DNA of 64,000 nt, from assembly GCA_039820925.1 (NCBI GenBank), contig JBCBPD010000002.1, positions 21,887 through 85,886 of the forward strand, read 5' to 3'. Positions 1 through 64,000 of the stretch are shown piece after piece. Origin of the DNA: Bacteroidota bacterium. Lineage in GTDB: Bacteria; Bacteroidota; Bacteroidia; Flavobacteriales; Flavobacteriaceae. A program made the translations under genes and the position numbers. Under the pieces are notes generated by a model. The model was not told the origin of the DNA. It did no database searches and saw only the letters and a list, made by a program, of their open reading frames with translations. Within the stretch, counting starts at the first letter, position 1; every line of letters begins with the position of its first letter.

Positions 1-603
1 ATTACCTACCCCGATGAATTTCACATTTTAAATGAAGACAAATTTGTTTGCCGTGCATTGGACAACCGCGCAGGCGGATTCATGATTGCTGAAGTAGCCC
101 GTTTATTGCATGAAAACAAGGTTAAGCTACCTTTCGGTTTATATATTACCAATTCCGTACAAGAAGAAATTGGACTGCGCGGTGCTGAAATGATAACAGA
201 AACCATCAAACCCAACGTCGCCATTGTTACCGATGTTACGCATGATACGACAACTCCTATGATTGACAAAAAGGTTCAAGGAGATTGTTCCATGGGGAAA
301 GGCCCTGTGGTATCTTATGCACCTGCAGTGCAACAAAAACTGCGTGAACGCATTATTGAAACTGCTGAAGCCAAAGAGATTCCTTTTCAACGGCAAGCTT
401 CTTCAAGATACACAGGAACGGATACAGATGCCTTCGCATACAGCAATGGCGGAGTAGCCTCAGCATTGATTTCTTTGCCCTTACGCTACATGCATACAAC
501 CGTTGAAACCGTTCATAGGGATGACGTGGAAAACGTGATTCGTTTGATTTACGAAACCCTCTTGACTATAAAATCCGGGGAGACTTTTAGTTATTTCGAT
601 TAA
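1..603 (+). CDS. M42 family metallopeptidase (5'-truncated by window edge)
   Basis: Frame is open from base 1 (ITYPDEF...RALDNRAGG). Motifs ALDNR, VQEEIGLRGA, DVTHD, GTDTDA and PLRYMHT are typical of M42. Confidence 0.9.
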   Translation: MTYPDEFHILNEDKFVCRALDNRAGGFMIAEVARLLHENKVKLPFGLYITNSVQEEIGLRGAEMITETIKPNVAIVTDVTHDTTTPMIDKKVQGDCSMGKGPVVSYAPAVQQKLRERIIETAEAKEIPFQRQASSRYTGTDTDAFAYSNGGVASALISLPLRYMHTTVETVHRDDVENVIRLIYETLLTIKSGETFSYFD

Positions 604-623
604 GCATTTAAAAGAATTTAAGG

Positions 624-1163
624 ATGGATGAATACGTTGACATCCTTGATGAAGAGGGAAACTACACGAATACCACCCTTTTGAAATCAGAAGCGCACCG
701 ACAGGGGCTGTTTCATTCAACCGTACACATTTGGTGTTATGACCCTTTAGGGTCTGTTTTGCTACAACAACGCGGCAAGCACAAAAAAACGTTTCCATTG
801 CTTTGGGATGTTTCGGTAGCGGGTCATGTGGCAGCTGGCGAAAGTATGGAACTGGGAGCACAACGGGAGATTTCCGAAGAGATTGGCGTTTCAATTCAGA
901 TTCAGAAGCTACAAAAACTCAAAGTGTTCAAAACGGAACATCGCCACTCTGAAACGCTCTTTGACCGGGAATTTACCCACACTTTTTTATATCCTTTACC
1001 CCAAGAAACGGAACTGACTCCACAAACGTCAGAGGTAGAAGCCCTAGAATGGTTTACGCTCGAAGCATTTGAGAAAATGGTTGCCTCGGAAGATTCTCGT
1101 TTGGTTCCCAACTCAGAAAACAGATATCAAGTGGTGGTTAACGCTTTGAAAGGAAAGCTTTAA
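624..1163 (+). CDS. NUDIX hydrolase, IPP-isomerase-like
   Basis: Nudix box GHVAAGESMELGAQREISEEIG; LLQQRGKHKKTFPLLWDVSVAGH. Confidence 0.8.
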   Translation: MDEYVDILDEEGNYTNTTLLKSEAHRQGLFHSTVHIWCYDPLGSVLLQQRGKHKKTFPLLWDVSVAGHVAAGESMELGAQREISEEIGVSIQIQKLQKLKVFKTEHRHSETLFDREFTHTFLYPLPQETELTPQTSEVEALEWFTLEAFEKMVASEDSRLVPNSENRYQVVVNALKGKL

Positions 1164-2539
1164 AACTCCCAACTGGGTGGTTCTATAGGCGCATCCAAAG
1201 AAAACTGGTGTTGTTTTCCACTAGCCATATCTTTTATAATGTAATATCCCCCTTCTAGTTCTTTAGGACCCAACAGGATAACACAAGGGACTTTTCGCCT
1301 ATCTGCATATTTCATCTGCTTTTGCATTTTAGCCGCAGTAGGATAAAAATCAACATTGTGGCCCATCTGTCTGTAACGCTTGACGAGTTTCATTGCAGCC
1401 AAAGCTTCTTTATCACCAAAGTTGAGGCATAGTATATGACTGGGGAGATTGAAATATTCAGGAAACAGCCCGAGTTCTTCCAATACCAAATAGATGCGGT
1501 CCAAACCAAAAGAAATACCAACGCCACTAACGTCTTTTAATCCAAAAATCCCAGTCAAGTCGTCATAACGTCCACCGCCACCAATGGACCCCATAGCTAT
1601 CCCTTCTGGCGCGGCCACTTCGAAAATTGCACCTGTATAATAGTTTAATCCACGAGCTAAGGTGACGTCCAATTCTAGTTTTGCAGTTTGTAAACCTAAT
1701 TCTTCGACCCAGGTATAGATTTCTTCTAGCTCTCCTACCCCTTCCAAACCAATCTCGGATTCAGATAAGAGCTTTTTCAATTGCTCAAACTGCTGGCTAA
1801 TATCCCCTTCCATTTGGAAAAGCGGGGCTGCTCTTTCAATCGCATGAGCCGATAATCCCCGCTCCATCATTTCGGCTTTGACTTTCTCTTCTCCTATCTT
1901 GTCCAACTTATCTAAAGCAACGGTAAAATCAATCAAAAGATGCTGTGCTCCAATGACCTCGGCTACTCCAGAAAGGATTTTTCGATTATTCATTTTGATG
2001 GTACAGCCTTCTAATCCCAAATCAGTAAAAATCGCATCATACAAGCTGACGAACTCAACCTCTTGCAAAAGCGATTTTGCCCCGACCACATCAGCATCGC
2101 ATTGGTAAAACTCGCGAAAACGCCCTTTTTGCGGACGGTCTGCTCTCCACACGGGTTGGATTTGGTATCGCTTGAAAGGAAAGGCAATCTCATTTTGGTG
2201 CATCACCACATAGCGGGCAAAAGGAACCGTTAAGTCATAACGCAGCGCTTTTTCTGTAATTTTTGGAGCTATTGTGGTTGAATTTTTTGAACTATAGGTG
2301 ACATCGTCCACTTTGGAGATAAAGTCACCAGAGTTCAGAATTTTGAAAATCAATCTATCCCCTTCTTCTCCATATTTTCCTAAAAGCGTTTCGGAATTCT
2401 CGAAAGATGGCGTCTCGATAGGCTCAAAACCATACCGTTCAAAATGTTTTTTGATGGTTTCGGTAATGTGCTGGCGTTTGGCTACTTCTGAAGGCGAAAA
2501 ATCTCGGGTTCCTTTAGGTAGAGATGGTTTTTGCGGCAT
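1160..2539 (-). CDS. hisS: Histidine--tRNA ligase
   Basis: PKGTRDF, RYDLTVPFAR, YQIQPVWRADRPQKGRFREFYQCDAD, LARGLNYYTG, GGGRYD. Start placed at ATG 2539, just downstream of the promoter. Confidence 0.97.
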   Translation of the reverse strand: MPQKPSLPKGTRDFSPSEVAKRQHITETIKKHFERYGFEPIETPSFENSETLLGKYGEEGDRLIFKILNSGDFISKVDDVTYSSKNSTTIAPKITEKALRYDLTVPFARYVVMHQNEIAFPFKRYQIQPVWRADRPQKGRFREFYQCDADVVGAKSLLQEVEFVSLYDAIFTDLGLEGCTIKMNNRKILSGVAEVIGAQHLLIDFTVALDKLDKIGEEKVKAEMMERGLSAHAIERAAPLFQMEGDISQQFEQLKKLLSESEIGLEGVGELEEIYTWVEELGLQTAKLELDVTLARGLNYYTGAIFEVAAPEGIAMGSIGGGGRYDDLTGIFGLKDVSGVGISFGLDRIYLVLEELGLFPEYFNLPSHILCLNFGDKEALAAMKLVKRYRQMGHNVDFYPTAAKMQKQMKYADRRKVPCVILLGPKELEGGYYIIKDMASGKQHQFSLDAPIEPPSWEF

Positions 2540-2556
2540 GATTTCAAATTCTCGTG

Positions 2557-2564
2557 CAAATATA
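2557..2564 (-). promoter_or_regulatory. Bacteroidota housekeeping -7 promoter element for hisS
   Basis: Minus strand TATATTTG matches TAnnTTTG, 17 nt upstream of the start codon. Confidence 0.7.
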
Positions 2565-2700
2565 CATGGATTCAAGCTTTGGATTCATCAATTCAAATTG
2601 CGCATTGATGAATTCCATCTGATTGATGCATCCAAAAGAATGTAATATTACAATCAGTATTGTAAAGTAAACACCCCCAAGTGATTTCCTTTTTGCTCTT

Positions 2701-2726
2701 GAGGCCGCCGAAAGGTGGCCTTTTTT
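2701..2726 (+). terminator. Rho-independent terminator (orphan)
   Basis: GGCCGCC-GAAA-GGTGGCC followed by TTTTTT; no plus-strand CDS lies directly upstream. Confidence 0.75.
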
Positions 2727-2869
2727 ATTCAACTAGGGTCAAATTAAAACAAACCTTGCAACCATCGATTTGCTCGGGGTATCTATCAATTCAAAACAGG
2801 CATAGGTCAATTCCAGTCATTACAATAGCGAAAAAGGGATTATTCTTGGAAAACAGTCTTTAATCACTT

Positions 2870-3076
2870 ATGAAAACTACTGCTTTCTTATCGTTTGGCT
2901 TATTTATTATTATCCTTTTTGCTTCCTGCTCTAAGCAAGAAGATGATATTGGCCTGCAAGGCAGTGCAGTTATTGATAGCCATATTGATTTTTCTAGCAA
3001 TCAATCACAAAATACAAATGGCGTCAACACTCAATTTGGCGACCATGAACAAACAGATGGGCCTATAGATGAATAA
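2870..3076 (+). CDS. Small lipoprotein/lipopeptide A (68 aa), C-terminus GDHEQTDGPIDE
   Basis: MK + hydrophobic stretch + lipobox LFAS-C20; acidic SKQEDD after Cys; C-terminal 12-mer shared with the neighbouring paralog. Confidence 0.8.
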   Translation: MKTTAFLSFGLFIIILFASCSKQEDDIGLQGSAVIDSHIDFSSNQSQNTNGVNTQFGDHEQTDGPIDE

Positions 3077-3175
3077 TTAGTTTTAGTATCTCGCATTTTG
3101 CCATAGGTCCAATCAGAATCATTTTAGACTAGAAAAAGGGCCATTCTTAAGAAGTAATCTTTAAATCTAACAAAT

Positions 3176-3334
3176 ATGAAATTCAACTTGATTTTTCTGT
3201 TTAGTCTTATTGTTGGCCTATTTATGGTTTCCTGTTCTGCCGAAGATGGGGAAATAGGGATACAAAATGAGGATAATTTACACGCTATTGAAACTGGTGA
3301 CCATGAACGAACAGATGGACCCATAGATGAGTGA
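3176..3334 (+). CDS. Small lipoprotein/lipopeptide B (52 aa), C-terminus GDHERTDGPIDE; absent from ORF track
   Basis: Hand translation: MKFNLIFLFSLIVGLFMVSCSAEDGEIGIQNEDNLHAIETGDHERTDGPIDE*. Lipobox FMVS-C20; paralog of 2870-3076. Confidence 0.8.
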   Translation: MKFNLIFLFSLIVGLFMVSCSAEDGEIGIQNEDNLHAIETGDHERTDGPIDE

Positions 3335-3367
3335 TGAGTTTTTGGCATATTACTTTTTGCCAAAGGC

Positions 3368-3838
3368 TTATTCCATAATCTGTTCAAACCACTGATACAA
3401 CTCTCCTTTAGTTATAACAGCACCTTGTTGAATCAACTCGAATTTATCTTGGTTTTTATCCTCGGAATAGGCTTTTGAAGCCGTTAAATACTCTACAAAA
3501 TCGGATTGAAAATTTCGTTTGAACCAAGAAAACCCTTGTTGGGTGCGCAAATCAATTTCGGGGTTCAGTACTTTCACCGAAAAGAGTTTCATTTCTTTTT
3601 CGGTCAAATGGAACAAATGCATATGCAATTCCGAGATGTTTTCGAGGTACTCCACACGGTTTAAAACGCCTTCCCAAATCAAATCACTGAATACATCCAA
3701 TTCTTGCTCGGCAACTTCAGGTTTGTCTTTTTTTAACGCAGACCATTCCTCACCCGTAATGGACTGTGTCGCCAAAAAATTAATGAATTCCGGATGGAGC
3801 TCCTCTAGTTGCTGTTGCGTGAGACGTGTGTATTTCAT
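3368..3838 (-). CDS. Conserved Bacteroidota hypothetical protein (DUF6495-like)
   Basis: MKYTRLTQQQLEELHPEFINFLATQSITGEEW...ELDVFSDLIWEGVL. Start set to ATG 3838, downstream of TAnnTTTG (3845-3852). Confidence 0.75.
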   Translation of the reverse strand: MKYTRLTQQQLEELHPEFINFLATQSITGEEWSALKKDKPEVAEQELDVFSDLIWEGVLNRVEYLENISELHMHLFHLTEKEMKLFSVKVLNPEIDLRTQQGFSWFKRNFQSDFVEYLTASKAYSEDKNQDKFELIQQGAVITKGELYQWFEQIME

Positions 3839-3851
3839 GAGGTGCAAAAAT

Positions 3852-3883
3852 AAAAAAGGCCGTGTGGAACACACGACCTTTTT
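3852..3883 (-). terminator. Terminator hairpin downstream of the TonB receptor
   Basis: AAAAAAGGCCGTGTG-GAA-CACACGACCTTTT inverted repeat with flanking A/T tracts. Confidence 0.65.
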
Positions 3884-3904
3884 CAGATAAATCTTTAGGT
3901 ATTC

Positions 3905-6900
3905 TTAGTTGAAAATGTAGCGCACCCCAACTTGTGCCTGCCATCTGGATAGCAAACGCGTATCAGCAGAGAAGGTTTCGTTACGATTCTCATCAAAAGT
4001 ATAAATCGGAGCCTGAGTGAAATCAGGAACAAAATTGTTTGGGTCTGGGTCGGCATCTTGGAAGGATACACCCAAAACTTGGTCAAAATCTTGTCGTTCT
4101 ACAACACCCCAATTGGAATTGATAAGGTTACCTACATTAAGGATATCCAAACTAAGTTGGAACTTGTTTTTATCATTGACTTTAATGTCCTGAAGGACTT
4201 TAACGTCCCATCTTCCTCTCCAAGGCGCTAGTGCACCATAGCGCTCAGCATACTGTCCGCGTCTGTCGCTTAAGTAATCATCTTGTTGGATGAAAGCTTC
4301 AAAAGCTTCCGCTTGCCCGGGACCGCTAAAGGTCATTTGACCTATTTCAGCTGAAGTAGGAATATACAAAAGGTCGTTTATGGAAGAACCATCATTGTTG
4401 ATGTCGCCCCCATAGATGTAATTGAACCTTCCGCTTCGCGCATACTCAAAGAAAGATGAAATCGTAGTCCCTGTTTTAAAGGACTTGGACAACACCCCAA
4501 TGATTCTGTGGGTATCACCATATCTTGAATTGGATAATACGTCTCGGTTTGCATTACCTACAATTGCGTTACCTGCGAAAGCGTCTCCAGTGATTTCTGC
4601 ATCAATGGAGTTTACTTCTTTGGCATCTAGGTAGCTATAAGCCAATTGAGTGTATAGCCCGTTATCGAAAGTCTTTTGCAACTTCAAGGTAGCATTCCAA
4701 ATTCTTCCTTTATCAGAATTGGTAAATACGAAAGCACTATTGGGTCCAAATAGCTGTGCCTTATCATCGTTGGTGTACAGTTCACGATTGTCCACTCCAA
4801 CCAAATTCGAGGAAGGGTTACCCAATCCCCAGTTTTGCACGTGAGCCGCGTTGATGTCCTTGGTATAAGAAACGTCAGCGGTTAAGATAATCCCATTGTC
4901 AAAACGTTTGTCTAAACCAATATTGGTTCTCCAAACCTGTGGCCATTGGAAATCAGGGTCAACTACTTGATAGAAGAAAAAGTCTGTTCCTTGAACTTGG
5001 TTCCCCAACCAAACAAACGGGAAACGTCCTGTAAACAAACCTGAACCTCCACGAAGCTGAAGGGTTTGGTTTCCTTTGACATCCCAATTGAATCCAAATC
5101 TTGGAGAGATCAACCAATCGCTTGTAGGCAATTGTTCTGAATCAATGGTAATACGTTCATTCGTGTCTGGGTCAAAATATAGAATATCTGGAGCGTAAGT
5201 ACCTCCTTCAGCGAGTGTACCTCCTTTACGGTCAATATTTTGTGCAATTTTTTGTCTGGTATCGAAATACAAGGGACGGTCAAATCGAACACCGTAAGTA
5301 AGTTTCAAGCGGTCTGTAACGTCCCATTGGTCTTGCAGGTAGAAAGACAATTGCCCCACATTGGTCTCGGCCAAAGCCCAACCCCCAGGTGTGCCATCAT
5401 CAAATTGATTGTTGTTGTTTGCTGTTGCAATAGCAGCATCAAAAGCACCTTGGTAGAAAGCGACCAAACCAGCCTCATTGGCCGGGTCACGATACTCAGC
5501 AATGGAATTGGTGGGGAAGAAAACCCCTTGAGCGCCATACGCACCAAGGTTAAAGGAGTTGTCAAATTGGAATCTTTCGTAAGAGAAACCAACAGTATAG
5601 GTGTGGTCTCCTTTAAAGATGTTCAAGTTATCTGTAATCTGGAATACCTTCTGGTCCAAACGGTTGTTGATGGAAAACGGTTCGTGTCCAGCAATGATGT
5701 AGTTCGAACTTCCGGTCTCATCCAAAATCACGATACTTGGCGCGGGTGTTGAAAATGGATTTCTAAAATCGTCAAAGTGGGTATACCCCATCTGGAGCTT
5801 GTTGGTAGCCGAAGAGGATAAAGTAGAGTTCAATTCAACTTGTACCGAACGAATGTTATTGTTGATTTCGTAACCCGCGTTTTCAAACTGCAAGGTTTGG
5901 GTACTAGGCCCTCTAAACGTTATCGCATCTCGGTTGGCAGGTTTTCCTTTGGAAGCATTCAAGAAGTTGTAAATCACAGCCAAACGGTTGTTGTCATTGA
6001 TGTTCCAATCCAGTTTGATGATTCCTTTGGTACTTTCTTGGTCAAAATTGAAGCCTGTAATAGCACCTGGGTTGTAGAAAATATCATTTCCAGAAGCATC
6101 TTGTCCTATAACCACCTGACGGAGGATATTATCCACCAACTGCATATCTGACTGCAACACACGCGATTCACTAATTCCACCTGTACCGGTATTTGGGACA
6201 AAACCATCTGTACCGAGCTCAGTTAGGTCGTCCTTCTCAAAGTTTACGAAAAAGAAAAGTTTGTTTTTGACGATGGGTCCACCAATACTCAAACCGTATT
6301 GTGTTTGTTCCAATCCGGTTTTGGTCACATCATCGCCGTTGATTTTACCACCGGTCAAGTCATCATTTCTGAAGAAACCATATACGGTTCCGTAGAAATC
6401 GTTAGTACCACTTTTGGTTACGGCGTTTACCGAAGCGCCAGTAAATCCAGATTGAGTTACATCATATGGTGCAGTAGTTACTTGGATTTGGTCAATCGCA
6501 TCCAAGGAAATCGGCTGCGCATTGGTTTGCCCTCCAGGAGTTGCCGCATCCAAACCAAAGGGGTTGTTGAAGATGGCACCATCCAGGGAAAAGTTGTTGT
6601 ATTGGTCATTTCTACCCCCGAAAGAAAGTCCTGAGGCTCCGGAAGAAGCGGCAGGTTCCAATCGGATGAAATCGTTTGCAGACCTTGAAATGGTTGGGAG
6701 TCTTGTCAGCTCACGTCGCCCAACACTCGTTTCAGCGCCTGTACGGTCACTTCCAAAAGTTCCAGATTGGTCTGACACCACAACCACTTCGTCCAGTGCT
6801 TGGCTATCCGATGCAAGTTGGGTGCTGTAGTTAAACGTTTTACCCAATGTTAGAAAGATTTCATTTCGAACATCCGATTTGAATCCAACATAAGAAATGG

Positions 6901-7135
6901 TTACTTCGTAGGGTCCACCAATCCTTAGGTTTAATAGATTGAAACGACCTTCTTCGTTGGTAATGGCTCCGTAACGGGTTCCAGTAGGGGTATGAACGGC
7001 TACCACATTGGCACCGTAAAGGGGTTCACCCTGGTCATCCGCGACAGCACCACGGATATTTGAGGTAGTAACCTGGGCATAACCCGAGGTAATGAAGGCG
7101 AAAACCAACACCACCAAAGGCATAATTTTCTTCAT
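3905..7135 (-). CDS. TonB-dependent receptor, Oar-like, with N-terminal carboxypeptidase-regulatory-like domain
   Basis: Signal peptide; GAVADDQGEPLYGANV; GGRNDQYNNFSLDG; SGFTGASVNAVTKSGTN; C-terminal VGVRYIFN. Confidence 0.9.
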   Translation of the reverse strand: MKKIMPLVVLVFAFITSGYAQVTTSNIRGAVADDQGEPLYGANVVAVHTPTGTRYGAITNEEGRFNLLNLRIGGPYEVTISYVGFKSDVRNEIFLTLGKTFNYSTQLASDSQALDEVVVVSDQSGTFGSDRTGAETSVGRRELTRLPTISRSANDFIRLEPAASSGASGLSFGGRNDQYNNFSLDGAIFNNPFGLDAATPGGQTNAQPISLDAIDQIQVTTAPYDVTQSGFTGASVNAVTKSGTNDFYGTVYGFFRNDDLTGGKINGDDVTKTGLEQTQYGLSIGGPIVKNKLFFFVNFEKDDLTELGTDGFVPNTGTGGISESRVLQSDMQLVDNILRQVVIGQDASGNDIFYNPGAITGFNFDQESTKGIIKLDWNINDNNRLAVIYNFLNASKGKPANRDAITFRGPSTQTLQFENAGYEINNNIRSVQVELNSTLSSSATNKLQMGYTHFDDFRNPFSTPAPSIVILDETGSSNYIIAGHEPFSINNRLDQKVFQITDNLNIFKGDHTYTVGFSYERFQFDNSFNLGAYGAQGVFFPTNSIAEYRDPANEAGLVAFYQGAFDAAIATANNNNQFDDGTPGGWALAETNVGQLSFYLQDQWDVTDRLKLTYGVRFDRPLYFDTRQKIAQNIDRKGGTLAEGGTYAPDILYFDPDTNERITIDSEQLPTSDWLISPRFGFNWDVKGNQTLQLRGGSGLFTGRFPFVWLGNQVQGTDFFFYQVVDPDFQWPQVWRTNIGLDKRFDNGIILTADVSYTKDINAAHVQNWGLGNPSSNLVGVDNRELYTNDDKAQLFGPNSAFVFTNSDKGRIWNATLKLQKTFDNGLYTQLAYSYLDAKEVNSIDAEITGDAFAGNAIVGNANRDVLSNSRYGDTHRIIGVLSKSFKTGTTISSFFEYARSGRFNYIYGGDINNDGSSINDLLYIPTSAEIGQMTFSGPGQAEAFEAFIQQDDYLSDRRGQYAERYGALAPWRGRWDVKVLQDIKVNDKNKFQLSLDILNVGNLINSNWGVVERQDFDQVLGVSFQDADPDPNNFVPDFTQAPIYTFDENRNETFSADTRLLSRWQAQVGVRYIFN

Positions 7136-7179
7136 AATGAGCTAGTTATAAGTTTTTCGAGTTCCTGCAAACATAGGAC

Positions 7180-7209
7180 AAAAAAAAGAGCTATGCACGC
7201 ATAGCTCTT
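7180..7209 (-). terminator. Terminator of the rpsF-rpsR-rplI operon
   Basis: Minus strand AAGAGCTATGCGTGCATAGCTCTTTTTTT. Confidence 0.8.
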
Positions 7210-7235
7210 AACAAGTTATTAACTATAATTTGATG

Positions 7236-7688
7236 TTATTTTGCCTCGGCAATCACTTCAAATGGAAAATCTACAATTACCTCTCTGTGTAAACGGATTT
7301 GGGCGTTGTATGGCCCAACTCTTTTAATGGTTCCACCCTTGATGGCGATAAACTTTCGATCTACGGCTTGACCCGCTTTTTCCAAAGCAGCAGCCAAATC
7401 AATATTACTTACGGAACCGAACAATTTGTCACCCGCACCTACCTTAGCTGGAATTCTAATTTCCAAACCTTTAATTGCGGTTGCCTTTTCGTTCGCTTCA
7501 TCGATAACCTTCTTTTCTTTGTAGGCGCGTTGTCTTAGGTTCTCGGCCAAAACCTTTTTTGCAGAAGGTGTTGCCAATGCCGCTAGCCCTTGAGGAATCA
7601 AATAGTTTCTACCATAACCGTTCTTAACGGTTACGATATCATCCTTAAACCCTAAATCTTGTACGTCTTGCTTTAAAATAATTTCCAT
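7236..7688 (-). CDS. rplI: 50S ribosomal protein L9
   Basis: MEIILKQDVQDLG...VKNGYGRNYLIPQG, KLFGSV. Confidence 0.98.
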   Translation of the reverse strand: MEIILKQDVQDLGFKDDIVTVKNGYGRNYLIPQGLAALATPSAKKVLAENLRQRAYKEKKVIDEANEKATAIKGLEIRIPAKVGAGDKLFGSVSNIDLAAALEKAGQAVDRKFIAIKGGTIKRVGPYNAQIRLHREVIVDFPFEVIAEAK

Positions 7689-7703
7689 GCTTCTAGTACT
7701 TTA

Positions 7704-8000
7704 TTATTTCAACATATCGCCTACGTAGGGCATTAAGGCCAAGTGACGGGCACGTTTTACTGCTTGCGCCACCTTTCTTTGATACTTCAAAGAAGTTCCT
7801 GTCAATCGTCTTGGTAAAAGCTTTCCTTGCTCGTTAACCAATTTCATCAAAAAGTCAGGGTCTTTGTAATCAATGTACTTGATACCTGATTTTTTAAAAC
7901 GACAGTATTTCTTTTGTTTGTTCGTTTCAATGTTCAATGGGGTCAAATACCGGATTTCCCCATCTTTTTTTGCTTTTGCTTGTTGTTCTATTGATGCCAT
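7704..8000 (-). CDS. rpsR: 30S ribosomal protein S18
   Basis: IDYKDPDFL...[34 protein letters not shown]. Confidence 0.98.
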
Positions 8001-8004
8001 GAGC

Positions 8005-8343
8005 CTAAGCGTTTGTTTTTAATTTGGTTCTTCTTTTTTCCGCCCATGCGATGGCGTGCTTGTCCAACTTTACCGTAAGGAAACGCATCACACGCTCGTC
8101 GCGGATGAATTCCAACTCATAAGGAGCAATTACGCTACCTTCTACAGTAAATTCGAATAAGTGGTAAAACCCACTTTTTTTGTGTTGAATGGGATAAGCC
8201 AATTTTTTGAGTCCCCAATTTTCTTTGGCAATCATTTTGGCACCATTCTTAGTCAAGAAATCTTCAAATTTCTTTACTGTTTCCTCTATCTGGGTCTCAG
8301 ACAGAACGGGATTTAGAATGAAAACAGTTTCGTAATGGTTCAT
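8005..8343 (-). CDS. rpsF: 30S ribosomal protein S6
   Basis: [12 protein letters not shown]...[10 protein letters not shown]...[12 protein letters not shown]. Start ATG 8343; TACTTTTG promoter at 8367-8374. Confidence 0.98.
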
Positions 8344-8578
8344 ATATACATATTTTAAAAGGAGCGCAAAAGTAATCATTTATCCTTCGCCATGCAAGAA
8401 CCCAGAAATTTCCTCGTTTAAATTAATAAGTTATTAACAAAATGAACCAATCGGAACTACATATCGTATATAGCAAAGTACACAACAGAATGGACCATGT
8501 TTACATCTTTTGTTGCCGCTTAACCCCATTTTTGTGTAATTTGCCGATGATTTAAAACCCTACAAATCACCCCATTCT

Positions 8579-9271
8579 ATGAAACTAAAAAGTATAATCG
8601 TTGACGACTCCTCCATGCAGCGCATGGCCGTGGCGAAGTTGGTCAACAATCATCCTCATTTAGCCCTGGTCGCAGAATACAGCAACGCAATCGAGGCTAA
8701 AAACGGTTTGAAAAACCACGAAATCGACCTAATCTTCCTCGACGTAGAAATGCCAATCATCAACGGCTTTGACCTTTTGGAAGCATTGGAAAACCCACCT
8801 CAAGTCATTTTAATTACCGGAAAGCCCGATTACGCACTGAAGGCTTTCGATTATGACGTAACCGACTACCTACACAAACCAATAACCATGGCACGTTTTG
8901 AGGCTTCTGTAAAAAGAGCTGTTACCAAATACGAGCAAATGAATCGGGTTGATGAGGACGAAGAGCATATTTTTGTAAAAAGCAACCTAAAGAAGCGAAA
9001 AGTAATCCTTAATGATATCAAATGGATTGAAGCTTTGGGTGATTATATCAAGTTGGTGACTGATGAAGCAAACATTGTGATTCTTTCTACAATGAAGTCT
9101 TTCGAAAAGCAGTTGCCACCAGAAAAGTTTTTGCGTATCCATAAGTCGTATATCGTAAATCTGGAGAAAATTGAAAAGTTCAACAGTAAGAATGTGGAAG
9201 TAGGGGGACGACAGATACCATTAAGTAGAAACAAGAAAACCGAGTTGGCTGAAGCTTTAGCCAACGTATAA
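8579..9271 (+). CDS. LytTR family response regulator
   Basis: REC domain (IIVDD, LIFLDVEMP, DYLHKP) plus LytTR domain (WIEALGDY, FLRIHKSYIVNL). Confidence 0.93.
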   Translation: MKLKSIIVDDSSMQRMAVAKLVNNHPHLALVAEYSNAIEAKNGLKNHEIDLIFLDVEMPIINGFDLLEALENPPQVILITGKPDYALKAFDYDVTDYLHKPITMARFEASVKRAVTKYEQMNRVDEDEEHIFVKSNLKKRKVILNDIKWIEALGDYIKLVTDEANIVILSTMKSFEKQLPPEKFLRIHKSYIVNLEKIEKFNSKNVEVGGRQIPLSRNKKTELAEALANV

Positions 9272-9272
9272 G

Positions 9273-11726
9273 TTAGATATGGTCTACATCATAGACCAAT
9301 CGAACGCGTTTAAATTGGGAAATAGCATTAAAGGATTGTTCAATTCTTTTAATGCTATTTTTTATTTGAGCCATAGACTGCTCCCTTCCTATTTTCACCA
9401 GCACCGTTTTTAAGTAATCTCTTCGAATTCTTCCGATGGCTGGTGATTCAGGACCTAAAACGGTAATATTCGGAATGTTTTTCAAAGCCTGGGCAAACCA
9501 ACGCGATGCATCGTTGGAAAGATTAAAATCTTTTGTTTTTAAGGTAATCTTGATGATTTTAAGCTTGGGCGGATATTTGAACTGTTCTCTTTCGTAACGC
9601 TGTTGCTGAAACATCTGTTCGTATTCATGCGTGGTAACCTGCTGTAAAATTTGATGAAAAGGATTGTAGGTTTGAATCAACACCTTTCCTCTGGTTTGCG
9701 TGCGCCCTGCCCTACCTGCTACTTGGGTCAACATTTGAAAGGTACGTTCATGGGCACGATAATCAGGATAATGCAATAGCGTATCCGCATTCATAACGCC
9801 CACCAAGGAAACATTCCTGAAATCCAGCCCCTTGACAACCATTTGGGTACCTACCAGAATGTCAATTTCTTGCTGTTCAAAAGCGGTTATGATTTTTTCG
9901 TAGGCATGTTTACCGCGGGTGGTATCCAAATCCATACGGCCCACCTTTGCGTTTGGAAACAAGGTGGTACATTCTTTTTCAATTTGTTCCGTACCAAACC
10001 CTTTTTTATCCAAGGTTGCGCTCCCGCATGCCCTGCATTGGTTTTGCATGGCCATGTGATAGCCGCAATAATGGCAACGCAATTGATTCTTGTATTGGTG
10101 ATAGGTCAAACTCACATCGCAATTTGGGCATTGCGGCACATGACCACAAGTGGTACATTCCACAATAGGAGAAAATCCTCTTCGATTTTGAAAAAGGATA
10201 ATCTGTTCACCTTCTTCCAAAGCCCCGTTCATCGCCTCAATCAATCGCTCTGAAAAATGTCCATCCATTTTCTTTCGCTTGGTAGCCTCTTTTAGGTCAA
10301 CCAATGAAATGTCTGGCATTAGGACATTGCCATATCGTTGGGATATTTCAGCATATCCATATTTTTTTTTATACACGTTATCCATAGTCTCTAGACTAGG
10401 GGTCGCTGAACCCAAAAGACAAGACGCGCCCTGCAACGAAGCCAAAACAATTGCTGCGTCCCGGGCATGATATCGTGGAGCGGGGTCGAATTGCTTAAAA
10501 GAACTTTCATGTTCTTCGTCAATCACAATAAAACCCAGATTTTTAAAAGGAAGAAAAAGCGAAGACCTAGCCCCAATAATAATTTGTGCTTTGTCAGTAT
10601 GCTTTCTTACATTCTCCCAAACCTCAACCCGTTCGTGCACACTGTAGCGCGAATGGTATACCATGACCTTATCACCGAAATGATTTCGTAACCTTCCCAC
10701 CAACTGGGCTGTAAGTGCAATCTCGGGCACTAAGTATAAGGCCTGTTGTCCATTGGTTATGACTTCTTCCAACAGCTTGATATACACCTCTGTTTTTCCT
10801 GAGGAAGTGACCCCATGAAGTAAGGCAACCTTATTTTGGGAAAAGCTTTCTTGAATGGCATCCAAGGCGGTTTGTTGGTGTTCATTTAAATAAATCGCTG
10901 CATTATTGACTTTTTCATCAAATCCAATGCGGTCCATCTGCAACTGGTAAACTTCCAAAACAGCTTTGTTCACCAAAGCGTTCACCACCCCTCTCGACAC
11001 TTCGCTGGTTTTGAGCAGCTGTTGCAAGGGTATCGGTTTTGGACTTTCGGATTGCAATTGAAACAGCGATAAAATAGCCTTACTTTGCTGTGGCGCGCGG
11101 GTAAGTTCATCCAGCAAAGTTTCCAAAGCGTCATCCTCTTGATAGGCTTCAGAAAGTTTGACAAAACTGACCCATTTCGGTTTGTATTGCTCGTATAGGG
11201 CCTCCTTTTGAGCAACCAACCCTTTTTTTACCATTCGGTTGACCAAGGGAAGTACATTTTTTTTGTCAACGATATCCGCTATCTCCCCAACCTTTAGCAT
11301 GGATTGGTGTTGCAAGGCCTCGTAGACCAAAAACTCATCATCCTTTAGCTCCGTATCGTTGATTTCCACATCCGGTTTCGCTAAAATCAAGGTCTCGCTT
11401 TCGAGTAACAATGCCGAAGGCAGTGCCATTCGGACCACCTCTCCCAGGGTGCACATATAGTATTGCGCAATCCAAATCCAATGCTTCAGTTGTATTTGGG
11501 TGACTAGCGGTGCATCATCTAAAATCTGGTAGATGGGTTTGGCCTCGTACACTTCTGGAGCAACCTCATGGGTTTTCAGTACAATGGCCGTATAGATTTT
11601 GGACTTTCCAAAAGGGACGGCAATTCGTGTTCCGATTTGGATACGCGCTACTTCCTCAGCAGTAAGGCTGTAGGTGAACGTCCTTTCTAAGGGAATGGGT
11701 AATACAACATCTACGAAATATGGCAT
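9273..11726 (-). CDS. priA: Primosomal protein N' (replication restart helicase)
   Basis: LLHGVTSSGKTEVY, LVPEIALT, DEEHE, two CxxC pairs, QVAGRAGR. Confidence 0.97.
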   Translation of the reverse strand: MPYFVDVVLPIPLERTFTYSLTAEEVARIQIGTRIAVPFGKSKIYTAIVLKTHEVAPEVYEAKPIYQILDDAPLVTQIQLKHWIWIAQYYMCTLGEVVRMALPSALLLESETLILAKPDVEINDTELKDDEFLVYEALQHQSMLKVGEIADIVDKKNVLPLVNRMVKKGLVAQKEALYEQYKPKWVSFVKLSEAYQEDDALETLLDELTRAPQQSKAILSLFQLQSESPKPIPLQQLLKTSEVSRGVVNALVNKAVLEVYQLQMDRIGFDEKVNNAAIYLNEHQQTALDAIQESFSQNKVALLHGVTSSGKTEVYIKLLEEVITNGQQALYLVPEIALTAQLVGRLRNHFGDKVMVYHSRYSVHERVEVWENVRKHTDKAQIIIGARSSLFLPFKNLGFIVIDEEHESSFKQFDPAPRYHARDAAIVLASLQGASCLLGSATPSLETMDNVYKKKYGYAEISQRYGNVLMPDISLVDLKEATKRKKMDGHFSERLIEAMNGALEEGEQIILFQNRRGFSPIVECTTCGHVPQCPNCDVSLTYHQYKNQLRCHYCGYHMAMQNQCRACGSATLDKKGFGTEQIEKECTTLFPNAKVGRMDLDTTRGKHAYEKIITAFEQQEIDILVGTQMVVKGLDFRNVSLVGVMNADTLLHYPDYRAHERTFQMLTQVAGRAGRTQTRGKVLIQTYNPFHQILQQVTTHEYEQMFQQQRYEREQFKYPPKLKIIKITLKTKDFNLSNDASRWFAQALKNIPNITVLGPESPAIGRIRRDYLKTVLVKIGREQSMAQIKNSIKRIEQSFNAISQFKRVRLVYDVDHI

Positions 11727-11735
11727 CCACTTACT

Positions 11736-12179
11736 TTAGTTCACTCGGTGCCAAGTTTGCGTCCGAAACAAAAACGCCACGTAACCTCGAACTTTTAAAC
11801 GGTTGGCATTGTCTTCATCCAACCATAGTTTTCCGCGATAGGTAGTGCCATTTTCAGGGTCAAGAAGATAGGTCCCTTTGTATTCATTCGTTCCGTTAGG
11901 CTTAAAATCTTTGATGATATGCATGCCCTTGACGGGTTTGTCCTTCAAATCGCCTTTGCATTTGATACACACCGCATCTTCCCTACCCTCCTCTAAAATC
12001 TGAAGGATTTTTGCATTTAAGGTATTGTCTTTTTCATACACTTCCACAATGGCTTTGGCCTCTCCGGTAGTATCGTCAATTGTCTTCCATTTACCGAACA
12101 CGGTTTGGGCAGATAGCTGAAATCCACACAAAACCAATCCTACAACCCATATCAGTTTACTTCGCATTTCTTTTTTCAT
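11736..12179 (-). CDS. DUF2147 family secreted protein
   Basis: Signal peptide; GKWKTIDD, LDPENGTTY, LKVRGY...FRTQTWHR. Start may be 12167. Confidence 0.85.
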   Translation of the reverse strand: MKKEMRSKLIWVVGLVLCGFQLSAQTVFGKWKTIDDTTGEAKAIVEVYEKDNTLNAKILQILEEGREDAVCIKCKGDLKDKPVKGMHIIKDFKPNGTNEYKGTYLLDPENGTTYRGKLWLDEDNANRLKVRGYVAFLFRTQTWHRVN

Positions 12180-13134
12180 GTCTTTTTTTAAGTGAATTCA
12201 AAGTGGCGTTCAATTCGAATCCCAACAAAAGAATATTGGAATTCAACCAAATGAAGACCATTAATATCAAAAGGCCTCCCAACGCTCCGTAAAGTTCATT
12301 ATAACGGGCAAATTTTTCAACATAAACCCCAAAAAGATATGAAGTCACCAAAAAAAGTAAAGTCGTCATCAAAGCCCCGGAGGAGAAAAACCTGGCTTGT
12401 TTCCCTTCCGCAGTACCGAAGTAGTATAAAATGGAGGTGGTTAAATACGATAAACTGGTGAAGAAAATCAATTTGGTGGCTTGAATTCCTAAGGTGTCAC
12501 CCTTTTCTTGGTCATACCCCAGTGTTTTGCCTAGGTATTCGCTCGTATATTCCACAATATAGAATTCAAAATACACGTACAATACCGCGGCAATTATCAA
12601 TAGAATGGAAAGAATCACACCCACCATGAGCGCATATGCATATTGACGGAAGAAATTTCGTGTCAAATCCACATGGTAGGAGTTTTCAAATCCTCCAAAA
12701 ATGGCATTCACGCCATTGGCTACCAAGAAGATGGAAAGCACGAAGGCTGAGGACAATAACCCCCCTCTTCGTTGGTCCTTGATTTGTTGGTAAATATCTC
12801 CAAAGTAATCGCTTGTTGCGGAAGGTAGAAAAGACTCCAAGAACAACAAAAACTGCGCATCAAAATTCTCATTACCCACACTGGCGTAGGGAATGATGAA
12901 TGGCAATAAGGTAATCAGAAAGATGAGCAAGGGGAATAAAGCCATAAACAGGCTAAATGCAATGGAACTAGCCCTACTGGAAAGGGTTCCCTTGACGATG
13001 CCCACCAAATACATTTCAATTAAATCGTACAGCGAAAGACCCTCAAACGCCTTTAGTTTAAAACGTTTCAATAACTTGACCACGGTTTTGACCACCGGTA
13101 TCTTCTCCAGCTTTTCTTCTAGGGTCAAGGCCAT
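12157..13134 (-). CDS. YihY/virulence factor BrkB family membrane protein
   Basis: ASSIAFSLFMALFPLLIF; FARYNELYGALGGLLILMVFIWL. Confidence 0.88.
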   Translation of the reverse strand: MALTLEEKLEKIPVVKTVVKLLKRFKLKAFEGLSLYDLIEMYLVGIVKGTLSSRASSIAFSLFMALFPLLIFLITLLPFIIPYASVGNENFDAQFLLFLESFLPSATSDYFGDIYQQIKDQRRGGLLSSAFVLSIFLVANGVNAIFGGFENSYHVDLTRNFFRQYAYALMVGVILSILLIIAAVLYVYFEFYIVEYTSEYLGKTLGYDQEKGDTLGIQATKLIFFTSLSYLTTSILYYFGTAEGKQARFFSSGALMTTLLFLVTSYLFGVYVEKFARYNELYGALGGLLILMVFIWLNSNILLLGFELNATLNSLKKRHEKRNAK

Positions 13135-13137
13135 GGG

Positions 13138-13995
13138 CTATACTGCTTTTAAACTGAGGTCCATATTGTGAACTGAATGCGTTAAGGCGCCCGATGAAAT
13201 GTAATCCACACCACATTCCGCGTACTTTCTAAGGGTTTCTTCATTGATTCCTCCCGAAGATTCCGTTAGGCATTGCTCGCCAATGAGCGCTACAGCTTTT
13301 CGGGTGTCTTCATAATTGAAATTGTCCAATAGGATGCGATAGACATTTTCACCTTGCAAAATTTGTGCTACCTCGTCCAAGTTACGCGCTTCTACGATGA
13401 TTTTTAGATTTCTATGGTTTTCCGTTAGATAGGTATTCGTTTTGGCGATGGCGTTACGAATTCCCCCAGCAAAATCAATATGATTGTCCTTTAGCATAAT
13501 CATATCGTACAACGCAAACCGATGATTCTCTCCTCCTCCAATGGTTACCGCCCACTTTTCCAGCGCCCGAATCCCTGGGGTGGTTTTACGGGTATCTAGA
13601 ATTTGGGTTCCCGTACCTTCCAAAAGCGACACATAATGATGGGTTTTGGTCGCAATCGCACTCATACGCTGCATAGCATTGAGCACCAAACGCTCTGCTT
13701 TGAGAATACTTTGTGAGCTCCCACTTACGTAAAACGCAACGTCTCCATATTTGACCGCACTACCATCTTCTATTTCAACGGTCATGGACAAGTCTCCATC
13801 TACATAATTAAACACTTGTTGTGCAAAAGCCACCCCTGCTAGAATGCCTTCATCCTTGACCAAAAGCTTTGCTTTTCCTTCAGCAGATGCTGGAATACAA
13901 GCCAACGAACTATGGTCCCCGTCTCCAACATCTTCTCGAATAGCATTTTGGATAATAAGGTCAATTTCCTGTTGGAACTCTTCCTTTGAAATCAT
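13138..13995 (-). CDS. nadC: Nicotinate-nucleotide pyrophosphorylase (carboxylating)
   Basis: EDVGDGDHSS, AERLVLN, DTRKTTPG, HRFALYDMIMLKDNH, LLDN, SSGALTHS. Confidence 0.97.
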   Translation of the reverse strand: MISKEEFQQEIDLIIQNAIREDVGDGDHSSLACIPASAEGKAKLLVKDEGILAGVAFAQQVFNYVDGDLSMTVEIEDGSAVKYGDVAFYVSGSSQSILKAERLVLNAMQRMSAIATKTHHYVSLLEGTGTQILDTRKTTPGIRALEKWAVTIGGGENHRFALYDMIMLKDNHIDFAGGIRNAIAKTNTYLTENHRNLKIIVEARNLDEVAQILQGENVYRILLDNFNYEDTRKAVALIGEQCLTESSGGINEETLRKYAECGVDYISSGALTHSVHNMDLSLKAV

Positions 13996-14082
13996 AAGAG
14001 GCGTTTTTACGAATGTACTAAAAACCCAAAATTTGTGGGCTCAAATCAGCCATGGTCCCTAAAGAATTTATTTAATTTGAAT

Positions 14083-14556
14083 ATGAACATTCAAGTCATC
14101 GCCATTGGTAAAACCGATAGCAAAGCTTTGGCTCAGCTCATTTCGGAATATGCCAACCGTTTAGGTCATTATGTAAACTTTGAAATGTTATGGCTGCCTG
14201 ACATTAAGAACACGAAGGCCCTTTCTGAAAAAAACCAGAAACTACAGGAAGCGCAGCTGATTCTGAAAAAGGTAAAACCTTCGGACCATGTTATTTTATT
14301 CGATGAAAAAGGGAAAACCTTCTCTTCAGTGGAATTTTCAGAGCATTTACAAAAACGAATGAATTCGGGCTTGAAGCAATTGACGTTTGTCATCGGGGGT
14401 CCATACGGATTTGATGAAGTGTTGTACCAGCGTGCCCAGGAAAAAATAAGCCTTTCCAAAATGACTTTTTCACATCAGATGGTGCGACTTTTGGTGGTAG
14501 AACAAATCTACAGGGCCTTTACAATTCTACGGAATGAACCGTACCATCATCGTTGA
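14083..14556 (+). CDS. rlmH: 23S rRNA pseudouridine-1915 N3-methyltransferase
   Basis: FVIGGPYGF, SLSKMTFSHQMVRL..EQIYRAFTI...YHH. Start ATG 14083. Confidence 0.95.
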   Translation: MNIQVIAIGKTDSKALAQLISEYANRLGHYVNFEMLWLPDIKNTKALSEKNQKLQEAQLILKKVKPSDHVILFDEKGKTFSSVEFSEHLQKRMNSGLKQLTFVIGGPYGFDEVLYQRAQEKISLSKMTFSHQMVRLLVVEQIYRAFTILRNEPYHHR

Positions 14557-15463
14557 CCGCTTTTGACTTTTTCTTAGGCTTCGTATTTATTTGATAACGG
14601 TCAAGAAGATTTTCTACCGTTCTAATCACAAAATGATGGGGTCTTGCTACTTCGGTGGTCTTTTCTAGCGAACGAACCATGTTGTCTGAAACCGTTTTTA
14701 GTTGGTCCAGCTCTTCCGTGATAAAACCAAAGATTTCACGTTGTCTTTCAGGATTTTTCTCCGCCTTTAAAACATATTGTAAATCTCCAATGTTTTTCAT
14801 GTGCGAATTGAACACATGGGATTGATGCCAAGCTATTTCGGATAACTTCTTTTTTTGATTTACAATGCGATTCAAGATGGGATTCACGATGAACAAAATC
14901 TCGAACACGATGATAAAAATGGAGAAAATCGCCAGCTCAAGTTCAATGACCATCATGGCTTTGATATCCTTTTCGGATTTTCGCTGCAAAAGGGTTACGA
15001 TATTGTCCATGATAACCAGAAACCTATCTACCCGAAAGCGGACATCGTTAAAAGAAATGTTTTCAAAATTTTTGAAATCCTTTAATTCAGCATAGAGCCA
15101 ATTTAAATGCGGTTCCAACTTGTCAAACCGACTTAAGATGTACTCATCGTTCAAGGGTGCTATTTTCAGAGCGGCATTGCCATCCTGCAAGAACTCATTC
15201 ATCTGAACCAACTTGGTCAGCGTTAGTTTCATGTCGGCATAATCGCAATTGTGATAACGACACGAATAAAGTTCATTCAGAAGTCGCTGACTCAACATCC
15301 GCTGTCGACCAGCCAAATTCACCACCAAAGCGGAAGAGCTCTGCTTATTTAATGAATATTGGGTTATGGTCTGGATGGTGATGGTCAACAAGACAATGGA
15401 GACTACTAAAAGATAATAGGCTCGAAATCCTTTTTTAAAAACCTTCAGTTTTTTGAATGGCAT
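14519..15463 (-). CDS. Membrane sensor with PilJ/NarX-like periplasmic domain and a degenerate HisKA-like helix, no HATPase
   Basis: TM1, VVNLAGRQRMLSQRL (PilJ/NarX signature), TM2, EIAWHQSH. No N/G1/F/G2 boxes before the stop. Confidence 0.65.
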   Translation of the reverse strand: MPFKKLKVFKKGFRAYYLLVVSIVLLTITIQTITQYSLNKQSSSALVVNLAGRQRMLSQRLLNELYSCRYHNCDYADMKLTLTKLVQMNEFLQDGNAALKIAPLNDEYILSRFDKLEPHLNWLYAELKDFKNFENISFNDVRFRVDRFLVIMDNIVTLLQRKSEKDIKAMMVIELELAIFSIFIIVFEILFIVNPILNRIVNQKKKLSEIAWHQSHVFNSHMKNIGDLQYVLKAEKNPERQREIFGFITEELDQLKTVSDNMVRSLEKTTEVARPHHFVIRTVENLLDRYQINTKPKKKSKAVNDDGTVHSVEL

Positions 15464-15577
15464 TTCCTTTAATAAGAATTTGCCTACAAATTAGATTTTA
15501 AAAATCCCTTTTCCCGAAAAATGTTGTGAATCCTAAAATAGCCATGGTGAACGCTGTTAACGCACACCCAAAAGCCC

Positions 15578-17470
15578 TTAATAAAGTACCCTGAACTTGA
15601 TGGTATGGTCAATTTCGCGCAAGGCGGTCATCACCTCTTTATTGTACTCTTTGTCCAAATCTGTGATAACATACCCAACTTCATTATCGGTGGATAGATA
15701 TTGACCCGTTATGTTCATTTCATACTTGGCCAAAACCTCATTCACCTTAGCCATAATACCCGGTACGTTTTTGTGTATGTGCAAGAAGCGGTGGGCGTTA
15801 TTCTGCTTGGGCAAACGAATGTTTGGGAAATTTACTGCATCTACCGTATTTCCAGAATTAATGTAATCCATGATTTTATTCGGCACAAAATCGGCGATGT
15901 CGCGTTGTGCTTCTTCGGTACTTCCTCCTACGTGTGGGGTCAAGATAACGTTGGTCAAGCCTTGCAGTGGGGTCGCAAAGTCTCCATTGGACCTTGGCTC
16001 ACTAGGATAAACATCTACTGCTGCTCCAGACAGTTTCCCATTCTTTAATGCTTCGGCTAACGCTTCTATGTCCACCACAAAACCACGTGACAAGTTGATA
16101 AGGTAAGCTCCGTCCCGCATCTGTTCGATTTCTTCCGCAGAGATGAAATTTTGATTGGCTTTATTATCATCCACGTGCAGCGTAACTACATCGGAAAGGC
16201 CCAACAATTCTTCCAGAGAACTACACTTAATGGCATTCCCCAAAGCCAATTGGTCTGATACGTCGTAGTAATAGACACGCATGCCGATGGCTTCTGCGAG
16301 CACGGATAGCTGTTTACCAATGTTTCCATACCCAACAATGCCAAGGTTCTTCCCACGAACCTCTTTGGAGTTGATGGCGGTTTTATTCCATTCACCCTTG
16401 TGAATTTCGGTACTGCGCGTAAACACATTACGCATCAACATGATGATTTGACCAATGGCCAACTCTACTACCGAGCGGGTGTTGCTATAGGGTGCGTTGA
16501 AGACCACTACACCTTTCTTTTTACAGTAATCCAAGTCAATTTGGGTAGTACCAATACAGAAAGCACCAACGACCAAAAGCTTATTGGCTGCATCCAAAAC
16601 CTTTTGGGTCACCTGGGTTTTTGAGCGAATCCCTAAAACATGAACTCCCTTGATACGTTCGATAAGTTCTTCCTCGGTTAAACTGTGCTTGATTAACTCA
16701 ACTGAAAAACCCTCTTCAGAGAGGTTTTCGAAAGCATCGGGATGCACGTTTTCGAGCAATAATATTTTTATACGATTCTTGGGGTACGATAAACTACGTG
16801 GCAAATCATTCACAAATAAAAATTCATCTAAGTTAGGCGTGACATGGTCAGCGTTTTCGGCAGCCTTTTCACGATGTACGTTTTCAGTATACGCAAAGAA
16901 TTTATCCGCAATTCCGGCTTCTCGCATCACATAATCGCTATACCCATCTCCAATCACCTGTACCTCACCATCCAGGTCTAGGCGTTTCAAACATTCAATC
17001 TTACCATTATGGGAAGCCAAAACGTTTTCTTCATCAAAACCAATGATATTTCCGGAGGTGTCAAATCGAAAGGTGTTTGCATATACCCGGTCGGATGGAA
17101 TGCCATATGCCTCTACAATGGGGTCAATAAACTCCTTGAATCCGCAAGAAATGACATAAATATCATCGGTATACTTCTGGAAAAACTCTTTGTTGGCCGC
17201 GATGGATTTGGAAACCTTCTGTCGCAATTCATCTACCAAGGGCTCCAAGTCGTTTTGATGTGCTCCCAGCATGCCAATTCGGCGTTCAAGCGATTCCGTA
17301 AACGAAATATCCCCATCTATACCCAAATTGGTAATATCTTGGATTTCCTTAATGATTTCGTTTTTGTTGGATTTGTCCTTTAAGGTAATCTCAGCAAGCA
17401 CATCCAACGCTTCCACACGCGTAAGGGTGCTATCAAAATCGAAAACATATTTCCTAGCGGTTTCCACCAT
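15578..17470 (-). CDS. serA: D-3-phosphoglycerate dehydrogenase with N-terminal HAD (SerB-like phosphoserine phosphatase) domain and C-terminal ACT
   Basis: N-terminal FDFDSTL and IGDGYSD HAD motifs; GIRSKTQ, FCIGTTQID, GIVGYGNIG, TPHVGGST; HIHKNVPG ACT domain. Confidence 0.93.
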   Translation of the reverse strand: MVETARKYVFDFDSTLTRVEALDVLAEITLKDKSNKNEIIKEIQDITNLGIDGDISFTESLERRIGMLGAHQNDLEPLVDELRQKVSKSIAANKEFFQKYTDDIYVISCGFKEFIDPIVEAYGIPSDRVYANTFRFDTSGNIIGFDEENVLASHNGKIECLKRLDLDGEVQVIGDGYSDYVMREAGIADKFFAYTENVHREKAAENADHVTPNLDEFLFVNDLPRSLSYPKNRIKILLLENVHPDAFENLSEEGFSVELIKHSLTEEELIERIKGVHVLGIRSKTQVTQKVLDAANKLLVVGAFCIGTTQIDLDYCKKKGVVVFNAPYSNTRSVVELAIGQIIMLMRNVFTRSTEIHKGEWNKTAINSKEVRGKNLGIVGYGNIGKQLSVLAEAIGMRVYYYDVSDQLALGNAIKCSSLEELLGLSDVVTLHVDDNKANQNFISAEEIEQMRDGAYLINLSRGFVVDIEALAEALKNGKLSGAAVDVYPSEPRSNGDFATPLQGLTNVILTPHVGGSTEEAQRDIADFVPNKIMDYINSGNTVDAVNFPNIRLPKQNNAHRFLHIHKNVPGIMAKVNEVLAKYEMNITGQYLSTDNEVGYVITDLDKEYNKEVMTALREIDHTIKFRVLY

Positions 17471-17609
17471 GCCTTCTTTTTAATTAAGCCATAAAAGTAA
17501 AATTAAATCGTATTGCTGATACTGCTCCCTTACAAAAGGAAACAACAAATAACAATATCATAAAAAAATGTAAGAATCTTTGAGGAAAGTGAAAGCTCCT
17601 ATGAAAAAC

Positions 17610-18062
17610 TTAAAACCAACGCCGAGTGTTTTTACAATACAGACGATAGGGTTTGCCAAATTGCTTTTCCAACGCAGCTTCTTCAAATCGAATTTGAAAA
17701 TGGTTCATGTAGTACACAAAACCAGCCGCTAAAAGGGTATTGAAGGCATTCCCCAAACGCAAGCCCCAAGCCAATAATAACATCAACATAGCCAAATACA
17801 TGGGGTTTCGGGTATATTGAAAAATTCCTCCCATCACCAAAGCACTGGTTTTGGTCAAATCAATCGGATTAGAGGTAGTTTTAGCTTTCCTAAATTGAAA
17901 AATGGCCAAAAACATAATTAGCACAGCAGCTCCCAATAAAAACCACATCAATCCATCTTGACCAAAGAAGCTGAATTGACCGACGGGTAAAAATTTGGCC
18001 AAAAGGTACATTCCCAATCCAAATCCTAACATTACTAAAGGAGGTAATAGTTTTATTCGCAT
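17610..18062 (-). CDS. Isoprenylcysteine carboxylmethyltransferase (PEMT/ICMT-like) membrane protein
   Basis: GIFQYTRNPMYLAM, IRFEEAALEKQFGKPYRLYC..TRRW. Confidence 0.85.
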   Translation of the reverse strand: MRIKLLPPLVMLGFGLGMYLLAKFLPVGQFSFFGQDGLMWFLLGAAVLIMFLAIFQFRKAKTTSNPIDLTKTSALVMGGIFQYTRNPMYLAMLMLLLAWGLRLGNAFNTLLAAGFVYYMNHFQIRFEEAALEKQFGKPYRLYCKNTRRWF

Positions 18063-18124
18063 GTGCTAGTTCAATTCCACTTTTGTGAAAGTACTACTTT
18101 TGACCACCATTAAACCCATCCGTT

Positions 18125-18700
18125 ATGGAAATCGTTTTTGCTACCCATAATTTGAACAAACTAGAAGAAATCAAAGCAGCCCTACCTTCTGGATTTGTCT
18201 TGCGTTCGCTAACGGATATTGGCTGTACCGAAGATATTCCTGAAACCGGAGACACTTTAGCTGAAAACGCAGCCATCAAAGCCAACTATGTAACCCAAAC
18301 CTATGGTTTGAATTGTTTTTCTGATGACACGGGTTTACTCATCAATGCGCTACATGGCGCACCTGGTGTTTACTCCGCCAGGTATGCGGGACCGCAAAAG
18401 AGTGCGGAAGACAATATGGCTAAAGTTCTAATGGCATTGGAAGATGCATCCGACCGAAGTGCCTATTTCCAAACGGTCATTCACCTGAATTGGCAGGGAG
18501 AAGCTCATTCCTTCGTGGGGGAAGTACATGGTAAAATCATTCATGAAAAACGAGGTGATGGTGGCTTTGGGTACGACCCCATTTTTGTTCCTGAGGGCTA
18601 CGAAAAAACCTTTGCCGAGCTTCCATTGTCCCTCAAAAATCAAATTAGCCATCGGGGCAGGGCGTTTCAAAAGTTGATGGCTTTTTTAAAAAGTTCCTGA
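18125..18700 (+). CDS. rdgB: Non-canonical purine NTP pyrophosphatase (Ham1/RdgB)
   Basis: FATHNLNK, ENAAIKA, DDTGL, APGVYSARYAG, GFGYDPIF, KNQISHRGRA. Confidence 0.95.
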   Translation: MEIVFATHNLNKLEEIKAALPSGFVLRSLTDIGCTEDIPETGDTLAENAAIKANYVTQTYGLNCFSDDTGLLINALHGAPGVYSARYAGPQKSAEDNMAKVLMALEDASDRSAYFQTVIHLNWQGEAHSFVGEVHGKIIHEKRGDGGFGYDPIFVPEGYEKTFAELPLSLKNQISHRGRAFQKLMAFLKSS

Positions 18701-18832
18701 TTTGTAGTCCCTTCCATTTAAATTAGACTACTTTTGCCGCTGAAAACGCCGCCGGTATGGCATCGTGTTGCAAGGGCCTAAGGGGTAAATCGCTCAATCA
18801 ACACTACATATTTGCGATTTTAAACACACCTT

Positions 18833-20590
18833 ATGACACCATTTGAAGAATTGGGGTTGTCCCAACCGCTTCTGAATGCTATTTCCGATTTGGGATTCGA
18901 AAAACCCTCCGAAGTACAAGAAAAAGCCATTCCAGTTTTATTGGAAAATGAAACGGACCTCGTTGCCTTGGCGCAAACGGGAACAGGGAAAACCGCTGCT
19001 TTCGGTTTTCCCATGATTCAAAAAATTCAGCACGACAGCCGAACAACCCAAGGGCTCATTCTCTCTCCTACACGTGAGCTTTGTCTCCAGATTACCAATG
19101 AGTTGCAACTCTACTCCAAATACGTGAAAGGTTTACGAACAGTTGCCATTTATGGAGGAGCTAGCATTACCGAACAAGCGCGCCAAATCAAAAAAGGAGC
19201 GCAAATTGTCGTCGCTACGCCAGGGCGAATGAAAGACATGATTGGTCGGGGTATGGTGGACATTTCCAAAATTGACTATTGCGTACTGGATGAGGCCGAT
19301 GAAATGCTCAATATGGGCTTCTATGAGGATATCAAGGATATTTTATCCAATACTCCTGAAGAGAAATTTACCTGGTTGTTCTCAGCAACCATGCCCAAAG
19401 AGGTAGCTCAGATTGCCAAAAAGTTCATGCACAAGCCCCAAGAGATTACGGTGGGGACCAAGAATGCCGGAGCTAGTACGGTACAACATGAATATTATAC
19501 GGTAGGGGGTCGTGACCGTTACGCTGCACTAAAGCGCTTGGCAGATGCAAACCCTGGAATCTTTTCCGTGATTTTCTGTCGCACCAAAAGAGATACGCAA
19601 AAAGTTGCAGAAAAATTAATTGAAGATGGCTACAACGCGGGCGCTCTGCATGGTGATTTAAGTCAAAACCAACGGGATTTGGTGATGAACGCCTTTCGGA
19701 AAAAGCAGGTTCAAATGTTGGTGGCTACGGATGTTGCCGCCAGAGGTATTGATGTTGACGACATTACCCACGTTATCAATTACCAACTTCCGGATGAAAT
19801 TGAAACCTATACCCACCGAAGTGGTCGTACAGGACGTGCAGGGAAATCCGGAATTTCAATGGTTATCGTGACCCGTTCCGAAATGCGGAAAATCCACGCC
19901 ATTGAAAAGAAAATCAAACAAGATTTCATTTCTAAAAAGATTCCAACGGGAATTGAAATCTGTGAGATTCAGTTGTATCATTTGGCCAATAAAATCAAGG
20001 AAACGGAAGTCAACACTGAAATTGATGGGTATTTGCCTGCCATTCACGATGTTTTGGAGGGGCTAGACCGCGAAGAACTCATCAAAAAAATTGTTTCGGT
20101 AGAGTTTACCCGTTTCTTTAACTACTACAGCAAAACCAAGGACCTCAATACTTCAGAATCCTCTAAAGAACGTTCCGAAAGAAGAGATTCTGGTGGAGGT
20201 TCCGTGCGCTACTTCATCAATATTGGTGAAAGAGACGGTTACGACTGGATGAGTCTAAAAGATTTCTTGAGGGACACGTTGAATCTCGAAAAAGAAGATG
20301 TTTTCAACGTGGACACTAAAGGAAGTTTCTCTTTCTTCAACACAGATGCTTCTCTAACGGAATTCATTTTGCAAACCTTCACGGACTTTAAAGTAAAAGG
20401 ACGCTTTATCAATGTGGAAGTTTCGACTAAACCTGGTAGCGGTTCAGGGAAGAAACGCAACCGAGGGGACAGAAGGTCTAAATTCAAAAAGGGCGGAGAC
20501 CGTCCCTATTCGAAAAAAGGTAAAAAAGGCGGTCGAGGCCGTTCTAAAGGGGGGAAACATCCAGGATTCTTTTCGTTAATTCTTTATTAA
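18833..20590 (+). CDS. DEAD-box RNA helicase (DeaD-like) with DbpA RNA-binding domain and basic tail
   Basis: AQTGTGKT, PTREL, TPGR, DEAD, SAT, HGDLSQ, ARGID, HRSGRTGRAG. Confidence 0.93.
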   Translation: MTPFEELGLSQPLLNAISDLGFEKPSEVQEKAIPVLLENETDLVALAQTGTGKTAAFGFPMIQKIQHDSRTTQGLILSPTRELCLQITNELQLYSKYVKGLRTVAIYGGASITEQARQIKKGAQIVVATPGRMKDMIGRGMVDISKIDYCVLDEADEMLNMGFYEDIKDILSNTPEEKFTWLFSATMPKEVAQIAKKFMHKPQEITVGTKNAGASTVQHEYYTVGGRDRYAALKRLADANPGIFSVIFCRTKRDTQKVAEKLIEDGYNAGALHGDLSQNQRDLVMNAFRKKQVQMLVATDVAARGIDVDDITHVINYQLPDEIETYTHRSGRTGRAGKSGISMVIVTRSEMRKIHAIEKKIKQDFISKKIPTGIEICEIQLYHLANKIKETEVNTEIDGYLPAIHDVLEGLDREELIKKIVSVEFTRFFNYYSKTKDLNTSESSKERSERRDSGGGSVRYFINIGERDGYDWMSLKDFLRDTLNLEKEDVFNVDTKGSFSFFNTDASLTEFILQTFTDFKVKGRFINVEVSTKPGSGSGKKRNRGDRRSKFKKGGDRPYSKKGKKGGRGRSKGGKHPGFFSLILY

Positions 20591-20649
20591 ACCGAAATGC
20601 CTAAACCTTAATTTTAAGTTGTTTCGTATTTTTAAGGCATCCTGAGTTC

Positions 20650-21426
20650 ATGAAACCATTTATCGTCTGCACCTTTTTGTTGTTTTCTTTCGCGAGTCTG
20701 GCGCAGACGGATGAAACCGATGTTGTTCCCCGTGACATTACCGCAACCGTAGTAAATGCCCAAACAGGCTTTGCGATGGAAAGTGTCCACGTCATCAATT
20801 TGAATCAAGTAGTGGGTACCATTACCAATCAAGAAGGTAAGTTTTCCATTCCTGCTGTGGTGAACGACACCCTTTATCTGTCTTTTTTAGGATTCAAATC
20901 CCAGAAGGTTCGCGTCACCAATGACATGTTCAAGTTCGAGGGCACTGAAATTGCCTTGACAGAGTTAGCCTATGCATTGGAAGAAGTCATCGTGCGACCC
21001 TACCAGCTTACGGGATACTTAGAGATTGATGTCAAAAACCTGCCTATCAACAATGCCTATCAGTACAGTATTTCAGGTTTAGGAAGGAGTTATGAAGCCG
21101 GAAATAAAAATCCCAGTGCGGTAACCAAGGTGCTGGGAGCCATTCTCAACCCTGCGGATTTATTGCGAAACCTTTTCGGGAAAAAACCGAAACAGATGCG
21201 CAAACTGCGGCAAATGAAAGAAGACGAAGACATTCGAAATCTTTTGGCTTCCAAATTCGACCGCGAGACGCTAAAAGAGCTTTTGCAACTGGAAAAGGTT
21301 GATATTGAAGACATTTTGAACAATTGCAACTATTCCAGGTCCTTTATTCGTACGGCCAACGACCTTCAAATTTTGGACGCCATCTCTAGTTGTTATGAAG
21401 AATACAAGGTCCTAAATCGGAAATAA
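20650..21426 (+). CDS. Carboxypeptidase-like regulatory domain-containing protein
   Basis: Signal peptide; GTITNQEGKFSI...DTLYLSFLGFKS; LEEVIV. Confidence 0.75.
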   Translation: MKPFIVCTFLLFSFASLAQTDETDVVPRDITATVVNAQTGFAMESVHVINLNQVVGTITNQEGKFSIPAVVNDTLYLSFLGFKSQKVRVTNDMFKFEGTEIALTELAYALEEVIVRPYQLTGYLEIDVKNLPINNAYQYSISGLGRSYEAGNKNPSAVTKVLGAILNPADLLRNLFGKKPKQMRKLRQMKEDEDIRNLLASKFDRETLKELLQLEKVDIEDILNNCNYSRSFIRTANDLQILDAISSCYEEYKVLNRK

Positions 21427-21511
21427 AATCCTACCAGAAGCTTCTTCCACTTCTTAAATAAATTTTAAATTTCCGTATTCATTTTATAGTTTTAGGCAAA
21501 ATACCTCCTTA

Positions 21512-23197
21512 ATGAAAAAACTGCTTATCGTTATGTCTCTTTTTTCCTTTATCCTGGGTTGCAAAAAGACAAAAAAAGCTGAAAAAAAGGAAGAAGTTGT
21601 AACGATAGAACCCGAGCAGGAAAAGCAGGTTCCTTTCGTTTGGGAAGGGGCCAACATCTACTTTCTTTTAACCGATAGATTCCACAACGGAAACCCCGAA
21701 AATGATGTCAATTTCGAACGCACTGAGGAAACAGCCGTCCTACGTGGTTTTGAAGGAGGGGATTTACAAGGAGTTATTCAAAAACTGGAAGAAGGTTACT
21801 TCAGCGATTTAGGCATCAACGCCATCTGGTTCACCCCTATAGTGGAACAAATTCATGGCGCTACTAATGAAGGTACCGGAAACACCTATGGCTATCATGG
21901 GTATTGGACCAAGGATTGGACGGCCATTGACCCGAATTTTGGTACCCGAAAAGATTTGGAGAAACTGGTAAAAACTGCGCATTCCAAAGGAATACGAGTA
22001 CTGCTGGATGTGGTTTTGAACCATACTGGACCCGTAACGGATAAAGACCCCGTATGGCCAGAAGAATGGGTAAGAACAGGGCCAGCCTGTACTTTTGACA
22101 CCTACGAAAACACTACGGCTTGTACTTTGGTACAAAATCTACCTGATATTTTAACCGAATCAGATGAAGCGGTAGAGTTGCCTGACGCGCTGTTAGCCAA
22201 GTGGAAAAGAGAAGGTCGTTTGAGCCAGGAATTGGATGAATTACAGTTGTTTTTCGAACGTACAGGTTATCCCAGAGCACCACGCTTTTACATCATCAAA
22301 TGGTTGACCGATTACATTAATGATTTTGGTGTTGATGGTTTCCGAGTAGACACGGTTAAGCACGTAAACGAAAATGCCTGGTCCGATTTATATAAAGAGG
22401 CCAACTACGCTTTCGAAACTTGGAAGAAAAAACATCCCGACCGCATTTTGGATGAAAATGATTTCTATATGGTGGGTGAAGTATACAATTATGGAATCAC
22501 CGGCGGACGTGAGTTTGATTTTGGAGATAAAAAGGTCGATTTCTTTGACTATGGCTTCAAGAGCCTCATCAATTTCGATTTGAAGTATGATGCGGAACAA
22601 CCTTACGAAAAAGTATTCACCAAGTACAGTAAGCTACTGAATACCAAACTAAAAGGAAAAAGTGTTTTAAACTACCTCACCTCGCACGACGACGGACAAC
22701 CTTTTGACAAAGACCGGACCAAGCCATATTTGGCAGCTAACATGTTGTTGTTGACTCCAGGCGCTTCCCAAGTGTATTATGGTGACGAGACGGCGCGAAG
22801 TTTGGTAATTGAAGGTACGGAGGGTGATGCTACACTTCGTTCGTTCATGAATTGGGAAGAATTGGATTCATTACCACATGTAAAAGACATTCACAAACAC
22901 TACCAAAAACTAGGTTCCTTTAGAAGAAACCACCCCTCAGTTGGTGCTGGAAAACACAAACGGTTGGCCAAAGAACCTTACGTCTTCTCAAGAAGCTATA
23001 CCCAAGGAGATTATAAGGACAAGGTGGTCATCGGACTTGATTTGCCCAAAGGCAAAAAATCCCTTCGTGTGAAAGGATTTTTTGGAGATGGCACTACTCT
23101 TTATGATACCTACTCCGAAACCGAAGTGGTTGTAGAAAAAGGACAGGTCACACTCGATAATGATTTTGAAATAGCCCTTTTGGAACTAAAGGAGTAA
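21512..23197 (+). CDS. GH13 alpha-amylase family lipoprotein
   Basis: Lipobox ILG-C; GYHGYW; DVVLNH; GFRVDTVKH; GEVY; SHD; YYGDE. Confidence 0.9.
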   Translation: MKKLLIVMSLFSFILGCKKTKKAEKKEEVVTIEPEQEKQVPFVWEGANIYFLLTDRFHNGNPENDVNFERTEETAVLRGFEGGDLQGVIQKLEEGYFSDLGINAIWFTPIVEQIHGATNEGTGNTYGYHGYWTKDWTAIDPNFGTRKDLEKLVKTAHSKGIRVLLDVVLNHTGPVTDKDPVWPEEWVRTGPACTFDTYENTTACTLVQNLPDILTESDEAVELPDALLAKWKREGRLSQELDELQLFFERTGYPRAPRFYIIKWLTDYINDFGVDGFRVDTVKHVNENAWSDLYKEANYAFETWKKKHPDRILDENDFYMVGEVYNYGITGGREFDFGDKKVDFFDYGFKSLINFDLKYDAEQPYEKVFTKYSKLLNTKLKGKSVLNYLTSHDDGQPFDKDRTKPYLAANMLLLTPGASQVYYGDETARSLVIEGTEGDATLRSFMNWEELDSLPHVKDIHKHYQKLGSFRRNHPSVGAGKHKRLAKEPYVFSRSYTQGDYKDKVVIGLDLPKGKKSLRVKGFFGDGTTLYDTYSETEVVVEKGQVTLDNDFEIALLELKE

Positions 23198-23200
23198 AGC

Positions 23201-23728
23201 TTAGCTTTCCAGAATCGTTTTCAGACTCCCGAGACCGTCTTCGAAATCTCCTCCGACAGCTTTATCCATGTTCATGAACAACATGAAAATGCTCATGGGG
23301 AATTTGTTTTTCCCTGAGAATCCCCAGGTCACTTTGGTAGTGTTGGGGCCTTCTTCCTCAGTTGTCATGAAAGCATCTGAAGTAGATTTAAAAGGTTTCA
23401 AAAAACGAAGTTCAGATTCCACGCGCTCGCCAGGTACAATCTTGGTGATTTCTTGTTCGCCCTCGCCTACTTCTTTGTTGCCATTCCAATAGCTCACAGA
23501 ACCTACTTCACCATCGGTTCCCGTGAATTTCTTTTCCATGTTGGGGTCTTTTTTGGCCCAAGGAGACCAATTGTCCATTTTTTCAAGCGACTTGATGTAT
23601 TCAAAAACGGTATCCTTCGGTTGCGCAATGGAAATACTGCGCGAAACGCTATAAGATTTCGGAGCAATAATCCCCAAAAAAACAATAAGGAGAATCAAAC
23701 CTCCCAAAATGTAGAGAACTGTAGTCAT
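23201..23728 (-). CDS. SRPBCC family protein
   Basis: WSPWAKKDPNM...GTDGEVGSVSYWNGNKEVGEGEQEI; TKVTWGFSG; DFEDGLGSLK. Confidence 0.85.
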   Translation of the reverse strand: MTTVLYILGGLILLIVFLGIIAPKSYSVSRSISIAQPKDTVFEYIKSLEKMDNWSPWAKKDPNMEKKFTGTDGEVGSVSYWNGNKEVGEGEQEITKIVPGERVESELRFLKPFKSTSDAFMTTEEEGPNTTKVTWGFSGKNKFPMSIFMLFMNMDKAVGGDFEDGLGSLKTILES

Positions 23729-23765
23729 TTGTTTTAGAATTGGTTACATGCTAAAATAGCAAAAT

Positions 23766-24422
23766 TCAACGCTCAGACAAATACCGCTGAATTATGCCCT
23801 CCACGTCCTTAATGGACTTTTTGGTCCAGTCAAAGCGCTTTTCCAAACATTCTTTGTCTGTCAAGTGCCAAGGTAGTTCGGAAGCACGCAGTTGTTTTGA
23901 CAAGGTTTCCAGAATAATCGCTGCGGACACTGAAATGTTCAAACTTTCAGAAAAACCAACCATAGGAATCTTGAGAAAACCATCCGCTCTGCTCTTGACG
24001 ACCTCACTCAATCCTTCACGCTCCGTACCGAAAAACAAAGCTGTTTTCTCGTCAATTTGATAATCCCCTAAAAGGCTACAATCTCCATAAGGCGCTGTTG
24101 CAATTATCTTGTACCCGTTTTGAGACAAAGTGTCGATACAGTGTTCCATATGGGAGTACCGTTGGATATCTACCCACTGTTCTGCTCCCATGGCGATATT
24201 TTTATCCAAACGACTCCCGAAACGGTCTTCCACAACATGGGCTTCTTGAATTCCAAAAGCATCACAACTTCGAAGTACTGCACTAGTATTGTGCAACTGG
24301 AATACATCTTCCATCACCACCGTCAAAAACTTCGTTCTTTGTGACAAAACATCCTGAAATCTAGCTTTGCGCTCTTCGGTAAGAAACCCTTCCAAATAGT
24401 CCAGTAAATCCATATCAATCAT
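23766..24422 (-). CDS. TrmH/SpoU family RNA methyltransferase
   Basis: HNTSAVLRSCDAFG, FGTEREGLS, IPMVGFSESLNISVSAA. Confidence 0.92.
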   Translation of the reverse strand: MIDMDLLDYLEGFLTEERKARFQDVLSQRTKFLTVVMEDVFQLHNTSAVLRSCDAFGIQEAHVVEDRFGSRLDKNIAMGAEQWVDIQRYSHMEHCIDTLSQNGYKIIATAPYGDCSLLGDYQIDEKTALFFGTEREGLSEVVKSRADGFLKIPMVGFSESLNISVSAAIILETLSKQLRASELPWHLTDKECLEKRFDWTKKSIKDVEGIIQRYLSER

Positions 24423-24474
24423 CCGGCAAAAGATAGAAAAAATGATACTTTTGATTGTATTAGCGCCCTAACGG

Positions 24475-25176
24475 ATGAAAAAGCAAAAGAAAATAGTGGT
24501 CATGACCGGTGCGGGAATGAGCGCAGAAAGCGGTCTAAAAACCTTTCGAGACGCCAATGGACTTTGGGAAGGACATGATGTGATGGAAGTTGCCTCTCCC
24601 GAGGGTTTTCAGAGAAATCCGGAACTCGTACTTGAATTCTATAATCAACGTAGGCGTCAGCTTTTACAGGTACATCCGAATGCCGGGCACAAAGCTCTGG
24701 TTCGATTGGAGGAGAAATTTGACGTTCAAATCGTCACCCAAAATGTGGATAACCTTCACGAAAAAGCAGGAAGCACTCAAGTATTGCATTTGCATGGCGA
24801 ATTGTTGAAAGTGCGAAGTATTCAAAATGAAGACTTGGTTTTGCATTGGGAAAAGGATTTAGTCCTAGGAAATTTGGATGAAAACGGACATCAATTGCGC
24901 CCTCATATCGTTTGGTTTGGTGAAATGGTTCCGTTATTGGAAGATGCTGCTCGGCAAACCCAGCAAGCCGATATCGTTATCATTATTGGTACTTCCATGC
25001 AAGTGTATCCAGCAGCAAGCTTGATTCACTATGCCCCACCACAAGCTCCAATTTATTTCGTAGACCCGGCACCCGCTGTCAACCCCAGTGATTTTGCCCA
25101 CCTGACTGTTTTGCAGCAAACCGCTGCCGAAGGGTTGCCTAGTTTGGTGCAAGAACTTCTAGAAAAAGAAGGTTAA
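24475..25176 (+). CDS. cobB: SIR2 family NAD-dependent deacylase
   Basis: TGAGMSAESGLKTFR, TQNVDNLHE, HLHG, LRPHIVWFGE, GTSMQVYPAA. Confidence 0.92.
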   Translation: MKKQKKIVVMTGAGMSAESGLKTFRDANGLWEGHDVMEVASPEGFQRNPELVLEFYNQRRRQLLQVHPNAGHKALVRLEEKFDVQIVTQNVDNLHEKAGSTQVLHLHGELLKVRSIQNEDLVLHWEKDLVLGNLDENGHQLRPHIVWFGEMVPLLEDAARQTQQADIVIIIGTSMQVYPAASLIHYAPPQAPIYFVDPAPAVNPSDFAHLTVLQQTAAEGLPSLVQELLEKEG

Positions 25177-25184
25177 ACCATTGT

Positions 25185-25757
25185 ATGCGAGAGGAAGAAC
25201 TTCATGTAAAATTGAGCCAAAAGCGCTTGTCGAAACCCGAAGTAAATGGTTTAACCCATCAATTGCTTAATCATCCAGAGCTCGTTTTACCGCTCATTCA
25301 ACATGTTTTTGAAGAAGAAAAAGAAGGCGCGTTCATGGCAAGTTGGGTACTGGACCATCTGCTACGGAGAAACCTTTCCCTGTTGCTTCCTCATATTGAG
25401 TTTTTTATTTCAGGGCTTCCCGGAATGCAATCTGATTCTTCAATTCGTCCTATGGCCCATAGTTGTGAGATGCTATTGATTAAAGTTTACAAGAAAAAAG
25501 ACCCGGTTTACACCAAAGCCATCAACACAACACATAAAGAAATCTTGTTATCCACCAATTTTGATTGGCTCATTGGTCCATATCGTGCTGCAACTAAAGT
25601 TTTTGCCATGACCAACGTCTATTATCTGGGAAAAGAATTCGCCTGGGTGCACCCGGAATTGACTTCAGTTTTGCAAGAAACCTTATCGGAAGGCAGTAGG
25701 GCGTATCAAAACCGAGGTAGCAAAATACTAAAACGGTTGATTCAAGAAGCACAGTGA
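25185..25757 (+). CDS. Conserved hypothetical alpha-helical (HEAT-like) protein upstream of purB
   Basis: 190-aa ORF in operon position; ASWVLD, FDWLI, KVFAM motifs; no lyase signature. Confidence 0.6.
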   Translation: MREEELHVKLSQKRLSKPEVNGLTHQLLNHPELVLPLIQHVFEEEKEGAFMASWVLDHLLRRNLSLLLPHIEFFISGLPGMQSDSSIRPMAHSCEMLLIKVYKKKDPVYTKAINTTHKEILLSTNFDWLIGPYRAATKVFAMTNVYYLGKEFAWVHPELTSVLQETLSEGSRAYQNRGSKILKRLIQEAQ

Positions 25758-25798
25758 CATTTCAAGTTTAAGTATCTTTGCGCTTTTAAACTACACTC

Positions 25799-27139
25799 AT
25801 GCTGACGCCTTTGAATGCCATATCCCCCATAGATGGGAGGTATCGAAATAAAATCGAAGATTTATCCCAATTTTTTTCGGAAGAAGCCTTAATACGGTAC
25901 CGAGTAAAAGTAGAAATCGAGTACTTTTTGGCGTTATGCGAAATTCCTTTGCCCCAGCTTGAAACTTTCCCGGCAAATCAAAACGAAGCGTTGCAAACCA
26001 TCTATAAAGATTTTACCGCTGAAGACGCTGCGGAAATCAAGGAAATCGAAAAAACCACCAACCATGATGTCAAAGCGGTAGAGTATTTCATCAAAAAGCG
26101 TTTTGATACTTTGGGCGTGCAGGAATACAAAGAATTCATCCACTTTGGCTTGACCTCTCAGGACATTAACAATACGGCCATTCCCCTTTCGCTGAAAGAA
26201 GCAATGAATGAAATTTATGTGCCCTTGTATTTTAAAACCGTTGGGGTCCTTCAAGAAAGAGCGGCGGAGTGGGCCACAGTTCCCATGCTGGCAAGAACGC
26301 ATGGACAACCAGCCTCCCCTACTCGATTGGGTAAAGAAATTGATGTTTTTGTGGCACGCTTAAAAGAACAGTTCAATTTATTGAATGACATCCCAAGTGC
26401 TGCTAAATTTGGTGGTGCCACGGGAAATTTCAATGCGCATACTATTGCGTATCCCGATATTGACTGGAGGGCGTTTGGAAAGGAATTTGTCCAAGAGCGT
26501 TTGGGCCTACACCATTCCTTCCCTACCACGCAAATCGAGCACTACGACCATATGGCTGCCTTGTTCGATAATTTGGCTCGTATCAATACCATTTTAATTG
26601 ATTTGGACCGTGATATATGGACCTATATTTCCATGGATTACTTCAAACAAAAAATCAAAGCAGGTGAAATCGGTTCCTCTGCGATGCCGCACAAGGTAAA
26701 TCCCATTGATTTCGAAAACTCTGAAGGAAACCTGGGGATAGCCAATGCCATCTTCCATCATTTGGCTTCCAAATTGCCTATTTCAAGACTACAACGGGAT
26801 TTAACCGATAGCACAGTCTTACGAAATATTGGTGTTCCCTTTTCTCATACAGTTATCGCGATGCATGCTACCTTAAAGGGATTGTCCAAGTTGGTGTTGA
26901 ATCAAGACAAAATCGACCGGGATTTGTCCGAAAACTGGCCCGTGGTAGCGGAAGCGATTCAAACCATTTTAAGACGGGAAGGGTATCCCAATCCCTATGA
27001 AGCTTTAAAAGGGTTGACTCGAACCAACGAGAAAATCACGCAACATACCATTGCAGCCTTCATCGACACCCTTGAGGTCTCCGATGATTTAAAAGCTGAG
27101 CTCAAAAAAATAACCCCGGCAAATTATACCGGGGTCTAA
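25799..27139 (+). CDS. purB: Adenylosuccinate lyase
   Basis: AISPIDGRY, TNHDVKAVEY, HFGLTSQDINN, ARTHGQPA, GSSAMPHKVNPIDFENSEGN. Confidence 0.98.
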   Translation: MLTPLNAISPIDGRYRNKIEDLSQFFSEEALIRYRVKVEIEYFLALCEIPLPQLETFPANQNEALQTIYKDFTAEDAAEIKEIEKTTNHDVKAVEYFIKKRFDTLGVQEYKEFIHFGLTSQDINNTAIPLSLKEAMNEIYVPLYFKTVGVLQERAAEWATVPMLARTHGQPASPTRLGKEIDVFVARLKEQFNLLNDIPSAAKFGGATGNFNAHTIAYPDIDWRAFGKEFVQERLGLHHSFPTTQIEHYDHMAALFDNLARINTILIDLDRDIWTYISMDYFKQKIKAGEIGSSAMPHKVNPIDFENSEGNLGIANAIFHHLASKLPISRLQRDLTDSTVLRNIGVPFSHTVIAMHATLKGLSKLVLNQDKIDRDLSENWPVVAEAIQTILRREGYPNPYEALKGLTRTNEKITQHTIAAFIDTLEVSDDLKAELKKITPANYTGV

Positions 27140-27159
27140 AGTTAGTTGAGAAGGTTTAT

Positions 27160-27978
27160 TTACTTCGAAACCTTTTGAACTTCCACTTCGTGTGGGTAAG
27201 GTATTTCGATTCCAGCTTCGTCTAAAGCTAGTTTACAACCTTCATAGGTGGCAAAATAAACATCCCAATAATCTTCGGGCTTGCTGAAAGGTCGCACCGC
27301 AAAATTCACCGAGCTATCCGCCAATTCCAAAACATTTACGGATGGTGCTGGGTCTTGCAAAACTTTTGGATTATCCGTCAAAACTTTAAGCAGTACTTCC
27401 TTAACCGTCTTGATGTCTTCTTCATAAGCCACTCCGATAACCGTATCTACACGAATTTTTCCTTCGGCGGTATAGTTGACAATATTTCCATTGGCCATGG
27501 CGCCGTTGGGAACAATGGCCAATTTGTTTTCCGGGGTTATAAGTTTCGTCGTGAAGATTTCAATCTCCTTGACCGCGCCAAGTACACCTTGTGCTTCAAT
27601 CAAATCTCCGATACGATAAGGTTTGAAAATCATAATGAGCACGCCACCCGCAAAATTGGAGAGTGAACCTTGAAGGGCCAAACCAATGGCCAAACCAGCA
27701 GCTGCGATAACCGCTGCGAACGTGGTTACGTCTACACCCAATCTGGAAATCACAAGAATTATCAAGAACACTTTTAGGGCCCAAGAAAGAAGGTTCAAAA
27801 GAAAACGTTGAAGCGATTCGTCATACTTGCTCTTCGCCATGACCTTGCGGACCCCTTTGAGCAATTTTTTAATGACCCATGAACCGATGATATAAATGAG
27901 AATGGCCGTGACCAATTTTGGCCCAAATTCTTTGGCCAATTCCAACCCGTAGTTTATCCACTCTTGTGCTTGTTCCAT
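27160..27978 (-). CDS. mscS: Small-conductance mechanosensitive channel family protein
   Basis: AAGLAIGLALQGSLSNFAGGVLIMIFKPYRIGD, VPNG, IEIPYP. Confidence 0.9.
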   Translation of the reverse strand: MEQAQEWINYGLELAKEFGPKLVTAILIYIIGSWVIKKLLKGVRKVMAKSKYDESLQRFLLNLLSWALKVFLIILVISRLGVDVTTFAAVIAAAGLAIGLALQGSLSNFAGGVLIMIFKPYRIGDLIEAQGVLGAVKEIEIFTTKLITPENKLAIVPNGAMANGNIVNYTAEGKIRVDTVIGVAYEEDIKTVKEVLLKVLTDNPKVLQDPAPSVNVLELADSSVNFAVRPFSKPEDYWDVYFATYEGCKLALDEAGIEIPYPHEVEVQKVSK

Positions 27979-28119
27979 AATGCTATGATTTGTTAGTGTT
28001 TATCTGTTTGACCCTAAGTTAACAAGAAGGTCACATATTTATGGGATAAAGCAGGTTATAAAAACAAAAAGCTTGGATACAGAAGTAGAAGAAATGTTTT
28101 ACCGAACTCAAGCAGCTCT

Positions 28120-28533
28120 TTAATGTGGTAATCTGTTGCGCATCAATCCATAACAAAAAGTGCCCAATAGCGCTCCAATGATGACCACTAAGATAGACGG
28201 AAACCCCGCACCAATTAAAGTGAACATCGGGCCTGGGCAAGCTCCGGCAAGTCCCCAGCCTAAACCAAAGATAATTCCTCCAATCAAATAACGGGCAACA
28301 CTTTTTTCTTTGGGATTAAAAATGATATGGTCACCATGAAACGACTTAAGCTTCAACCGCTTAATTACTTGTACCATGATTACCCCCAAAACCAAAGCTG
28401 AGCCGATTATACCATACATATGGAATGCCTTAAACTGGAACATTTCATAAATCCGAAACCAGGAAGCAGCTTCAGATTTGAACATGGTAATACCGAAAAG
28501 AATACCGATGAAGAGATAGCCAATAGTTCGCAT
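28120..28533 (-). CDS. YeeE/YedE family membrane protein (second half)
   Basis: IYEMFQFKAFHMYGIIG, GGIIFGLGWGLAGACPGP. Start ATG 28533. Confidence 0.85.
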   Translation of the reverse strand: MRTIGYLFIGILFGITMFKSEAASWFRIYEMFQFKAFHMYGIIGSALVLGVIMVQVIKRLKLKSFHGDHIIFNPKEKSVARYLIGGIIFGLGWGLAGACPGPMFTLIGAGFPSILVVIIGALLGTFCYGLMRNRLPH

Positions 28534-28537
28534 ACGC

Positions 28538-29095
28538 TTAAAATAAGATTGGGAAAATAAGGTGGACCATAACCAATCCACCAATGAAAAAACCGATTAC
28601 GGCTATTAATGAAGGCCATTGCAATTCGCTCAAACCGGAAATGGCATGTCCTGAGGTACAGCCTCCTGCATACCGCGCGCCAAAACCAACAAGGAATCCT
28701 CCAATAACCAAAATGGCAAGACTTGAAATATCCCCTAGGCTAGCGATGGAAAAGAGCTTTTCGGGCAGATAAGCGCTACCAGCACTGTCAAACCCCAATG
28801 TTTTGAGGTTTTCAATTACCTCAGGATGAATTGCTACCGAAATATCATCGGAAAGAAGCGTGTTGGCCAAAAATCCTCCGATAATTGCACCAAGCACAAC
28901 AATAAGGTTCCACTTTTGGGATTTCCAATCGAATCGAAAAAACGCACTGGCCTTTTCTCCACCGCACAGCGTGCAAATTGTTCTCAAATTGCCAGACATG
29001 CCAAAGTTCTTGCCCATCATGAGGAGCAAGAACATGACCAAAGCTATCATTGGCCCAGCTACATACCAAGGCCAAGGACGAAATAACCATTCCAT
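28538..29095 (-). CDS. YeeE/YedE family sulfur-compound transporter
   Basis: WPWYVAGP, FGMSGNLRTIC, GFLVGFGARYAGGCTSGHAISG. Confidence 0.88.
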   Translation of the reverse strand: MEWLFRPWPWYVAGPMIALVMFLLLMMGKNFGMSGNLRTICTLCGGEKASAFFRFDWKSQKWNLIVVLGAIIGGFLANTLLSDDISVAIHPEVIENLKTLGFDSAGSAYLPEKLFSIASLGDISSLAILVIGGFLVGFGARYAGGCTSGHAISGLSELQWPSLIAVIGFFIGGLVMVHLIFPILF

Positions 29096-29211
29096 AAAAT
29101 TTGTTTTTCAGTTCGGTGAACACCTGTTTTTAGAGCATCACCAATTCCGCCTGAAGTTAACAAAAAGGGGAAGGTTACCTAAACATTCCAAGTAGTTTTA
29201 TGAGGGGTAGA

Positions 29212-29751
29212 TTACCCTTTTAAGAATCTTCCAATCTCACCCAATTCATCGCCATTGTAATCTGATTTTTGAAGGGCTTGCATCAATTGAACGATATGGG
29301 CGGGATTCATGTTTTTTCCAAGAACGCGGACCAGGGCAAAACCTTTATCTCGGTTGTCTCCATAAATAATGACCTCGTCAATAGCGTCTTCCTCACCTAA
29401 ATATTTTACAACACCTTTTCCATATTCGGTATTGATTTTCATGAGTTCCACAAAGTCATCACCCTTCAAAATTTCTTTCACCTTGGCTTTCTCAGCTTTG
29501 TAAGTAGATACATTTTCAGCTGTCTTTTTGAAAGCTAGCAAATTAAACTTACGCAAAGAGTTCACGGCTTCTTTTTGCGATGAGTTTAAATCCATCTGGT
29601 CAATTTTGATAATGCTCGCGGGAAGGTCTAAGGCGATAAAATCAGGGTTTTCAGAATTATCGACATAATATTCTTGAAGGCTCTGTTGTGATGAGCAACC
29701 GGCCAAAACTGCAGCCATTAAAAGTAAAAGGCCTATAACATTTCGTTTCAT
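29212..29751 (-). CDS. DUF4252 family lipoprotein
   Basis: Lipobox LAG-C; SLQEYYVDNSENPDFIALDLPAS; DEVIIYG; VRVLG. Confidence 0.8.
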   Translation of the reverse strand: MKRNVIGLLLLMAAVLAGCSSQQSLQEYYVDNSENPDFIALDLPASIIKIDQMDLNSSQKEAVNSLRKFNLLAFKKTAENVSTYKAEKAKVKEILKGDDFVELMKINTEYGKGVVKYLGEEDAIDEVIIYGDNRDKGFALVRVLGKNMNPAHIVQLMQALQKSDYNGDELGEIGRFLKG

Positions 29752-29794
29752 GATTGTTGATTTTGATTGATTTTCAAAGTCTGTTATTGTCCAT

Positions 29795-29822
29795 AAGAGT
29801 CAAAAGACCCGGTTTTGTTACA
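29795..29822 (-). promoter_or_regulatory. Candidate ECF-sigma promoter, internal to operon
   Basis: Minus strand TGTAAC-N16-ACTCTT; same spacing as the motif upstream of the ECF gene. Confidence 0.5.
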
Positions 29823-29848
29823 CCAGGTCTTTTAAAACTTCTAAAGGA

Positions 29849-30391
29849 TTAGTTCTTTTTCTTCCCTGCTTGATTCAACTCCTCGGGAAGGTTCATTTTA
29901 TTCGTCAATGAATTGATTTTGTTCAAGTCGATATCTCCGGTGAGGGACAAAATGACGGTTTCAAAATTTCTGCCATTGGCTTCAACATCTTTAAGCCCCG
30001 TAACGAACATGAGCAATTCACTCACATGGTCGGCGTCTTTTCCTTCTTTGATATAGAACTTTACATTGGCATCTTTGTCCTTGATGCGCATAAGCTCTTC
30101 CATCGTAGAACTTTTAAGATACTTGTTCACGGAAGCACTCATATCTTTTCCGATAGCAGCATCGTCTGTAGTGAAAACTTTCAAGCTCTTCAAGCTACTA
30201 GCGATGTCCATGAACTCCTTAGCTTCTGGGTCATCGACTTCTACATCGATTTTGGCCAAAAGATTGAACATGCTTTTGTTTACGATTACTGAAGTTACCT
30301 CATCAAGGTCTTCGTACTTGTCAAAAAGTGATTGCGAAAATCCGAAAAAAGGCAAGGCCGCAACCAGTAACATGACTATTTTAAGTTTCAT
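29849..30391 (-). CDS. DUF4252 family secreted protein
   Basis: Signal peptide; FDKYEDLDEVTSVIVNKSMF; LEELMRIKD; ELLMFV; LTGDIDLNKI. Start ATG 30391. Confidence 0.8.
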   Translation of the reverse strand: MKLKIVMLLVAALPFFGFSQSLFDKYEDLDEVTSVIVNKSMFNLLAKIDVEVDDPEAKEFMDIASSLKSLKVFTTDDAAIGKDMSASVNKYLKSSTMEELMRIKDKDANVKFYIKEGKDADHVSELLMFVTGLKDVEANGRNFETVILSLTGDIDLNKINSLTNKMNLPEELNQAGKKKN

Positions 30392-30401
30392 CTTTCTTGT
30401 T

Positions 30402-30821
30402 TTAATTGTTGTTGTAGATTTTTTGTTTTGCATTTTCGAACTCTTTTAGATAGGCTACCTTTTCGGTGCCTCGACCAAAATTCTCAGCGAGAAGTTCAAA
30501 CGCTTTTTTCGTTTCCTGATAGGCATACTCCGCTTCTTTTTGTTCTCGGTATTCGTTACCGAAATACAAACTAAACGAGAGGAGGGCTACTGCTGCAACG
30601 GAAATCCACTGGTACAAACGTGTTTTGGATTTTAATGGAACCTGCCGGGTAAACCGCTCCTTTTTTGCCTCAGCAAAAAAAACGAACATTGGTCTGTATT
30701 GTTCTAAGTGTGCTGCCACACTGTCTTGGGCAAAATATTCTCGGAGTACGTTTTCTTCCTCAACGGAGGTAGTCGCATCGAAATACTTTTCCAATAATTT
30801 TTCTATGTTATCCAACGCCAT
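30402..30821 (-). CDS. Putative single-pass anti-sigma factor
   Basis: IEKLLEKYFDATTSVEEE...YF N-terminus, one TM segment (WISVAAVALL); overlaps the ECF gene end. Confidence 0.65.
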   Translation of the reverse strand: MALDNIEKLLEKYFDATTSVEEENVLREYFAQDSVAAHLEQYRPMFVFFAEAKKERFTRQVPLKSKTRLYQWISVAAVALLSFSLYFGNEYREQKEAEYAYQETKKAFELLAENFGRGTEKVAYLKEFENAKQKIYNNN

Positions 30822-31317
30822 AGCTGTGTTTTTTTAATAATGCTTCGCGAACTGTTTTTCTTGCTCTTGACAAATTCACCCGTACTGCTGTAGGTTTCAT
30901 GTTCAATAATTCGCATATTTCTTCAAATTCGTACTGCTCTATATCTCTCAACTGAAGGATTATCTTCTGCTGCTCGGGCAGTCCCTCCATGATTTTCTCC
31001 ATCCAGCGCACACTATCCTCTGCCTCAATCTGTTTTTGCAACGAACGACTTTCATCCTGATAGTTGCTATGTACCAACTTTAAATTACTGGCCTGTTTTG
31101 ACTTTAATCGGTCCAAACAGAGATTTTTGGTCATGGTCATCGCGAACGCTTCCACATTTTTATAGCGGTCCATACTTTCATTTTTAGACCACAATCGCAT
31201 TAAAACCTCCTGCGTTGCGTCCTCTGCCTCTTCCTTAGAAACCAACAATCGCTTGGCCATACGGTATAGTTTATCCTTAAAAGGCATTACTATGTTCAAA
31301 AATTCGCTTTGTTGCAT
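30808..31317 (-). CDS. ECF-type RNA polymerase sigma factor
   Basis: LYRMAKRLL, AEDATQEVLMRLW, LPEQQKIILQLRD, EEICELL, VRVNLSRARK. Confidence 0.93.
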   Translation of the reverse strand: MQQSEFLNIVMPFKDKLYRMAKRLLVSKEEAEDATQEVLMRLWSKNESMDRYKNVEAFAMTMTKNLCLDRLKSKQASNLKLVHSNYQDESRSLQKQIEAEDSVRWMEKIMEGLPEQQKIILQLRDIEQYEFEEICELLNMKPTAVRVNLSRARKTVREALLKKHSYGVG

Positions 31318-31361
31318 GGTCAATGATTCAGTTGTTTGGTTTTTTTGGACCTCTTATCCTG

Positions 31362-31389
31362 AAGACGACACATATCGAAATTTGTTACA
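31362..31389 (-). promoter_or_regulatory. Candidate autoregulatory ECF promoter
   Basis: Minus strand TGTAAC-N16-CGTCTT, about 45 nt upstream of the sigma gene; resembles the canonical ECF -35 (xAAC) and -10 (CGT) elements. Confidence 0.6.
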
Positions 31390-31512
31390 AAAAATTTGAA
31401 TTTTGAAAAGATGTCTCTAATTTGTTTGCTTTAAAGGAATGGAAATATTGCTCTATTCCTAATCCCGAAGGCAGTTTGGAACGCATTTTGGGGTATTCTT
31501 AAAAATACAGCT

Positions 31513-32985
31513 ATGAAAAAATTTATGTTGACTGCAGTATGCTTGGGATTGTTATTTGCATCCTGCAGTAATGATGATGGAGGACAAACCCAGATTCAAA
31601 ATCCAAACACCAACCTTCCCACGGTTGCTGAATTTCCGAACCAAAACTTTATGTGGCAGGCCATGAACCTATGGTATTTTTGGCAGGCTGATGTAAATGA
31701 TTTAGCGGACGACCGATTTGCCACTAACGCGGAATATGCAGATTACCTAAGTGAGAACCCAGAACCACGAACGTTTTTCTTTGACAAATTACTTTTCACT
31801 GAAGATCGTTTTACCTCTGCAGATGACAATTATCAGGACCTTGTAAATAACCTATCAGGAGTTTCAAAAAGTAATGGTTTAGGATTCGGTATTAGTAGAT
31901 TTTCTGACAATCCTAACAATCTATTCTGTTATGTTTGGTATGTACTAGAAGGGTCTGATGCGGCTTCCAAAGACATTAGAAGAGGTGAAATTTTCACTAG
32001 GGTAAATAATCAACAGCTCAATGTGGACAACTATATACAATTGCTTTTTACTGGAGACGATACTTACACTTTGGGAATGGCCAACATTGTGAATGGTTCA
32101 ATTGTGGACAGTAGCAAAGAAGTAACTCTTTCAAAAGTTGAAGGATTTCAACAAAATCCAATATTGATTGCCGAAACCTTGGACATTGGAGGAACAAAAA
32201 TTGCTTACCTAATGTACAATCGTTTCTTAAGCAGCTTTGATCAACAGTTAAATGAAGCATTTGGTAAATTCATTGCAGACGGGGCAACCGAATTAGTATT
32301 GGATATGCGTTACAATCCGGGAGGGTCAGTAAACACTTCCAGACTATTGTCTAGCATGGTTCATAGCACAGATACAGACAAATTGTATCTTAGGCAACGT
32401 TGGAATTCTAAAATCCAACAACAGTTGTCGCAGGCTCAGCTCGAAGACTATTTTGCCGATAACTTTGAAGGCACACCTATCAACTCAATGGGTTTGGACA
32501 AAGTTTATGTAATAGCAACTGGAGACTCTGCCTCGGCCAGTGAATTAGTAATAAATGGTCTTACTCCCTATATGAACGTGGTCCACATTGGTGAAACCAC
32601 GAGAGGTAAAAACGAGTTTTCCATTACACTAGTGGATGATCCAGGTAATTCATTCATTTACAGTGCAAGCAGGGAAAACCAGATTAACCCTGAAGTCTCC
32701 TGGGGACTACAACCCTTGGTAGGTAGAAATGAAAATGCAGATGGTTTTTTCGATTACACGGCAGGTTTACCACCAACAATTTTATTAGAAGAAGATTTAA
32801 CCAATTTAGGCATTTTAGGAAATGTGGACGAGCCTTTATTGGCAAGAGCAATACAAGAAATAACTGGCACGACAACAAGGCGCAATTTAACCGTCCAGAT
32901 ACCTGTTGCTAATTTTTCTAGCTCTGATGCTGTAAACGAAAAGATTTTTACGACACACCTGGATAAATCCATATTTCTTAAATAA
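31513..32985 (+). CDS. S41 family peptidase lipoprotein with PDZ-like domain
   Basis: Lipobox FAS-C; MNLWYFWQ; LVLDMRYNPGG; SASASELVINGL; HIGETTRGKN. Confidence 0.88.
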   Translation: MKKFMLTAVCLGLLFASCSNDDGGQTQIQNPNTNLPTVAEFPNQNFMWQAMNLWYFWQADVNDLADDRFATNAEYADYLSENPEPRTFFFDKLLFTEDRFTSADDNYQDLVNNLSGVSKSNGLGFGISRFSDNPNNLFCYVWYVLEGSDAASKDIRRGEIFTRVNNQQLNVDNYIQLLFTGDDTYTLGMANIVNGSIVDSSKEVTLSKVEGFQQNPILIAETLDIGGTKIAYLMYNRFLSSFDQQLNEAFGKFIADGATELVLDMRYNPGGSVNTSRLLSSMVHSTDTDKLYLRQRWNSKIQQQLSQAQLEDYFADNFEGTPINSMGLDKVYVIATGDSASASELVINGLTPYMNVVHIGETTRGKNEFSITLVDDPGNSFIYSASRENQINPEVSWGLQPLVGRNENADGFFDYTAGLPPTILLEEDLTNLGILGNVDEPLLARAIQEITGTTTRRNLTVQIPVANFSSSDAVNEKIFTTHLDKSIFLK

Positions 32986-33131
32986 TTGACTTATGCTAAA
33001 CTGCCTTTAGTTTGACTGTATTATGAAGTGATGGCTAAATTTGAAGTAAAGAAAGTGTTAACGATTATTTAAAGTTTTTCGCAATTTTTTTGTAGGATAA
33101 AGTTTTATTTTTAGTAGTAAAACCTCACCTT

Positions 33132-34310
33132 ATGAAATAAATTACGATTTCTATTCTATTTTTCGGTCTATGCATATTTTCAAATGCTGAAGCTCAGACA
33201 ACGACTGAAAGAAACTTTGCCACCAACTATCAAGCGACCCCAATTAACGAGGAACCTATGGTTTTGCCCGGGGTTAATGTTAGTATAGTCGATAGGAAAT
33301 GGCGAAAATCTCAAAGAACTTCTTTGGAGTTTGTGAAATTTGAATGGAGTGCTGCTCCACGACAAACTAACGTTGCCCTTTATAATCTTAAGGTATACAA
33401 TGTTAAAAACAGAAGATGGGAAACCATCAAAAGCGTAAACAACAACAATTCAAGTAGGTATTCATATACTTTAAACTCGTTTAAGGAAGAATGGATAAGC
33501 AGTAAAGCTGCTTTTAGTTTTAAGGTTGAAATCGTTCCAACCATCCAAGCATTTAATCAAAAAATTGAATATCGACAAGGAACTAGCGTTGAAATAGAAG
33601 ATTGGGGAATTGGACCAAAAGCAACCTTTACTATGGAAGCTGCCACCATTATTCATGATGGTAAATCTTGGGACGTAAAACGAAATCAAAAGCCAACACT
33701 TACCGCATACCCAAGTACCAACAGTCGGACTCCAAATACCATAATTACAACTAAATTAGTTAATACAGGTGGTACTAATTTCGGCTCCAGAGCTCCAGTT
33801 GTTGAAAGTTATATTTCTGACAAAGCTGTATTGGGTTCAGGCAGAATTCAACTTCAGGAAATTTCTCCAATAGTAAGTGTTGGAAGGGTATATCGTGGTG
33901 GTTCCTTAAATGGTTCCAGAACATATAAATTCCAATCGGTTCAAAATGCCTTTATTTTAATACCTGGAAAAACCTATTATTTTCACACGCTTATAAAAAA
34001 TGTGGCGGGCATAACACCCCCTCTTGGAGAAGGTACACATCATTTTGTTTGGCCTTTCCGATTCGAGCATATTGGAGGTTCGGGAAGACCGCCGGCGTGT
34101 CCTAGTTGCGGTGTTGCACTTGTTGCTTCTTTTGATTTTGAACAATCAAAACCATCAGAGCCTTACCAAATTTTTGATTTTACTGGCCGACTAGTTAAAG
34201 AGGGCCAGTCAAGTAGCACGATAGAAGAAAACCTAGTGGTATCTAATTTACCTCGAGGAATTTACATTGTCAAGAAGAGTGATAAAACAAGGAAGGTTTA
34301 TTCCAAATAA
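33132..34310 (+). pseudogene. T9SS-cargo-like secreted protein with in-frame TAA at codon 3 (pseudogene or sequencing error)
   Basis: ATG AAA TAA ATT... reads MK*ITISILFFGLCIFSNAEAQ (signal peptide), in frame with ORF 33258-34310. C-terminus YQIFDFTGRLV...LPRGIYIVK...TRKV resembles a type A CTD. Confidence 0.65.
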
Positions 34311-34338
34311 ATTATGCATCATTAATTCAACAATAAAG

Positions 34339-34364
34339 AAAAGCGGCCTTTGAGCCGCTTTTTT
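34339..34364. terminator. Bidirectional terminator
   Basis: AAAAGCGGC-CTTTGA-GCCGCTTTTTT between convergent genes. Confidence 0.8.
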
Positions 34365-34385
34365 ATTTTCCAGACGAACTGGATT

Positions 34386-36263
34386 CTAGAGATTTAAAGC
34401 CAGACCAAGATTCACATTTCTTCCTCTTGTGCTAAAACCAAAAATTTCCACGAATTCTTCATTTAGTAAGTTCGTAGCATTGAGAAACACTTTCAGTTTA
34501 TTTTCCAACAAAGTGTGCGCCAGGTAAAAATCAACGGTGGTGAACGATTCCAAAGTCACATTAAACGACTCTTCTGGAAAAGGCGGAAATACCGTATCAA
34601 TGCGGTCCCCAGTATGTTGTACCCGTAAAGAAGCATTTGTACACTCAGTGAAGGCATAGTCCAAGGAAACATTTACCTTGTGTTTTGGAATTCGAATAGC
34701 ATCATCCCCATCTCGATTGGTATAAGTGTAGTTGGTTAAAAGGGAAAGTTTGTTATTAGGTGTCCAATTTACCTCCAATTCCAAACCGTTTACATTAATT
34801 TCATCTGCAACATTGATACTCCCAAATGTGTTGGGGTCAAAACCGATGGTATTGGTTTCATTTCGGTCAAAATACAAGGCGCTTACGCGAAGTTTCTGCT
34901 TGAGGGCAAACTCTACACCTCCTTCAATTGTTCGGTTTTCTTCGGGCTCTAAATCTGGGTTAGCCCCAAAATCGCCAAAAAGCTGAATCAGGTTGGGGGT
35001 GATGTAAGATGTGGCATAAGACCCCAATAGCTTCACATAACCTTCTTGCATCTTAAAAGCATAGGATGGATTGACATTATAAACAAAATGATTCCCATAC
35101 TCGGAGTGGTTGTTCAAACGAGCTCCCGTATTCAAGTTAAAACCAAAGTCAGAAACGTAAACAACGTTCAAATACGGGTCAACTATGGTAAAATTGGCAT
35201 CATTCGTAAAAACAGCTTCGTCTTTCAAATAATTCAATCCCAAAACCGTATGCCATTTTTCAGCAATAATATATTTGTTGTAGATGTCCAGGACCACATT
35301 CTTTCCTTCAAAGGTGCTCTCGCCAAAACTGTTGACCGAATTGGTGTTGTAATCGGTAAAAGCAGTGTTTAAATGAACAGAGCCCTTTCCATATTTGAAT
35401 AGGGATGCCAACCCAAAACGTTCTTGATCGCTTCTGAGGGAATTGGGGGCGTCTGCTCCGCTTGCGTCAAAATCGGTGTCCAAACGTGTGGTATTACCGT
35501 AAATACTCAACTCAAAGCTATCTGAAAAACGATATCCTAGCTTTAGATTGCCACTGTATTGAGAAAAAACGTCCTCTTCATTTTCAGGCGTGACGGCAGC
35601 CGAAATTCCCGAAGAATAACGATTTGAAAAATCAACATTGTAGAAAAACCGGTTTAGTGTTCCGTTGATAGCAGCACTATTGGCGAAGTTCCCCAAATTA
35701 TAGTTTTGGTCCTCTGAGGTTTGATTTGTTCCGACCGTAGCCTGAAAATCCGCGCTTATGGATTCCTTGGAAGCTTTTTTGGTCGTAATGTTGATGACAG
35801 CCGTGGCGGCATTCGTTCCATATAAGGTACTTGCAGCACCTTTGATAATTTCAATTGATTCAATCGCGTTGGTGGATAGTAACCGAAGGTCATATTCCTG
35901 TGAAAAGGAAGAGGGGTCTGAAACCCGCACACCATCGATGACAACCAAAACCTGACGACCACGTCCACCGCGAGCGAACACGCCCAAAACCGAACCATCG
36001 CGTCCGCGACTTCCTGCGATTTCAATACCACTTTTGATATTGATAATTTCCGGTACGGTGCGACCTTGGTTTCTTTCGATTTCAGCCCTACTAATGGTAA
36101 TGACGGTTTTTCCTGAGTTTTCGCGTTTCAAGGCAAACCTTGAATCACTCACCACAACCTCATCCAACGCTTGAATGGCAATGGAGTCTTGACTTTGGTT
36201 TTGAGCGTACATACTGGTAGCCACAAAACCTAGGGCAACTGCCCAAATCTGTTTTTTGTTCAT
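34386..36263 (-). CDS. btuB: TonB-dependent receptor, cobalamin (BtuB-like)
   Basis: Signal peptide; LDEVVVS TonB-box region; RGGRGRQVLVVIDG; IEIIKGAASTLYG plug; C-terminal GRNVNLGLALNL; lies under a B12 riboswitch. Confidence 0.8.
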   Translation of the reverse strand: MNKKQIWAVALGFVATSMYAQNQSQDSIAIQALDEVVVSDSRFALKRENSGKTVITISRAEIERNQGRTVPEIINIKSGIEIAGSRGRDGSVLGVFARGGRGRQVLVVIDGVRVSDPSSFSQEYDLRLLSTNAIESIEIIKGAASTLYGTNAATAVINITTKKASKESISADFQATVGTNQTSEDQNYNLGNFANSAAINGTLNRFFYNVDFSNRYSSGISAAVTPENEEDVFSQYSGNLKLGYRFSDSFELSIYGNTTRLDTDFDASGADAPNSLRSDQERFGLASLFKYGKGSVHLNTAFTDYNTNSVNSFGESTFEGKNVVLDIYNKYIIAEKWHTVLGLNYLKDEAVFTNDANFTIVDPYLNVVYVSDFGFNLNTGARLNNHSEYGNHFVYNVNPSYAFKMQEGYVKLLGSYATSYITPNLIQLFGDFGANPDLEPEENRTIEGGVEFALKQKLRVSALYFDRNETNTIGFDPNTFGSINVADEINVNGLELEVNWTPNNKLSLLTNYTYTNRDGDDAIRIPKHKVNVSLDYAFTECTNASLRVQHTGDRIDTVFPPFPEESFNVTLESFTTVDFYLAHTLLENKLKVFLNATNLLNEEFVEIFGFSTRGRNVNLGLALNL

Positions 36264-36344
36264 TTCGTTTACGTGAATAAACGGGAGTAAAGTATGTGTT
36301 GCATACGTAAACTTTTATCCCGAAAGTTTAACAATGATTATTGA

Positions 36345-36545
36345 AATCTGGCAGGTCTCCTGGCTTGTTCAGTTGAATTTACCTTCCCATTCTATTGAAC
36401 AGTGGTACGAAGAAATTCAACCCTTTCTTGAAGAAAGAAAGTATGCTTAAAACACACCATGAACTTACAGTTGCGGGAACAGCTTTGGTTTTGCACCAAA
36501 TTCCCTTTTAATCCCTTGATATTGCATCGAGGGAACCAAAATTCT
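36345..36545 (-). ncRNA. Cobalamin (AdoCbl) riboswitch
   Basis: Minus strand GGTTCCC...AAAAGGGAATTTGGTGCAAAACCAAAGCTGTTCCCGCAACTGTAA...CCACTG...TGGGAAGG...AAGCCAGGAGACCTGCC, containing the B12 box and all conserved segments. Confidence 0.93.
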
Positions 36546-36610
36546 CCGCGAAAGTAAGGATTCTGTTTAATCTTTTCTCCCAAAAATCAAATAAGCTTAC
36601 TTTTGGTTTC

Positions 36611-37768
36611 ATGGCAAGAACCCTATCTCTTTCAAAAGTTTTACTGGCACTCACTATGCTCCTAGTGCTCAGCTGTAAGTCCAAAAACCACACAAAGCTT
36701 GTTGAACAAAACAGTTATGAAAACCCTCTTGCCTATGCTACGGGATTTACGATAGAACAGTTTTCAGATTATACTGTAATCGAGGTAAATTCTCCCTGGC
36801 CGGGGGCCGATAAGACGTACACTTATGCACTTGTTCCAAAAGAAAAACAACCTGTAATTACGCTTCCCAAGGATAAATACGATGCCATTGTGGCAACTCC
36901 AGTCGACCGAATAGTAGCAACAGCTACCACTCATGTGGCAGCCCTAGAACAGCTTGGGGTTCTGGATAAACTGGTTGGCTTTCCCAATACGGATTACATT
37001 TCTTCCCCTACCGCCAGAAAAATGATAACCAAAGGAGACATCAAAGACTTGGGCGCAAACGAAATGTTGAATACCGAGATGGTGCTTCAGCTACAGCCCG
37101 ACCTAGTGATGGGTTTTGCCTTAAATGCCTCGAACAAATCTTATCAAACCTTGGAAAATGCTGGTATTCCAGTAGTATTGAATGGTGATTGGACGGAACA
37201 GACCCCTTTGGGTAAAGCAGAGTGGATTAAGTTTCTCGCTCCTTTTTTTCATAAAGATGCACTGTCAGACACGAATTTTGAAAGCATTGAAGCCGATTAT
37301 AACGAAGCCAAAGCTTTGGTAAAAGATTTGAAAAATGAACCCTCTGTTCTAATTGGCGGACTGTTTAAAGATGTGTGGTATGTTTCAGGGGGCAAAAGCT
37401 GGATGGCTCAATTTCTAAGTGATGCCCACGCCAACTATTTATGGAGTGATACCCCAGAGACTGGTGGTATTGGATTAAGCGTTGAAAGTGTTCTGGAAAA
37501 AGGGCAATCTGCAGATTTTTGGTTTAACCCCTCCATGCACAAATCTTATGAAGAAATGAAAGTGGCCAGCCCACATTACGAGCGGTTCAAGGCCTTTCAA
37601 GACCATAGAATTTTCTCCAACAGTATGAAAACCGGAGAAACGGGAGGCACTCTTTTCTTTGAGCAAGGCCCTCTACGTCCTGATTTGGTATTGAAAGATT
37701 TGATTTCCATCTTGCATCCTGAAGTCTTGGAGGACCATACCTTGCAGTTCTTTGGGCCAATTGATTAA
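36611..37768 (+). CDS. ABC transporter substrate-binding lipoprotein (BtuF/FeuA-like)
   Basis: Lipobox VLS-C; YATGFTI; PVDRIVA; EQTPLGKAEWIKF; RPDLVLKDLISILHP. Confidence 0.88.
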   Translation: MARTLSLSKVLLALTMLLVLSCKSKNHTKLVEQNSYENPLAYATGFTIEQFSDYTVIEVNSPWPGADKTYTYALVPKEKQPVITLPKDKYDAIVATPVDRIVATATTHVAALEQLGVLDKLVGFPNTDYISSPTARKMITKGDIKDLGANEMLNTEMVLQLQPDLVMGFALNASNKSYQTLENAGIPVVLNGDWTEQTPLGKAEWIKFLAPFFHKDALSDTNFESIEADYNEAKALVKDLKNEPSVLIGGLFKDVWYVSGGKSWMAQFLSDAHANYLWSDTPETGGIGLSVESVLEKGQSADFWFNPSMHKSYEEMKVASPHYERFKAFQDHRIFSNSMKTGETGGTLFFEQGPLRPDLVLKDLISILHPEVLEDHTLQFFGPID

Positions 37769-38800
37769 ATGGGAAACACAACAGCATATCGCAAAACATT
37801 TCTAGGCTTGACCATGGTATTGGTGGTCACGTTTTTTTTGAACGTTTCGTTGGGCTCAGTAGCAATTCCTCTAATACAAACCCTAAAATCGCTTATAGGT
37901 CAGCCCGTGGATGCCCCATCATGGGATTACATCATCTGGAATTACCGTATCCCTAAAGCACTAACCGCAATTCTCGTGGGTGGAGGACTTTCAATTAGTG
38001 GATTACTGATGCAAACCTTGTTTCGCAATCCCCTGGCAGGACCTTTTGTTTTGGGAATCAGTTCAGGAGCTAGTTTGGGAGCAGCTCTTTTTCTCATGGG
38101 AGCTGCAAGTATTAATGTAATAGCATTCTCTGGATTCTTAAACGATATTTCATTGGCAGCAGCCGCAAGTATGGGAAGCTTCGCTGTCCTTTTTATAGTC
38201 GTTTTGGTAGCAAACCGGGTGCGTGACACCATGGCCCTTTTGATTATTGGGCTGATGTTCGGAAGTATTACAGCAGCTATTGTTAGCATCTTAGCCTATT
38301 TCTCAAGTGCCGAAGATTTGCAACGTTTTGTGTTTTGGTCCTTCGGAAGCCTCGGCGATTTATCATACGCTCAAATCGGATTACTTGCTGTAATTTGCAG
38401 TTTGGGTTTGTTGCTTTCCATTGCCGCTTTGAAAGCCCTAAACGCCATGCTTTTGGGTGAAAACTATGCCAGTAGCATGGGAATTTCCATCAAATCGTCA
38501 AGATTTATCATTATTTGCGCAACTGGACTGTTTGCAGGGGGAATTACTGCATTTGTGGGACCTATCGGATTTGTAGGCTTGGCTGTCCCCCATTTAACAA
38601 GACAGATTTTTAAGACCATGGACCATAGGATTTTGCTCCCTGCCGTCTTTGGATATGGAGCAATACTCATGCTCCTTTGTGATATTTTGGCCCAACTCCC
38701 TACCTCAGAAAGTGTTTTGCCCATCAACGCAATTACGGCTTTGGTAGGTGCGCCAGTGGTGATTTGGCTACTGGTCAGAAAACGAAAAATAGTATTCTAA
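37769..38800 (+). CDS. FecCD/BtuC family ABC permease
   Basis: RIPKALTA, MQTLFRNPLAGPFVLGISSGASLGAA, GPIGFVGLAVPH. Confidence 0.92.
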   Translation: MGNTTAYRKTFLGLTMVLVVTFFLNVSLGSVAIPLIQTLKSLIGQPVDAPSWDYIIWNYRIPKALTAILVGGGLSISGLLMQTLFRNPLAGPFVLGISSGASLGAALFLMGAASINVIAFSGFLNDISLAAAASMGSFAVLFIVVLVANRVRDTMALLIIGLMFGSITAAIVSILAYFSSAEDLQRFVFWSFGSLGDLSYAQIGLLAVICSLGLLLSIAALKALNAMLLGENYASSMGISIKSSRFIIICATGLFAGGITAFVGPIGFVGLAVPHLTRQIFKTMDHRILLPAVFGYGAILMLLCDILAQLPTSESVLPINAITALVGAPVVIWLLVRKRKIVF

Positions 38801-38803
38801 GGT

Positions 38804-39571
38804 ATGGCTAAAACGATGCTTTCCGTGGCTTCTTTATCTATTGGGTATGGCCCTAAAACCATCCTTGAAAATCTTGATTTTTCGATACCAAAAGGATGCT
38901 TTGTAGGGGTAGTAGGCGTAAATGGAGTAGGTAAATCCACTTTGATGCGAACTCTAGGGGGATTTCAATCCGCCTTAGCTGGAGAAATTCAATTGGAAAA
39001 TCAACCTTTACAAACGATTTTACCAAATCCGCTTGCCAAACTGCGGAGCGTAGTGCTAACCGAACAAGGTGTAGCCCAGAATTTAACGGTACAAGAACTC
39101 ATTGCTTTAGGGCGCTACCCTTACACGAATTGGTGGGGAAAATTAACAGAGGAAGACCATCAACAAATCTTGAAAAGTTTGGAACTTCTGGAACTTGTTC
39201 CATTGAAAGACCAAAAGTTTCATGAATTGAGTGACGGACAACGTCAACGGGTTTGGCTCGCCAGAGCCTTGGCGCAACAAACTCCCCTTATCCTTTTGGA
39301 TGAACCTACTACCCACCTGGACTTGTACCACAAAATCCAAATTTTAAAGATGCTTCAAAGCATCAGTCATCGTGAGGAAAAAACAATTCTGTTTACTACC
39401 CACGAAATCAACATGGCCCTGCAATTGTGTGACCGAATTCTTTTGTTAGATACTGCCTCATCAGCTTTTGGCACCCCTGCCGAATTGATTTCCGGGGGAC
39501 ATTTCCAACGATTGTTCCCAAAAGGGATGGTTGATTTTGATGAAAAAACGGGGGCTTTTGTTATCAAATGA
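38804..39571 (+). CDS. ABC transporter ATP-binding protein (BtuD/FecE-like)
   Basis: GVNGVGKST, LSDGQRQR, LLDEPTTHLD, TTHE. Confidence 0.92.
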   Translation: MAKTMLSVASLSIGYGPKTILENLDFSIPKGCFVGVVGVNGVGKSTLMRTLGGFQSALAGEIQLENQPLQTILPNPLAKLRSVVLTEQGVAQNLTVQELIALGRYPYTNWWGKLTEEDHQQILKSLELLELVPLKDQKFHELSDGQRQRVWLARALAQQTPLILLDEPTTHLDLYHKIQILKMLQSISHREEKTILFTTHEINMALQLCDRILLLDTASSAFGTPAELISGGHFQRLFPKGMVDFDEKTGAFVIK

Positions 39572-39622
39572 TTTCACAAGCTTCGTCGGGAATCAGTTAT
39601 CTTTATCCGTAGAAAACTTTTT

Positions 39623-40969
39623 ATGAGTACAGCGTTGATATACGTTTTGGTTGGTTTGGCATCTGTTGTAATTGGTTTGGTATTGGGCATGTATATTCAG
39701 AAACTCAAAATCAAATCCAATGAAAGTGTTTGGAAAGAACGAGAAGTTCAAATGAACAATACTATCTCTTCCTTGAATAAAAAAATAATGAATTCGGATG
39801 AGGAGAAAAGGCAGTTACAATCGGAAAAAGAATCTCAAAGCAATGAAATTGTTCGGTACCAAGCAGATTTAGAAAACCTACAACAAAAGCATAGGGAACA
39901 GAAAGGGGAACTCGCAAAACTTCAGGACAAATTTACCAAAGACTTTGAAATCTTGGCAAACAAAATATTAGAGGATAAATCCAAAAAATTCACAAAGAAA
40001 AATCAAGAGAATTTGGAAAATATTTTGAATCCCCTAAAAGAAAAAATAAAAGAGTTTGAAGGTAAAGTAGAGAAAACACATAAAGAAAGTATCGATTACC
40101 ATGCAGCTTTAAGGCAACAAATTGTTGGATTAAAAGAGTTGAATAATCAAATGTCTAAAGAGGCCAATAATTTAACCAAGGCCCTTAAAGGGGATAGCAA
40201 AATGCAGGGCAACTGGGGCGAATTGGTGTTGGAAAGGGTGCTGGAAAAATCAGGTTTGGAAAGAGACCGTGAATACAGCGTACAACAGAGCTTTACGCGA
40301 GAAGACCGAAGCCGCGTTATGCCCGACGTAATTATTCATTTGCCTGATGGTAAAAAAATGATTGTGGATTCCAAGGTTTCCCTAACGGATTACGAACGCT
40401 ATACCAACGCCGAGGAAGCAGACAAACCTGGCTATTTAAAAGATCACATTACATCACTCAGAAAACACGTGTCGCAATTGTCTGCCAAAAGGTATGAAGA
40501 CCTTTATGCGATGGAAAGTCCTGATTTTGTGTTGATGTTCGTGCCCATAGAACCCGCCTTCGCTATAGCCATTAATGAGGACAGCAGTTTGTACAACAAG
40601 GCCTTTGAACAGAATATTGTTATCGTAACGCCTTCTACCCTACTCGCAACGCTTCGCACCATCGATTCGATGTGGAGCAACGAAAAACAACAGCGAAATG
40701 CCATGGAAATTGCACGCCAAGCGGGTGCTTTGTATGATAAGTTTGTTGGCTTTATAGACGATTTAAAAGAGGTAGGTAAAAAAATGGACGATGCGAAAGG
40801 AGAGTACAAAAACGCTATGAATAAGTTGTTTGAAGGGAGAGGAAACATTGTCACCAGCATTGAAAAGCTGAAGAAGCTGGGTGCAAAAGCCAAAAAGTCT
40901 TTACCCGAACCTATTTTGAAACGTGCTGAAAATGTGGAAGAAGATTCCAATCCAACCTTAGAACTGTAG
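39623..40969 (+). CDS. rmuC: DNA recombination protein RmuC
   Basis: TM + coiled coil; ALKGDSKMQGNWGELVLERVLE; PDVIIHLP; VDSKVSL; MFVPIEPA. Confidence 0.93.
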   Translation: MSTALIYVLVGLASVVIGLVLGMYIQKLKIKSNESVWKEREVQMNNTISSLNKKIMNSDEEKRQLQSEKESQSNEIVRYQADLENLQQKHREQKGELAKLQDKFTKDFEILANKILEDKSKKFTKKNQENLENILNPLKEKIKEFEGKVEKTHKESIDYHAALRQQIVGLKELNNQMSKEANNLTKALKGDSKMQGNWGELVLERVLEKSGLERDREYSVQQSFTREDRSRVMPDVIIHLPDGKKMIVDSKVSLTDYERYTNAEEADKPGYLKDHITSLRKHVSQLSAKRYEDLYAMESPDFVLMFVPIEPAFAIAINEDSSLYNKAFEQNIVIVTPSTLLATLRTIDSMWSNEKQQRNAMEIARQAGALYDKFVGFIDDLKEVGKKMDDAKGEYKNAMNKLFEGRGNIVTSIEKLKKLGAKAKKSLPEPILKRAENVEEDSNPTLEL

Positions 40970-40971
40970 TC

Positions 40972-41337
40972 ATGAAAAAGTATATTTTCCTATTTATCGC
41001 AATCATTTTACTAGGAGTGTCCGGTTACTTTGCCTTCGTGTATTATGTTCCGTTCAGTGAAGGCTATCGCTCTGGAGAACTTATCAAATTTAGCCGGAAA
41101 GGGGTTTTGGTCAAGACTTGGGAAGGTGAAATAAGTCAGGGCATCTCTGGCGCACAGATTTTTCAGTTTTCTGTGCACGACAACAAAAAAGAAGTCATTG
41201 AAAAGCTCAAGGAGTATCAGGGGCAATACGTAAAAGTAACCTACCAAGAACGCTATACTACTTTCTTTTGGTGGGGGGATACCAAATATTTCATTACGGA
41301 AGTTGTACAAGAAACGTCGCCTCATTTTAGAAAATGA
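40972..41337 (+). CDS. Conserved small membrane-anchored hypothetical protein
   Basis: N-terminal TM; SEGYRSGELIKFSRKGVLVKTWEGE; WWGDTKYFI. Confidence 0.7.
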   Translation: MKKYIFLFIAIILLGVSGYFAFVYYVPFSEGYRSGELIKFSRKGVLVKTWEGEISQGISGAQIFQFSVHDNKKEVIEKLKEYQGQYVKVTYQERYTTFFWWGDTKYFITEVVQETSPHFRK

Positions 41338-41879
41338 AAAAATTCAAAACTGCCAAAGAATCTAGAGTATCGATTACGGAATTGATGCTCCCCGCACATT
41401 CCAACTTTGGAGGTAAAGTTCATGGAGGTTATATTTTGAGTTTGATGGACCAAATTGCTTTTGCCTGCGCCAGTCGGCATTCACAGAGCTACTGTGTTAC
41501 TGCCTCGGTAAACCGGGTAGATTTTCTTAATCCCATCGATGTGGGTGAGCTGGTCACTTTAAAAGCGAGTATCAACTACACCGGGAAAACCTCTATGGTA
41601 GTTGGGGTTCGGGTGGAATCTGAAAACATTCAAACCGGCGAAATTCGACACTGTAATTCCTCTTATTTCACCATGGTTGCCAAAGACGAACAGGGCAATA
41701 ATGTGGAAGTACCAGGATTGGTTGTAAAAGATAAGACAGGGTTGCGCCGTTTCGCACGCAGTAAAGAGCGAAAATTATCGGCCTTTGACCGCGATTCGAA
41801 GTACAATTCCGAAAAATTCAAGGTCAACGAATACTTGGATTTCTTAGACGGCGAAAATGTAAAATTGGATTTGGATTAA
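41334..41879 (+). CDS. Acyl-CoA thioesterase (hotdog fold)
   Basis: LMLPAHSNFGGKVHGG, VTASVNRVDFLNPI, TGKTSMVVGVRV. Confidence 0.9.
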   Translation: MKKFKTAKESRVSITELMLPAHSNFGGKVHGGYILSLMDQIAFACASRHSQSYCVTASVNRVDFLNPIDVGELVTLKASINYTGKTSMVVGVRVESENIQTGEIRHCNSSYFTMVAKDEQGNNVEVPGLVVKDKTGLRRFARSKERKLSAFDRDSKYNSEKFKVNEYLDFLDGENVKLDLD

Positions 41880-42589
41880 GAGAGCAAGGCAGCGGCATCC
41901 TTGTCCATCCACCAGAAAAGCTTTCCAGAATTTGGCGATACCAAGGCTGCTGGGTATTGTTCGTAATTTGACTTCTTTTCTAGAATTTCCTGAACCTTTT
42001 CCGCCTTACCTTTTCCAGTCACCAAAAAAGCCACTTCCAAGGCGGTATTGATTACTTTTCCATTAATCGAAACCCTTTTTTGACCACTATCCGGATGATT
42101 GGCCACCACGCAATGGTCGTCACTATTCCAAAGTTCAATTTCATGGGGGAAAATAGAAGCCGTATGCCCATCATCACCCATCCCCAATATCACCAAATCA
42201 AATTGCGGTATCCCTCTTACCCTATCCAAATTGATTTCCAAAAGGTTAGCGTAGCGCATGGCTTCCGAAGTAGGGTCATTCTCTCCTAAAATTCGGTGGA
42301 TGTTTTCTTTAGGTACGGATACCTTCGAAAACAAATGCGTTTCCGTCATGAGGTAATTACTGTCCGCATCGTCCGGAGAAACACAACGCTCATCCCCCCA
42401 ATAAAAATGCATTTTCTCCCATGGAAAACTACTCCCGTACGATTCCGCCATGATATCAAATAACAATTTTGGTGTGCTTCCGCCTGAAAGCGCAATATGA
42501 AACACCTCTTTATCTGCGGTAATTTCGAGCAGATGTTCGCAAAACGCCTTCGCTACCGAAGTTTTATCCTCATATATTTTTAATTCCAT
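41876..42589 (-). CDS. pgl: 6-phosphogluconolactonase
   Basis: IALSGGSTP, WGDERCV..DDADSNY, LGMGDDGHTASIFP. Confidence 0.93.
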   Translation of the reverse strand: MELKIYEDKTSVAKAFCEHLLEITADKEVFHIALSGGSTPKLLFDIMAESYGSSFPWEKMHFYWGDERCVSPDDADSNYLMTETHLFSKVSVPKENIHRILGENDPTSEAMRYANLLEINLDRVRGIPQFDLVILGMGDDGHTASIFPHEIELWNSDDHCVVANHPDSGQKRVSINGKVINTALEVAFLVTGKGKAEKVQEILEKKSNYEQYPAALVSPNSGKLFWWMDKDAAALLS

Positions 42590-42628
42590 CGCTTTACTTT
42601 AAGAATTCTCCTCACCTCCCAACCGCAA

Positions 42629-42676
42629 CTGATAATTGTTAATTGATAACTGATAACTGATAACTGATAACTGAAC
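42629..42676. repeat. Intergenic heptamer tandem repeat, CTGATAA-type, about 7 units
   Basis: CTGATAA TTGTTAA TTGATAA CTGATAA CTGATAA CTGATAA CTGAAC. Confidence 0.85.
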
Positions 42677-44209
42677 TTAACAAATCACGCAATAGCCAGG
42701 GTCATCTGCTAGGTTGCGCTCCGGATTCCGCCAATAGCCCAGGTCCTCAATGAGGTCATCTGCATTTTCAGGACCCCAGACACCTGCGGCATATCCGTAC
42801 ATGCGGACATCTTTGCCATTTTTCCAGTATTCCAAAATCGGGTCAACAAATTCCCACGCAGCTTCGACCTCATCCGCACGAGCATAAAGTGTAGCATCTC
42901 CTTGCATGGCATCCAACAACAAACGCTCATAGGCTTCCATCACATAAGTTTCTGCCAAGCTGGAATAATAAAAATCTAAATTAGCGCGCTCTACCTTAAA
43001 ACCTTGACCAGGAACCTTCACTCCAAACTTCACTAAAATGCCCTCGTCAGGCTGGATTCGAATAATGAGTTTGTTATCCTTTGAGCTCACTCCAGAATCC
43101 TGAAAAATCTGATGGTGCGGTGTTTTAAAGTGAATGATGACCTCAGTCACCTTGGTAGGCATTCGTTTAGCCGTGCGAACATAAAACGGAACGCCATGCC
43201 AGCGCCAGTTGTCCACATAAAACTTAACTGCCGCATAGGTTTCCGTCGTGGATTCTGGGTTCACGCCATCTTCCTCGCGATAGCCCTTAACTTTTTTTCC
43301 GTTGATTTCGGAAGCTACATATTGGGCACGAATGGTATTTTCGAACAGTGTAGCATCGTCTTTCATCACCCGAAGGGATTTTAAAGCCTTCACTTTTTCA
43401 TTTCGAATTTCCTCAGGTTGGTCACCGATAGGCGGTTCCATAACTACTAAAGACACGATTTGAAGCAAGTGATTCTGAAACATATCCCGAAGGGCACCAG
43501 ATTTGTCATAATAGCCTCCCCGTTTCTCTACCCCAACACTTTCTGCATTGGTAATTTCCACGTGGTGGATGTAATTTCGATTCCATAAAGGTTCAAAAAT
43601 ACTGTTTGAAAACCGCGTCACGAGCAGGTTTTGAACCGTTTCCTTGCCTAAATAATGGTCAATTCGATAGATTTGCGGTTCCTTAAAGAAGCGTTGCAAG
43701 CCGCGATTTAGATTTTTTGCCGTTTCCAAACTATAGCCAAAAGGTTTCTCCACAATCAACCTTTTCCAACCTGCATCCTGATTATTAAGACCTACTTGCG
43801 CTAAATTCTCGGCAATAGCTTCGTACAAATTCGGTGGGGTGGACAAATAAAACATCATGTTATCATCCGTACCACGTTCAACATTCAACTTTTGGATACG
43901 CTCATTTAGCTTGGAATATTCGGCAGTATAATCACTCCCCAAATCCTCATAGAACAACATGTCCGAAAAACCTCGGATATACGCTTCTTTCAAATCGGAG
44001 AGCTTTTCTTCCAAATAAGGACTTTTATGAACCACGCGGTCCCGGAATTCTTCATCCGTCAAATTGCTGCGGCTCGCGCCTAGCACCGTAAAATTTTTTG
44101 GGAGTTGTTTTGCGACATAAAGGTTAAACAATGCAGGAATCAATTTTCGAGCGGTCAAATCACCAGAGGCTCCAAAAATGACCAATAAATGGTTTTCGGT
44201 TTTTTTCAT
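42677..44209 (-). CDS. zwf: Glucose-6-phosphate 1-dehydrogenase
   Basis: IFGASGDLTARKLIPAL, VEKPFG, RIDHYLGKE, RDMFQNHL, AYERLL. Confidence 0.97.
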   Translation of the reverse strand: MKKTENHLLVIFGASGDLTARKLIPALFNLYVAKQLPKNFTVLGASRSNLTDEEFRDRVVHKSPYLEEKLSDLKEAYIRGFSDMLFYEDLGSDYTAEYSKLNERIQKLNVERGTDDNMMFYLSTPPNLYEAIAENLAQVGLNNQDAGWKRLIVEKPFGYSLETAKNLNRGLQRFFKEPQIYRIDHYLGKETVQNLLVTRFSNSIFEPLWNRNYIHHVEITNAESVGVEKRGGYYDKSGALRDMFQNHLLQIVSLVVMEPPIGDQPEEIRNEKVKALKSLRVMKDDATLFENTIRAQYVASEINGKKVKGYREEDGVNPESTTETYAAVKFYVDNWRWHGVPFYVRTAKRMPTKVTEVIIHFKTPHHQIFQDSGVSSKDNKLIIRIQPDEGILVKFGVKVPGQGFKVERANLDFYYSSLAETYVMEAYERLLLDAMQGDATLYARADEVEAAWEFVDPILEYWKNGKDVRMYGYAAGVWGPENADDLIEDLGYWRNPERNLADDPGYCVIC

Positions 44210-44370
44210 ATCGCAAGTGCTAGTGGTCGCTCTGGAAATTGGTGAAAGCGTGTTATAGATTTCACATACAAGTCTTGAGCAAAACGAATATAAGGTTTAT
44301 TTTAGGTTCCAAATTGGAATCCGTGTCAACAAATGGATATCATTGACGGGATGACCGCAAACCGCAAAAA

Positions 44371-45780
44371 ATGGCAGATACTTACGATTTTGGCCTTGTA
44401 GGCCTAGGCGTTATGGGACGAAACTTTATTCTCAATGTAGTAGACAATGGTTTTACGGCTTACGGGAATGATTTGGACCAGGAAAAAGTTGAAGCCCTAA
44501 TTGCTGAGGGTGGGGATACCGAAAAAGTGAACGCTACCACAGATGCTGGTACTTTTGTGCAATCCCTAAGCTTACCTCGGAAAATCATGTTGCTAGTACC
44601 CGCAGGAAAGGTGGTAGACAGCGTCATAGAAAATCTTTTACCTTATTTAGAAGATGGAGATATCATTATTGATGGTGGCAATTCGTTCTTTACGGATACC
44701 GACCGTCGTGAAGCGTATTTGAAAGAAAAAGGCATCAACTTTTTCGGTTCGGGGGTTTCTGGCGGAGCGAAAGGAGCACGTAAAGGCCCTAGCATCATGC
44801 CGGGAGGTTCAAGAGAGGCTTATCAACATGTGAAACCCATCTTTGAAGCGGTGGCTGCCAAATATCAAGGGGAGCCTTGTGTTACGTATTTAGGACCAAA
44901 ATCTGCCGGGAACTATGTGAAAATGGTTCACAATGGTATTGAATACGGTTTGATGCAATTGACTTCTGAAATCTACGATGTCTTAAAAAAATCGGGAGGC
45001 CTAACGCAAGAGGAGCTTCACAAGACATTCCATTCATGGAACGAAGGAAGGTTGCAATCCTTTTTGGTAGAAATCACTTCCAAAATCATGAACCGTAAAG
45101 ATGACCTGACTGATGGGTATTTGGTGGATATGATTCTGGATAAGGCCAAACAGAAAGGCACTGGAAAATGGACTTCGCAAAACGCGATGGATTTGGGTAT
45201 TCCCGTACCTACTATCGATATTGCGGTAAGTATGCGTGAAATTTCAGCCCTCAAGGGTGAACGCGTTAAAGCGGACGAGGTATACGACCGTCCCCAACCT
45301 GAAACTCCGGATAAAGAAACCCTGATTCAAGAGGCTGAACAAGCACTTTACTTCGCCTTTATCGTTACCTACGCGCAAGGGATGCACCAGTTGGCCGATG
45401 CGAGCAAAGAGTATAGCTATGATTTGGATTTGGGCGAGATTGCCAAAATTTGGAGAGCCGGTTGTATCATTCGTGCGGCGCTTTTGGCGGACATTACCCA
45501 AGCATTTCACGAAAACGAAGCGCTACCCAATCTTTTGCTAGCACCATCTTTCGTTGAGAAGGTTAAGGAAACTGTAGGTGCGGCTCGTAAGTTAGTTGCT
45601 TTTGGCGCGACCAACGGTATTCCGTTACCTGGGCTTTCCAACGCGTTGACCTATTTTGATGCCTATACCAGTAGTAGGCTTCCGCTCAATGTGATTCAAG
45701 CACAAAGAGACTTCTTCGGGTCACACACCTATGAAAGATTGGACCGCGAAGGCATTTTTCATACGGAGTGGGAGGATTAA
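44371..45780 (+). CDS. gndA: NADP-dependent 6-phosphogluconate dehydrogenase
   Basis: GLVGLGVMG, IDGGNS, GVSGG, YVKMVHNGIEYG, WRAGCIIRA, QAQRDFFGSHTYER. Confidence 0.96.
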   Translation: MADTYDFGLVGLGVMGRNFILNVVDNGFTAYGNDLDQEKVEALIAEGGDTEKVNATTDAGTFVQSLSLPRKIMLLVPAGKVVDSVIENLLPYLEDGDIIIDGGNSFFTDTDRREAYLKEKGINFFGSGVSGGAKGARKGPSIMPGGSREAYQHVKPIFEAVAAKYQGEPCVTYLGPKSAGNYVKMVHNGIEYGLMQLTSEIYDVLKKSGGLTQEELHKTFHSWNEGRLQSFLVEITSKIMNRKDDLTDGYLVDMILDKAKQKGTGKWTSQNAMDLGIPVPTIDIAVSMREISALKGERVKADEVYDRPQPETPDKETLIQEAEQALYFAFIVTYAQGMHQLADASKEYSYDLDLGEIAKIWRAGCIIRAALLADITQAFHENEALPNLLLAPSFVEKVKETVGAARKLVAFGATNGIPLPGLSNALTYFDAYTSSRLPLNVIQAQRDFFGSHTYERLDREGIFHTEWED

Positions 45781-45835
45781 GCAAACCTTTTATTTAGTAC
45801 AATTTTATTAAACCCAAAGTGTAAAAAACATTTGT

Positions 45836-45877
45836 GTAACCGAAAGGTTACGTTTATATTTGTAACCAAACGGTTAC
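45836..45877 (+). promoter_or_regulatory. Tandem palindromic operators flanking a TAnnTTTG promoter (ArsR-type)
   Basis: GTAACC-GAAA-GGTTAC (45836-45851), TATATTTG (45855-45862), GTAACC-AAAC-GGTTAC (45862-45877), then ATG at 45881. Confidence 0.75.
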
Positions 45878-45880
45878 TCA

Positions 45881-46210
45881 ATGAGGCGAGATGTTTTCCA
45901 GGCCATAGCAGACCCTTTACGGAGGGATATGATTACCCTTCTCGCCCAAGAGTCGCTAACCATCAACCAAGTCGCCGACCAATTTGAGGTAAGTCGTCCT
46001 GCTGTTTCAAAACATCTTAAAATCTTGGAAGAATGTGGTATTATTTCCATTACCAATCAGGGACGAGAACGATACTGCACCATACAACCGAAACAACTCA
46101 TCCCAGCCTTTTTGTGGATTGACCAATACAAAAGTCTCTGGGAAGAAAAACTTGACAACTTCGAAAACTACATAAACCAATTAAAAAACGAACGAAATGC
46201 AAAATCTTGA
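45881..46210 (+). CDS. ArsR/SmtB family transcriptional regulator
   Basis: DVFQAIADPLRRDMI, SRPAVSKHLKILEECG, QGRERYC. Confidence 0.92.
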   Translation: MRRDVFQAIADPLRRDMITLLAQESLTINQVADQFEVSRPAVSKHLKILEECGIISITNQGRERYCTIQPKQLIPAFLWIDQYKSLWEEKLDNFENYINQLKNERNAKS

Positions 46211-46658
46211 AGACGCCAAATCCCGAACCTTAACCATTGAAAAAGAACTGAATGCATCCCTATCACTCGTGTGGGAAGCTTGGAGTCAACCTGAACATAT
46301 CGCCAAATGGTGGGGACCAAAAGGCATGGAGGTAAGTGTGGAAGCACATAACTTTAAAGTGGGTGGAAACTGGCGGTACAGCATGCGGATGCCTGACGGG
46401 AGCACCTTTACTATAGAAGGAACCTATCTGGCCATTGAAGTGCATGAACGGATTGTCACTTCTGCAGATTTCAAACCCATGACTGAAAATGTGGAACTCC
46501 ATATTCTTTTCGAAGCACGAGGCGAAATGACCCTATTCACCTTCCACTGCGTGCACGAAACGGAAGAATACCGTGCGCAACAAGAAAAAATGGGCTTTTA
46601 CAACGGTTGGGGTTCGGTGTTCGACAACCTAAAAGTGTTTGTAGAAACCGCTTCGTAA
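46197..46658 (+). CDS. SRPBCC/AHSA1 domain protein
   Basis: LVWEAWSQPEHIAKWWGP, FKVGGNWRYSM, GWGSVFDNL. Confidence 0.9.
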   Translation: MQNLEDAKSRTLTIEKELNASLSLVWEAWSQPEHIAKWWGPKGMEVSVEAHNFKVGGNWRYSMRMPDGSTFTIEGTYLAIEVHERIVTSADFKPMTENVELHILFEARGEMTLFTFHCVHETEEYRAQQEKMGFYNGWGSVFDNLKVFVETAS

Positions 46659-46701
46659 ATAAGCAAAGACATATAGTATTTGGAGGTTTGATTTTTCTTT
46701 C

Positions 46702-46734
46702 TATATTTGTAGTGTACTAGTTATCTAATACACT
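46702..46734 (+). promoter_or_regulatory. TAnnTTTG promoter plus YtrA/GntR-type operator
   Basis: TATATTTG (46702-46709) followed by AGTGTACTAG-TTAT-CTAATACACT (46711-46734), 4 nt before the ATG. Confidence 0.7.
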
Positions 46735-46738
46735 ATAT

Positions 46739-47590
46739 ATGTTAACTGTTCAAAACTTATCTTTTGCCTACCCAAAGGCCCCAACGGTATTGAATTCTAT
46801 TGATTTAGAACTCCAGCAAGGGAGCATTTACGGTCTTTTTGGAAAGAATGGCGAAGGAAAAAGCACACTGTTAAAGCTCATGTGTGGCGCACTCTATCCA
46901 CAAAGAGGGCGATGTGTTTTGGATGGGGAAATCATGCAGAATAGAAAAGCTTCCGCCTTGCAAAAGTTATTTTTTGTCCCTGAAAGTTTTGATTTACCGG
47001 CCCTTGAACTTAAGCAATTCCAAAGCGTACAAGCGCCATTCTACCCCAACTTCAATTACGACAGCTTTCATGCCATCCTAAAGGAATTCAAAGTTCTGCA
47101 ACGGGGTTTGCTTTCCAAGTTGTCTTATGGTCAAAAAAAGAAGGTTCTATTGGCTTTTGGTTTGGCCGCGAACACTTCCGTATTACTTATGGATGAGCCC
47201 ACAAATGGTTTGGACATTCCTTCTAAAACCATATTTCGCCAAATATTGGCCTCCTATTTATCAGAAAATACCTGTGCACTTATCGCTACCCATCAAGTAC
47301 GAGACTTGCATAGCTTGATAGACCACGTATTGGTTTTGGAACAAGGCCAGCTCATTTTTGATGCTTCCTTGTTGCAGGTAACCGAAGAACTGTGGTTCGG
47401 TCCTTCCAGCCAAGCAGAGGATGCTCCCCCACTCTACATGGAAACGGGATTCAAGGGCAAAGGGATTTATCCGCGTAAAGCCTTACCCGAGTCCGAAGTG
47501 GATTTAGAGCTACTCTTCAATGGGCTGCTGACGAATCCAACTGAAATCACTTCGTTATTCAAATCCAAAACCGCAGCGTATGGAGTTTGA
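46739..47590 (+). CDS. ABC-2 type transporter ATP-binding protein
   Basis: GKNGEGKST, LSYGQKKK, MDEPTNGLD, ATHQ. Confidence 0.92.
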   Translation: MLTVQNLSFAYPKAPTVLNSIDLELQQGSIYGLFGKNGEGKSTLLKLMCGALYPQRGRCVLDGEIMQNRKASALQKLFFVPESFDLPALELKQFQSVQAPFYPNFNYDSFHAILKEFKVLQRGLLSKLSYGQKKKVLLAFGLAANTSVLLMDEPTNGLDIPSKTIFRQILASYLSENTCALIATHQVRDLHSLIDHVLVLEQGQLIFDASLLQVTEELWFGPSSQAEDAPPLYMETGFKGKGIYPRKALPESEVDLELLFNGLLTNPTEITSLFKSKTAAYGV

Positions 47591-48326
47591 TGTGCAACGA
47601 ATAGGTTTAATGCTCAAAAGAGATATCGTGCTCTTAAAGAACACCTTTCTTACAGGGATTTTAGTTGGGAGTATTGTTTTATTCCTTTTGTGTTTATTCA
47701 ATATGGTTTGGGACCAAAAACTGTCGCCTGAAGAGTTCTTAGGCAGTTTCACCCTTTGTCTTTTTCCGTTAGGCATACTGTTTACATTTACACTTTTTCG
47801 AGAGTTCCACGACCCTAAGTTGAACGCATCCTTTCTAACATTACCCATAGCTTCCGGAGAACGTTTGGCAGCGAAATGGTTGTTGGGAGTTCCGCTTTTT
47901 ATAATTGCATTTTCGGTTGCCGGAATCGTCATTGGTTTTTTGGCCCTGTTTTGTGGGGCGATACTGTTTCGGGTTCCCTTTGATTTTGGCGTTTTGCTTC
48001 AATCAGGGTACTGGAATACCGTTTTTCTCTTTGGTCTCGTACAACCCGTTTTCATGGTGGGAGCCCTTTCCTTTTCGAAAAACCGTTTGGGAAAGACCCT
48101 ACTAGTTCTGGGATTGCTCTTTGTAGGCTTTCTGTTTTTCAACTTTATCGGGTTTGGCGTGCTGAACCATGACTTTGGAATTTTCTACGGGAACGAAATC
48201 ACTTCCGAGGCCTTTGATGAAGCAAGCAGTGATTTTTCGACCATTGGAAAATGGTTTTACGGATTGATTTTTGGTCCGGTGATGCTGTGGGTCGCCTATT
48301 TAAAAATCAAAGAAAAGCAGGTGTGA
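47580..48326 (+). CDS. ABC-2 type permease-like membrane protein
   Basis: About six TM segments; FLTLPIASGERLAAKW; overlaps the ATPase gene. Confidence 0.75.
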   Translation: MEFDVQRIGLMLKRDIVLLKNTFLTGILVGSIVLFLLCLFNMVWDQKLSPEEFLGSFTLCLFPLGILFTFTLFREFHDPKLNASFLTLPIASGERLAAKWLLGVPLFIIAFSVAGIVIGFLALFCGAILFRVPFDFGVLLQSGYWNTVFLFGLVQPVFMVGALSFSKNRLGKTLLVLGLLFVGFLFFNFIGFGVLNHDFGIFYGNEITSEAFDEASSDFSTIGKWFYGLIFGPVMLWVAYLKIKEKQV

Positions 48327-48327
48327 A

Positions 48328-48696
48328 ATGGATTTTGACAACAGCAAGCCCATCTACCTGCAAATCGTGGATTTTTTCTATGAAAAAATTCTGGAAGAAG
48401 AATGGAAACCCAATGAACGGATTCCTTCGGTTAGGGAAGTAGCGATGATGGTAGAAGTCAATCCCAATACGGCAATACGCGCTTTCACTCATTTACAGGA
48501 GTTGGAAGTAATTTATAACAAACGGGGTATTGGTTATTTCGTAGCGGAAAACGGGTTAGAAGCAGTTTTGCGCATTAAACGTAAGGCGTTTTTGGAACAA
48601 ACCTTACCCGATGTTTTCAAACAAATGAATCTTTTGAACATTTCATTGGAAGCCCTTGAAGAAGCTTATAAACGCATGAACGATGAAAAGAAGTAA
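48328..48696 (+). CDS. GntR family regulator, YtrA subfamily
   Basis: PIYLQIVD, RIPSVREVA, VNPNTAIRAF, KRGIGYFV; short C-terminal domain; ABC transporter context. Confidence 0.9.
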   Translation: MDFDNSKPIYLQIVDFFYEKILEEEWKPNERIPSVREVAMMVEVNPNTAIRAFTHLQELEVIYNKRGIGYFVAENGLEAVLRIKRKAFLEQTLPDVFKQMNLLNISLEALEEAYKRMNDEKK

Positions 48697-49240
48697 TCTC
48701 ATATTGATAGGGGCTCTTGGCGCCATTTTACTGTTCAGCATGGCTTTTCAGCTTACCGTGAACCGTTACGCGCATGTTATTGAAAAACGTCCTAAAACAG
48801 AAGAGTGGACTTTGGATACGCGAAATCCAGGCGCTTTTGCAAAAGTCAACTCCAATTCCGATATCACTTTGGTATACAAAAAGGACACCACATCCCTTCT
48901 TGAAATCAAATCCAATGGTATTCATTTGGATTCCATTATTACCAAGGTTGAACGGGAAGAATTGAAAATTGACATTTTGCAAGAACTGAAGCGCAAAGAC
49001 AGTATCGCAATTGTTATTACAGCCCCAACCCTGAATGGCATCACTTTGGGAGGAAAATCGCATTTCATAACCCAGGATACCTTAACTGGGACACAATTGA
49101 AACTTGAATTGAAGGAAAAAAGTGCCGCAAGTATCCTATTGGATTATAAGCACGTAGCCTATACCAACACTTCTTCTGGAACTGTTGAAATTAAAGGAAG
49201 TTTAAATCAAATCAACATCAACAATGTCGTAGAAAAGTAA
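48683..49240 (+). CDS. DUF2807/GIN-like domain protein with N-terminal membrane anchor
   Basis: N-terminal TM; repeated beta-rich segments (IVITAPTLNGITLGG). Confidence 0.6.
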   Translation: MKRSNLILIGALGAILLFSMAFQLTVNRYAHVIEKRPKTEEWTLDTRNPGAFAKVNSNSDITLVYKKDTTSLLEIKSNGIHLDSIITKVEREELKIDILQELKRKDSIAIVITAPTLNGITLGGKSHFITQDTLTGTQLKLELKEKSAASILLDYKHVAYTNTSSGTVEIKGSLNQININNVVEK

Positions 49241-49296
49241 TCAGCCAGTTTTATTCATCAATCAATCATCATTCATCAATCAAAAAACGAACAATT

Positions 49297-49983
49297 ATGC
49301 AATCGAACACCAAACTTGGGCGTATCGCTGGAATCCTGTTATTTACCCTCGTAGCCTTAGGCATAGCCGCCATGAATCTCAGAAACCTATTTGGTTCCTT
49401 AGCCTGGTCACCCGGCCTATTGGAACATATCTTTGAAAACCGACTGGAAATTCAAATTTCAATCTTTCTCGACCTTCTGGTTTGTGGCCTTTGGCTCGCA
49501 TTTGCCATTTTTATGTTTCCAATTATCAAATCCTTTCAAAAGCGTTTTGCGCAATGGTTCTTAAGTATCTGGATTTTGCATTTCGCTGTTGTCCTTTTTG
49601 GGCTTATTTCGGAACTCTCTCTGTTAACTTTGGCCGAGGCTTCTTCCCAACAAACCGAAGTCAATACCGAATTGATGATGGTGCTGGGAACTGTAAAGCT
49701 GGAGGAATATTTTTGGAGTCATTACCTAGCGATACTCCTTTTCAGCTCCGCCATGGTTCCATTGTATTACTTTTTCTACAGGACCAAACTTATCCCAAGA
49801 GTCCTCTCAGTATGGGGTATGGTTGCCATGTCAATTGTTTTTGTCGCCTGTCAGCTCGCATTTTTCAATTTCATTCTAGACTTCATCTTTTTTCTACAAA
49901 ACGGGATACATCTCTTGGTTTTAATCGGATGGTTAATTGCTAAAGGATTCAACACCGACCCTGAAATCGCTCCTTCCGCGTAG
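49297..49983 (+). CDS. DUF4386-like multi-pass membrane protein
   Basis: GRIAGILLF, YYFFYRTKLIPRVLSVWG, GWLIAKGFN. Confidence 0.7.
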   Translation: MQSNTKLGRIAGILLFTLVALGIAAMNLRNLFGSLAWSPGLLEHIFENRLEIQISIFLDLLVCGLWLAFAIFMFPIIKSFQKRFAQWFLSIWILHFAVVLFGLISELSLLTLAEASSQQTEVNTELMMVLGTVKLEEYFWSHYLAILLFSSAMVPLYYFFYRTKLIPRVLSVWGMVAMSIVFVACQLAFFNFILDFIFFLQNGIHLLVLIGWLIAKGFNTDPEIAPSA

Positions 49984-50021
49984 CTAAAACATTTTCATCA
50001 TCAATCCAAAAACGAATTTTC

Positions 50022-50459
50022 ATGAAATCACATCTCACCGCATTTTTCACCACCAACGGAAAAAGCATTTCCAAATTTCGAATATGGCTCATGCGATCCT
50101 TGTATGCCCTAACCTTTGTTGGGTTAGCCTTTCAAGCTTGGGAAACTTTGTTATATCCCGAGGAGCCTCTATCCTACTTGGATGGCGTAGCATTTAGCTT
50201 CTGGGCGGCCTATGCCACTTTAATGGGTGTGGGTGTATTTTTTCCTTTGCGCATGTTACCCCTAATTTTCTTGCAGCTCGCGTACAAGGCTATTTGGGCT
50301 ATCTGGGTGTATTTACCCATGGAAGCTGCCAATTTGGTGACTCCACAAGCCGCCTCTTTTTACAACATTTGCTTAACCACGGCAGTCTTAGATGTTTTGG
50401 TCATTCCTTGGTACTATGTCTTCAAAATGTCTCGCTCAAAAATTGTCAAAACAGAATAG
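50022..50459 (+). CDS. Hypothetical four-TM membrane protein
   Basis: LMRSLYAL, FWAAYATLMGVGVFFPLRMLPLIFLQLAYKAIW, LVIPWYY. Confidence 0.7.
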   Translation: MKSHLTAFFTTNGKSISKFRIWLMRSLYALTFVGLAFQAWETLLYPEEPLSYLDGVAFSFWAAYATLMGVGVFFPLRMLPLIFLQLAYKAIWAIWVYLPMEAANLVTPQAASFYNICLTTAVLDVLVIPWYYVFKMSRSKIVKTE

Positions 50460-50504
50460 TTCCTTCTAAGATTTAATATTCATCATCAATCAAAATTATT
50501 TGTC

Positions 50505-51335
50505 ATGCAAAACATTGCACAAACTCTGTCATCCCCAAATCAAAAGAGTCGACTTCCCAAAAAACTTTTGAACCTTTCTGCAAAAACATGGTTTTTGACC
50601 ACAGTTGTAGGCCAATGGCTCTTCGCTTTTTACGTCGCCGCTTTTTATGGAGGTTCGGCCATGAGTGGCGACTTCATGAAATGGAATCGGGTATTGCCCC
50701 ATGGGTATAGCGAAGGGGAAACTATGGGTAACCTCGCAGTAGCGCTGCATCTGCTGTTTTCGGTCATCGTGTTGTTGGGTGGCCCATTGCAGTTCAGCGC
50801 TAAACTGCGAGCGAAATTCCCAAAATTTCATCGCGTCAGTGGGCGGATTTACATTTTTTCTGGGATTCTCATAAGCCTTAGCGGAGTATATATGGTCTTT
50901 ACAAAGGGAACTGTCTCGGGTTGGTTGGGAGATGTAAGCATCTCTATCAATGCGTTTTTGGTTGTGATGTGTGCCTTTTTCACCATACGTCAAGCCAGGC
51001 AAAAACAATTTGCGTCACACCAACGCTGGGCCATGCGTTTGTTCTTGGTCATGTCGGGAGTCTGGTTTTTTAGGATAGGCCTAATGTTTTGGTTGCTAAT
51101 TAACGGAGGACCCGTAGGTTTTGACCCAGTAACCTTCCGCGGACCATTTCTAGTATTTTTAGGTTTTGGTCAATACATTTTGCCCTTGCTTTTCGCGGAA
51201 ATCTTTTTCTGGGCAACCCAACGAAAAAAAGCCAATACCTACTACTTAATGAGTGGGATATTGGCTATTCTGATTGCTTTCACCGCAATTGGAACCTTCG
51301 CGGCAACTTTAATGATGTGGCTTCCGCGATTATAA
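50505..51335 (+). CDS. DUF2306-like membrane protein
   Basis: LHLLFS, LRAKFPKFHRVSGRIY, HQRWAMRLF. Confidence 0.75.
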   Translation: MQNIAQTLSSPNQKSRLPKKLLNLSAKTWFLTTVVGQWLFAFYVAAFYGGSAMSGDFMKWNRVLPHGYSEGETMGNLAVALHLLFSVIVLLGGPLQFSAKLRAKFPKFHRVSGRIYIFSGILISLSGVYMVFTKGTVSGWLGDVSISINAFLVVMCAFFTIRQARQKQFASHQRWAMRLFLVMSGVWFFRIGLMFWLLINGGPVGFDPVTFRGPFLVFLGFGQYILPLLFAEIFFWATQRKKANTYYLMSGILAILIAFTAIGTFAATLMMWLPRL

Positions 51336-51344
51336 AAATGAAAC

Positions 51345-54197
51345 CTATTTGCTCAAGTACATTTTTCGCCTGGAGTACAGATTATAAAAATCATCATCCT
51401 TAAGGCTATCGATAAACAAGATGCTTTCACCCGTACTTTTCATTTCAGGTCCCAAATTCTTGTTCACATTCGGGAATTTACTGAAAGAGAATACCGGCTG
51501 TTTGATGGCATACCCGTCTAGCTGTGGGTTAAACTCAAAATCCTTGATTTTCTTTTCGCCCAACATCACTTTCGTAGCAAAGTTTACGTAAGGTTCTCCG
51601 TAGGCTTTCGCAATGAAAGGTACAGTACGAGAAGCTCTTGGGTTAGCTTCAATAATGTAAACCGTATCGTCTTTTACCGCGAACTGGATGTTAATGAGAC
51701 CCACGGTATTTAGGGCCAACGCAATTTTCTTAGTGTGGTCCTTGATTTGCTGCATTACGAACTCACCCAGGTTAAAGGGTGGCAAGGTAGCATTGGAATC
51801 TCCGGAGTGGATACCGCAAGGTTCAATATGCTCCATGATTCCGATAATGCGAACTTCTTCACCATCACAAATGGCATCCGCCTCAGCTTCAATGGCGCCA
51901 TCCAAATAATGGTCCAAAAGTAGTTTGTTGTTTGGTATACTCCGAAGCAAGGCTACCACATGGGCTTCCAAATCCTCTTTGTTGATGACAATTTTCATCC
52001 CTTGTCCTCCTAACACGTAAGATGGTCTTACCAAAAGAGGGAAGCTTAACTCTTCCGCAAGTTGCAAGGCATCATCTGCAGTTTCAGCAACCCCAAATCT
52101 TGGATATGGGATGTCGTTCTCCTTCAACAGTGTAGAAAAACTACCTCGGTCTTCGGCCAAATCCAAGGATTTGAAGCTGGTACCAATAATATTGATGCCA
52201 TATTTGTCGAGTTTTTCAGCAAGTTTCAAAGCCGTTTGCCCACCGAGCTGAACGATTACCCCTTCAGGCTTTTCGTGTAGGATGATATCGTAAATATGCT
52301 CCCAAAACACTGGCTCAAAATAGAGTTTGTCCGCTGTATCAAAATCCGTGGAAACGGTTTCTGGATTACAATTAATCATGATGGTTTCATAACCACATTC
52401 GGCGGCAGCCAAAACTCCGTGCACACAACAGTAATCAAACTCAATTCCTTGACCAATTCGGTTAGGCCCAGAACCAAGTACCACAATCTTCTTTCTATCC
52501 GTTACCTCGCTATCGTTAGCTACGTAACGTGTGCCATCAGGTCGCTCGATTTCTTCTTCAAAGGTGGAATAGTAATACGGCGTAACCGCCTTAAATTCCG
52601 CAGCACAGGTATCCACCAATTTATATACACGATTGATACCAAGGTGGGTACGTTTTTTATGTACCTCGCTTTCGTAACAATCCAACATGTGTGCAATCTG
52701 TCGGTCAGCAAACCCTTTCTGCTTGGCTTCCAACAACAATGCCTTGGGAAGACTCTCAATCGTATATTTTGAGATTTCTTTTTCGAGATAATGCAGTTCT
52801 TCGTATTGCTTCAAGAACCATATGTCGATTTTGGTAATCTCATGAATGGTTTTTAAAGGAATCCCCAACTGAATGGCATCATACAACACAAAAACCCTAT
52901 CCCAACTGGCTACTTTCAGTTTTTGGATAATGGTATCGTAGTCTTTGTAGCCTTTTCCGTCAGCACCTAATCCATTACGTTTAATTTCAAGGGATTGTGT
53001 CGCTTTATGCAGGGCTTCTTGGAACGAACGTCCAATACCCATCACCTCGCCCACGGATTTCATTTGAAGTCCCAAAGAGCGGTCAGAACCTTCGAATTTA
53101 TCAAAGTTCCAACGCGGGATTTTTACGATAACGTAATCCAAAGTAGGCTCAAAGAGTGCTGAAGTGGATTTGGTGATTTGGTTACCCAATTCATCCAAAG
53201 TATACCCAATCGCCAACTTGGCGGCAATTTTCGCAATAGGGTACCCAGTTGCTTTAGAAGCCAATGCCGAAGAACGTGAAACGCGAGGATTGATTTCAAT
53301 CGCGATGATATCTTCCGCTTCATCTGGACTTACCGCAAATTGAACATTACAACCACCAGCAAAATCCCCAATACTGCGCATCATATGAATGGCCATATCA
53401 CGCATGCGTTGGAAAGTTCTATCCGATAATGTCATCGCGGGGGCCACTGTGATGGAATCCCCAGTGTGAATCCCCATCGGGTCCATATTTTCAATGGTAC
53501 AAATGATGACAACGTTGTCATTCTTATCCCGTAATAACTCCAGTTCGTACTCCTTCCATCCCATCAAGGCCTTGTCAATCATCACCTCGTGAATGGGCGA
53601 TATTTCCAAAGCACGGCTCAATAATCCGTCGAAATCATTTGGGTCATAAACGATGGAGGCTCCTGCCCCACCCAAGGTGAACGAGGCACGAATCACCAAA
53701 GGAAAACCAAACTCTTGCGCGATTTCTTTTCCCTTTAAAAAGGAAGTAGCCGAGGCCTGTGGTGGCATTCCGATACCAATTTTCAACATTAACTCACGGA
53801 ATTTCTCCCGGTCTTCCGTAATGTTGATGGCATCAATATCCACCCCAATGATTTCTACATTAAAATCTTCCCAAATTCCTTTTTCATCCGCTTCGATACA
53901 AAGGTTCAAAGCAGTTTGCCCTCCCATTGTGGGCAACACCGCATCAATATTGGGGTGATTTTTAAGAATTTCTATAATAGACCTTGTATTCAGGGGCTTT
54001 AGGTACACATGATCCGCCATGGAAGGGTCGGTCATGATGGTGGCAGGGTTGCTATTGATAAGGATGGTTTCGATTCCATCCTCGCGCAAGGACCGTAGTG
54101 CTTGACTTCCTGAATAATCAAATTCACAGGCCTGACCAATGATAATTGGACCAGAACCGATAATCAAAATGGACTTAAGGTCTTTTCTTTTTGGCAT
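51345..54197 (-). CDS. carB: Carbamoyl-phosphate synthase large subunit (950 aa)
   Basis: IGSGPIIIGQACEFDYSG, INSNPATIMTD, GIHTGDS, EINPRVSRSSALASKATG, GPEMKSTGE. Confidence 0.97.
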   Translation of the reverse strand: MPKRKDLKSILIIGSGPIIIGQACEFDYSGSQALRSLREDGIETILINSNPATIMTDPSMADHVYLKPLNTRSIIEILKNHPNIDAVLPTMGGQTALNLCIEADEKGIWEDFNVEIIGVDIDAINITEDREKFRELMLKIGIGMPPQASATSFLKGKEIAQEFGFPLVIRASFTLGGAGASIVYDPNDFDGLLSRALEISPIHEVMIDKALMGWKEYELELLRDKNDNVVIICTIENMDPMGIHTGDSITVAPAMTLSDRTFQRMRDMAIHMMRSIGDFAGGCNVQFAVSPDEAEDIIAIEINPRVSRSSALASKATGYPIAKIAAKLAIGYTLDELGNQITKSTSALFEPTLDYVIVKIPRWNFDKFEGSDRSLGLQMKSVGEVMGIGRSFQEALHKATQSLEIKRNGLGADGKGYKDYDTIIQKLKVASWDRVFVLYDAIQLGIPLKTIHEITKIDIWFLKQYEELHYLEKEISKYTIESLPKALLLEAKQKGFADRQIAHMLDCYESEVHKKRTHLGINRVYKLVDTCAAEFKAVTPYYYSTFEEEIERPDGTRYVANDSEVTDRKKIVVLGSGPNRIGQGIEFDYCCVHGVLAAAECGYETIMINCNPETVSTDFDTADKLYFEPVFWEHIYDIILHEKPEGVIVQLGGQTALKLAEKLDKYGINIIGTSFKSLDLAEDRGSFSTLLKENDIPYPRFGVAETADDALQLAEELSFPLLVRPSYVLGGQGMKIVINKEDLEAHVVALLRSIPNNKLLLDHYLDGAIEAEADAICDGEEVRIIGIMEHIEPCGIHSGDSNATLPPFNLGEFVMQQIKDHTKKIALALNTVGLINIQFAVKDDTVYIIEANPRASRTVPFIAKAYGEPYVNFATKVMLGEKKIKDFEFNPQLDGYAIKQPVFSFSKFPNVNKNLGPEMKSTGESILFIDSLKDDDFYNLYSRRKMYLSK

Positions 54198-54236
54198 TCT
54201 TTTTCGTTCGTTTTATTCCAGCGTTAAAATTAGGTC

Positions 54237-54273
54237 AAAAAAAAGGTGCTAAACTTGAAAAGCAGCACCTTTT
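54237..54273 (-). terminator. Terminator after rpmH
   Basis: AAAAGGTGCT...AGCACCTTTT inverted repeat with an 8-nt A tract (U tract on the minus strand). Confidence 0.7.
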
Positions 54274-54297
54274 AATTTAAAAGTTATTGACAGCACA

Positions 54298-54456
54298 CTA
54301 TTTTTTGTGTCGTGGTTCAGATGAAACAGTTAATTTCTTTCTTCCTTTCGCTCTTCTGCGCGCAAGCACCTTTCTACCATTAGCCGAAGCCATGCGCTCT
54401 CTAAATCCATGCTTGTTTCTTCTCTTTCGCTTCGACGGTTGATATGTTCTTTTCAT
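54298..54456 (-). CDS. rpmH: 50S ribosomal protein L34 (52 aa; absent from ORF track)
   Basis: Hand translation: [60 protein letters not shown] promoter at 54504-54511. Confidence 0.97.
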
Positions 54457-54585
54457 CGTAAAGGAATATTAAGATTTGGAATTGGCTCCAAATTTTCTGG
54501 GCGCAAATATACGAAGAGTTTTTACTTCGACAAATGGTTTGTAAAAAATGTTTATGTTAGATTTGCTCCAGCAAAGCACAGCGGA

Positions 54586-55485
54586 ATGCACTCACCTACT
54601 CGTTTCAGAAAAACCATCCTTTTAACACTGATTTTAGCCGCACCTTTCGTATTGACGGGTCAACAGAAAATAGGCTATAATTTAAAGGTAAACGATAGCT
54701 TCAAGATTCTACAAAAAGCGGAACAACTTATTACCCAGGAGTTGGAAGGCAGTAAACACGAAATTACCAATGATTTGGAAGCCGTCTTTACGTTTACCGT
54801 GGTAGGTAAAACTGCGGATGGTTTCGATATCAAACTCGTGTTCAAGGATTTTGGGATGAAAAGTACTTCCAACCTGCAAGGCACATTGGTGAATGTAAAA
54901 GCATCTGAACCCGTTGAAGGCGATATGATGTCACAAATGTTCAAAGGACTGATTGACTACGAGTTGAATCTGACCTTATTGGAAAATGGCAAAATTGAAA
55001 ATGTTGAAGGGGGTGCTGCTTTGATTGACAATATGATTCAATCTGCCGGCATAGAAGATGACTTCACCAAAAACCTAATGCGCAAATCTTTAGATAAAGA
55101 ATTCAGTTCGGGTGGACTGGCCAAAAGCTTTGAACAAATGACTTTCTTTTACCCCGATGTAGCCGTGGATAAAGGTTCCACATGGGAGAATACCTTCTCT
55201 GGAAAGCTCAAAGCGGAAAATACGTGGCAGTTGGATGAGGTGACTTCGGATTCACTAACCATAACAGGTAAAGGAAACATATCCGTAGACACTAATGAGA
55301 GCGGCACCGTAATGGCTTTAGCAGGTGACCATGCGTATACAATTGTGACGAATACTGAAAATGGATTCATCAGTTCCATTGAAACCACAAGTTTTGCCGC
55401 AGGGCATTCCAAAATGGCACAGTTGGGTGATGTGGAAATCCCAACATCCATCAAATCAACCGTTACCTACGAATTAATACAGTAA
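54586..55485 (+). CDS. DUF6263-like secreted protein
   Basis: Start set to ATG 54586 because the upstream part overlaps rpmH; signal peptide; FFYPDVAVDKGSTWEN. Confidence 0.6.
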   Translation: MHSPTRFRKTILLTLILAAPFVLTGQQKIGYNLKVNDSFKILQKAEQLITQELEGSKHEITNDLEAVFTFTVVGKTADGFDIKLVFKDFGMKSTSNLQGTLVNVKASEPVEGDMMSQMFKGLIDYELNLTLLENGKIENVEGGAALIDNMIQSAGIEDDFTKNLMRKSLDKEFSSGGLAKSFEQMTFFYPDVAVDKGSTWENTFSGKLKAENTWQLDEVTSDSLTITGKGNISVDTNESGTVMALAGDHAYTIVTNTENGFISSIETTSFAAGHSKMAQLGDVEIPTSIKSTVTYELIQ

Positions 55486-55488
55486 TAC

Positions 55489-56004
55489 ATGTTCAATAAG
55501 AATATCAAATTGGTTTTGGCAGCTTTGATAATTGGCTATGCGGTATACCAATTTATTGAAGGATATATTGGCAACGGAATTGCCTTAATTTTTCTATCCC
55601 TAATATTCATCTTTTTATATTTCCGGAATGAGATTATTCTTCTCGCCTTTTTGCGCATGCGCAAACAAGATATGGATGGTACCCAAAGATGGTTGGAGAA
55701 AATCAAAAATCCTGAAGCTTCGTTGATAAAAAAACAACAAGGGTATTACAACTACCTTCATGGTATCATTTATTCCCAAAAGAACCTAACGCAAGCCGAA
55801 AAGTATTTTAAAAAAGCGTTGAACCTTGGTTTGACCATGGATTATGACGTGGCTATGGCCAAATTAAGCCTTGCGGGCATTTCCATGCAAAAACGAAGAA
55901 AACGTGAAGCCACCAAATTGCTTCAAGAGGCCAAAAAACTGGACAAAAACAATATGCTGACCGAGCAAATCAAGATGATGCAGCAGCAGATGAAGAAAAT
56001 CTAG
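55489..56004 (+). CDS. Conserved membrane-anchored TPR-like protein
   Basis: Two N-terminal TM segments; GYYNYLHG...AEKYFKKALNLG...AKLSLAG helical repeats. Confidence 0.7.
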   Translation: MFNKNIKLVLAALIIGYAVYQFIEGYIGNGIALIFLSLIFIFLYFRNEIILLAFLRMRKQDMDGTQRWLEKIKNPEASLIKKQQGYYNYLHGIIYSQKNLTQAEKYFKKALNLGLTMDYDVAMAKLSLAGISMQKRRKREATKLLQEAKKLDKNNMLTEQIKMMQQQMKKI

Positions 56005-56246
56005 CGGTTGTATAAATTTCGATGGACGAGTACCTAATTTCTCTCAAATCAAATTGGTTTTTACATTCGGGTTTGATTCCTCTACATTTTAGGTAGTATC
56101 TAGGGAATAAAGTCCAGAAATAAGATTAACGGCCCTAGCTATCAATTCAAACCCTTACTTCGTTAATTTACTTGTATTTTTTTGATTCACAAGGGTAATC
56201 TTTGTTCCATTCAAGCTTTCAGTCAACTGATGAAAAAGATAACACT

Positions 56247-57413
56247 ATGAAAAGCATCCTTTTTTCAGGTTTTTGGTTATGTGGTGTCCTCGCCCTTCAA
56301 GCCCAAAACCTGATTTCCAAACCGGGCTATTTTAAAACAGAGTTGGACAGCCTACTGGAAACGCAAATAGTAGCCAGTTTGGACTCCCTGTTTCACGATA
56401 TGTCGGACTTTAAATTGAGTACAGAATATTTAAAGGAGGAAGAAAGTGAGTTGACCACTGCCATTTTAAATCGATATTTTATTTCTCCAATCCGTAGAAA
56501 AAGAACTTTTTTTAAAGACTACTCCTGTGAACTCATTAATCTATACAAGACAGAAGAAAGCAAATACTTCCTTACCGTAGTAGTTACGAAAATAGAATCC
56601 AGGGAAGTCCATCACATCATAGATTTGTTGGCAACACCAACAAAGGAAAAAATCTTTTTTTCCACTCCTATAAAACACCATACTCGATTTTGGAAAAATC
56701 ACATAGTGGGAAACGTCACCTACCATTTTAGAGATACCATAAACTTATCAAACGCTAAGGAATTCGACCGAAAGAACACTTTGATATCCCAAAAGCTGGG
56801 ATTGACACCAGATAGTTTCGATTTCTATATGTGTTATAATGAACAAGAGGTGCTAAACCTTCTTGGTATTCGGTTTCTTTCCAACAGAGTGGGTTTAACC
56901 CGTAACGGTTTTGGAGTATACACAAAAACCATATGTGCCATTGAGAATCACGAAGACTTCTCACATGATGTGTTTCATTATTACTCGGGAAAAATAAATC
57001 AACCACAAGATAGAAACTGGATTACCGAAGAAGGTGTAGCATATCTATGGGGAAATGCATATTACACTGACTCTGAAGGCGAGATGATTTCACATGCCCG
57101 GTTGGTGTCAGAATTAAACGCTTATTTGGATTCCAATCCCAATACGAACCTTTTTGAGCTCTTCGAAAGAAATACAAAAATCTTCTCTCGTATTGCCCCT
57201 GAAATCTCGGTACGTTCTACAATAGCCGGGGTTTTGGCCCATGAGATAGAAAGCAAAAAAGGAATGCAAGGTGTTTTAGCATTAATAAATGCTGGAAGTA
57301 AAAATAGATTGGAAAACTTCTTAATAGCGACTAACCAAATTGTTGGTATAAACCGACGTAACTTTAATGCTCGCGTGAAAAAACTGCTCAAAAACTATCC
57401 CGTAGTGGAATAA
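56247..57413 (+). CDS. Hypothetical secreted protein with degenerate gluzincin-like motif
   Basis: Signal peptide MKSILFSGFWLCGVLALQAQ; HEDFSHDVFHYY...EEGVAYLWG. Confidence 0.6.
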   Translation: MKSILFSGFWLCGVLALQAQNLISKPGYFKTELDSLLETQIVASLDSLFHDMSDFKLSTEYLKEEESELTTAILNRYFISPIRRKRTFFKDYSCELINLYKTEESKYFLTVVVTKIESREVHHIIDLLATPTKEKIFFSTPIKHHTRFWKNHIVGNVTYHFRDTINLSNAKEFDRKNTLISQKLGLTPDSFDFYMCYNEQEVLNLLGIRFLSNRVGLTRNGFGVYTKTICAIENHEDFSHDVFHYYSGKINQPQDRNWITEEGVAYLWGNAYYTDSEGEMISHARLVSELNAYLDSNPNTNLFELFERNTKIFSRIAPEISVRSTIAGVLAHEIESKKGMQGVLALINAGSKNRLENFLIATNQIVGINRRNFNARVKKLLKNYPVVE

Positions 57414-57424
57414 AAGAGAAAATC

Positions 57425-58384
57425 TTATTTCCCTTCGGTAGTTTCTTTATAATACCCCTTGTTCGGAATTTCAATAGTGTACTTCTTTCGCGAAGCATTA
57501 TTCAAATGTGGCTCTCGCAACCAAGGATTGTGTCTTTTCAAAATCTTATAATTGATTTCATACAGCTTTGCAAAGTCAGCCCAGCTGGTTACCGCTGTAT
57601 CTACTTCTACAGTGAAGGTAGGAACGCTGTCATACAAATCATCATTTTCTACCTCGAAGCCATACTTGGCAGGGTTCGACAGAATTTCTTTGATAGCCAA
57701 AATTCGGAAAACATAGCGTTTGGTCTCTTCACCCAACAACAAATCATAGTAATCATCTACTTTTTGGATGCGCATATACTTCTGAATCCCGCCGGGTCCA
57801 GCATTGTATGCCGCAGCAGTTAAAGTCCATGTACCAAAACGTTTTTTCCAACGATTCAAATATTCACAAGCCGCTTGGGTGGATTTTTGGATATGGTAAC
57901 GTTCATCTACATTAGCATTGACTTCCAATCCATATTCCTTTCCGGTACCTTTCATAAAATGCCACATTCCCGCCGCACCTGCGGGCGAAGCAATATCAAT
58001 CAGAGCACTTTCTGCCACTGCTAGATATTTGAAATCATCTGGAATACCATTTTTCGCCAAAATGGGTTCAATGATAGGGAAATATCTGTGGGCCCGCTTC
58101 ATAAGCAGCAAGGCGTTGGATTGCCAATAGGTGTTTACCAAGAATTCCCGGTCTATGCGTTCCATAATATCCTGGTCATCCATAGGTACAGGCTCCCCCG
58201 CAAAATTCAAATCCTTCGGGATTTCAATAGCACTGATTTGATAGCCATCCGCCACATTTTTTTCAGGGTTGACCACTTGGGTCAAAGCTTCTTTTTGTTC
58301 TGGAGAAGATTGCACCGCAAAAATCAGAGTGCCTACTACCACTAATGCACCAATGACTGCCAAGACATTTTTCAGATATTTCAT
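57425..58384 (-). CDS. Lytic transglycosylase (SLT/MltD-like)
   Basis: YLAVAESAL, SPAGAAGMWHFM, AAAYNAGPG, ETKRYVFRI. Start ATG 58384. Confidence 0.9.
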   Translation of the reverse strand: MKYLKNVLAVIGALVVVGTLIFAVQSSPEQKEALTQVVNPEKNVADGYQISAIEIPKDLNFAGEPVPMDDQDIMERIDREFLVNTYWQSNALLLMKRAHRYFPIIEPILAKNGIPDDFKYLAVAESALIDIASPAGAAGMWHFMKGTGKEYGLEVNANVDERYHIQKSTQAACEYLNRWKKRFGTWTLTAAAYNAGPGGIQKYMRIQKVDDYYDLLLGEETKRYVFRILAIKEILSNPAKYGFEVENDDLYDSVPTFTVEVDTAVTSWADFAKLYEINYKILKRHNPWLREPHLNNASRKKYTIEIPNKGYYKETTEGK

Positions 58385-58422
58385 ACAAGGAATTTGAAAC
58401 AAAGATATAGTATAGAACTACC

Positions 58423-59085
58423 TTATGATAAAATAATTGCCGGCAGATGTTCATTGAACCATTTGGCCCGATGTACTATCATGGCGTGATGACCGTTACG
58501 CACTACCGTACAATCTTTGATTTTTTTGATAGGAAACACATTGTCCTTGTCCCCATGAATATGCACCACACCCGGTAAGGGTTCGCCTTGAGACCAATTC
58601 ACCATGTGATGTATAGACCAGTCCATGTAATGCTTATCTTTTATGGATAAATACCTTTGGTACAAGTCTAAACGCTTCTTCAAATGTTCTCCAAAAGCAT
58701 ATTTGGCCAAAAGCTCCACATTATTGACCAATCCAGTGGGAAGCAACTTATGCGCACCAGTACTTCTCGCAAACTTCATTTTAAAAGGTAATTCTTTGGA
58801 GGATTTTACACTGGAAACCACGATAACTTTGCGGACAGGAATGATTTTCGCCATTTCCTGTACAAGCATTGCTCCAAAAGAGACTCCAAGCAAAACAACA
58901 TTTGGATGTTTGATGTGTTCACACATCTTTTTCGCATACGCCTGAAGGGACATCTTCGGGTCTGGCATAAACCAATTCAATAGATGTAATTCAAACTGTT
59001 CGTGAGGCAGGCGCAATCCCTCAAAAATCAGAGAGTTGGCACCCATTCCAGGCATGCAATAGATATGGATTCGGTCATCTGGCAT
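58423..59085 (-). CDS. Alpha/beta hydrolase
   Basis: MPGMGA, GVSFGAM nucleophile elbow, HIHGDKD, GHHAM. Confidence 0.85.
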   Translation of the reverse strand: MPDDRIHIYCMPGMGANSLIFEGLRLPHEQFELHLLNWFMPDPKMSLQAYAKKMCEHIKHPNVVLLGVSFGAMLVQEMAKIIPVRKVIVVSSVKSSKELPFKMKFARSTGAHKLLPTGLVNNVELLAKYAFGEHLKKRLDLYQRYLSIKDKHYMDWSIHHMVNWSQGEPLPGVVHIHGDKDNVFPIKKIKDCTVVRNGHHAMIVHRAKWFNEHLPAIILS

Positions 59086-59243
59086 TTTGGACCTATTGTC
59101 GAGAACGCTAGGAAATTAACATATTTTTGACTAATTTTGTACTCCTTTTGCAATAGCCCCGCTGTTTACAGACTTGCAAAATCTTATGAATACCACCAAA
59201 AGGTACAAAGAACAAGCAAAGCCAACTTTTAAAACAGAACTAT

Positions 59244-59537
59244 ATGACAGAAATGGAAGTGAAGGATAATAGTTTCCTACGCCAGTTCGAGACGAAGGTC
59301 GATGGGCATCTCGCCAAAATTGAATACTCCTCGCAAGAAAGAAAAGTTTTTTTGACCAAACTGGTTATTCCAGAAGAAATTACCCAAGAAGGATTTAAAG
59401 AATCTTTCATCACCGCAGTACTGCAACAGATTCAAGAAAAAAACCTTAGAGTGGTTCCCACTAGTCCTCACATCGCAGGATTTTTGAGAAAGAACCGCCA
59501 ATACAAGGAAATGTTGCCTGTAGGCATTCGAATCTAA
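59244..59537 (+). CDS. GNAT family N-acetyltransferase (YjdJ-like)
   Basis: RQFETKVDGHLAKIEY, LRVVPTSPHIAGFLRKN. Confidence 0.8.
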   Translation: MTEMEVKDNSFLRQFETKVDGHLAKIEYSSQERKVFLTKLVIPEEITQEGFKESFITAVLQQIQEKNLRVVPTSPHIAGFLRKNRQYKEMLPVGIRI

Positions 59538-59563
59538 GTACTTCGCGCGAAAAACCAAACTAG

Positions 59564-59588
59564 ACCTCTCTTCGGAGAGGTTTTTTTA
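59564..59588 (+). terminator. Terminator with UUCG tetraloop
   Basis: ACCTCTC-TTCG-GAGAGGT-TTTTTT. Confidence 0.85.
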
Positions 59589-60950
59589 TGCCATCACTTT
59601 TGCAGGTGCAAACGTGAAGCGCACCAAACCATCTTCATCAATTTCGGTCAATTCCACTGGATGCAATGTGTTGACCAAATCAGGATTCCAAGGTGCTTTT
59701 ACCTTTACGTAGTTCTCGGTAAACCCATGGATATAACCAGCTTTGTTTTCGCCTTCGAATAGCACAGTTCGTGTGGAACCGATTTGGCTCTCATAAAAGG
59801 CCCGCCGCTTTTTCGCGGACAACCCTCTTAGCATTTTGCTCCGCTTGGCTCTCACGTTTTTAGGTACTGCCCCATCCATGGTAGCAGCTAGGGTATTGTC
59901 GCGTTCCGAATAGGTAAAAACGTGGAGATAGGAAATGTCCAAATCATTCAAGAAATGATAGGTCTCCAAGAAATGCTCATCGGTTTCACCCGGGAAGCCA
60001 ACAATAACATCTACTCCAATACAAGCGTGGGGCATAACCGCTTTGATTCGTGAAATACGCTCGGTATACAAGTTGGTCAAATAGCGACGGCGCATCAATT
60101 TTAGCAGCGCATCACTACCGCTCTGCAATGGAATATGAAAGTGGGGAACAAAAGAATTACTATCCGCAACAAAATCAATGGTTTCATTCTTTAGCAGATT
60201 AGGCTCTATGGAAGAAATACGAAGTCTATGTATGCCTTTTACCTCATCCAAGGCCTTAACCAAATCCAGAAACGTATGCTCATGTTTTTTGTTCCCGAAC
60301 TCTCCCTTACCGTAATCCCCAATGTTTACTCCGGTAAGAACGATTTCCTTAATACCTTTTGCAGAAATCTCCGCAGCATTATTCAAAACGTTCTCCAAGG
60401 TATCACTTCGGGAAATACCCCTAGCTAAAGGAATGGTACAATAGGTACATTTATAGTCACAACCATCTTGTACCTTTAAAAAAGCACGAGTCCGGTCGCC
60501 AATGGCATAACTCCCTACGTAAAAGTCGGCTTCCTCGATTTCGCAGGAATGGATTTGAGCTTTTCGTTTTTTGTTCGTGCCCTGAGCGGAGTCGAAGGGC
60601 TCGGACTCCACCAAATCGTTCAGATAATGGGTGATTTTGAATTTTTCAGTTGCACCCAAAACCATATCAACACCATCAACATCGGCCAATTCTTCTGGCT
60701 TAAGCTGCGCATAACAACCAACGGCAATCACAAAAGCATCTGGGTTGCCTTTTTGGGATTGCTTTACGATGGTTTTAAAACGCTTGTCCGCGTTCTCGGT
60801 TACCGAGCAAGTATTGATGACATAGATGTCAGCTTCTTCCGAAAAATCCACCCGTTCAAAACCCTCGTTTTCAAAACTTCGGGCAATGGTAGACGTCTCA
60901 GAAAAATTGAGCTTGCATCCTAACGTATAAAAGGCAACTTTTTTGGGCAT
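59586..60950 (-). CDS. mtaB: tRNA threonylcarbamoyladenosine methylthiotransferase
   Basis: TLGCKLNFSE, INTCSVTENA, radical SAM motif CDYKCTYC, DVIVGFPGE, TRAM-like C-terminus. Confidence 0.95.
   Translation of the reverse strand: MPKKVAFYTLGCKLNFSETSTIARSFENEGFERVDFSEEADIYVINTCSVTENADKRFKTIVKQSQKGNPDAFVIAVGCYAQLKPEELADVDGVDMVLGATEKFKITHYLNDLVESEPFDSAQGTNKKRKAQIHSCEIEEADFYVGSYAIGDRTRAFLKVQDGCDYKCTYCTIPLARGISRSDTLENVLNNAAEISAKGIKEIVLTGVNIGDYGKGEFGNKKHEHTFLDLVKALDEVKGIHRLRISSIEPNLLKNETIDFVADSNSFVPHFHIPLQSGSDALLKLMRRRYLTNLYTERISRIKAVMPHACIGVDVIVGFPGETDEHFLETYHFLNDLDISYLHVFTYSERDNTLAATMDGAVPKNVRAKRSKMLRGLSAKKRRAFYESQIGSTRTVLFEGENKAGYIHGFTENYVKVKAPWNPDLVNTLHPVELTEIDEDGLVRFTFAPAKVMA
60579..60600. 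repeat. REP-like palindromic element inside mtaB
   Basis: GCCCTGAGCGGAGTCGAAGGGC, a hairpin with GCCCT/AGGGC arms, read as PFDSAQG in MtaB. I recognise it as resembling a dispersed Bacteroidota repeat. Confidence 0.65.
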
Positions 60951-61017
60951 AACCTACTGAAAATCGGGCTGCAAAGGTAATAAATTGTTCGAAGAGAAAA
61001 TACCCTAGCAGATTCGT

Positions 61018-62193
61018 TCAGGACTTCCTCCACTTTTTAGTCTGCTCAAAAACTTCCGTTAGAATCGCCTCTTCGGTTTCATTAAAGTCTATTTCCCGTC
61101 GTTTCATCATAGCCGTTGCGGCTTCATATGCTTTTTTGGGCAGATAGGTGGTAAAACCAGAAGCCCCACCCCAAGTAAAGCTGGGAATAAAGTTTCGAGG
61201 GTACCCACTCCCAAAAATATTGGCACTCACCCCAACAACAGTTCCTGTATTGAACATCGTATTGATTCCGCATTTACTATGGTCACCCATAATCAAGCCG
61301 CAGAATTGCAACCCGGTTCGCGCAAAACCTTCGGTTTTATAGTTCCAAAGACGCACTTCGGCATAGTTGTTTTTTAAGTTGGACGTATTGGTATCCGCTC
61401 CCAAATTGCACCACTCGCCCAGCACGGAATTCCCCAAAAAACCTTCGTGCCCTTTATTGGAATTCGCAAAAAGCACCGAATTATTGACCTCGCCGCCGAG
61501 TTTGCATCCAGGTCCAGCAGTTGTAGGACCATAAATTTTGGCACCCATTTTCAGAATAGCACTTTCACAAAGCGCAAATGCACCTCGCACAATGCATCCT
61601 TCTAATATGGTTGCATTCTTTCCAATATAAATAGGTCCCGTAGAAGCATTCAAAATGCTAAATTCAACCATAGCGCCTTCTTCCAAAAAAATACTATCTG
61701 CATTCACCACTTGGTTGGTCTCCGAAATTGGTTGACTTTTCCTTCCTTGGGTTAGCAGCTGAAAATCTTCCTCTATAGCCTCTCCATTTTTAGAAAAAAT
61801 ATCCCAAGGATTTGTAATAGTCATCGGTTCCCCTTCAAATGAAACCCCTTTAAAAGTATCCGTAGAAGGTTCTTGTTTTGCATCGGTTGTACGATACGCT
61901 ATGATGATTTCACCATACAGTAACATTTCGTTTTCTGACAGTGCCTTAATAGCACTAACCAATTGGGGATTCGGCAAAAAAATGGAATGAATTACTACAT
62001 TATCCAAAGCGCTGACCATGGGAAACTTATCAGAGAGATACGCTTCCGTTTTGTCGCTAACCGTAGCGCCCAAATGTTTTTCCCACTTCTCCTTAATAGT
62101 CAAAATACCGATACGGATATCAGAGATAGGTCGCGTGTACGTCAAGGGCAACAAGGCTTCCCTGAACGTACCATCCGCCAGAATGTAGTTCAT
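61018..62193 (-). CDS. GlmU-family sugar nucleotidyltransferase/acyltransferase with hexapeptide repeats
   Basis: LLPLTYTRPISDIRIGILTIKEKW, GPIYIG, SNKGHEGFLGNSVLGEWCNLGADTNTSNLKNNY. Confidence 0.85.
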   Translation of the reverse strand: MNYILADGTFREALLPLTYTRPISDIRIGILTIKEKWEKHLGATVSDKTEAYLSDKFPMVSALDNVVIHSIFLPNPQLVSAIKALSENEMLLYGEIIIAYRTTDAKQEPSTDTFKGVSFEGEPMTITNPWDIFSKNGEAIEEDFQLLTQGRKSQPISETNQVVNADSIFLEEGAMVEFSILNASTGPIYIGKNATILEGCIVRGAFALCESAILKMGAKIYGPTTAGPGCKLGGEVNNSVLFANSNKGHEGFLGNSVLGEWCNLGADTNTSNLKNNYAEVRLWNYKTEGFARTGLQFCGLIMGDHSKCGINTMFNTGTVVGVSANIFGSGYPRNFIPSFTWGGASGFTTYLPKKAYEAATAMMKRREIDFNETEEAILTEVFEQTKKWRKS

Positions 62194-62220
62194 AGTGTTA
62201 GTTTCAGATACCCTAAAAAT

Positions 62221-62253
62221 AAAAAACGCCGCTGAGACTGTCAGCGGCGTTTT
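62221..62253 (-). terminator. Terminator after the L31 gene
   Basis: AAAAAACGCCGCTGA-GAC-TGTCAGCGGCGTTTT. Confidence 0.8.
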
Positions 62254-62271
62254 CTGAATACTTATGAAAGA

Positions 62272-62541
62272 TTATTCAGCTTTTTTCTCTTCTTTGCTGA
62301 ACTTCTTGTATTTGTTCTTGAACTTGTCAATACGTCCTGCAGTATCAATAAGCTTGGTTTTACCAGTGTAAAATGGATGTGAAGTTCTTGAAATCTCCAA
62401 TTTGATTAAAGGATATTCAACACCATCAACGGTAATCGTCTCTTTTGCCTCTGCAGTGGACTTGGTGATGAACACGTCTTCATTCGACATGTCTTTGAAC
62501 GCCACTAGTCTATAATTCTCTGGATGAATATCTTTTTGCAT
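62272..62541 (-). CDS. rpmE2: 50S ribosomal protein L31 type B
   Basis: MQKDIHPENYRLVAFKD...EISRTSHPFYTG...DTAGRIDKF; no CxxC. TACATTTG promoter at 62566-62573. Confidence 0.95.
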   Translation of the reverse strand: MQKDIHPENYRLVAFKDMSNEDVFITKSTAEAKETITVDGVEYPLIKLEISRTSHPFYTGKTKLIDTAGRIDKFKNKYKKFSKEEKKAE

Positions 62542-62685
62542 GATAATCTCAATTTTTTCAGGGTGCAAATGTAATCATTTCTAATTGCAATACAATAGTG
62601 TTTGGTTAAAAAATATTAGCATCGAGATGTGTAACAAATTTCAATAACCCGGTACTAACTTCATAACAACTCTAAAATATTCCAA

Positions 62686-63204
62686 ATGGAACAAATTCAA
62701 CCGAAAACGGGGAAATTCTCTCTGAACTACGGCCTCATCCTAGGAGGCATTAGTGTGGTATTTGGAGTTTTGCTCTTCACGCAAGACTTACATACCTCCC
62801 AAAGTCCTGGGCTCATGATTTTTAGTATTGTCCTTATGGTGGCGGTAACTTTTTTGGGCATTATGGCCTTTAAAAAAGCAAACGAATCCTATTTAACCGT
62901 TAGTCAAGCGCTTAAAATTGGGGCGGGAATCGCTTTAATTGCTGCCATTATCGGCATCATTTACAATCTTGTCCTTATTAATGTGCTTGACCCTGACACT
63001 CCAGCAAAAATTATGGACGCCCGTCTCGGGCCTGCATTGGAGAGCGGCGATATCACCCAAGAACAGTTTAACCAACAAAAAGAGCAAGGCATTCAGTATT
63101 GGTGGATGGGCTATCCGTTTATCCTCATCATCAACATTGTAATCGGTCTGGTTTTGGGGCTTATTTCGGGGTTGATTCTTAAAAAAGCCAAACCCGCCTA
63201 CTAA
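62686..63204 (+). CDS. DUF4199-like membrane protein
   Basis: LNYGLILG, SQALKIGAGIALIAAII, YNLVLINVLDPD, LILKK at the C-terminus. Confidence 0.75.
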   Translation: MEQIQPKTGKFSLNYGLILGGISVVFGVLLFTQDLHTSQSPGLMIFSIVLMVAVTFLGIMAFKKANESYLTVSQALKIGAGIALIAAIIGIIYNLVLINVLDPDTPAKIMDARLGPALESGDITQEQFNQQKEQGIQYWWMGYPFILIINIVIGLVLGLISGLILKKAKPAY

Positions 63205-63245
63205 GCAAAAAGTGCTACTTTTGGGGGAATTGTTGATACGACACA

Positions 63246-64000
63246 ATGCAGATTTCCGTTGTTATCCCCTTGCTGAATGAGAAGGAATCCTTGCAAGAAC
63301 TTCATGATTGGATTGTACAAATTATGCAATCCAATCATTTTTTATATGAAGTGCTTTTCATTGATGACGGTAGTACCGATGGTTCTTGGGAATTAATTGA
63401 AAAACTGTCTAAGGCAAACGAAAATGTGAAAGGCATTCGCTTTCTGCGCAACTTCGGAAAATCCCAAGCCCTTCATGCTGGTTTTAAAGCTGCCCAAGGC
63501 GATGTCATTATCACTATGGATGCAGACTTGCAGGACAATCCAGAAGAAATCCCTGAATTATTTCAGATGATAACCCAAGAAGGGTATGATGTGGTATCCG
63601 GCTGGAAGAAAAAGCGCTATGATTCGGTCATCACGAAAAACATTCCCTCCAAACTCTTCAATTGGGCTGCGAGACGAACTTCCGGGCTAAAACTGCATGA
63701 TTTCAATTGCGGGCTTAAAGCTTTTGATAAAGATGTGGTCAAAAACATTGAAGTTTCAGGAGAAATGCACCGCTATATTCCCGTTTTGGCCAAAAACGCA
63801 GGTTTTCGAAATATTACTGAAAAAGTCGTGCAACATCAGGCCCGAAAATACGGCACTACTAAATTCGGCGCAGAGCGATTCATTAATGGTTTTCTGGATT
63901 TGATTACGATTTGGTTTGTATCCAAATTTGGACGCCGTCCCATGCACCTATTTGGTGCTTTGGGTGTACTGATGTTTGTGATAGGCTTTGGCTTTTCCAT
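63246..64000 (+). CDS. Glycosyltransferase family 2 (polyprenol-phosphate glycosyltransferase-like), 3'-truncated by window edge
   Basis: Hand translation: MQISVVIPLLNEKESL...FIDDGSTDGSW...RNFGKSQAL...ITMDADLQDNPEEIP...HDFNCGLKAF...GEMHRYIP. Confidence 0.9.
   Translation, partial: MQISVVIPLLNEKESLQELHDWIVQIMQSNHFLYEVLFIDDGSTDGSWELIEKLSKANENVKGIRFLRNFGKSQALHAGFKAAQGDVIITMDADLQDNPEEIPELFQMITQEGYDVVSGWKKKRYDSVITKNIPSKLFNWAARRTSGLKLHDFNCGLKAFDKDVVKNIEVSGEMHRYIPVLAKNAGFRNITEKVVQHQARKYGTTKFGAERFINGFLDLITIWFVSKFGRRPMHLFGALGVLMFVIGFGFS

Follow-up and report, generated by a model that had tools for sequence, protein, structure and literature searches.

The short repeated boxes that stand ahead of two adjacent micro-lipoprotein genes, lipo1 and lipo2, are probably the parts of a single activator-dependent sigma-A promoter, which a tandem duplication copied along with its small lipoprotein gene. 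At lipo1 the promoter is headed by an operator made of direct repeats of about 11 nt each, set at an exact 21-nt period and belonging to a family with the consensus CATCCGTCAAT; the conserved block is contiguous, from -5 to +6 around the core of each half-site, and CATAGGTC, the first of the boxes, is the 5' part of the proximal (promoter-side) half-site. In the window, i.e. the whole 64,000-nt stretch of DNA analysed, both genes are flanked by hisS (minus strand, start 2539) on one side and by a DUF6495 gene (3368-3874, minus strand) on the other. In a collection of 5.8 billion proteins the two are found in just one further genome, the Bacteroidota MAG L001, where they again form a pair at this place; a second MAG, L002, has one gene copy. 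The elements of the first copy are the following.

2756-2771, + strand: weak third half-site, TTGCAACCATCGATTT (model score 7.9), in 21-nt phase with the other two
2777-2792, + strand: distal half-site of the lipo1 operator, GGGTATCTATCAATTC (model score 16.1), nearly invariant in L001 and L002
2798-2813, + strand: proximal half-site of the lipo1 operator, AGGCATAGGTCAATTC (model score 19.1), with the core purine R at 2806
2830-2838, + strand: GAAAAAGGG, a clade-restricted box of the spacer (about -23 to -15)
2841-2848, + strand: -7 box TATTCTTG, one mismatch to TAnnTTTG, enclosing ATTCTT, at +35 from R
2853-2869, + strand: predicted lipo1 5' UTR, its start (~2853, R+47) taken from the box position in PMC9723704
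2870-3076, + strand: micro-lipoprotein 1 (lipo1), 68 aa, lipobox FASC, C-terminus GDHEQTDGPIDE
3176-3334, + strand: micro-lipoprotein 2 (lipo2), 52 aa, lipobox VSC, C-terminus GDHERTDGPIDE

In Flavobacterium psychrophilum the sigma-A box occupies -12 to -5, a variant, TAnnTTGY, being found at the same place (PMC9723704); transcription is therefore predicted to start 47 nt past the core of the proximal half-site. The predicted starts in the window are:

lipo1: ~2853
copy 2: ~3154
upstream unit (candidate small RNA): ~2655

The lipo1 promoter has no -33 TTG element. According to the mechanism proposed, a dimeric activator sitting at about -73 to -62 and about -52 to -41 would recruit RNA polymerase, and lipo1 transcription would begin near 2853. 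A sigma-70 promoter scan is uninformative for Bacteroidota.

The hisS-DUF6495 neighbourhood is kept across 80 Flavobacteriaceae genomes, with a gap of mostly 60-100 bp. In Flagellimonas (L003-L040) the gap is a variable slot, occupied in about 15 species by a lipoprotein of 190-280 aa with an N-terminus of the form ...SCSGEDGxxGxQGE, collagen-like repeats (matching Pfam Collagen) and a common C-terminal domain. The same operator and promoter layout stands before these homologous collagen-like lipoprotein genes in the slot of about 15 Flagellimonas genomes. The 21-nt period is exact in 17 of 20 slot promoters, the exceptions being two downstream copies and L007, and 13 of the 20 have, at exactly +35 from the proximal core, a -7 box with no more than one mismatch. 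The half-site model was initially built from sites picked by eye. A position-weight dimer model matches the 64-kb window only at 2579-2615, 2756-2792 and 2777-2813 (0 matches in shuffles), and its count has a sole peak, at spacing 21; over 80 syntenic loci (680 kb), its matches are confined to the slot promoters plus a single further lipoprotein gene (L006). In a strain close to F. olearia (L013), RNA-seq contigs show that the homologue of the slot gene is transcribed, these being assembled contigs that cannot place the 5' end.

The N-terminus of the micro-lipoproteins, SCSAEDGEIGIQ, is common to the collagen-like slot lipoproteins, hence lipo1 and lipo2 are shortened derivatives of that family, relatives of the 190-280 aa collagen-like lipoprotein that occupies the slot in sister species. 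Both end in GDHE[Q/R]TDGPIDE, and neither Pfam nor NCBIfam holds a family that matches them. The slot itself is seen in several states: in L014 it carries two tandem lipoprotein copies with a full operator before each, and in L017 a frameshifted lipoprotein copy (69 aa + 128 aa).

On the minus strand, at 2603-2632, there are two half-site-like copies 18 nt apart that face hisS, the inner copy preceding the hisS -7 box by 45 nt. L001 and L002 share this arrangement.

The reach of the operator becomes apparent in metagenomes. The pattern ATNNRTCAANNCAAANNNNNCATNNRTCAAT was found at no fewer than 120 metagenome loci (at least 120), with up to 5 sites on one 1.3-Mb contig against an expectation of about 1e-4. 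Promoter statistics, computed on 95 non-redundant sites, reveal conservation of bases that are not part of the search pattern: T at +39 in 78/95 and at +40 in 74/95, preceded by TA at +35/+36. A box of the TAnnTTTG or TAnnTTGY type (at most one mismatch) is found at +35 in 34/95 sites, other offsets giving a background of about 2. TTG is absent from the 95-site profile where a -33 element would sit, the profile being GC-rich there. An ORF of 100 aa or more on the same strand, its start at a median of 73 nt downstream, follows 66/95 sites vs 17/95 in the divergent control, and the implied 5' UTRs have a typical length, with a median of about 26 nt. As to what is encoded, 36 downstream products are lipoprotein-like vs 1 in the divergent control; this amounts to 49% of downstream ORFs (36/74 unique, at least 35 aa) vs 14.5% of long ORFs at the same loci. 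About half of the targets of the metagenome operators are surface lipoproteins; the domains they carry are TIG, cadherin, Big_2, PKD, DUF285 or collagen (Pfam).

The sequence-only reading had allowed for an alternative sigma factor. What lies downstream is a box of sigma-A type (TAnnTTTG or TAnnTTGY) at the sigma-A position, which speaks against that proposal. A specific version of it sees an ECF sigma-factor promoter here, with the two repeats as its -35 (GTCAAC/T) and -10 (CCGTC) elements. Promoters of the ECF class are characterised by AAC and CGT motifs, and F. psychrophilum has a known CGT box of this type (PMC9723704). The elements are however near-identical direct repeats, sometimes three in number, the AAC-to-CGT spacer measures 14 nt instead of 16-17, and the sigma-A-type -7 box stands at a fixed +35 further downstream. 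An ECF promoter is extremely improbable, and was rejected on its spacing and on the downstream -7 box.

To return to the promoter and its two copies, a sequence read and a pattern search of the window place every box where it had been reported. The starts are:

CATAGGTC: 2801 and 3102, with no further copies in the 64-kb window
TCATT: 2817 (copy 1) and 3119 (copy 2)
GAAAAAGGG: 2830 (copy 1) and 3132 (copy 2)
ATTCTT: 2842 (copy 1) and 3143 (copy 2)
TCTTTAA: 2857 (copy 1) and 3158 (copy 2)

The boxes had been called identically spaced. This holds for the outermost ones, which are 56 nt apart in both copies, and does not hold for the inner distances: CATAGGTC to GAAAAAGGG takes 29 nt in copy 1 vs 30 nt in copy 2, due to an additional C (GGTC-C-AAT), and GAAAAAGGG to ATTCTT takes 12 nt vs 11 nt, so that the equal outer distance results from two opposite 1-nt indels that offset each other. 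The composite CATAGGTC-N20-23-GAAAAAGGG occurs twice in the window vs 0 times in 100 shuffles, and in none of 201 other loci searched.

Nor are the boxes equally conserved. At least two of them are genuine promoter parts: CATAGGTC lies in a half-site conserved across many species and ATTCTT belongs to a -7 box at a fixed distance from it, whereas GAAAAAGGG and TCTTTAA are kept only within three close genomes and TCATT is not conserved. GAAAAA, contained in GAAAAAGGG, is present in 5/5 micro-lipoprotein promoters of the three related genomes; it is missing from the wider set of promoters, and the place of GAAAAAGGG gives no signal in the 95 metagenome promoters either. TCTTTAA (2857-2863) would fall at +4 to +10 of the lipo1 transcript, given the predicted start. 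Neither copy has a clean TAnnTTTG, in agreement with the first description: TATTCTTG of copy 1 has one mismatch and CATTCTTA of copy 2 has three, while the neighbouring hisS has a perfect TATATTTG (2557-2564, minus strand). A related TAGGGTCAAATT reported near 2734 is present, at 2733-2744, with GTCAAAT kept at this place in the two nearest genomes; it falls below the half-site model (-1.2) and off the operator phase.

The proposed tandem duplication of about 300 bp, gene plus promoter, is borne out: the alignment of the two units runs through promoter, coding sequence and 3' flank, therefore homology, and not convergence or chance, explains the collinearity of the boxes. Since homologous 3' flanks follow lipo1, lipo2 and the L002 gene, the units are delimited as below, a GSCAWAGG microhomology recurring at 2799-2806, 3100-3107 and 3359-3366.

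2807-3107, + strand: duplication unit 1, 301 nt, with GSCAWAGG borders at the first two of these positions
3108-3366, + strand: duplication unit 2, 259 nt, ending with GCCAAAGG at 3359-3366
3077-3107, + strand: 3' flank of lipo1, with homologues behind lipo2 (3335-3366) and behind the single gene of L002
3099-3114, + strand: chimeric single half-site of copy 2, TGCCATAGGTCCAATC (score 9.2), with a 1-nt insertion in the core
3142-3149, + strand: degenerate -7 box of copy 2, CATTCTTA, its mismatches notwithstanding still at +35

An element of the form AGTTTTnGGCATATYACTTTTTGCC is found in the 3' flank behind each micro-lipoprotein gene, the single gene of L002 included. In one marine-metagenome run (X2), the window stretch 2813-3162 also has an L002-like single-copy form, in which the copy 1 upstream region is fused to a copy-2-like gene; one- and two-copy forms being found in one run, related strains of both kinds therefore coexist. 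The window itself derives from a metagenome, and the stretch was traced in marine-metagenome DNA runs only.

The duplication junction lies within the proximal half-site, thus copy 2 is without a distal half-site: the model score at -21 is -14.1. Copy 2 of L001 is alike, its half-site scoring 6.0 and its distal position -12.3. The stretch 3086-3099 was considered as a decayed distal half-site and ruled out; it is the 3' flank of the gene, also found behind the last copy and in L002. Copy 2 would have been born by duplication at the microhomology inside the proximal half-site, which would have left it with a single half-site, itself damaged, and with a -7 box of poor quality. The claim that the sites were selectively retained in both copies accordingly finds no support in the second, where the distal half-site is missing, the remaining one scores 9.2 vs 19.1 and the -7 box has three mismatches; a separate induction of each gene is therefore doubtful for copy 2.

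The boxes of copy 2 could be nothing other than functionless residue of the duplication, the gene being transcribed only by read-through from copy 1. Along this line, the upstream regions of the two paralogues are 65% identical, which is not above cross comparisons (63-66%), TCATT lacks conservation, that of GAAAAAGGG and TCTTTAA is limited to the clade, and a terminator scan finds none between lipo1 and lipo2. However, compensating 1-nt indels hold the -7 remnant of copy 2 at +35, and its upstream region is 77% identical to the orthologous region of L001, the neutral baseline being about 41-55% (fourfold-degenerate sites of the flanking genes are ~41% identical, with same-codon fractions of 0.51-0.65), which suggests that some function may remain. 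The residue explanation, less likely than not, applies to copy 2 alone; the operator of copy 1 is clearly conserved. That copy 2 has a promoter of its own is a tentative proposition, falling short of even chances. Copy 2 is probably expressed weakly, either by itself or via read-through from copy 1, the latter being proposed because of the lack of a terminator between the two genes.

Upstream of lipo1 there is a third unit of the same build.

2579-2615, + strand: third-unit operator, half-sites TTGGATTCATCAATTC and GCGCATTGATGAATTC 21 nt apart (scores 14.5 and 11.8)
2643-2650, + strand: -7-like box TAATATTA, exactly 35 nt past the proximal core
2655-2728, + strand: candidate small RNA, ~74 nt, with a strong intrinsic terminator (stem 2701-2722 + T run), divergent from hisS

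This operator is conserved in L001 and L002, and its +35 box reads TATTCTTG in L001 and TAATCTTG in L002 at the same offset. The candidate small RNA is 91-95% identical in L001/L002 vs ~41% at neutral sites, has a fold z-score of -3.06, and matches no Rfam family; it appears, from the shared motif arrangement, to be under the same operator control as lipo1. An Rfam scan of window positions 1-8000 returned nothing relevant. A weak match to Rfam MicX upstream of a TonB-dependent receptor gene (7063-7222, minus strand; 29.8 bits, gathering threshold 75) is probably due to chance.

As to what binds the operator, LytTR regulators recognise two repeats of 9-11 nt, 11-13 nt apart, just upstream of the core promoter, and share no strict consensus (PMC4847170); a loose one, [TA][AC][CA]GTTN[AG][TG], has been given (PMC5600425). 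The operator described here likewise consists of direct repeats of 9-11 nt with a spacer of 11-13 nt and holds a fixed position upstream of the core promoter. The family consensus TCCGTCAAT agrees with 8/9 positions of the loose LytTR consensus, with a 12-nt spacer; the half-sites in the window, TCTATCAAT and TAGGTCAAT, agree with just 5-6 of its 8 specified positions. From these resemblances, the activator would most likely be a LytTR-type response regulator, and the best candidate appears to be an orphan protein encoded in the window.

8579-9271, + strand: orphan response regulator, Pfam Response_reg + LytTR, candidate operator binder

Its gene lies 5.7 kb from the operator, adjoining rpsF-rpsR-rplI and priA, with no operator upstream and no partner kinase nearby. 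Within Flagellimonas the protein is 96-99% identical (aa), and in other Flavobacteriaceae genera 88-93%; for comparison, hisS is ~75% and DUF6495 ~83% identical across Flagellimonas. Such extreme conservation suits a regulator that has many sites. What ties it to the motif is solely their proximity and the high conservation of both. It is suggested, tentatively and as somewhat less than an even bet, that this orphan regulator is a global activator acting via CATCCGTCAAT-N10-CATCCGTCAAT, its targets in marine Flavobacteriaceae being a large, rapidly changing repertoire of surface lipoproteins and adhesins; if so, the operator would drive three tandem units at this locus, namely the small RNA and the two micro-lipoproteins. 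At L143 (4785-9012), in one instance only, a LytS-like histidine kinase and a LytTR regulator are encoded behind an operator-driven gene; the C-terminus of that gene's product resembles the one found in the collagen-like lipoproteins.

The same operator and promoter layout could instead serve an activator of the AraC/XylS type. AraC and XylS sites are typically tandem direct repeats with a 21-bp period, placed beside the core promoter. Moreover, in L128/L190, L148 and L121/L178 the gene right after the operator (at 1904-2395 in L128) encodes an HTH_18/AraC protein of 161-215 aa that has a membrane segment at its N-terminus, and a self-regulating small membrane-anchored HTH_18 protein could therefore be the binder. 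Yet each unit of the operator is one contiguous block of ~12 nt and not a two-part A/B box; half-sites of 15-17 nt with two sub-boxes were not found in it, CAAA and GGGG signals being confined to the inter-site spacer. In addition, the consensus is in keeping with the 9-nt LytTR one and a 12-nt spacer, no such AraC gene is seen in the window, and the AraC-type genes may merely be members of the regulon. An AraC-type binder is thus regarded as unlikely, and the LytTR-type regulator is preferred.

A further comparison is with peptide signalling. The sequence-only reading had both copies keeping selected regulator or alternative-sigma sites, each peptide gene being separately induced within an autoinduction loop. 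The operator is of a type like the AgrA and ComE sites, a LytTR regulator is nearby, the upstream region of copy 2 is fairly conserved between species, and the C-terminal GDHE[QR]TDGPIDE is under purifying selection, differences being mostly synonymous. Against it, copy 2 has no distal half-site and both its remaining site and its -7 box are damaged, while the -7 box is of the sigma-A type. A check of the neighbours for Agr/Com-like peptide autoinduction meets hisS, DUF6495, a TonB-dependent receptor and ribosomal protein genes, with no kinase, exporter or processing gene adjacent or nearby; the operator, which also stands ahead of hundreds of unrelated surface-lipoprotein genes, serves a large and mixed lipoprotein regulon, and the two genes are shortened relatives derived from a larger collagen-like lipoprotein. 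The loop is therefore not upheld, and this combination of selected sites, separate induction and autoinduction must be considered very unlikely.

Marine Flavobacteriaceae dominate particle and algal-surface communities, and their gene regulation is poorly mapped. A literature search found no description of the motif, nor of a LytTR regulon in Flavobacteriaceae. The promoter layout described here amounts to a promoter code, i.e. paired CATCCGTCAAT 21 nt apart and 35 nt ahead of a weak -7 box, that marks surface-lipoprotein and adhesin genes in many genomes and lets a regulon be predicted from sequence alone. The locus supplies a candidate regulator that can be tested, and is a clear example of a tandem duplication that copies just part of an operator.

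Among known systems, the closest likeness is to LytTR sites, such as those of AgrA at agr P2/P3, of ComE, of PlnC/PlnD and of Escherichia coli YpdB at yhjX: these too are imperfect direct repeats with a 21-bp period, just upstream of a core promoter that is weak without the activator (PMC4847170, PMC5600425). The element described here differs from them in its Bacteroidota sigma-A promoter (-7 TAnnTTTG, no -35 hexamer), in the sequence of its half-sites, in the absence of an adjacent kinase, peptide precursor or exporter operon, and in its predicted targets, which are many surface-lipoprotein genes. The AraC/XylS half-sites (araI1-I2, XylS at Pm) are similar in being 21-bp direct repeats that abut or overlap the polymerase region as an activator site; those of araI1-I2 and XylS are 15-17 nt long with two sub-boxes, whereas here there is one contiguous block of ~12 nt. 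With the sigma-A promoters of F. psychrophilum (TTG at -33, TAnnTTTG at -12 to -5; PMC9723704) the element shares such a -7 box, held at a fixed distance from the operator; it differs in having no -33 TTG and in its weak -7 boxes, as expected of activator-dependent promoters. Agr-type circuits likewise place small exported-peptide genes and a small RNA (a candidate one here) behind LytTR-like operators, but the present case has an orphan regulator and no AgrB/AgrC-like genes, and its operator is not confined to peptide genes. To sum up, the element is most probably an activator operator of the LytTR type, whose reach extends well beyond the hisS-DUF6495 locus.

Follow-up and report, generated by a model that had tools for sequence, protein, structure and literature searches.

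Genes and features of the locus

The window, by which we mean the whole stretch of 64,000 nucleotides that was analysed, comes from a marine member of Flavobacteriaceae near Flagellimonas, Allomuricauda and Croceitalea. Between hisS (1160-2542, minus strand) and the gene for a DUF6495 protein (3368-3841, minus strand) it carries two small ORFs on the plus strand, here called ORF A and ORF B, together with several non-coding features:

2567..2615, plus strand: upstream element copy 1, with TGGATTC, TCAATTC and TGAATTC at 21-bp phasing, next to the hisS promoter
2671..2731, plus strand: conserved 55-nt block, ACACCCCCAAGTGATTTCC...GAGGCCGCCGAAAGGTGGCCTTTTTT, ending in an intrinsic-terminator hairpin
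2765..2813, plus strand: upstream element copy 2, with TCGATTT, TCAATTC and TCAATTC at 21-bp phasing
2870..3076, plus strand: ORF A, micro-lipoprotein precursor of 68 aa; signal peptide residues 1-19, Cys20 codon at 2927-2929
3102..3114, plus strand: degenerate proximal repeat CATAGGTCCAATC upstream of ORF B
3176..3334, plus strand: ORF B, micro-lipoprotein precursor of 52 aa; signal peptide residues 1-19, Cys20 codon at 3233-3235
3334..3371: weak hairpin ATGAGTTTTTGGCA / TGCCAAAGGCTTAT, located where ORF B and the DUF6495 gene converge, between their stops

Both ORFs open with MK; a hydrophobic stretch of about 16 residues then leads to S-C-S, with the cysteine at residue 20. The lipobox reads F-A-S-C in ORF A and M-V-S-C in ORF B, and across 10 family members K2, S19, C20 and S21 are invariant. 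A basic n-region, an h-region, the lipobox cysteine and a small residue at position -1 are thus all present, and on these features we class both ORFs as lipoprotein precursors of the signal peptidase II type. The residues after the cysteine are SKQEDD in ORF A and SAEDGE in ORF B, and then come IGLQ and IGIQ, respectively. The mature peptide of ORF A has 49 residues (pI ~4, 10 of them Asp or Glu), including a unique linker of 26 residues and the tail GDHEQTDGPIDE at 3038-3073. That of ORF B has 33 residues (pI ~4, 11 Asp or Glu); its export signal, considered below, is followed by the conserved segment IGIQNEDNLHAIETG and then by the tail DHERTDGPIDE (the 12-mer lies at 3296-3331), and ORF B is a typical member of the family. 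Throughout the family, mature peptides of 33-59 aa are very acidic; the mature GRAVY determined for the pair is about -1.1. AlphaFold2, given a four-sequence alignment, returned a pLDDT of about 50 over the mature part and no fold; the mature part is predicted to be disordered. A previous sequence-only reading of this DNA had described two adjacent ORFs (68 and 52 aa) with Cys20, an acidic stretch behind it, IG[L/I]Q and a common terminal 12-mer, and had taken both for lipoproteins. Coordinates and residues agree with this description, and an SPII-type leader with Cys20 is present in both ORFs. In the six frames of the 64-kb window the 12-mer GDHE[Q/R]TDGPIDE has no further occurrence. With hisS adjacent, a His attenuator was also considered and rejected, since each peptide contains just two His, the genes are transcribed divergently from hisS and the leader is secretory.

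In all loci examined, the neighbours include hisS, NUDIX, peptidase M42, the DUF6495 gene and a TonB-dependent receptor, and further ribosomal proteins S6/S18/L9, an orphan LytTR regulator and PriA. A modifying enzyme, a peptidase-exporter or a sensor kinase was found near the array in none of the syntenic loci. Between loci, the TonB-dependent receptor (3905-7135, minus strand) shows 97-98% identity, compared with about 87% for HisS and 87-95% for DUF6495, a gap that suggests recombination, gene flow or a replaced HisS C-terminal domain. Several UniRef entries name the DUF6495 protein 'Histidyl-tRNA synthetase', which is probably an annotation carry-over from its position beside hisS. Elsewhere in the window, a cobalamin riboswitch (RF00174, 101.7 bits) lies at 36333-36555 on the minus strand.

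A narrow family of intact small genes

Relatives of ORF A and ORF B occur as one to three tandem copies at the same site in seven related marine metagenome or MAG loci, always flanked by hisS and the DUF6495 gene, which both lie on the opposite strand. There is one copy in L006 and L017, two in the window, L001 and L015, and three in L013. The family amounts to ~10 protein clusters among the 5.8 billion searched, and a HMMER pass over 1.84 billion representatives yielded nothing beyond it. Searches of Pfam, NCBIfam, PHROGs, PADLOC and PDB sequences gave signal-peptide noise only, which bears out the earlier statement that no characterised family matches. A metagenome scan returned loci of this family and nothing else, and a scan of viral contigs found no relatives. 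The scan of a genome collection found no family members, only unrelated lipoproteins with the SCSAEDGE leader, although its GDHE pattern demanded specific residues before the motif, so that divergent tails may escape it. The carriers form a narrow clade of marine Flavobacteriaceae near Flagellimonas/Croceitalea.

The start codon, lipobox and stop are kept in all of the 12+ copies from the 7 loci, and indels are multiples of three. For nine members of 52-54 aa, pN/pS (Nei-Gojobori) was 0.58 in the signal peptide, 0.26 in the N-terminal mature segment and 0.53 in the last 11 residues, values that carry limited weight because the sample is small and phylogenetically close. We regard ORF A and ORF B, judged by their coding patterns, as real protein-coding genes under purifying selection. 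A search for RNA runs containing the sequence returned none.

The same values bear on the C-terminal motif, which the sequence-only reading had put forward as a conserved core. The tail turned out to be less constrained than the N-terminal mature segment, largely the opposite of what a core should show in homologues. The most conserved portion of the mature peptide is instead SAE[D/N/E]GEIG[I/M]Q-x-EDNL-x-A-x-ETG, just after the lipid anchor. At least four types of tail can be distinguished:

type I: GDHE[RQ]TDGPIDE, in ORF A and ORF B of the window and in copy 1 of L001
type II: GGGEEVS[H/L]EGPIDE
type III: VG[G/D]DEIRSQEPEDE
type IV: a 79-aa form with the end DDEISSQGPIDE

Homologues thus end not only in the 12-mer but also in GGGEEVSHEGPIDE, VGDDEIRSQEPEDE, DDEISSQGPIDE and GDHERTDEPSTD, the last being the end of L001 copy 2, which is listed under type I. 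Common to all types is only the C-terminal signature [G/E]-P-x-[D/T]-[D/E]-COOH: the proline at -4 never varies, and D/E almost always fills both final positions, behind middles that otherwise differ. Since the tail falls into four types, the 12-mer is not a feature of the family. What stands of the proposed core is the short C-terminal signature and the existence of discrete tail types that are conserved among orthologues. Within one tail type, orthologues differ only synonymously (pN 0, pS 0.17-0.29), and therefore the tails are not drifting freely. A His-based metal site is likewise not a family feature, because the type III tail has no His. An EF-hand in the tail was rejected, as it would be out of register by one position and the tail ends short of position 12; neither a canonical EF-hand nor a dockerin loop could be aligned.

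Tandem duplication and the mosaic nature of ORF A

ORF A and ORF B form a tandem duplication with a unit of ~300 bp, in which homology extends into the non-coding DNA on either side. The A-B junction is tiled, independently and without a single difference, by contigs of two further sequencing runs, and is therefore not an assembly artefact. The two 12-mers differ by four synonymous changes (ggc/ggt, ggg/gga, cct/ccc and gaa/gag) and one non-synonymous change (caa/cga, Q/R), exactly as had been claimed. The pattern is not due to chance (Nei-Gojobori pS 0.53, pN 0.04; four of five changes synonymous, binomial p=0.008) and supports the earlier claim of selection on the peptide: in this genome the tail is under purifying selection.

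In its DNA, ORF A is a mosaic. Likeness to B-type units is limited to the upstream element and to the stretch that starts at 3037, where the 12-mer begins, and the sharp change from linker to core is therefore a homology breakpoint and not only a gradient of constraint. For the leader and linker of ORF A, that is, its 5' two-thirds, no orthologue was found in any database searched. The synonymous excess past the breakpoint nevertheless argues that the tail is kept by selection.

A variable slot between hisS and DUF6495

The position occupied by ORF A and ORF B holds different genes in different relatives. It is empty in Maribacter (L022), Croceitalea (L023) and a MAG (L008, whose DUF6495 is 89% identical to that of the window), with 30-86 bp between the DUF6495 gene and hisS. 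In other relatives it holds larger lipoproteins in the same strand relation as ORF A/B (coordinates are those of the respective loci):

L009, 4175-4390, minus strand: 71 aa, one CWD...NNDG...DC repeat
L010, 4319-5296, minus strand: 325 aa, three CWD...NNDG...DC repeats and a C-terminal domain
L011 (4309-5076, minus strand), L012 and L021: 255 aa, two CWD...NNDG...DC repeats and a C-terminal domain
L020, Flagellimonas maritima: 229 aa, collagen-like, starting SCSGEDGEQGIQGKQGETG

A similar leader of MK..SCS, acidic residues and G-x-G-x-Q precedes the different slot payloads, and the IG[L/I]Q of ORF A/B corresponds to the first G-x-y turns of the larger proteins. At the DNA level, homology of the leader is seen with L020, L005 and L004. 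In other words, the micro-lipoproteins share with the collagen-like and dockerin-like lipoproteins the same slot, the same upstream element and a homologous leader. The resemblance is confined to this part: hhalign of micro-lipoproteins against the large slot proteins aligned residues 1-29 and 1-36, i.e. the leader only, and profile comparison of the mature part could not demonstrate homology past it. The mature parts of ORF A/B contain neither GXY runs nor Cys-bounded CWD...NNDG...DC repeats. A likeness between TDGPIDE and NDGVVDE of the slot proteins was noted by eye only and is not relied on, as hhalign matched the leader alone.

Variation is also found at short range. Variants in the metagenome run X2 include an empty slot, a single copy and a different 3' end, so copy number and tails vary inside one metagenome. 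We read the locus as a hypervariable surface-lipoprotein slot, of which the micro-lipoproteins are one state.

Two observations concern the larger slot proteins themselves. The lipoproteins of L009, L010 and L011 carry one to three Cys-bounded acidic repeats of the form CWDxNGNG...D(I/V)NNDG..D..DC; matches of the large slot proteins to Dockerin_1 are below threshold, and the repeats appear to be uncharacterised, putative Ca2+-binding surface repeats. In L005 (Flagellimonas sp. 389), a LytTR-family regulator (4974-5741, minus strand) that is 28% identical to that of the window divergently adjoins two tandem collagen-like lipoproteins (5965-7274, plus strand) that bear the SCSAEDGE leader; the intergenic region between regulator and lipoproteins showed no TCAATTC repeats.

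Upstream elements and terminators

The two copies of the upstream element are the only sites with at most one mismatch in the 64 kb. The ATG of ORF A follows 56 nt after the end of copy 2, which is a candidate for the activator site and the promoter region of the array. Direct repeats of 9 bp with a TCAATTC core and a 12-bp spacer likewise precede the slot gene in L001, L006, L013, L017 and L020, lying at 6060-6100 on the minus strand in the last. In L009, L010 and L011 only the proximal TCAATTC is kept at ≤1 mismatch, the distal repeat being degenerate in L010/L011. The distance from the element to the ATG is about 56-61 nt (window and L010/L011). Copy 1 sits inside a long inverted repeat (2578-2636) with 15-nt arms that are 93% complementary and 29 nt apart; this repeat encloses a perfect 9-bp palindrome, TTCATCAAT...ATTGATGAA, and overlaps the presumed -33 region of the hisS promoter.

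The 55-nt block lies 3' of element copy 1, and its terminator consists of a stem at 2701-2722 and a following T-run. It is invariant in five loci with variable flanks, and it is found in all micro-lipoprotein loci and is absent where the slot gene is large. The block is a candidate for a small RNA of ~80 nt or a leftover terminator. Rfam returned no family over the region, only a single weak terminator-like match. Because there is no terminator between ORF A and ORF B, ORF B may be co-transcribed with ORF A. The hairpin at 3334..3371 is a possible terminator shared by the two convergent genes.

The spacing of the repeats recalls that of LytTR regulators, for which 9-bp repeats with a 12-bp spacer are described (PMC2766830), and an orphan LytTR response regulator is encoded at 8579-9271, 5 kb from the array. 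The TCAATTC repeats match no known LytTR consensus, and the regulator is kept at 98% identity in L008, where the slot is empty. A LytTR regulator acting on the TCAATTC repeats may be considered a lead only.

Tethered acidic surface peptides as the preferred reading

Lipoproteins of Bacteroidota are exported to the surface by a minimal signal Q-A-(D/E)2 or K-(D/E)2, with SDDFE in F. johnsoniae (PMC5080379). Residues +2 to +5 of ORF B (S-A-E-D) fit Q-A-(D/E)2, and ORF B and most of the family read C-S-A-E-[D/N/E]-G-E. In ORF A (C-S-K-Q-E-D-D) the K is at +3 and the acidic pair comes one position later than in the optimal C-X-K-(D/E)2. A motif of the K-(D/E)2 or Q-A-(D/E)2 kind is thus found within +2 to +6, and unrelated lipoproteins of Flagellimonas bear the identical SCSAEDGE leader. 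The sequence-only reading had interpreted the acidic residues as an export signal, and the S-A-E-D of ORF B agrees with the published one.

Based on these features, the most probable reading, to which we assign a probability of about 0.5, is that the tandem genes encode tethered acidic surface peptides at a hypervariable surface-lipoprotein locus. Transcription would probably need a factor that binds the 21-bp-phased repeats. The precursor would be cleaved and acylated at Cys20. The acidic residues at +4/+5 would then serve as the Bacteroidota lipoprotein export signal, and the peptide would be flipped to the cell surface; surface export by the LES pathway is inferred because S-A-E-D of ORF B fits Q-A-(D/E)2. 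The peptide would remain tethered there; its acidic tail would be flexible and its carboxyl terminus, ...[G/E]-P-x-[D/T]-[D/E], free. The weakest step is the guess that this tail is the working end, a small ligand for docking or for binding cations. Rather than acting as a released signal, it would contribute to a variable surface trait, for instance charge, adhesion, the binding of Ca2+/metal or recognition by phages or neighbours, a trait of the kind expected to differ between strains.

Several other explanations have to be weighed against the tethered-peptide reading. It might be argued that the array is evolutionary debris, namely what truncation or decay has left of the N-terminal part of a larger slot lipoprotein, functionless and still open by chance. 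The likeness to the larger slot proteins is indeed confined to the promoter element, the leader and the first G-x-G-x-Q residues, the distribution is very narrow, copy number varies up to the point of an empty slot in some strains, and no fold is predicted. However, decaying stumps would hardly be intact in all 12+ copies, with pN/pS of the mature part well below 1 and tails conserved with synonymous change; nor would ORF A have retained its tail when everything else was replaced, or tandem amplification have reached three copies. We consider debris unlikely. Llp of phage T5 is a small lipoprotein that caps, shields or modulates FhuA. An accessory of the TonB-dependent receptor (3905-7135, minus strand), capping, shielding or modulating it in a similar way, would be in keeping with the 97-98% identical receptor that lies two genes away in every family locus. 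Yet the small genes are convergent with the receptor operon and lie outside it, and the two do not travel together: L020 has a slot lipoprotein and no receptor, L022 and L023 have the receptor and an empty slot, and L008 has neither. Moreover, the tail types differ while the receptor is nearly identical. Putative lids proposed for non-SusC transporters (bioRxiv 10.1101/2023.03.17.533168) are lipoproteins encoded beside their transporter, whereas conserved proximity and co-orientation are not seen here. Such a role is quite improbable.

The sequence-only reading had favoured a precursor of the peptide-signal or RiPP kind, with a tail that is displayed on the surface or set free by proteolysis and a sensor encoded elsewhere. 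One may add that the tail would be a strain-specific signal (pherotype) and that the array is perhaps auto-induced via a LytTR-type regulator. Discrete tail types that are conserved among orthologues and stand behind a more conserved leader would suit such a system, as would direct repeats in the 9-bp plus 12-bp layout typical of LytTR regulators (PMC2766830) and the orphan LytTR response regulator 5 kb off (8579-9271). Nonetheless, the reading is not supported. All syntenic loci lack a sensor kinase, a peptidase-exporter and a modifying enzyme, so that linkage to modification, processing, export or sensing is not found, and a processing site is not apparent. The 12-mer is not kept among homologues, the repeats fit no known LytTR consensus, and the LytTR regulator is 98% identical in L008 in spite of its empty slot. 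In addition, the same upstream element precedes ordinary, larger structural lipoproteins in other genera, and these occupy the same slot. A pheromone or RiPP precursor is thus highly improbable. Still fainter is the chance that the peptides are polymorphic surface tags, tethered or released, with C-terminal types under selection and a LytTR-style switch, serving kin recognition or a quorum-type function and possibly coupled to an sRNA. As it stands, the array represents an uncharacterised, narrow small-protein family and not a signalling system.

Should the peptides be produced and exposed on the surface, they would rank with the smallest surface lipoproteins that have been proposed in Bacteroidota. 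How lipoproteins are flipped across the outer membrane is still poorly understood, and a lipid anchor, an LES and ~30 residues would then make a minimal natural substrate for studying the process. The locus also illustrates how a conserved promoter and leader joined to exchangeable payloads vary the cell surface between close marine strains.

Comparison with known systems

Pheromone and RiPP precursors resemble the micro-lipoproteins in being small, in having a conserved leader and a variable C-terminal part of discrete types, and in occurring as tandem arrays. However, the leader of the micro-lipoproteins is a Sec/SPII signal and not an enzyme-recognition leader, and there are no linked genes for maturation, export or sensing. 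Sex pheromones of Enterococcus are cut from lipoprotein signal peptides. Entericidin A/B of Enterobacteria likewise come from a pair of adjacent genes, each for a lipoprotein of about 40-70 aa. Entericidins are amphipathic and act on membranes, whereas the micro-lipoproteins are strongly acidic and hydrophilic; they give no match to Pfam Entericidin (PF08085) and do not have the character of amphipathic peptides.

With the larger slot lipoproteins of Flagellimonas/Allomuricauda relatives the micro-lipoproteins share position, strand, the TCAATTC element, an acidic character and the leader, including G-x-G-I-Q after the LES, but they do without the Cys-bounded repeats, the GXY run and the C-terminal domain. 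With the LES lipoproteins of Bacteroidota (Lauber et al. 2016, PMC5080379) they have in common the SPII leader, Cys at +1, and polar and at least two acidic residues within +2 to +6, differing in the mature part of only 33-59 aa, the lack of a folded domain and the conserved acidic end of the tail. The micro-lipoproteins are thus a new small-protein family of very narrow distribution, one that belongs among the LES-type surface lipoproteins of Bacteroidota, which are themselves a known kind.
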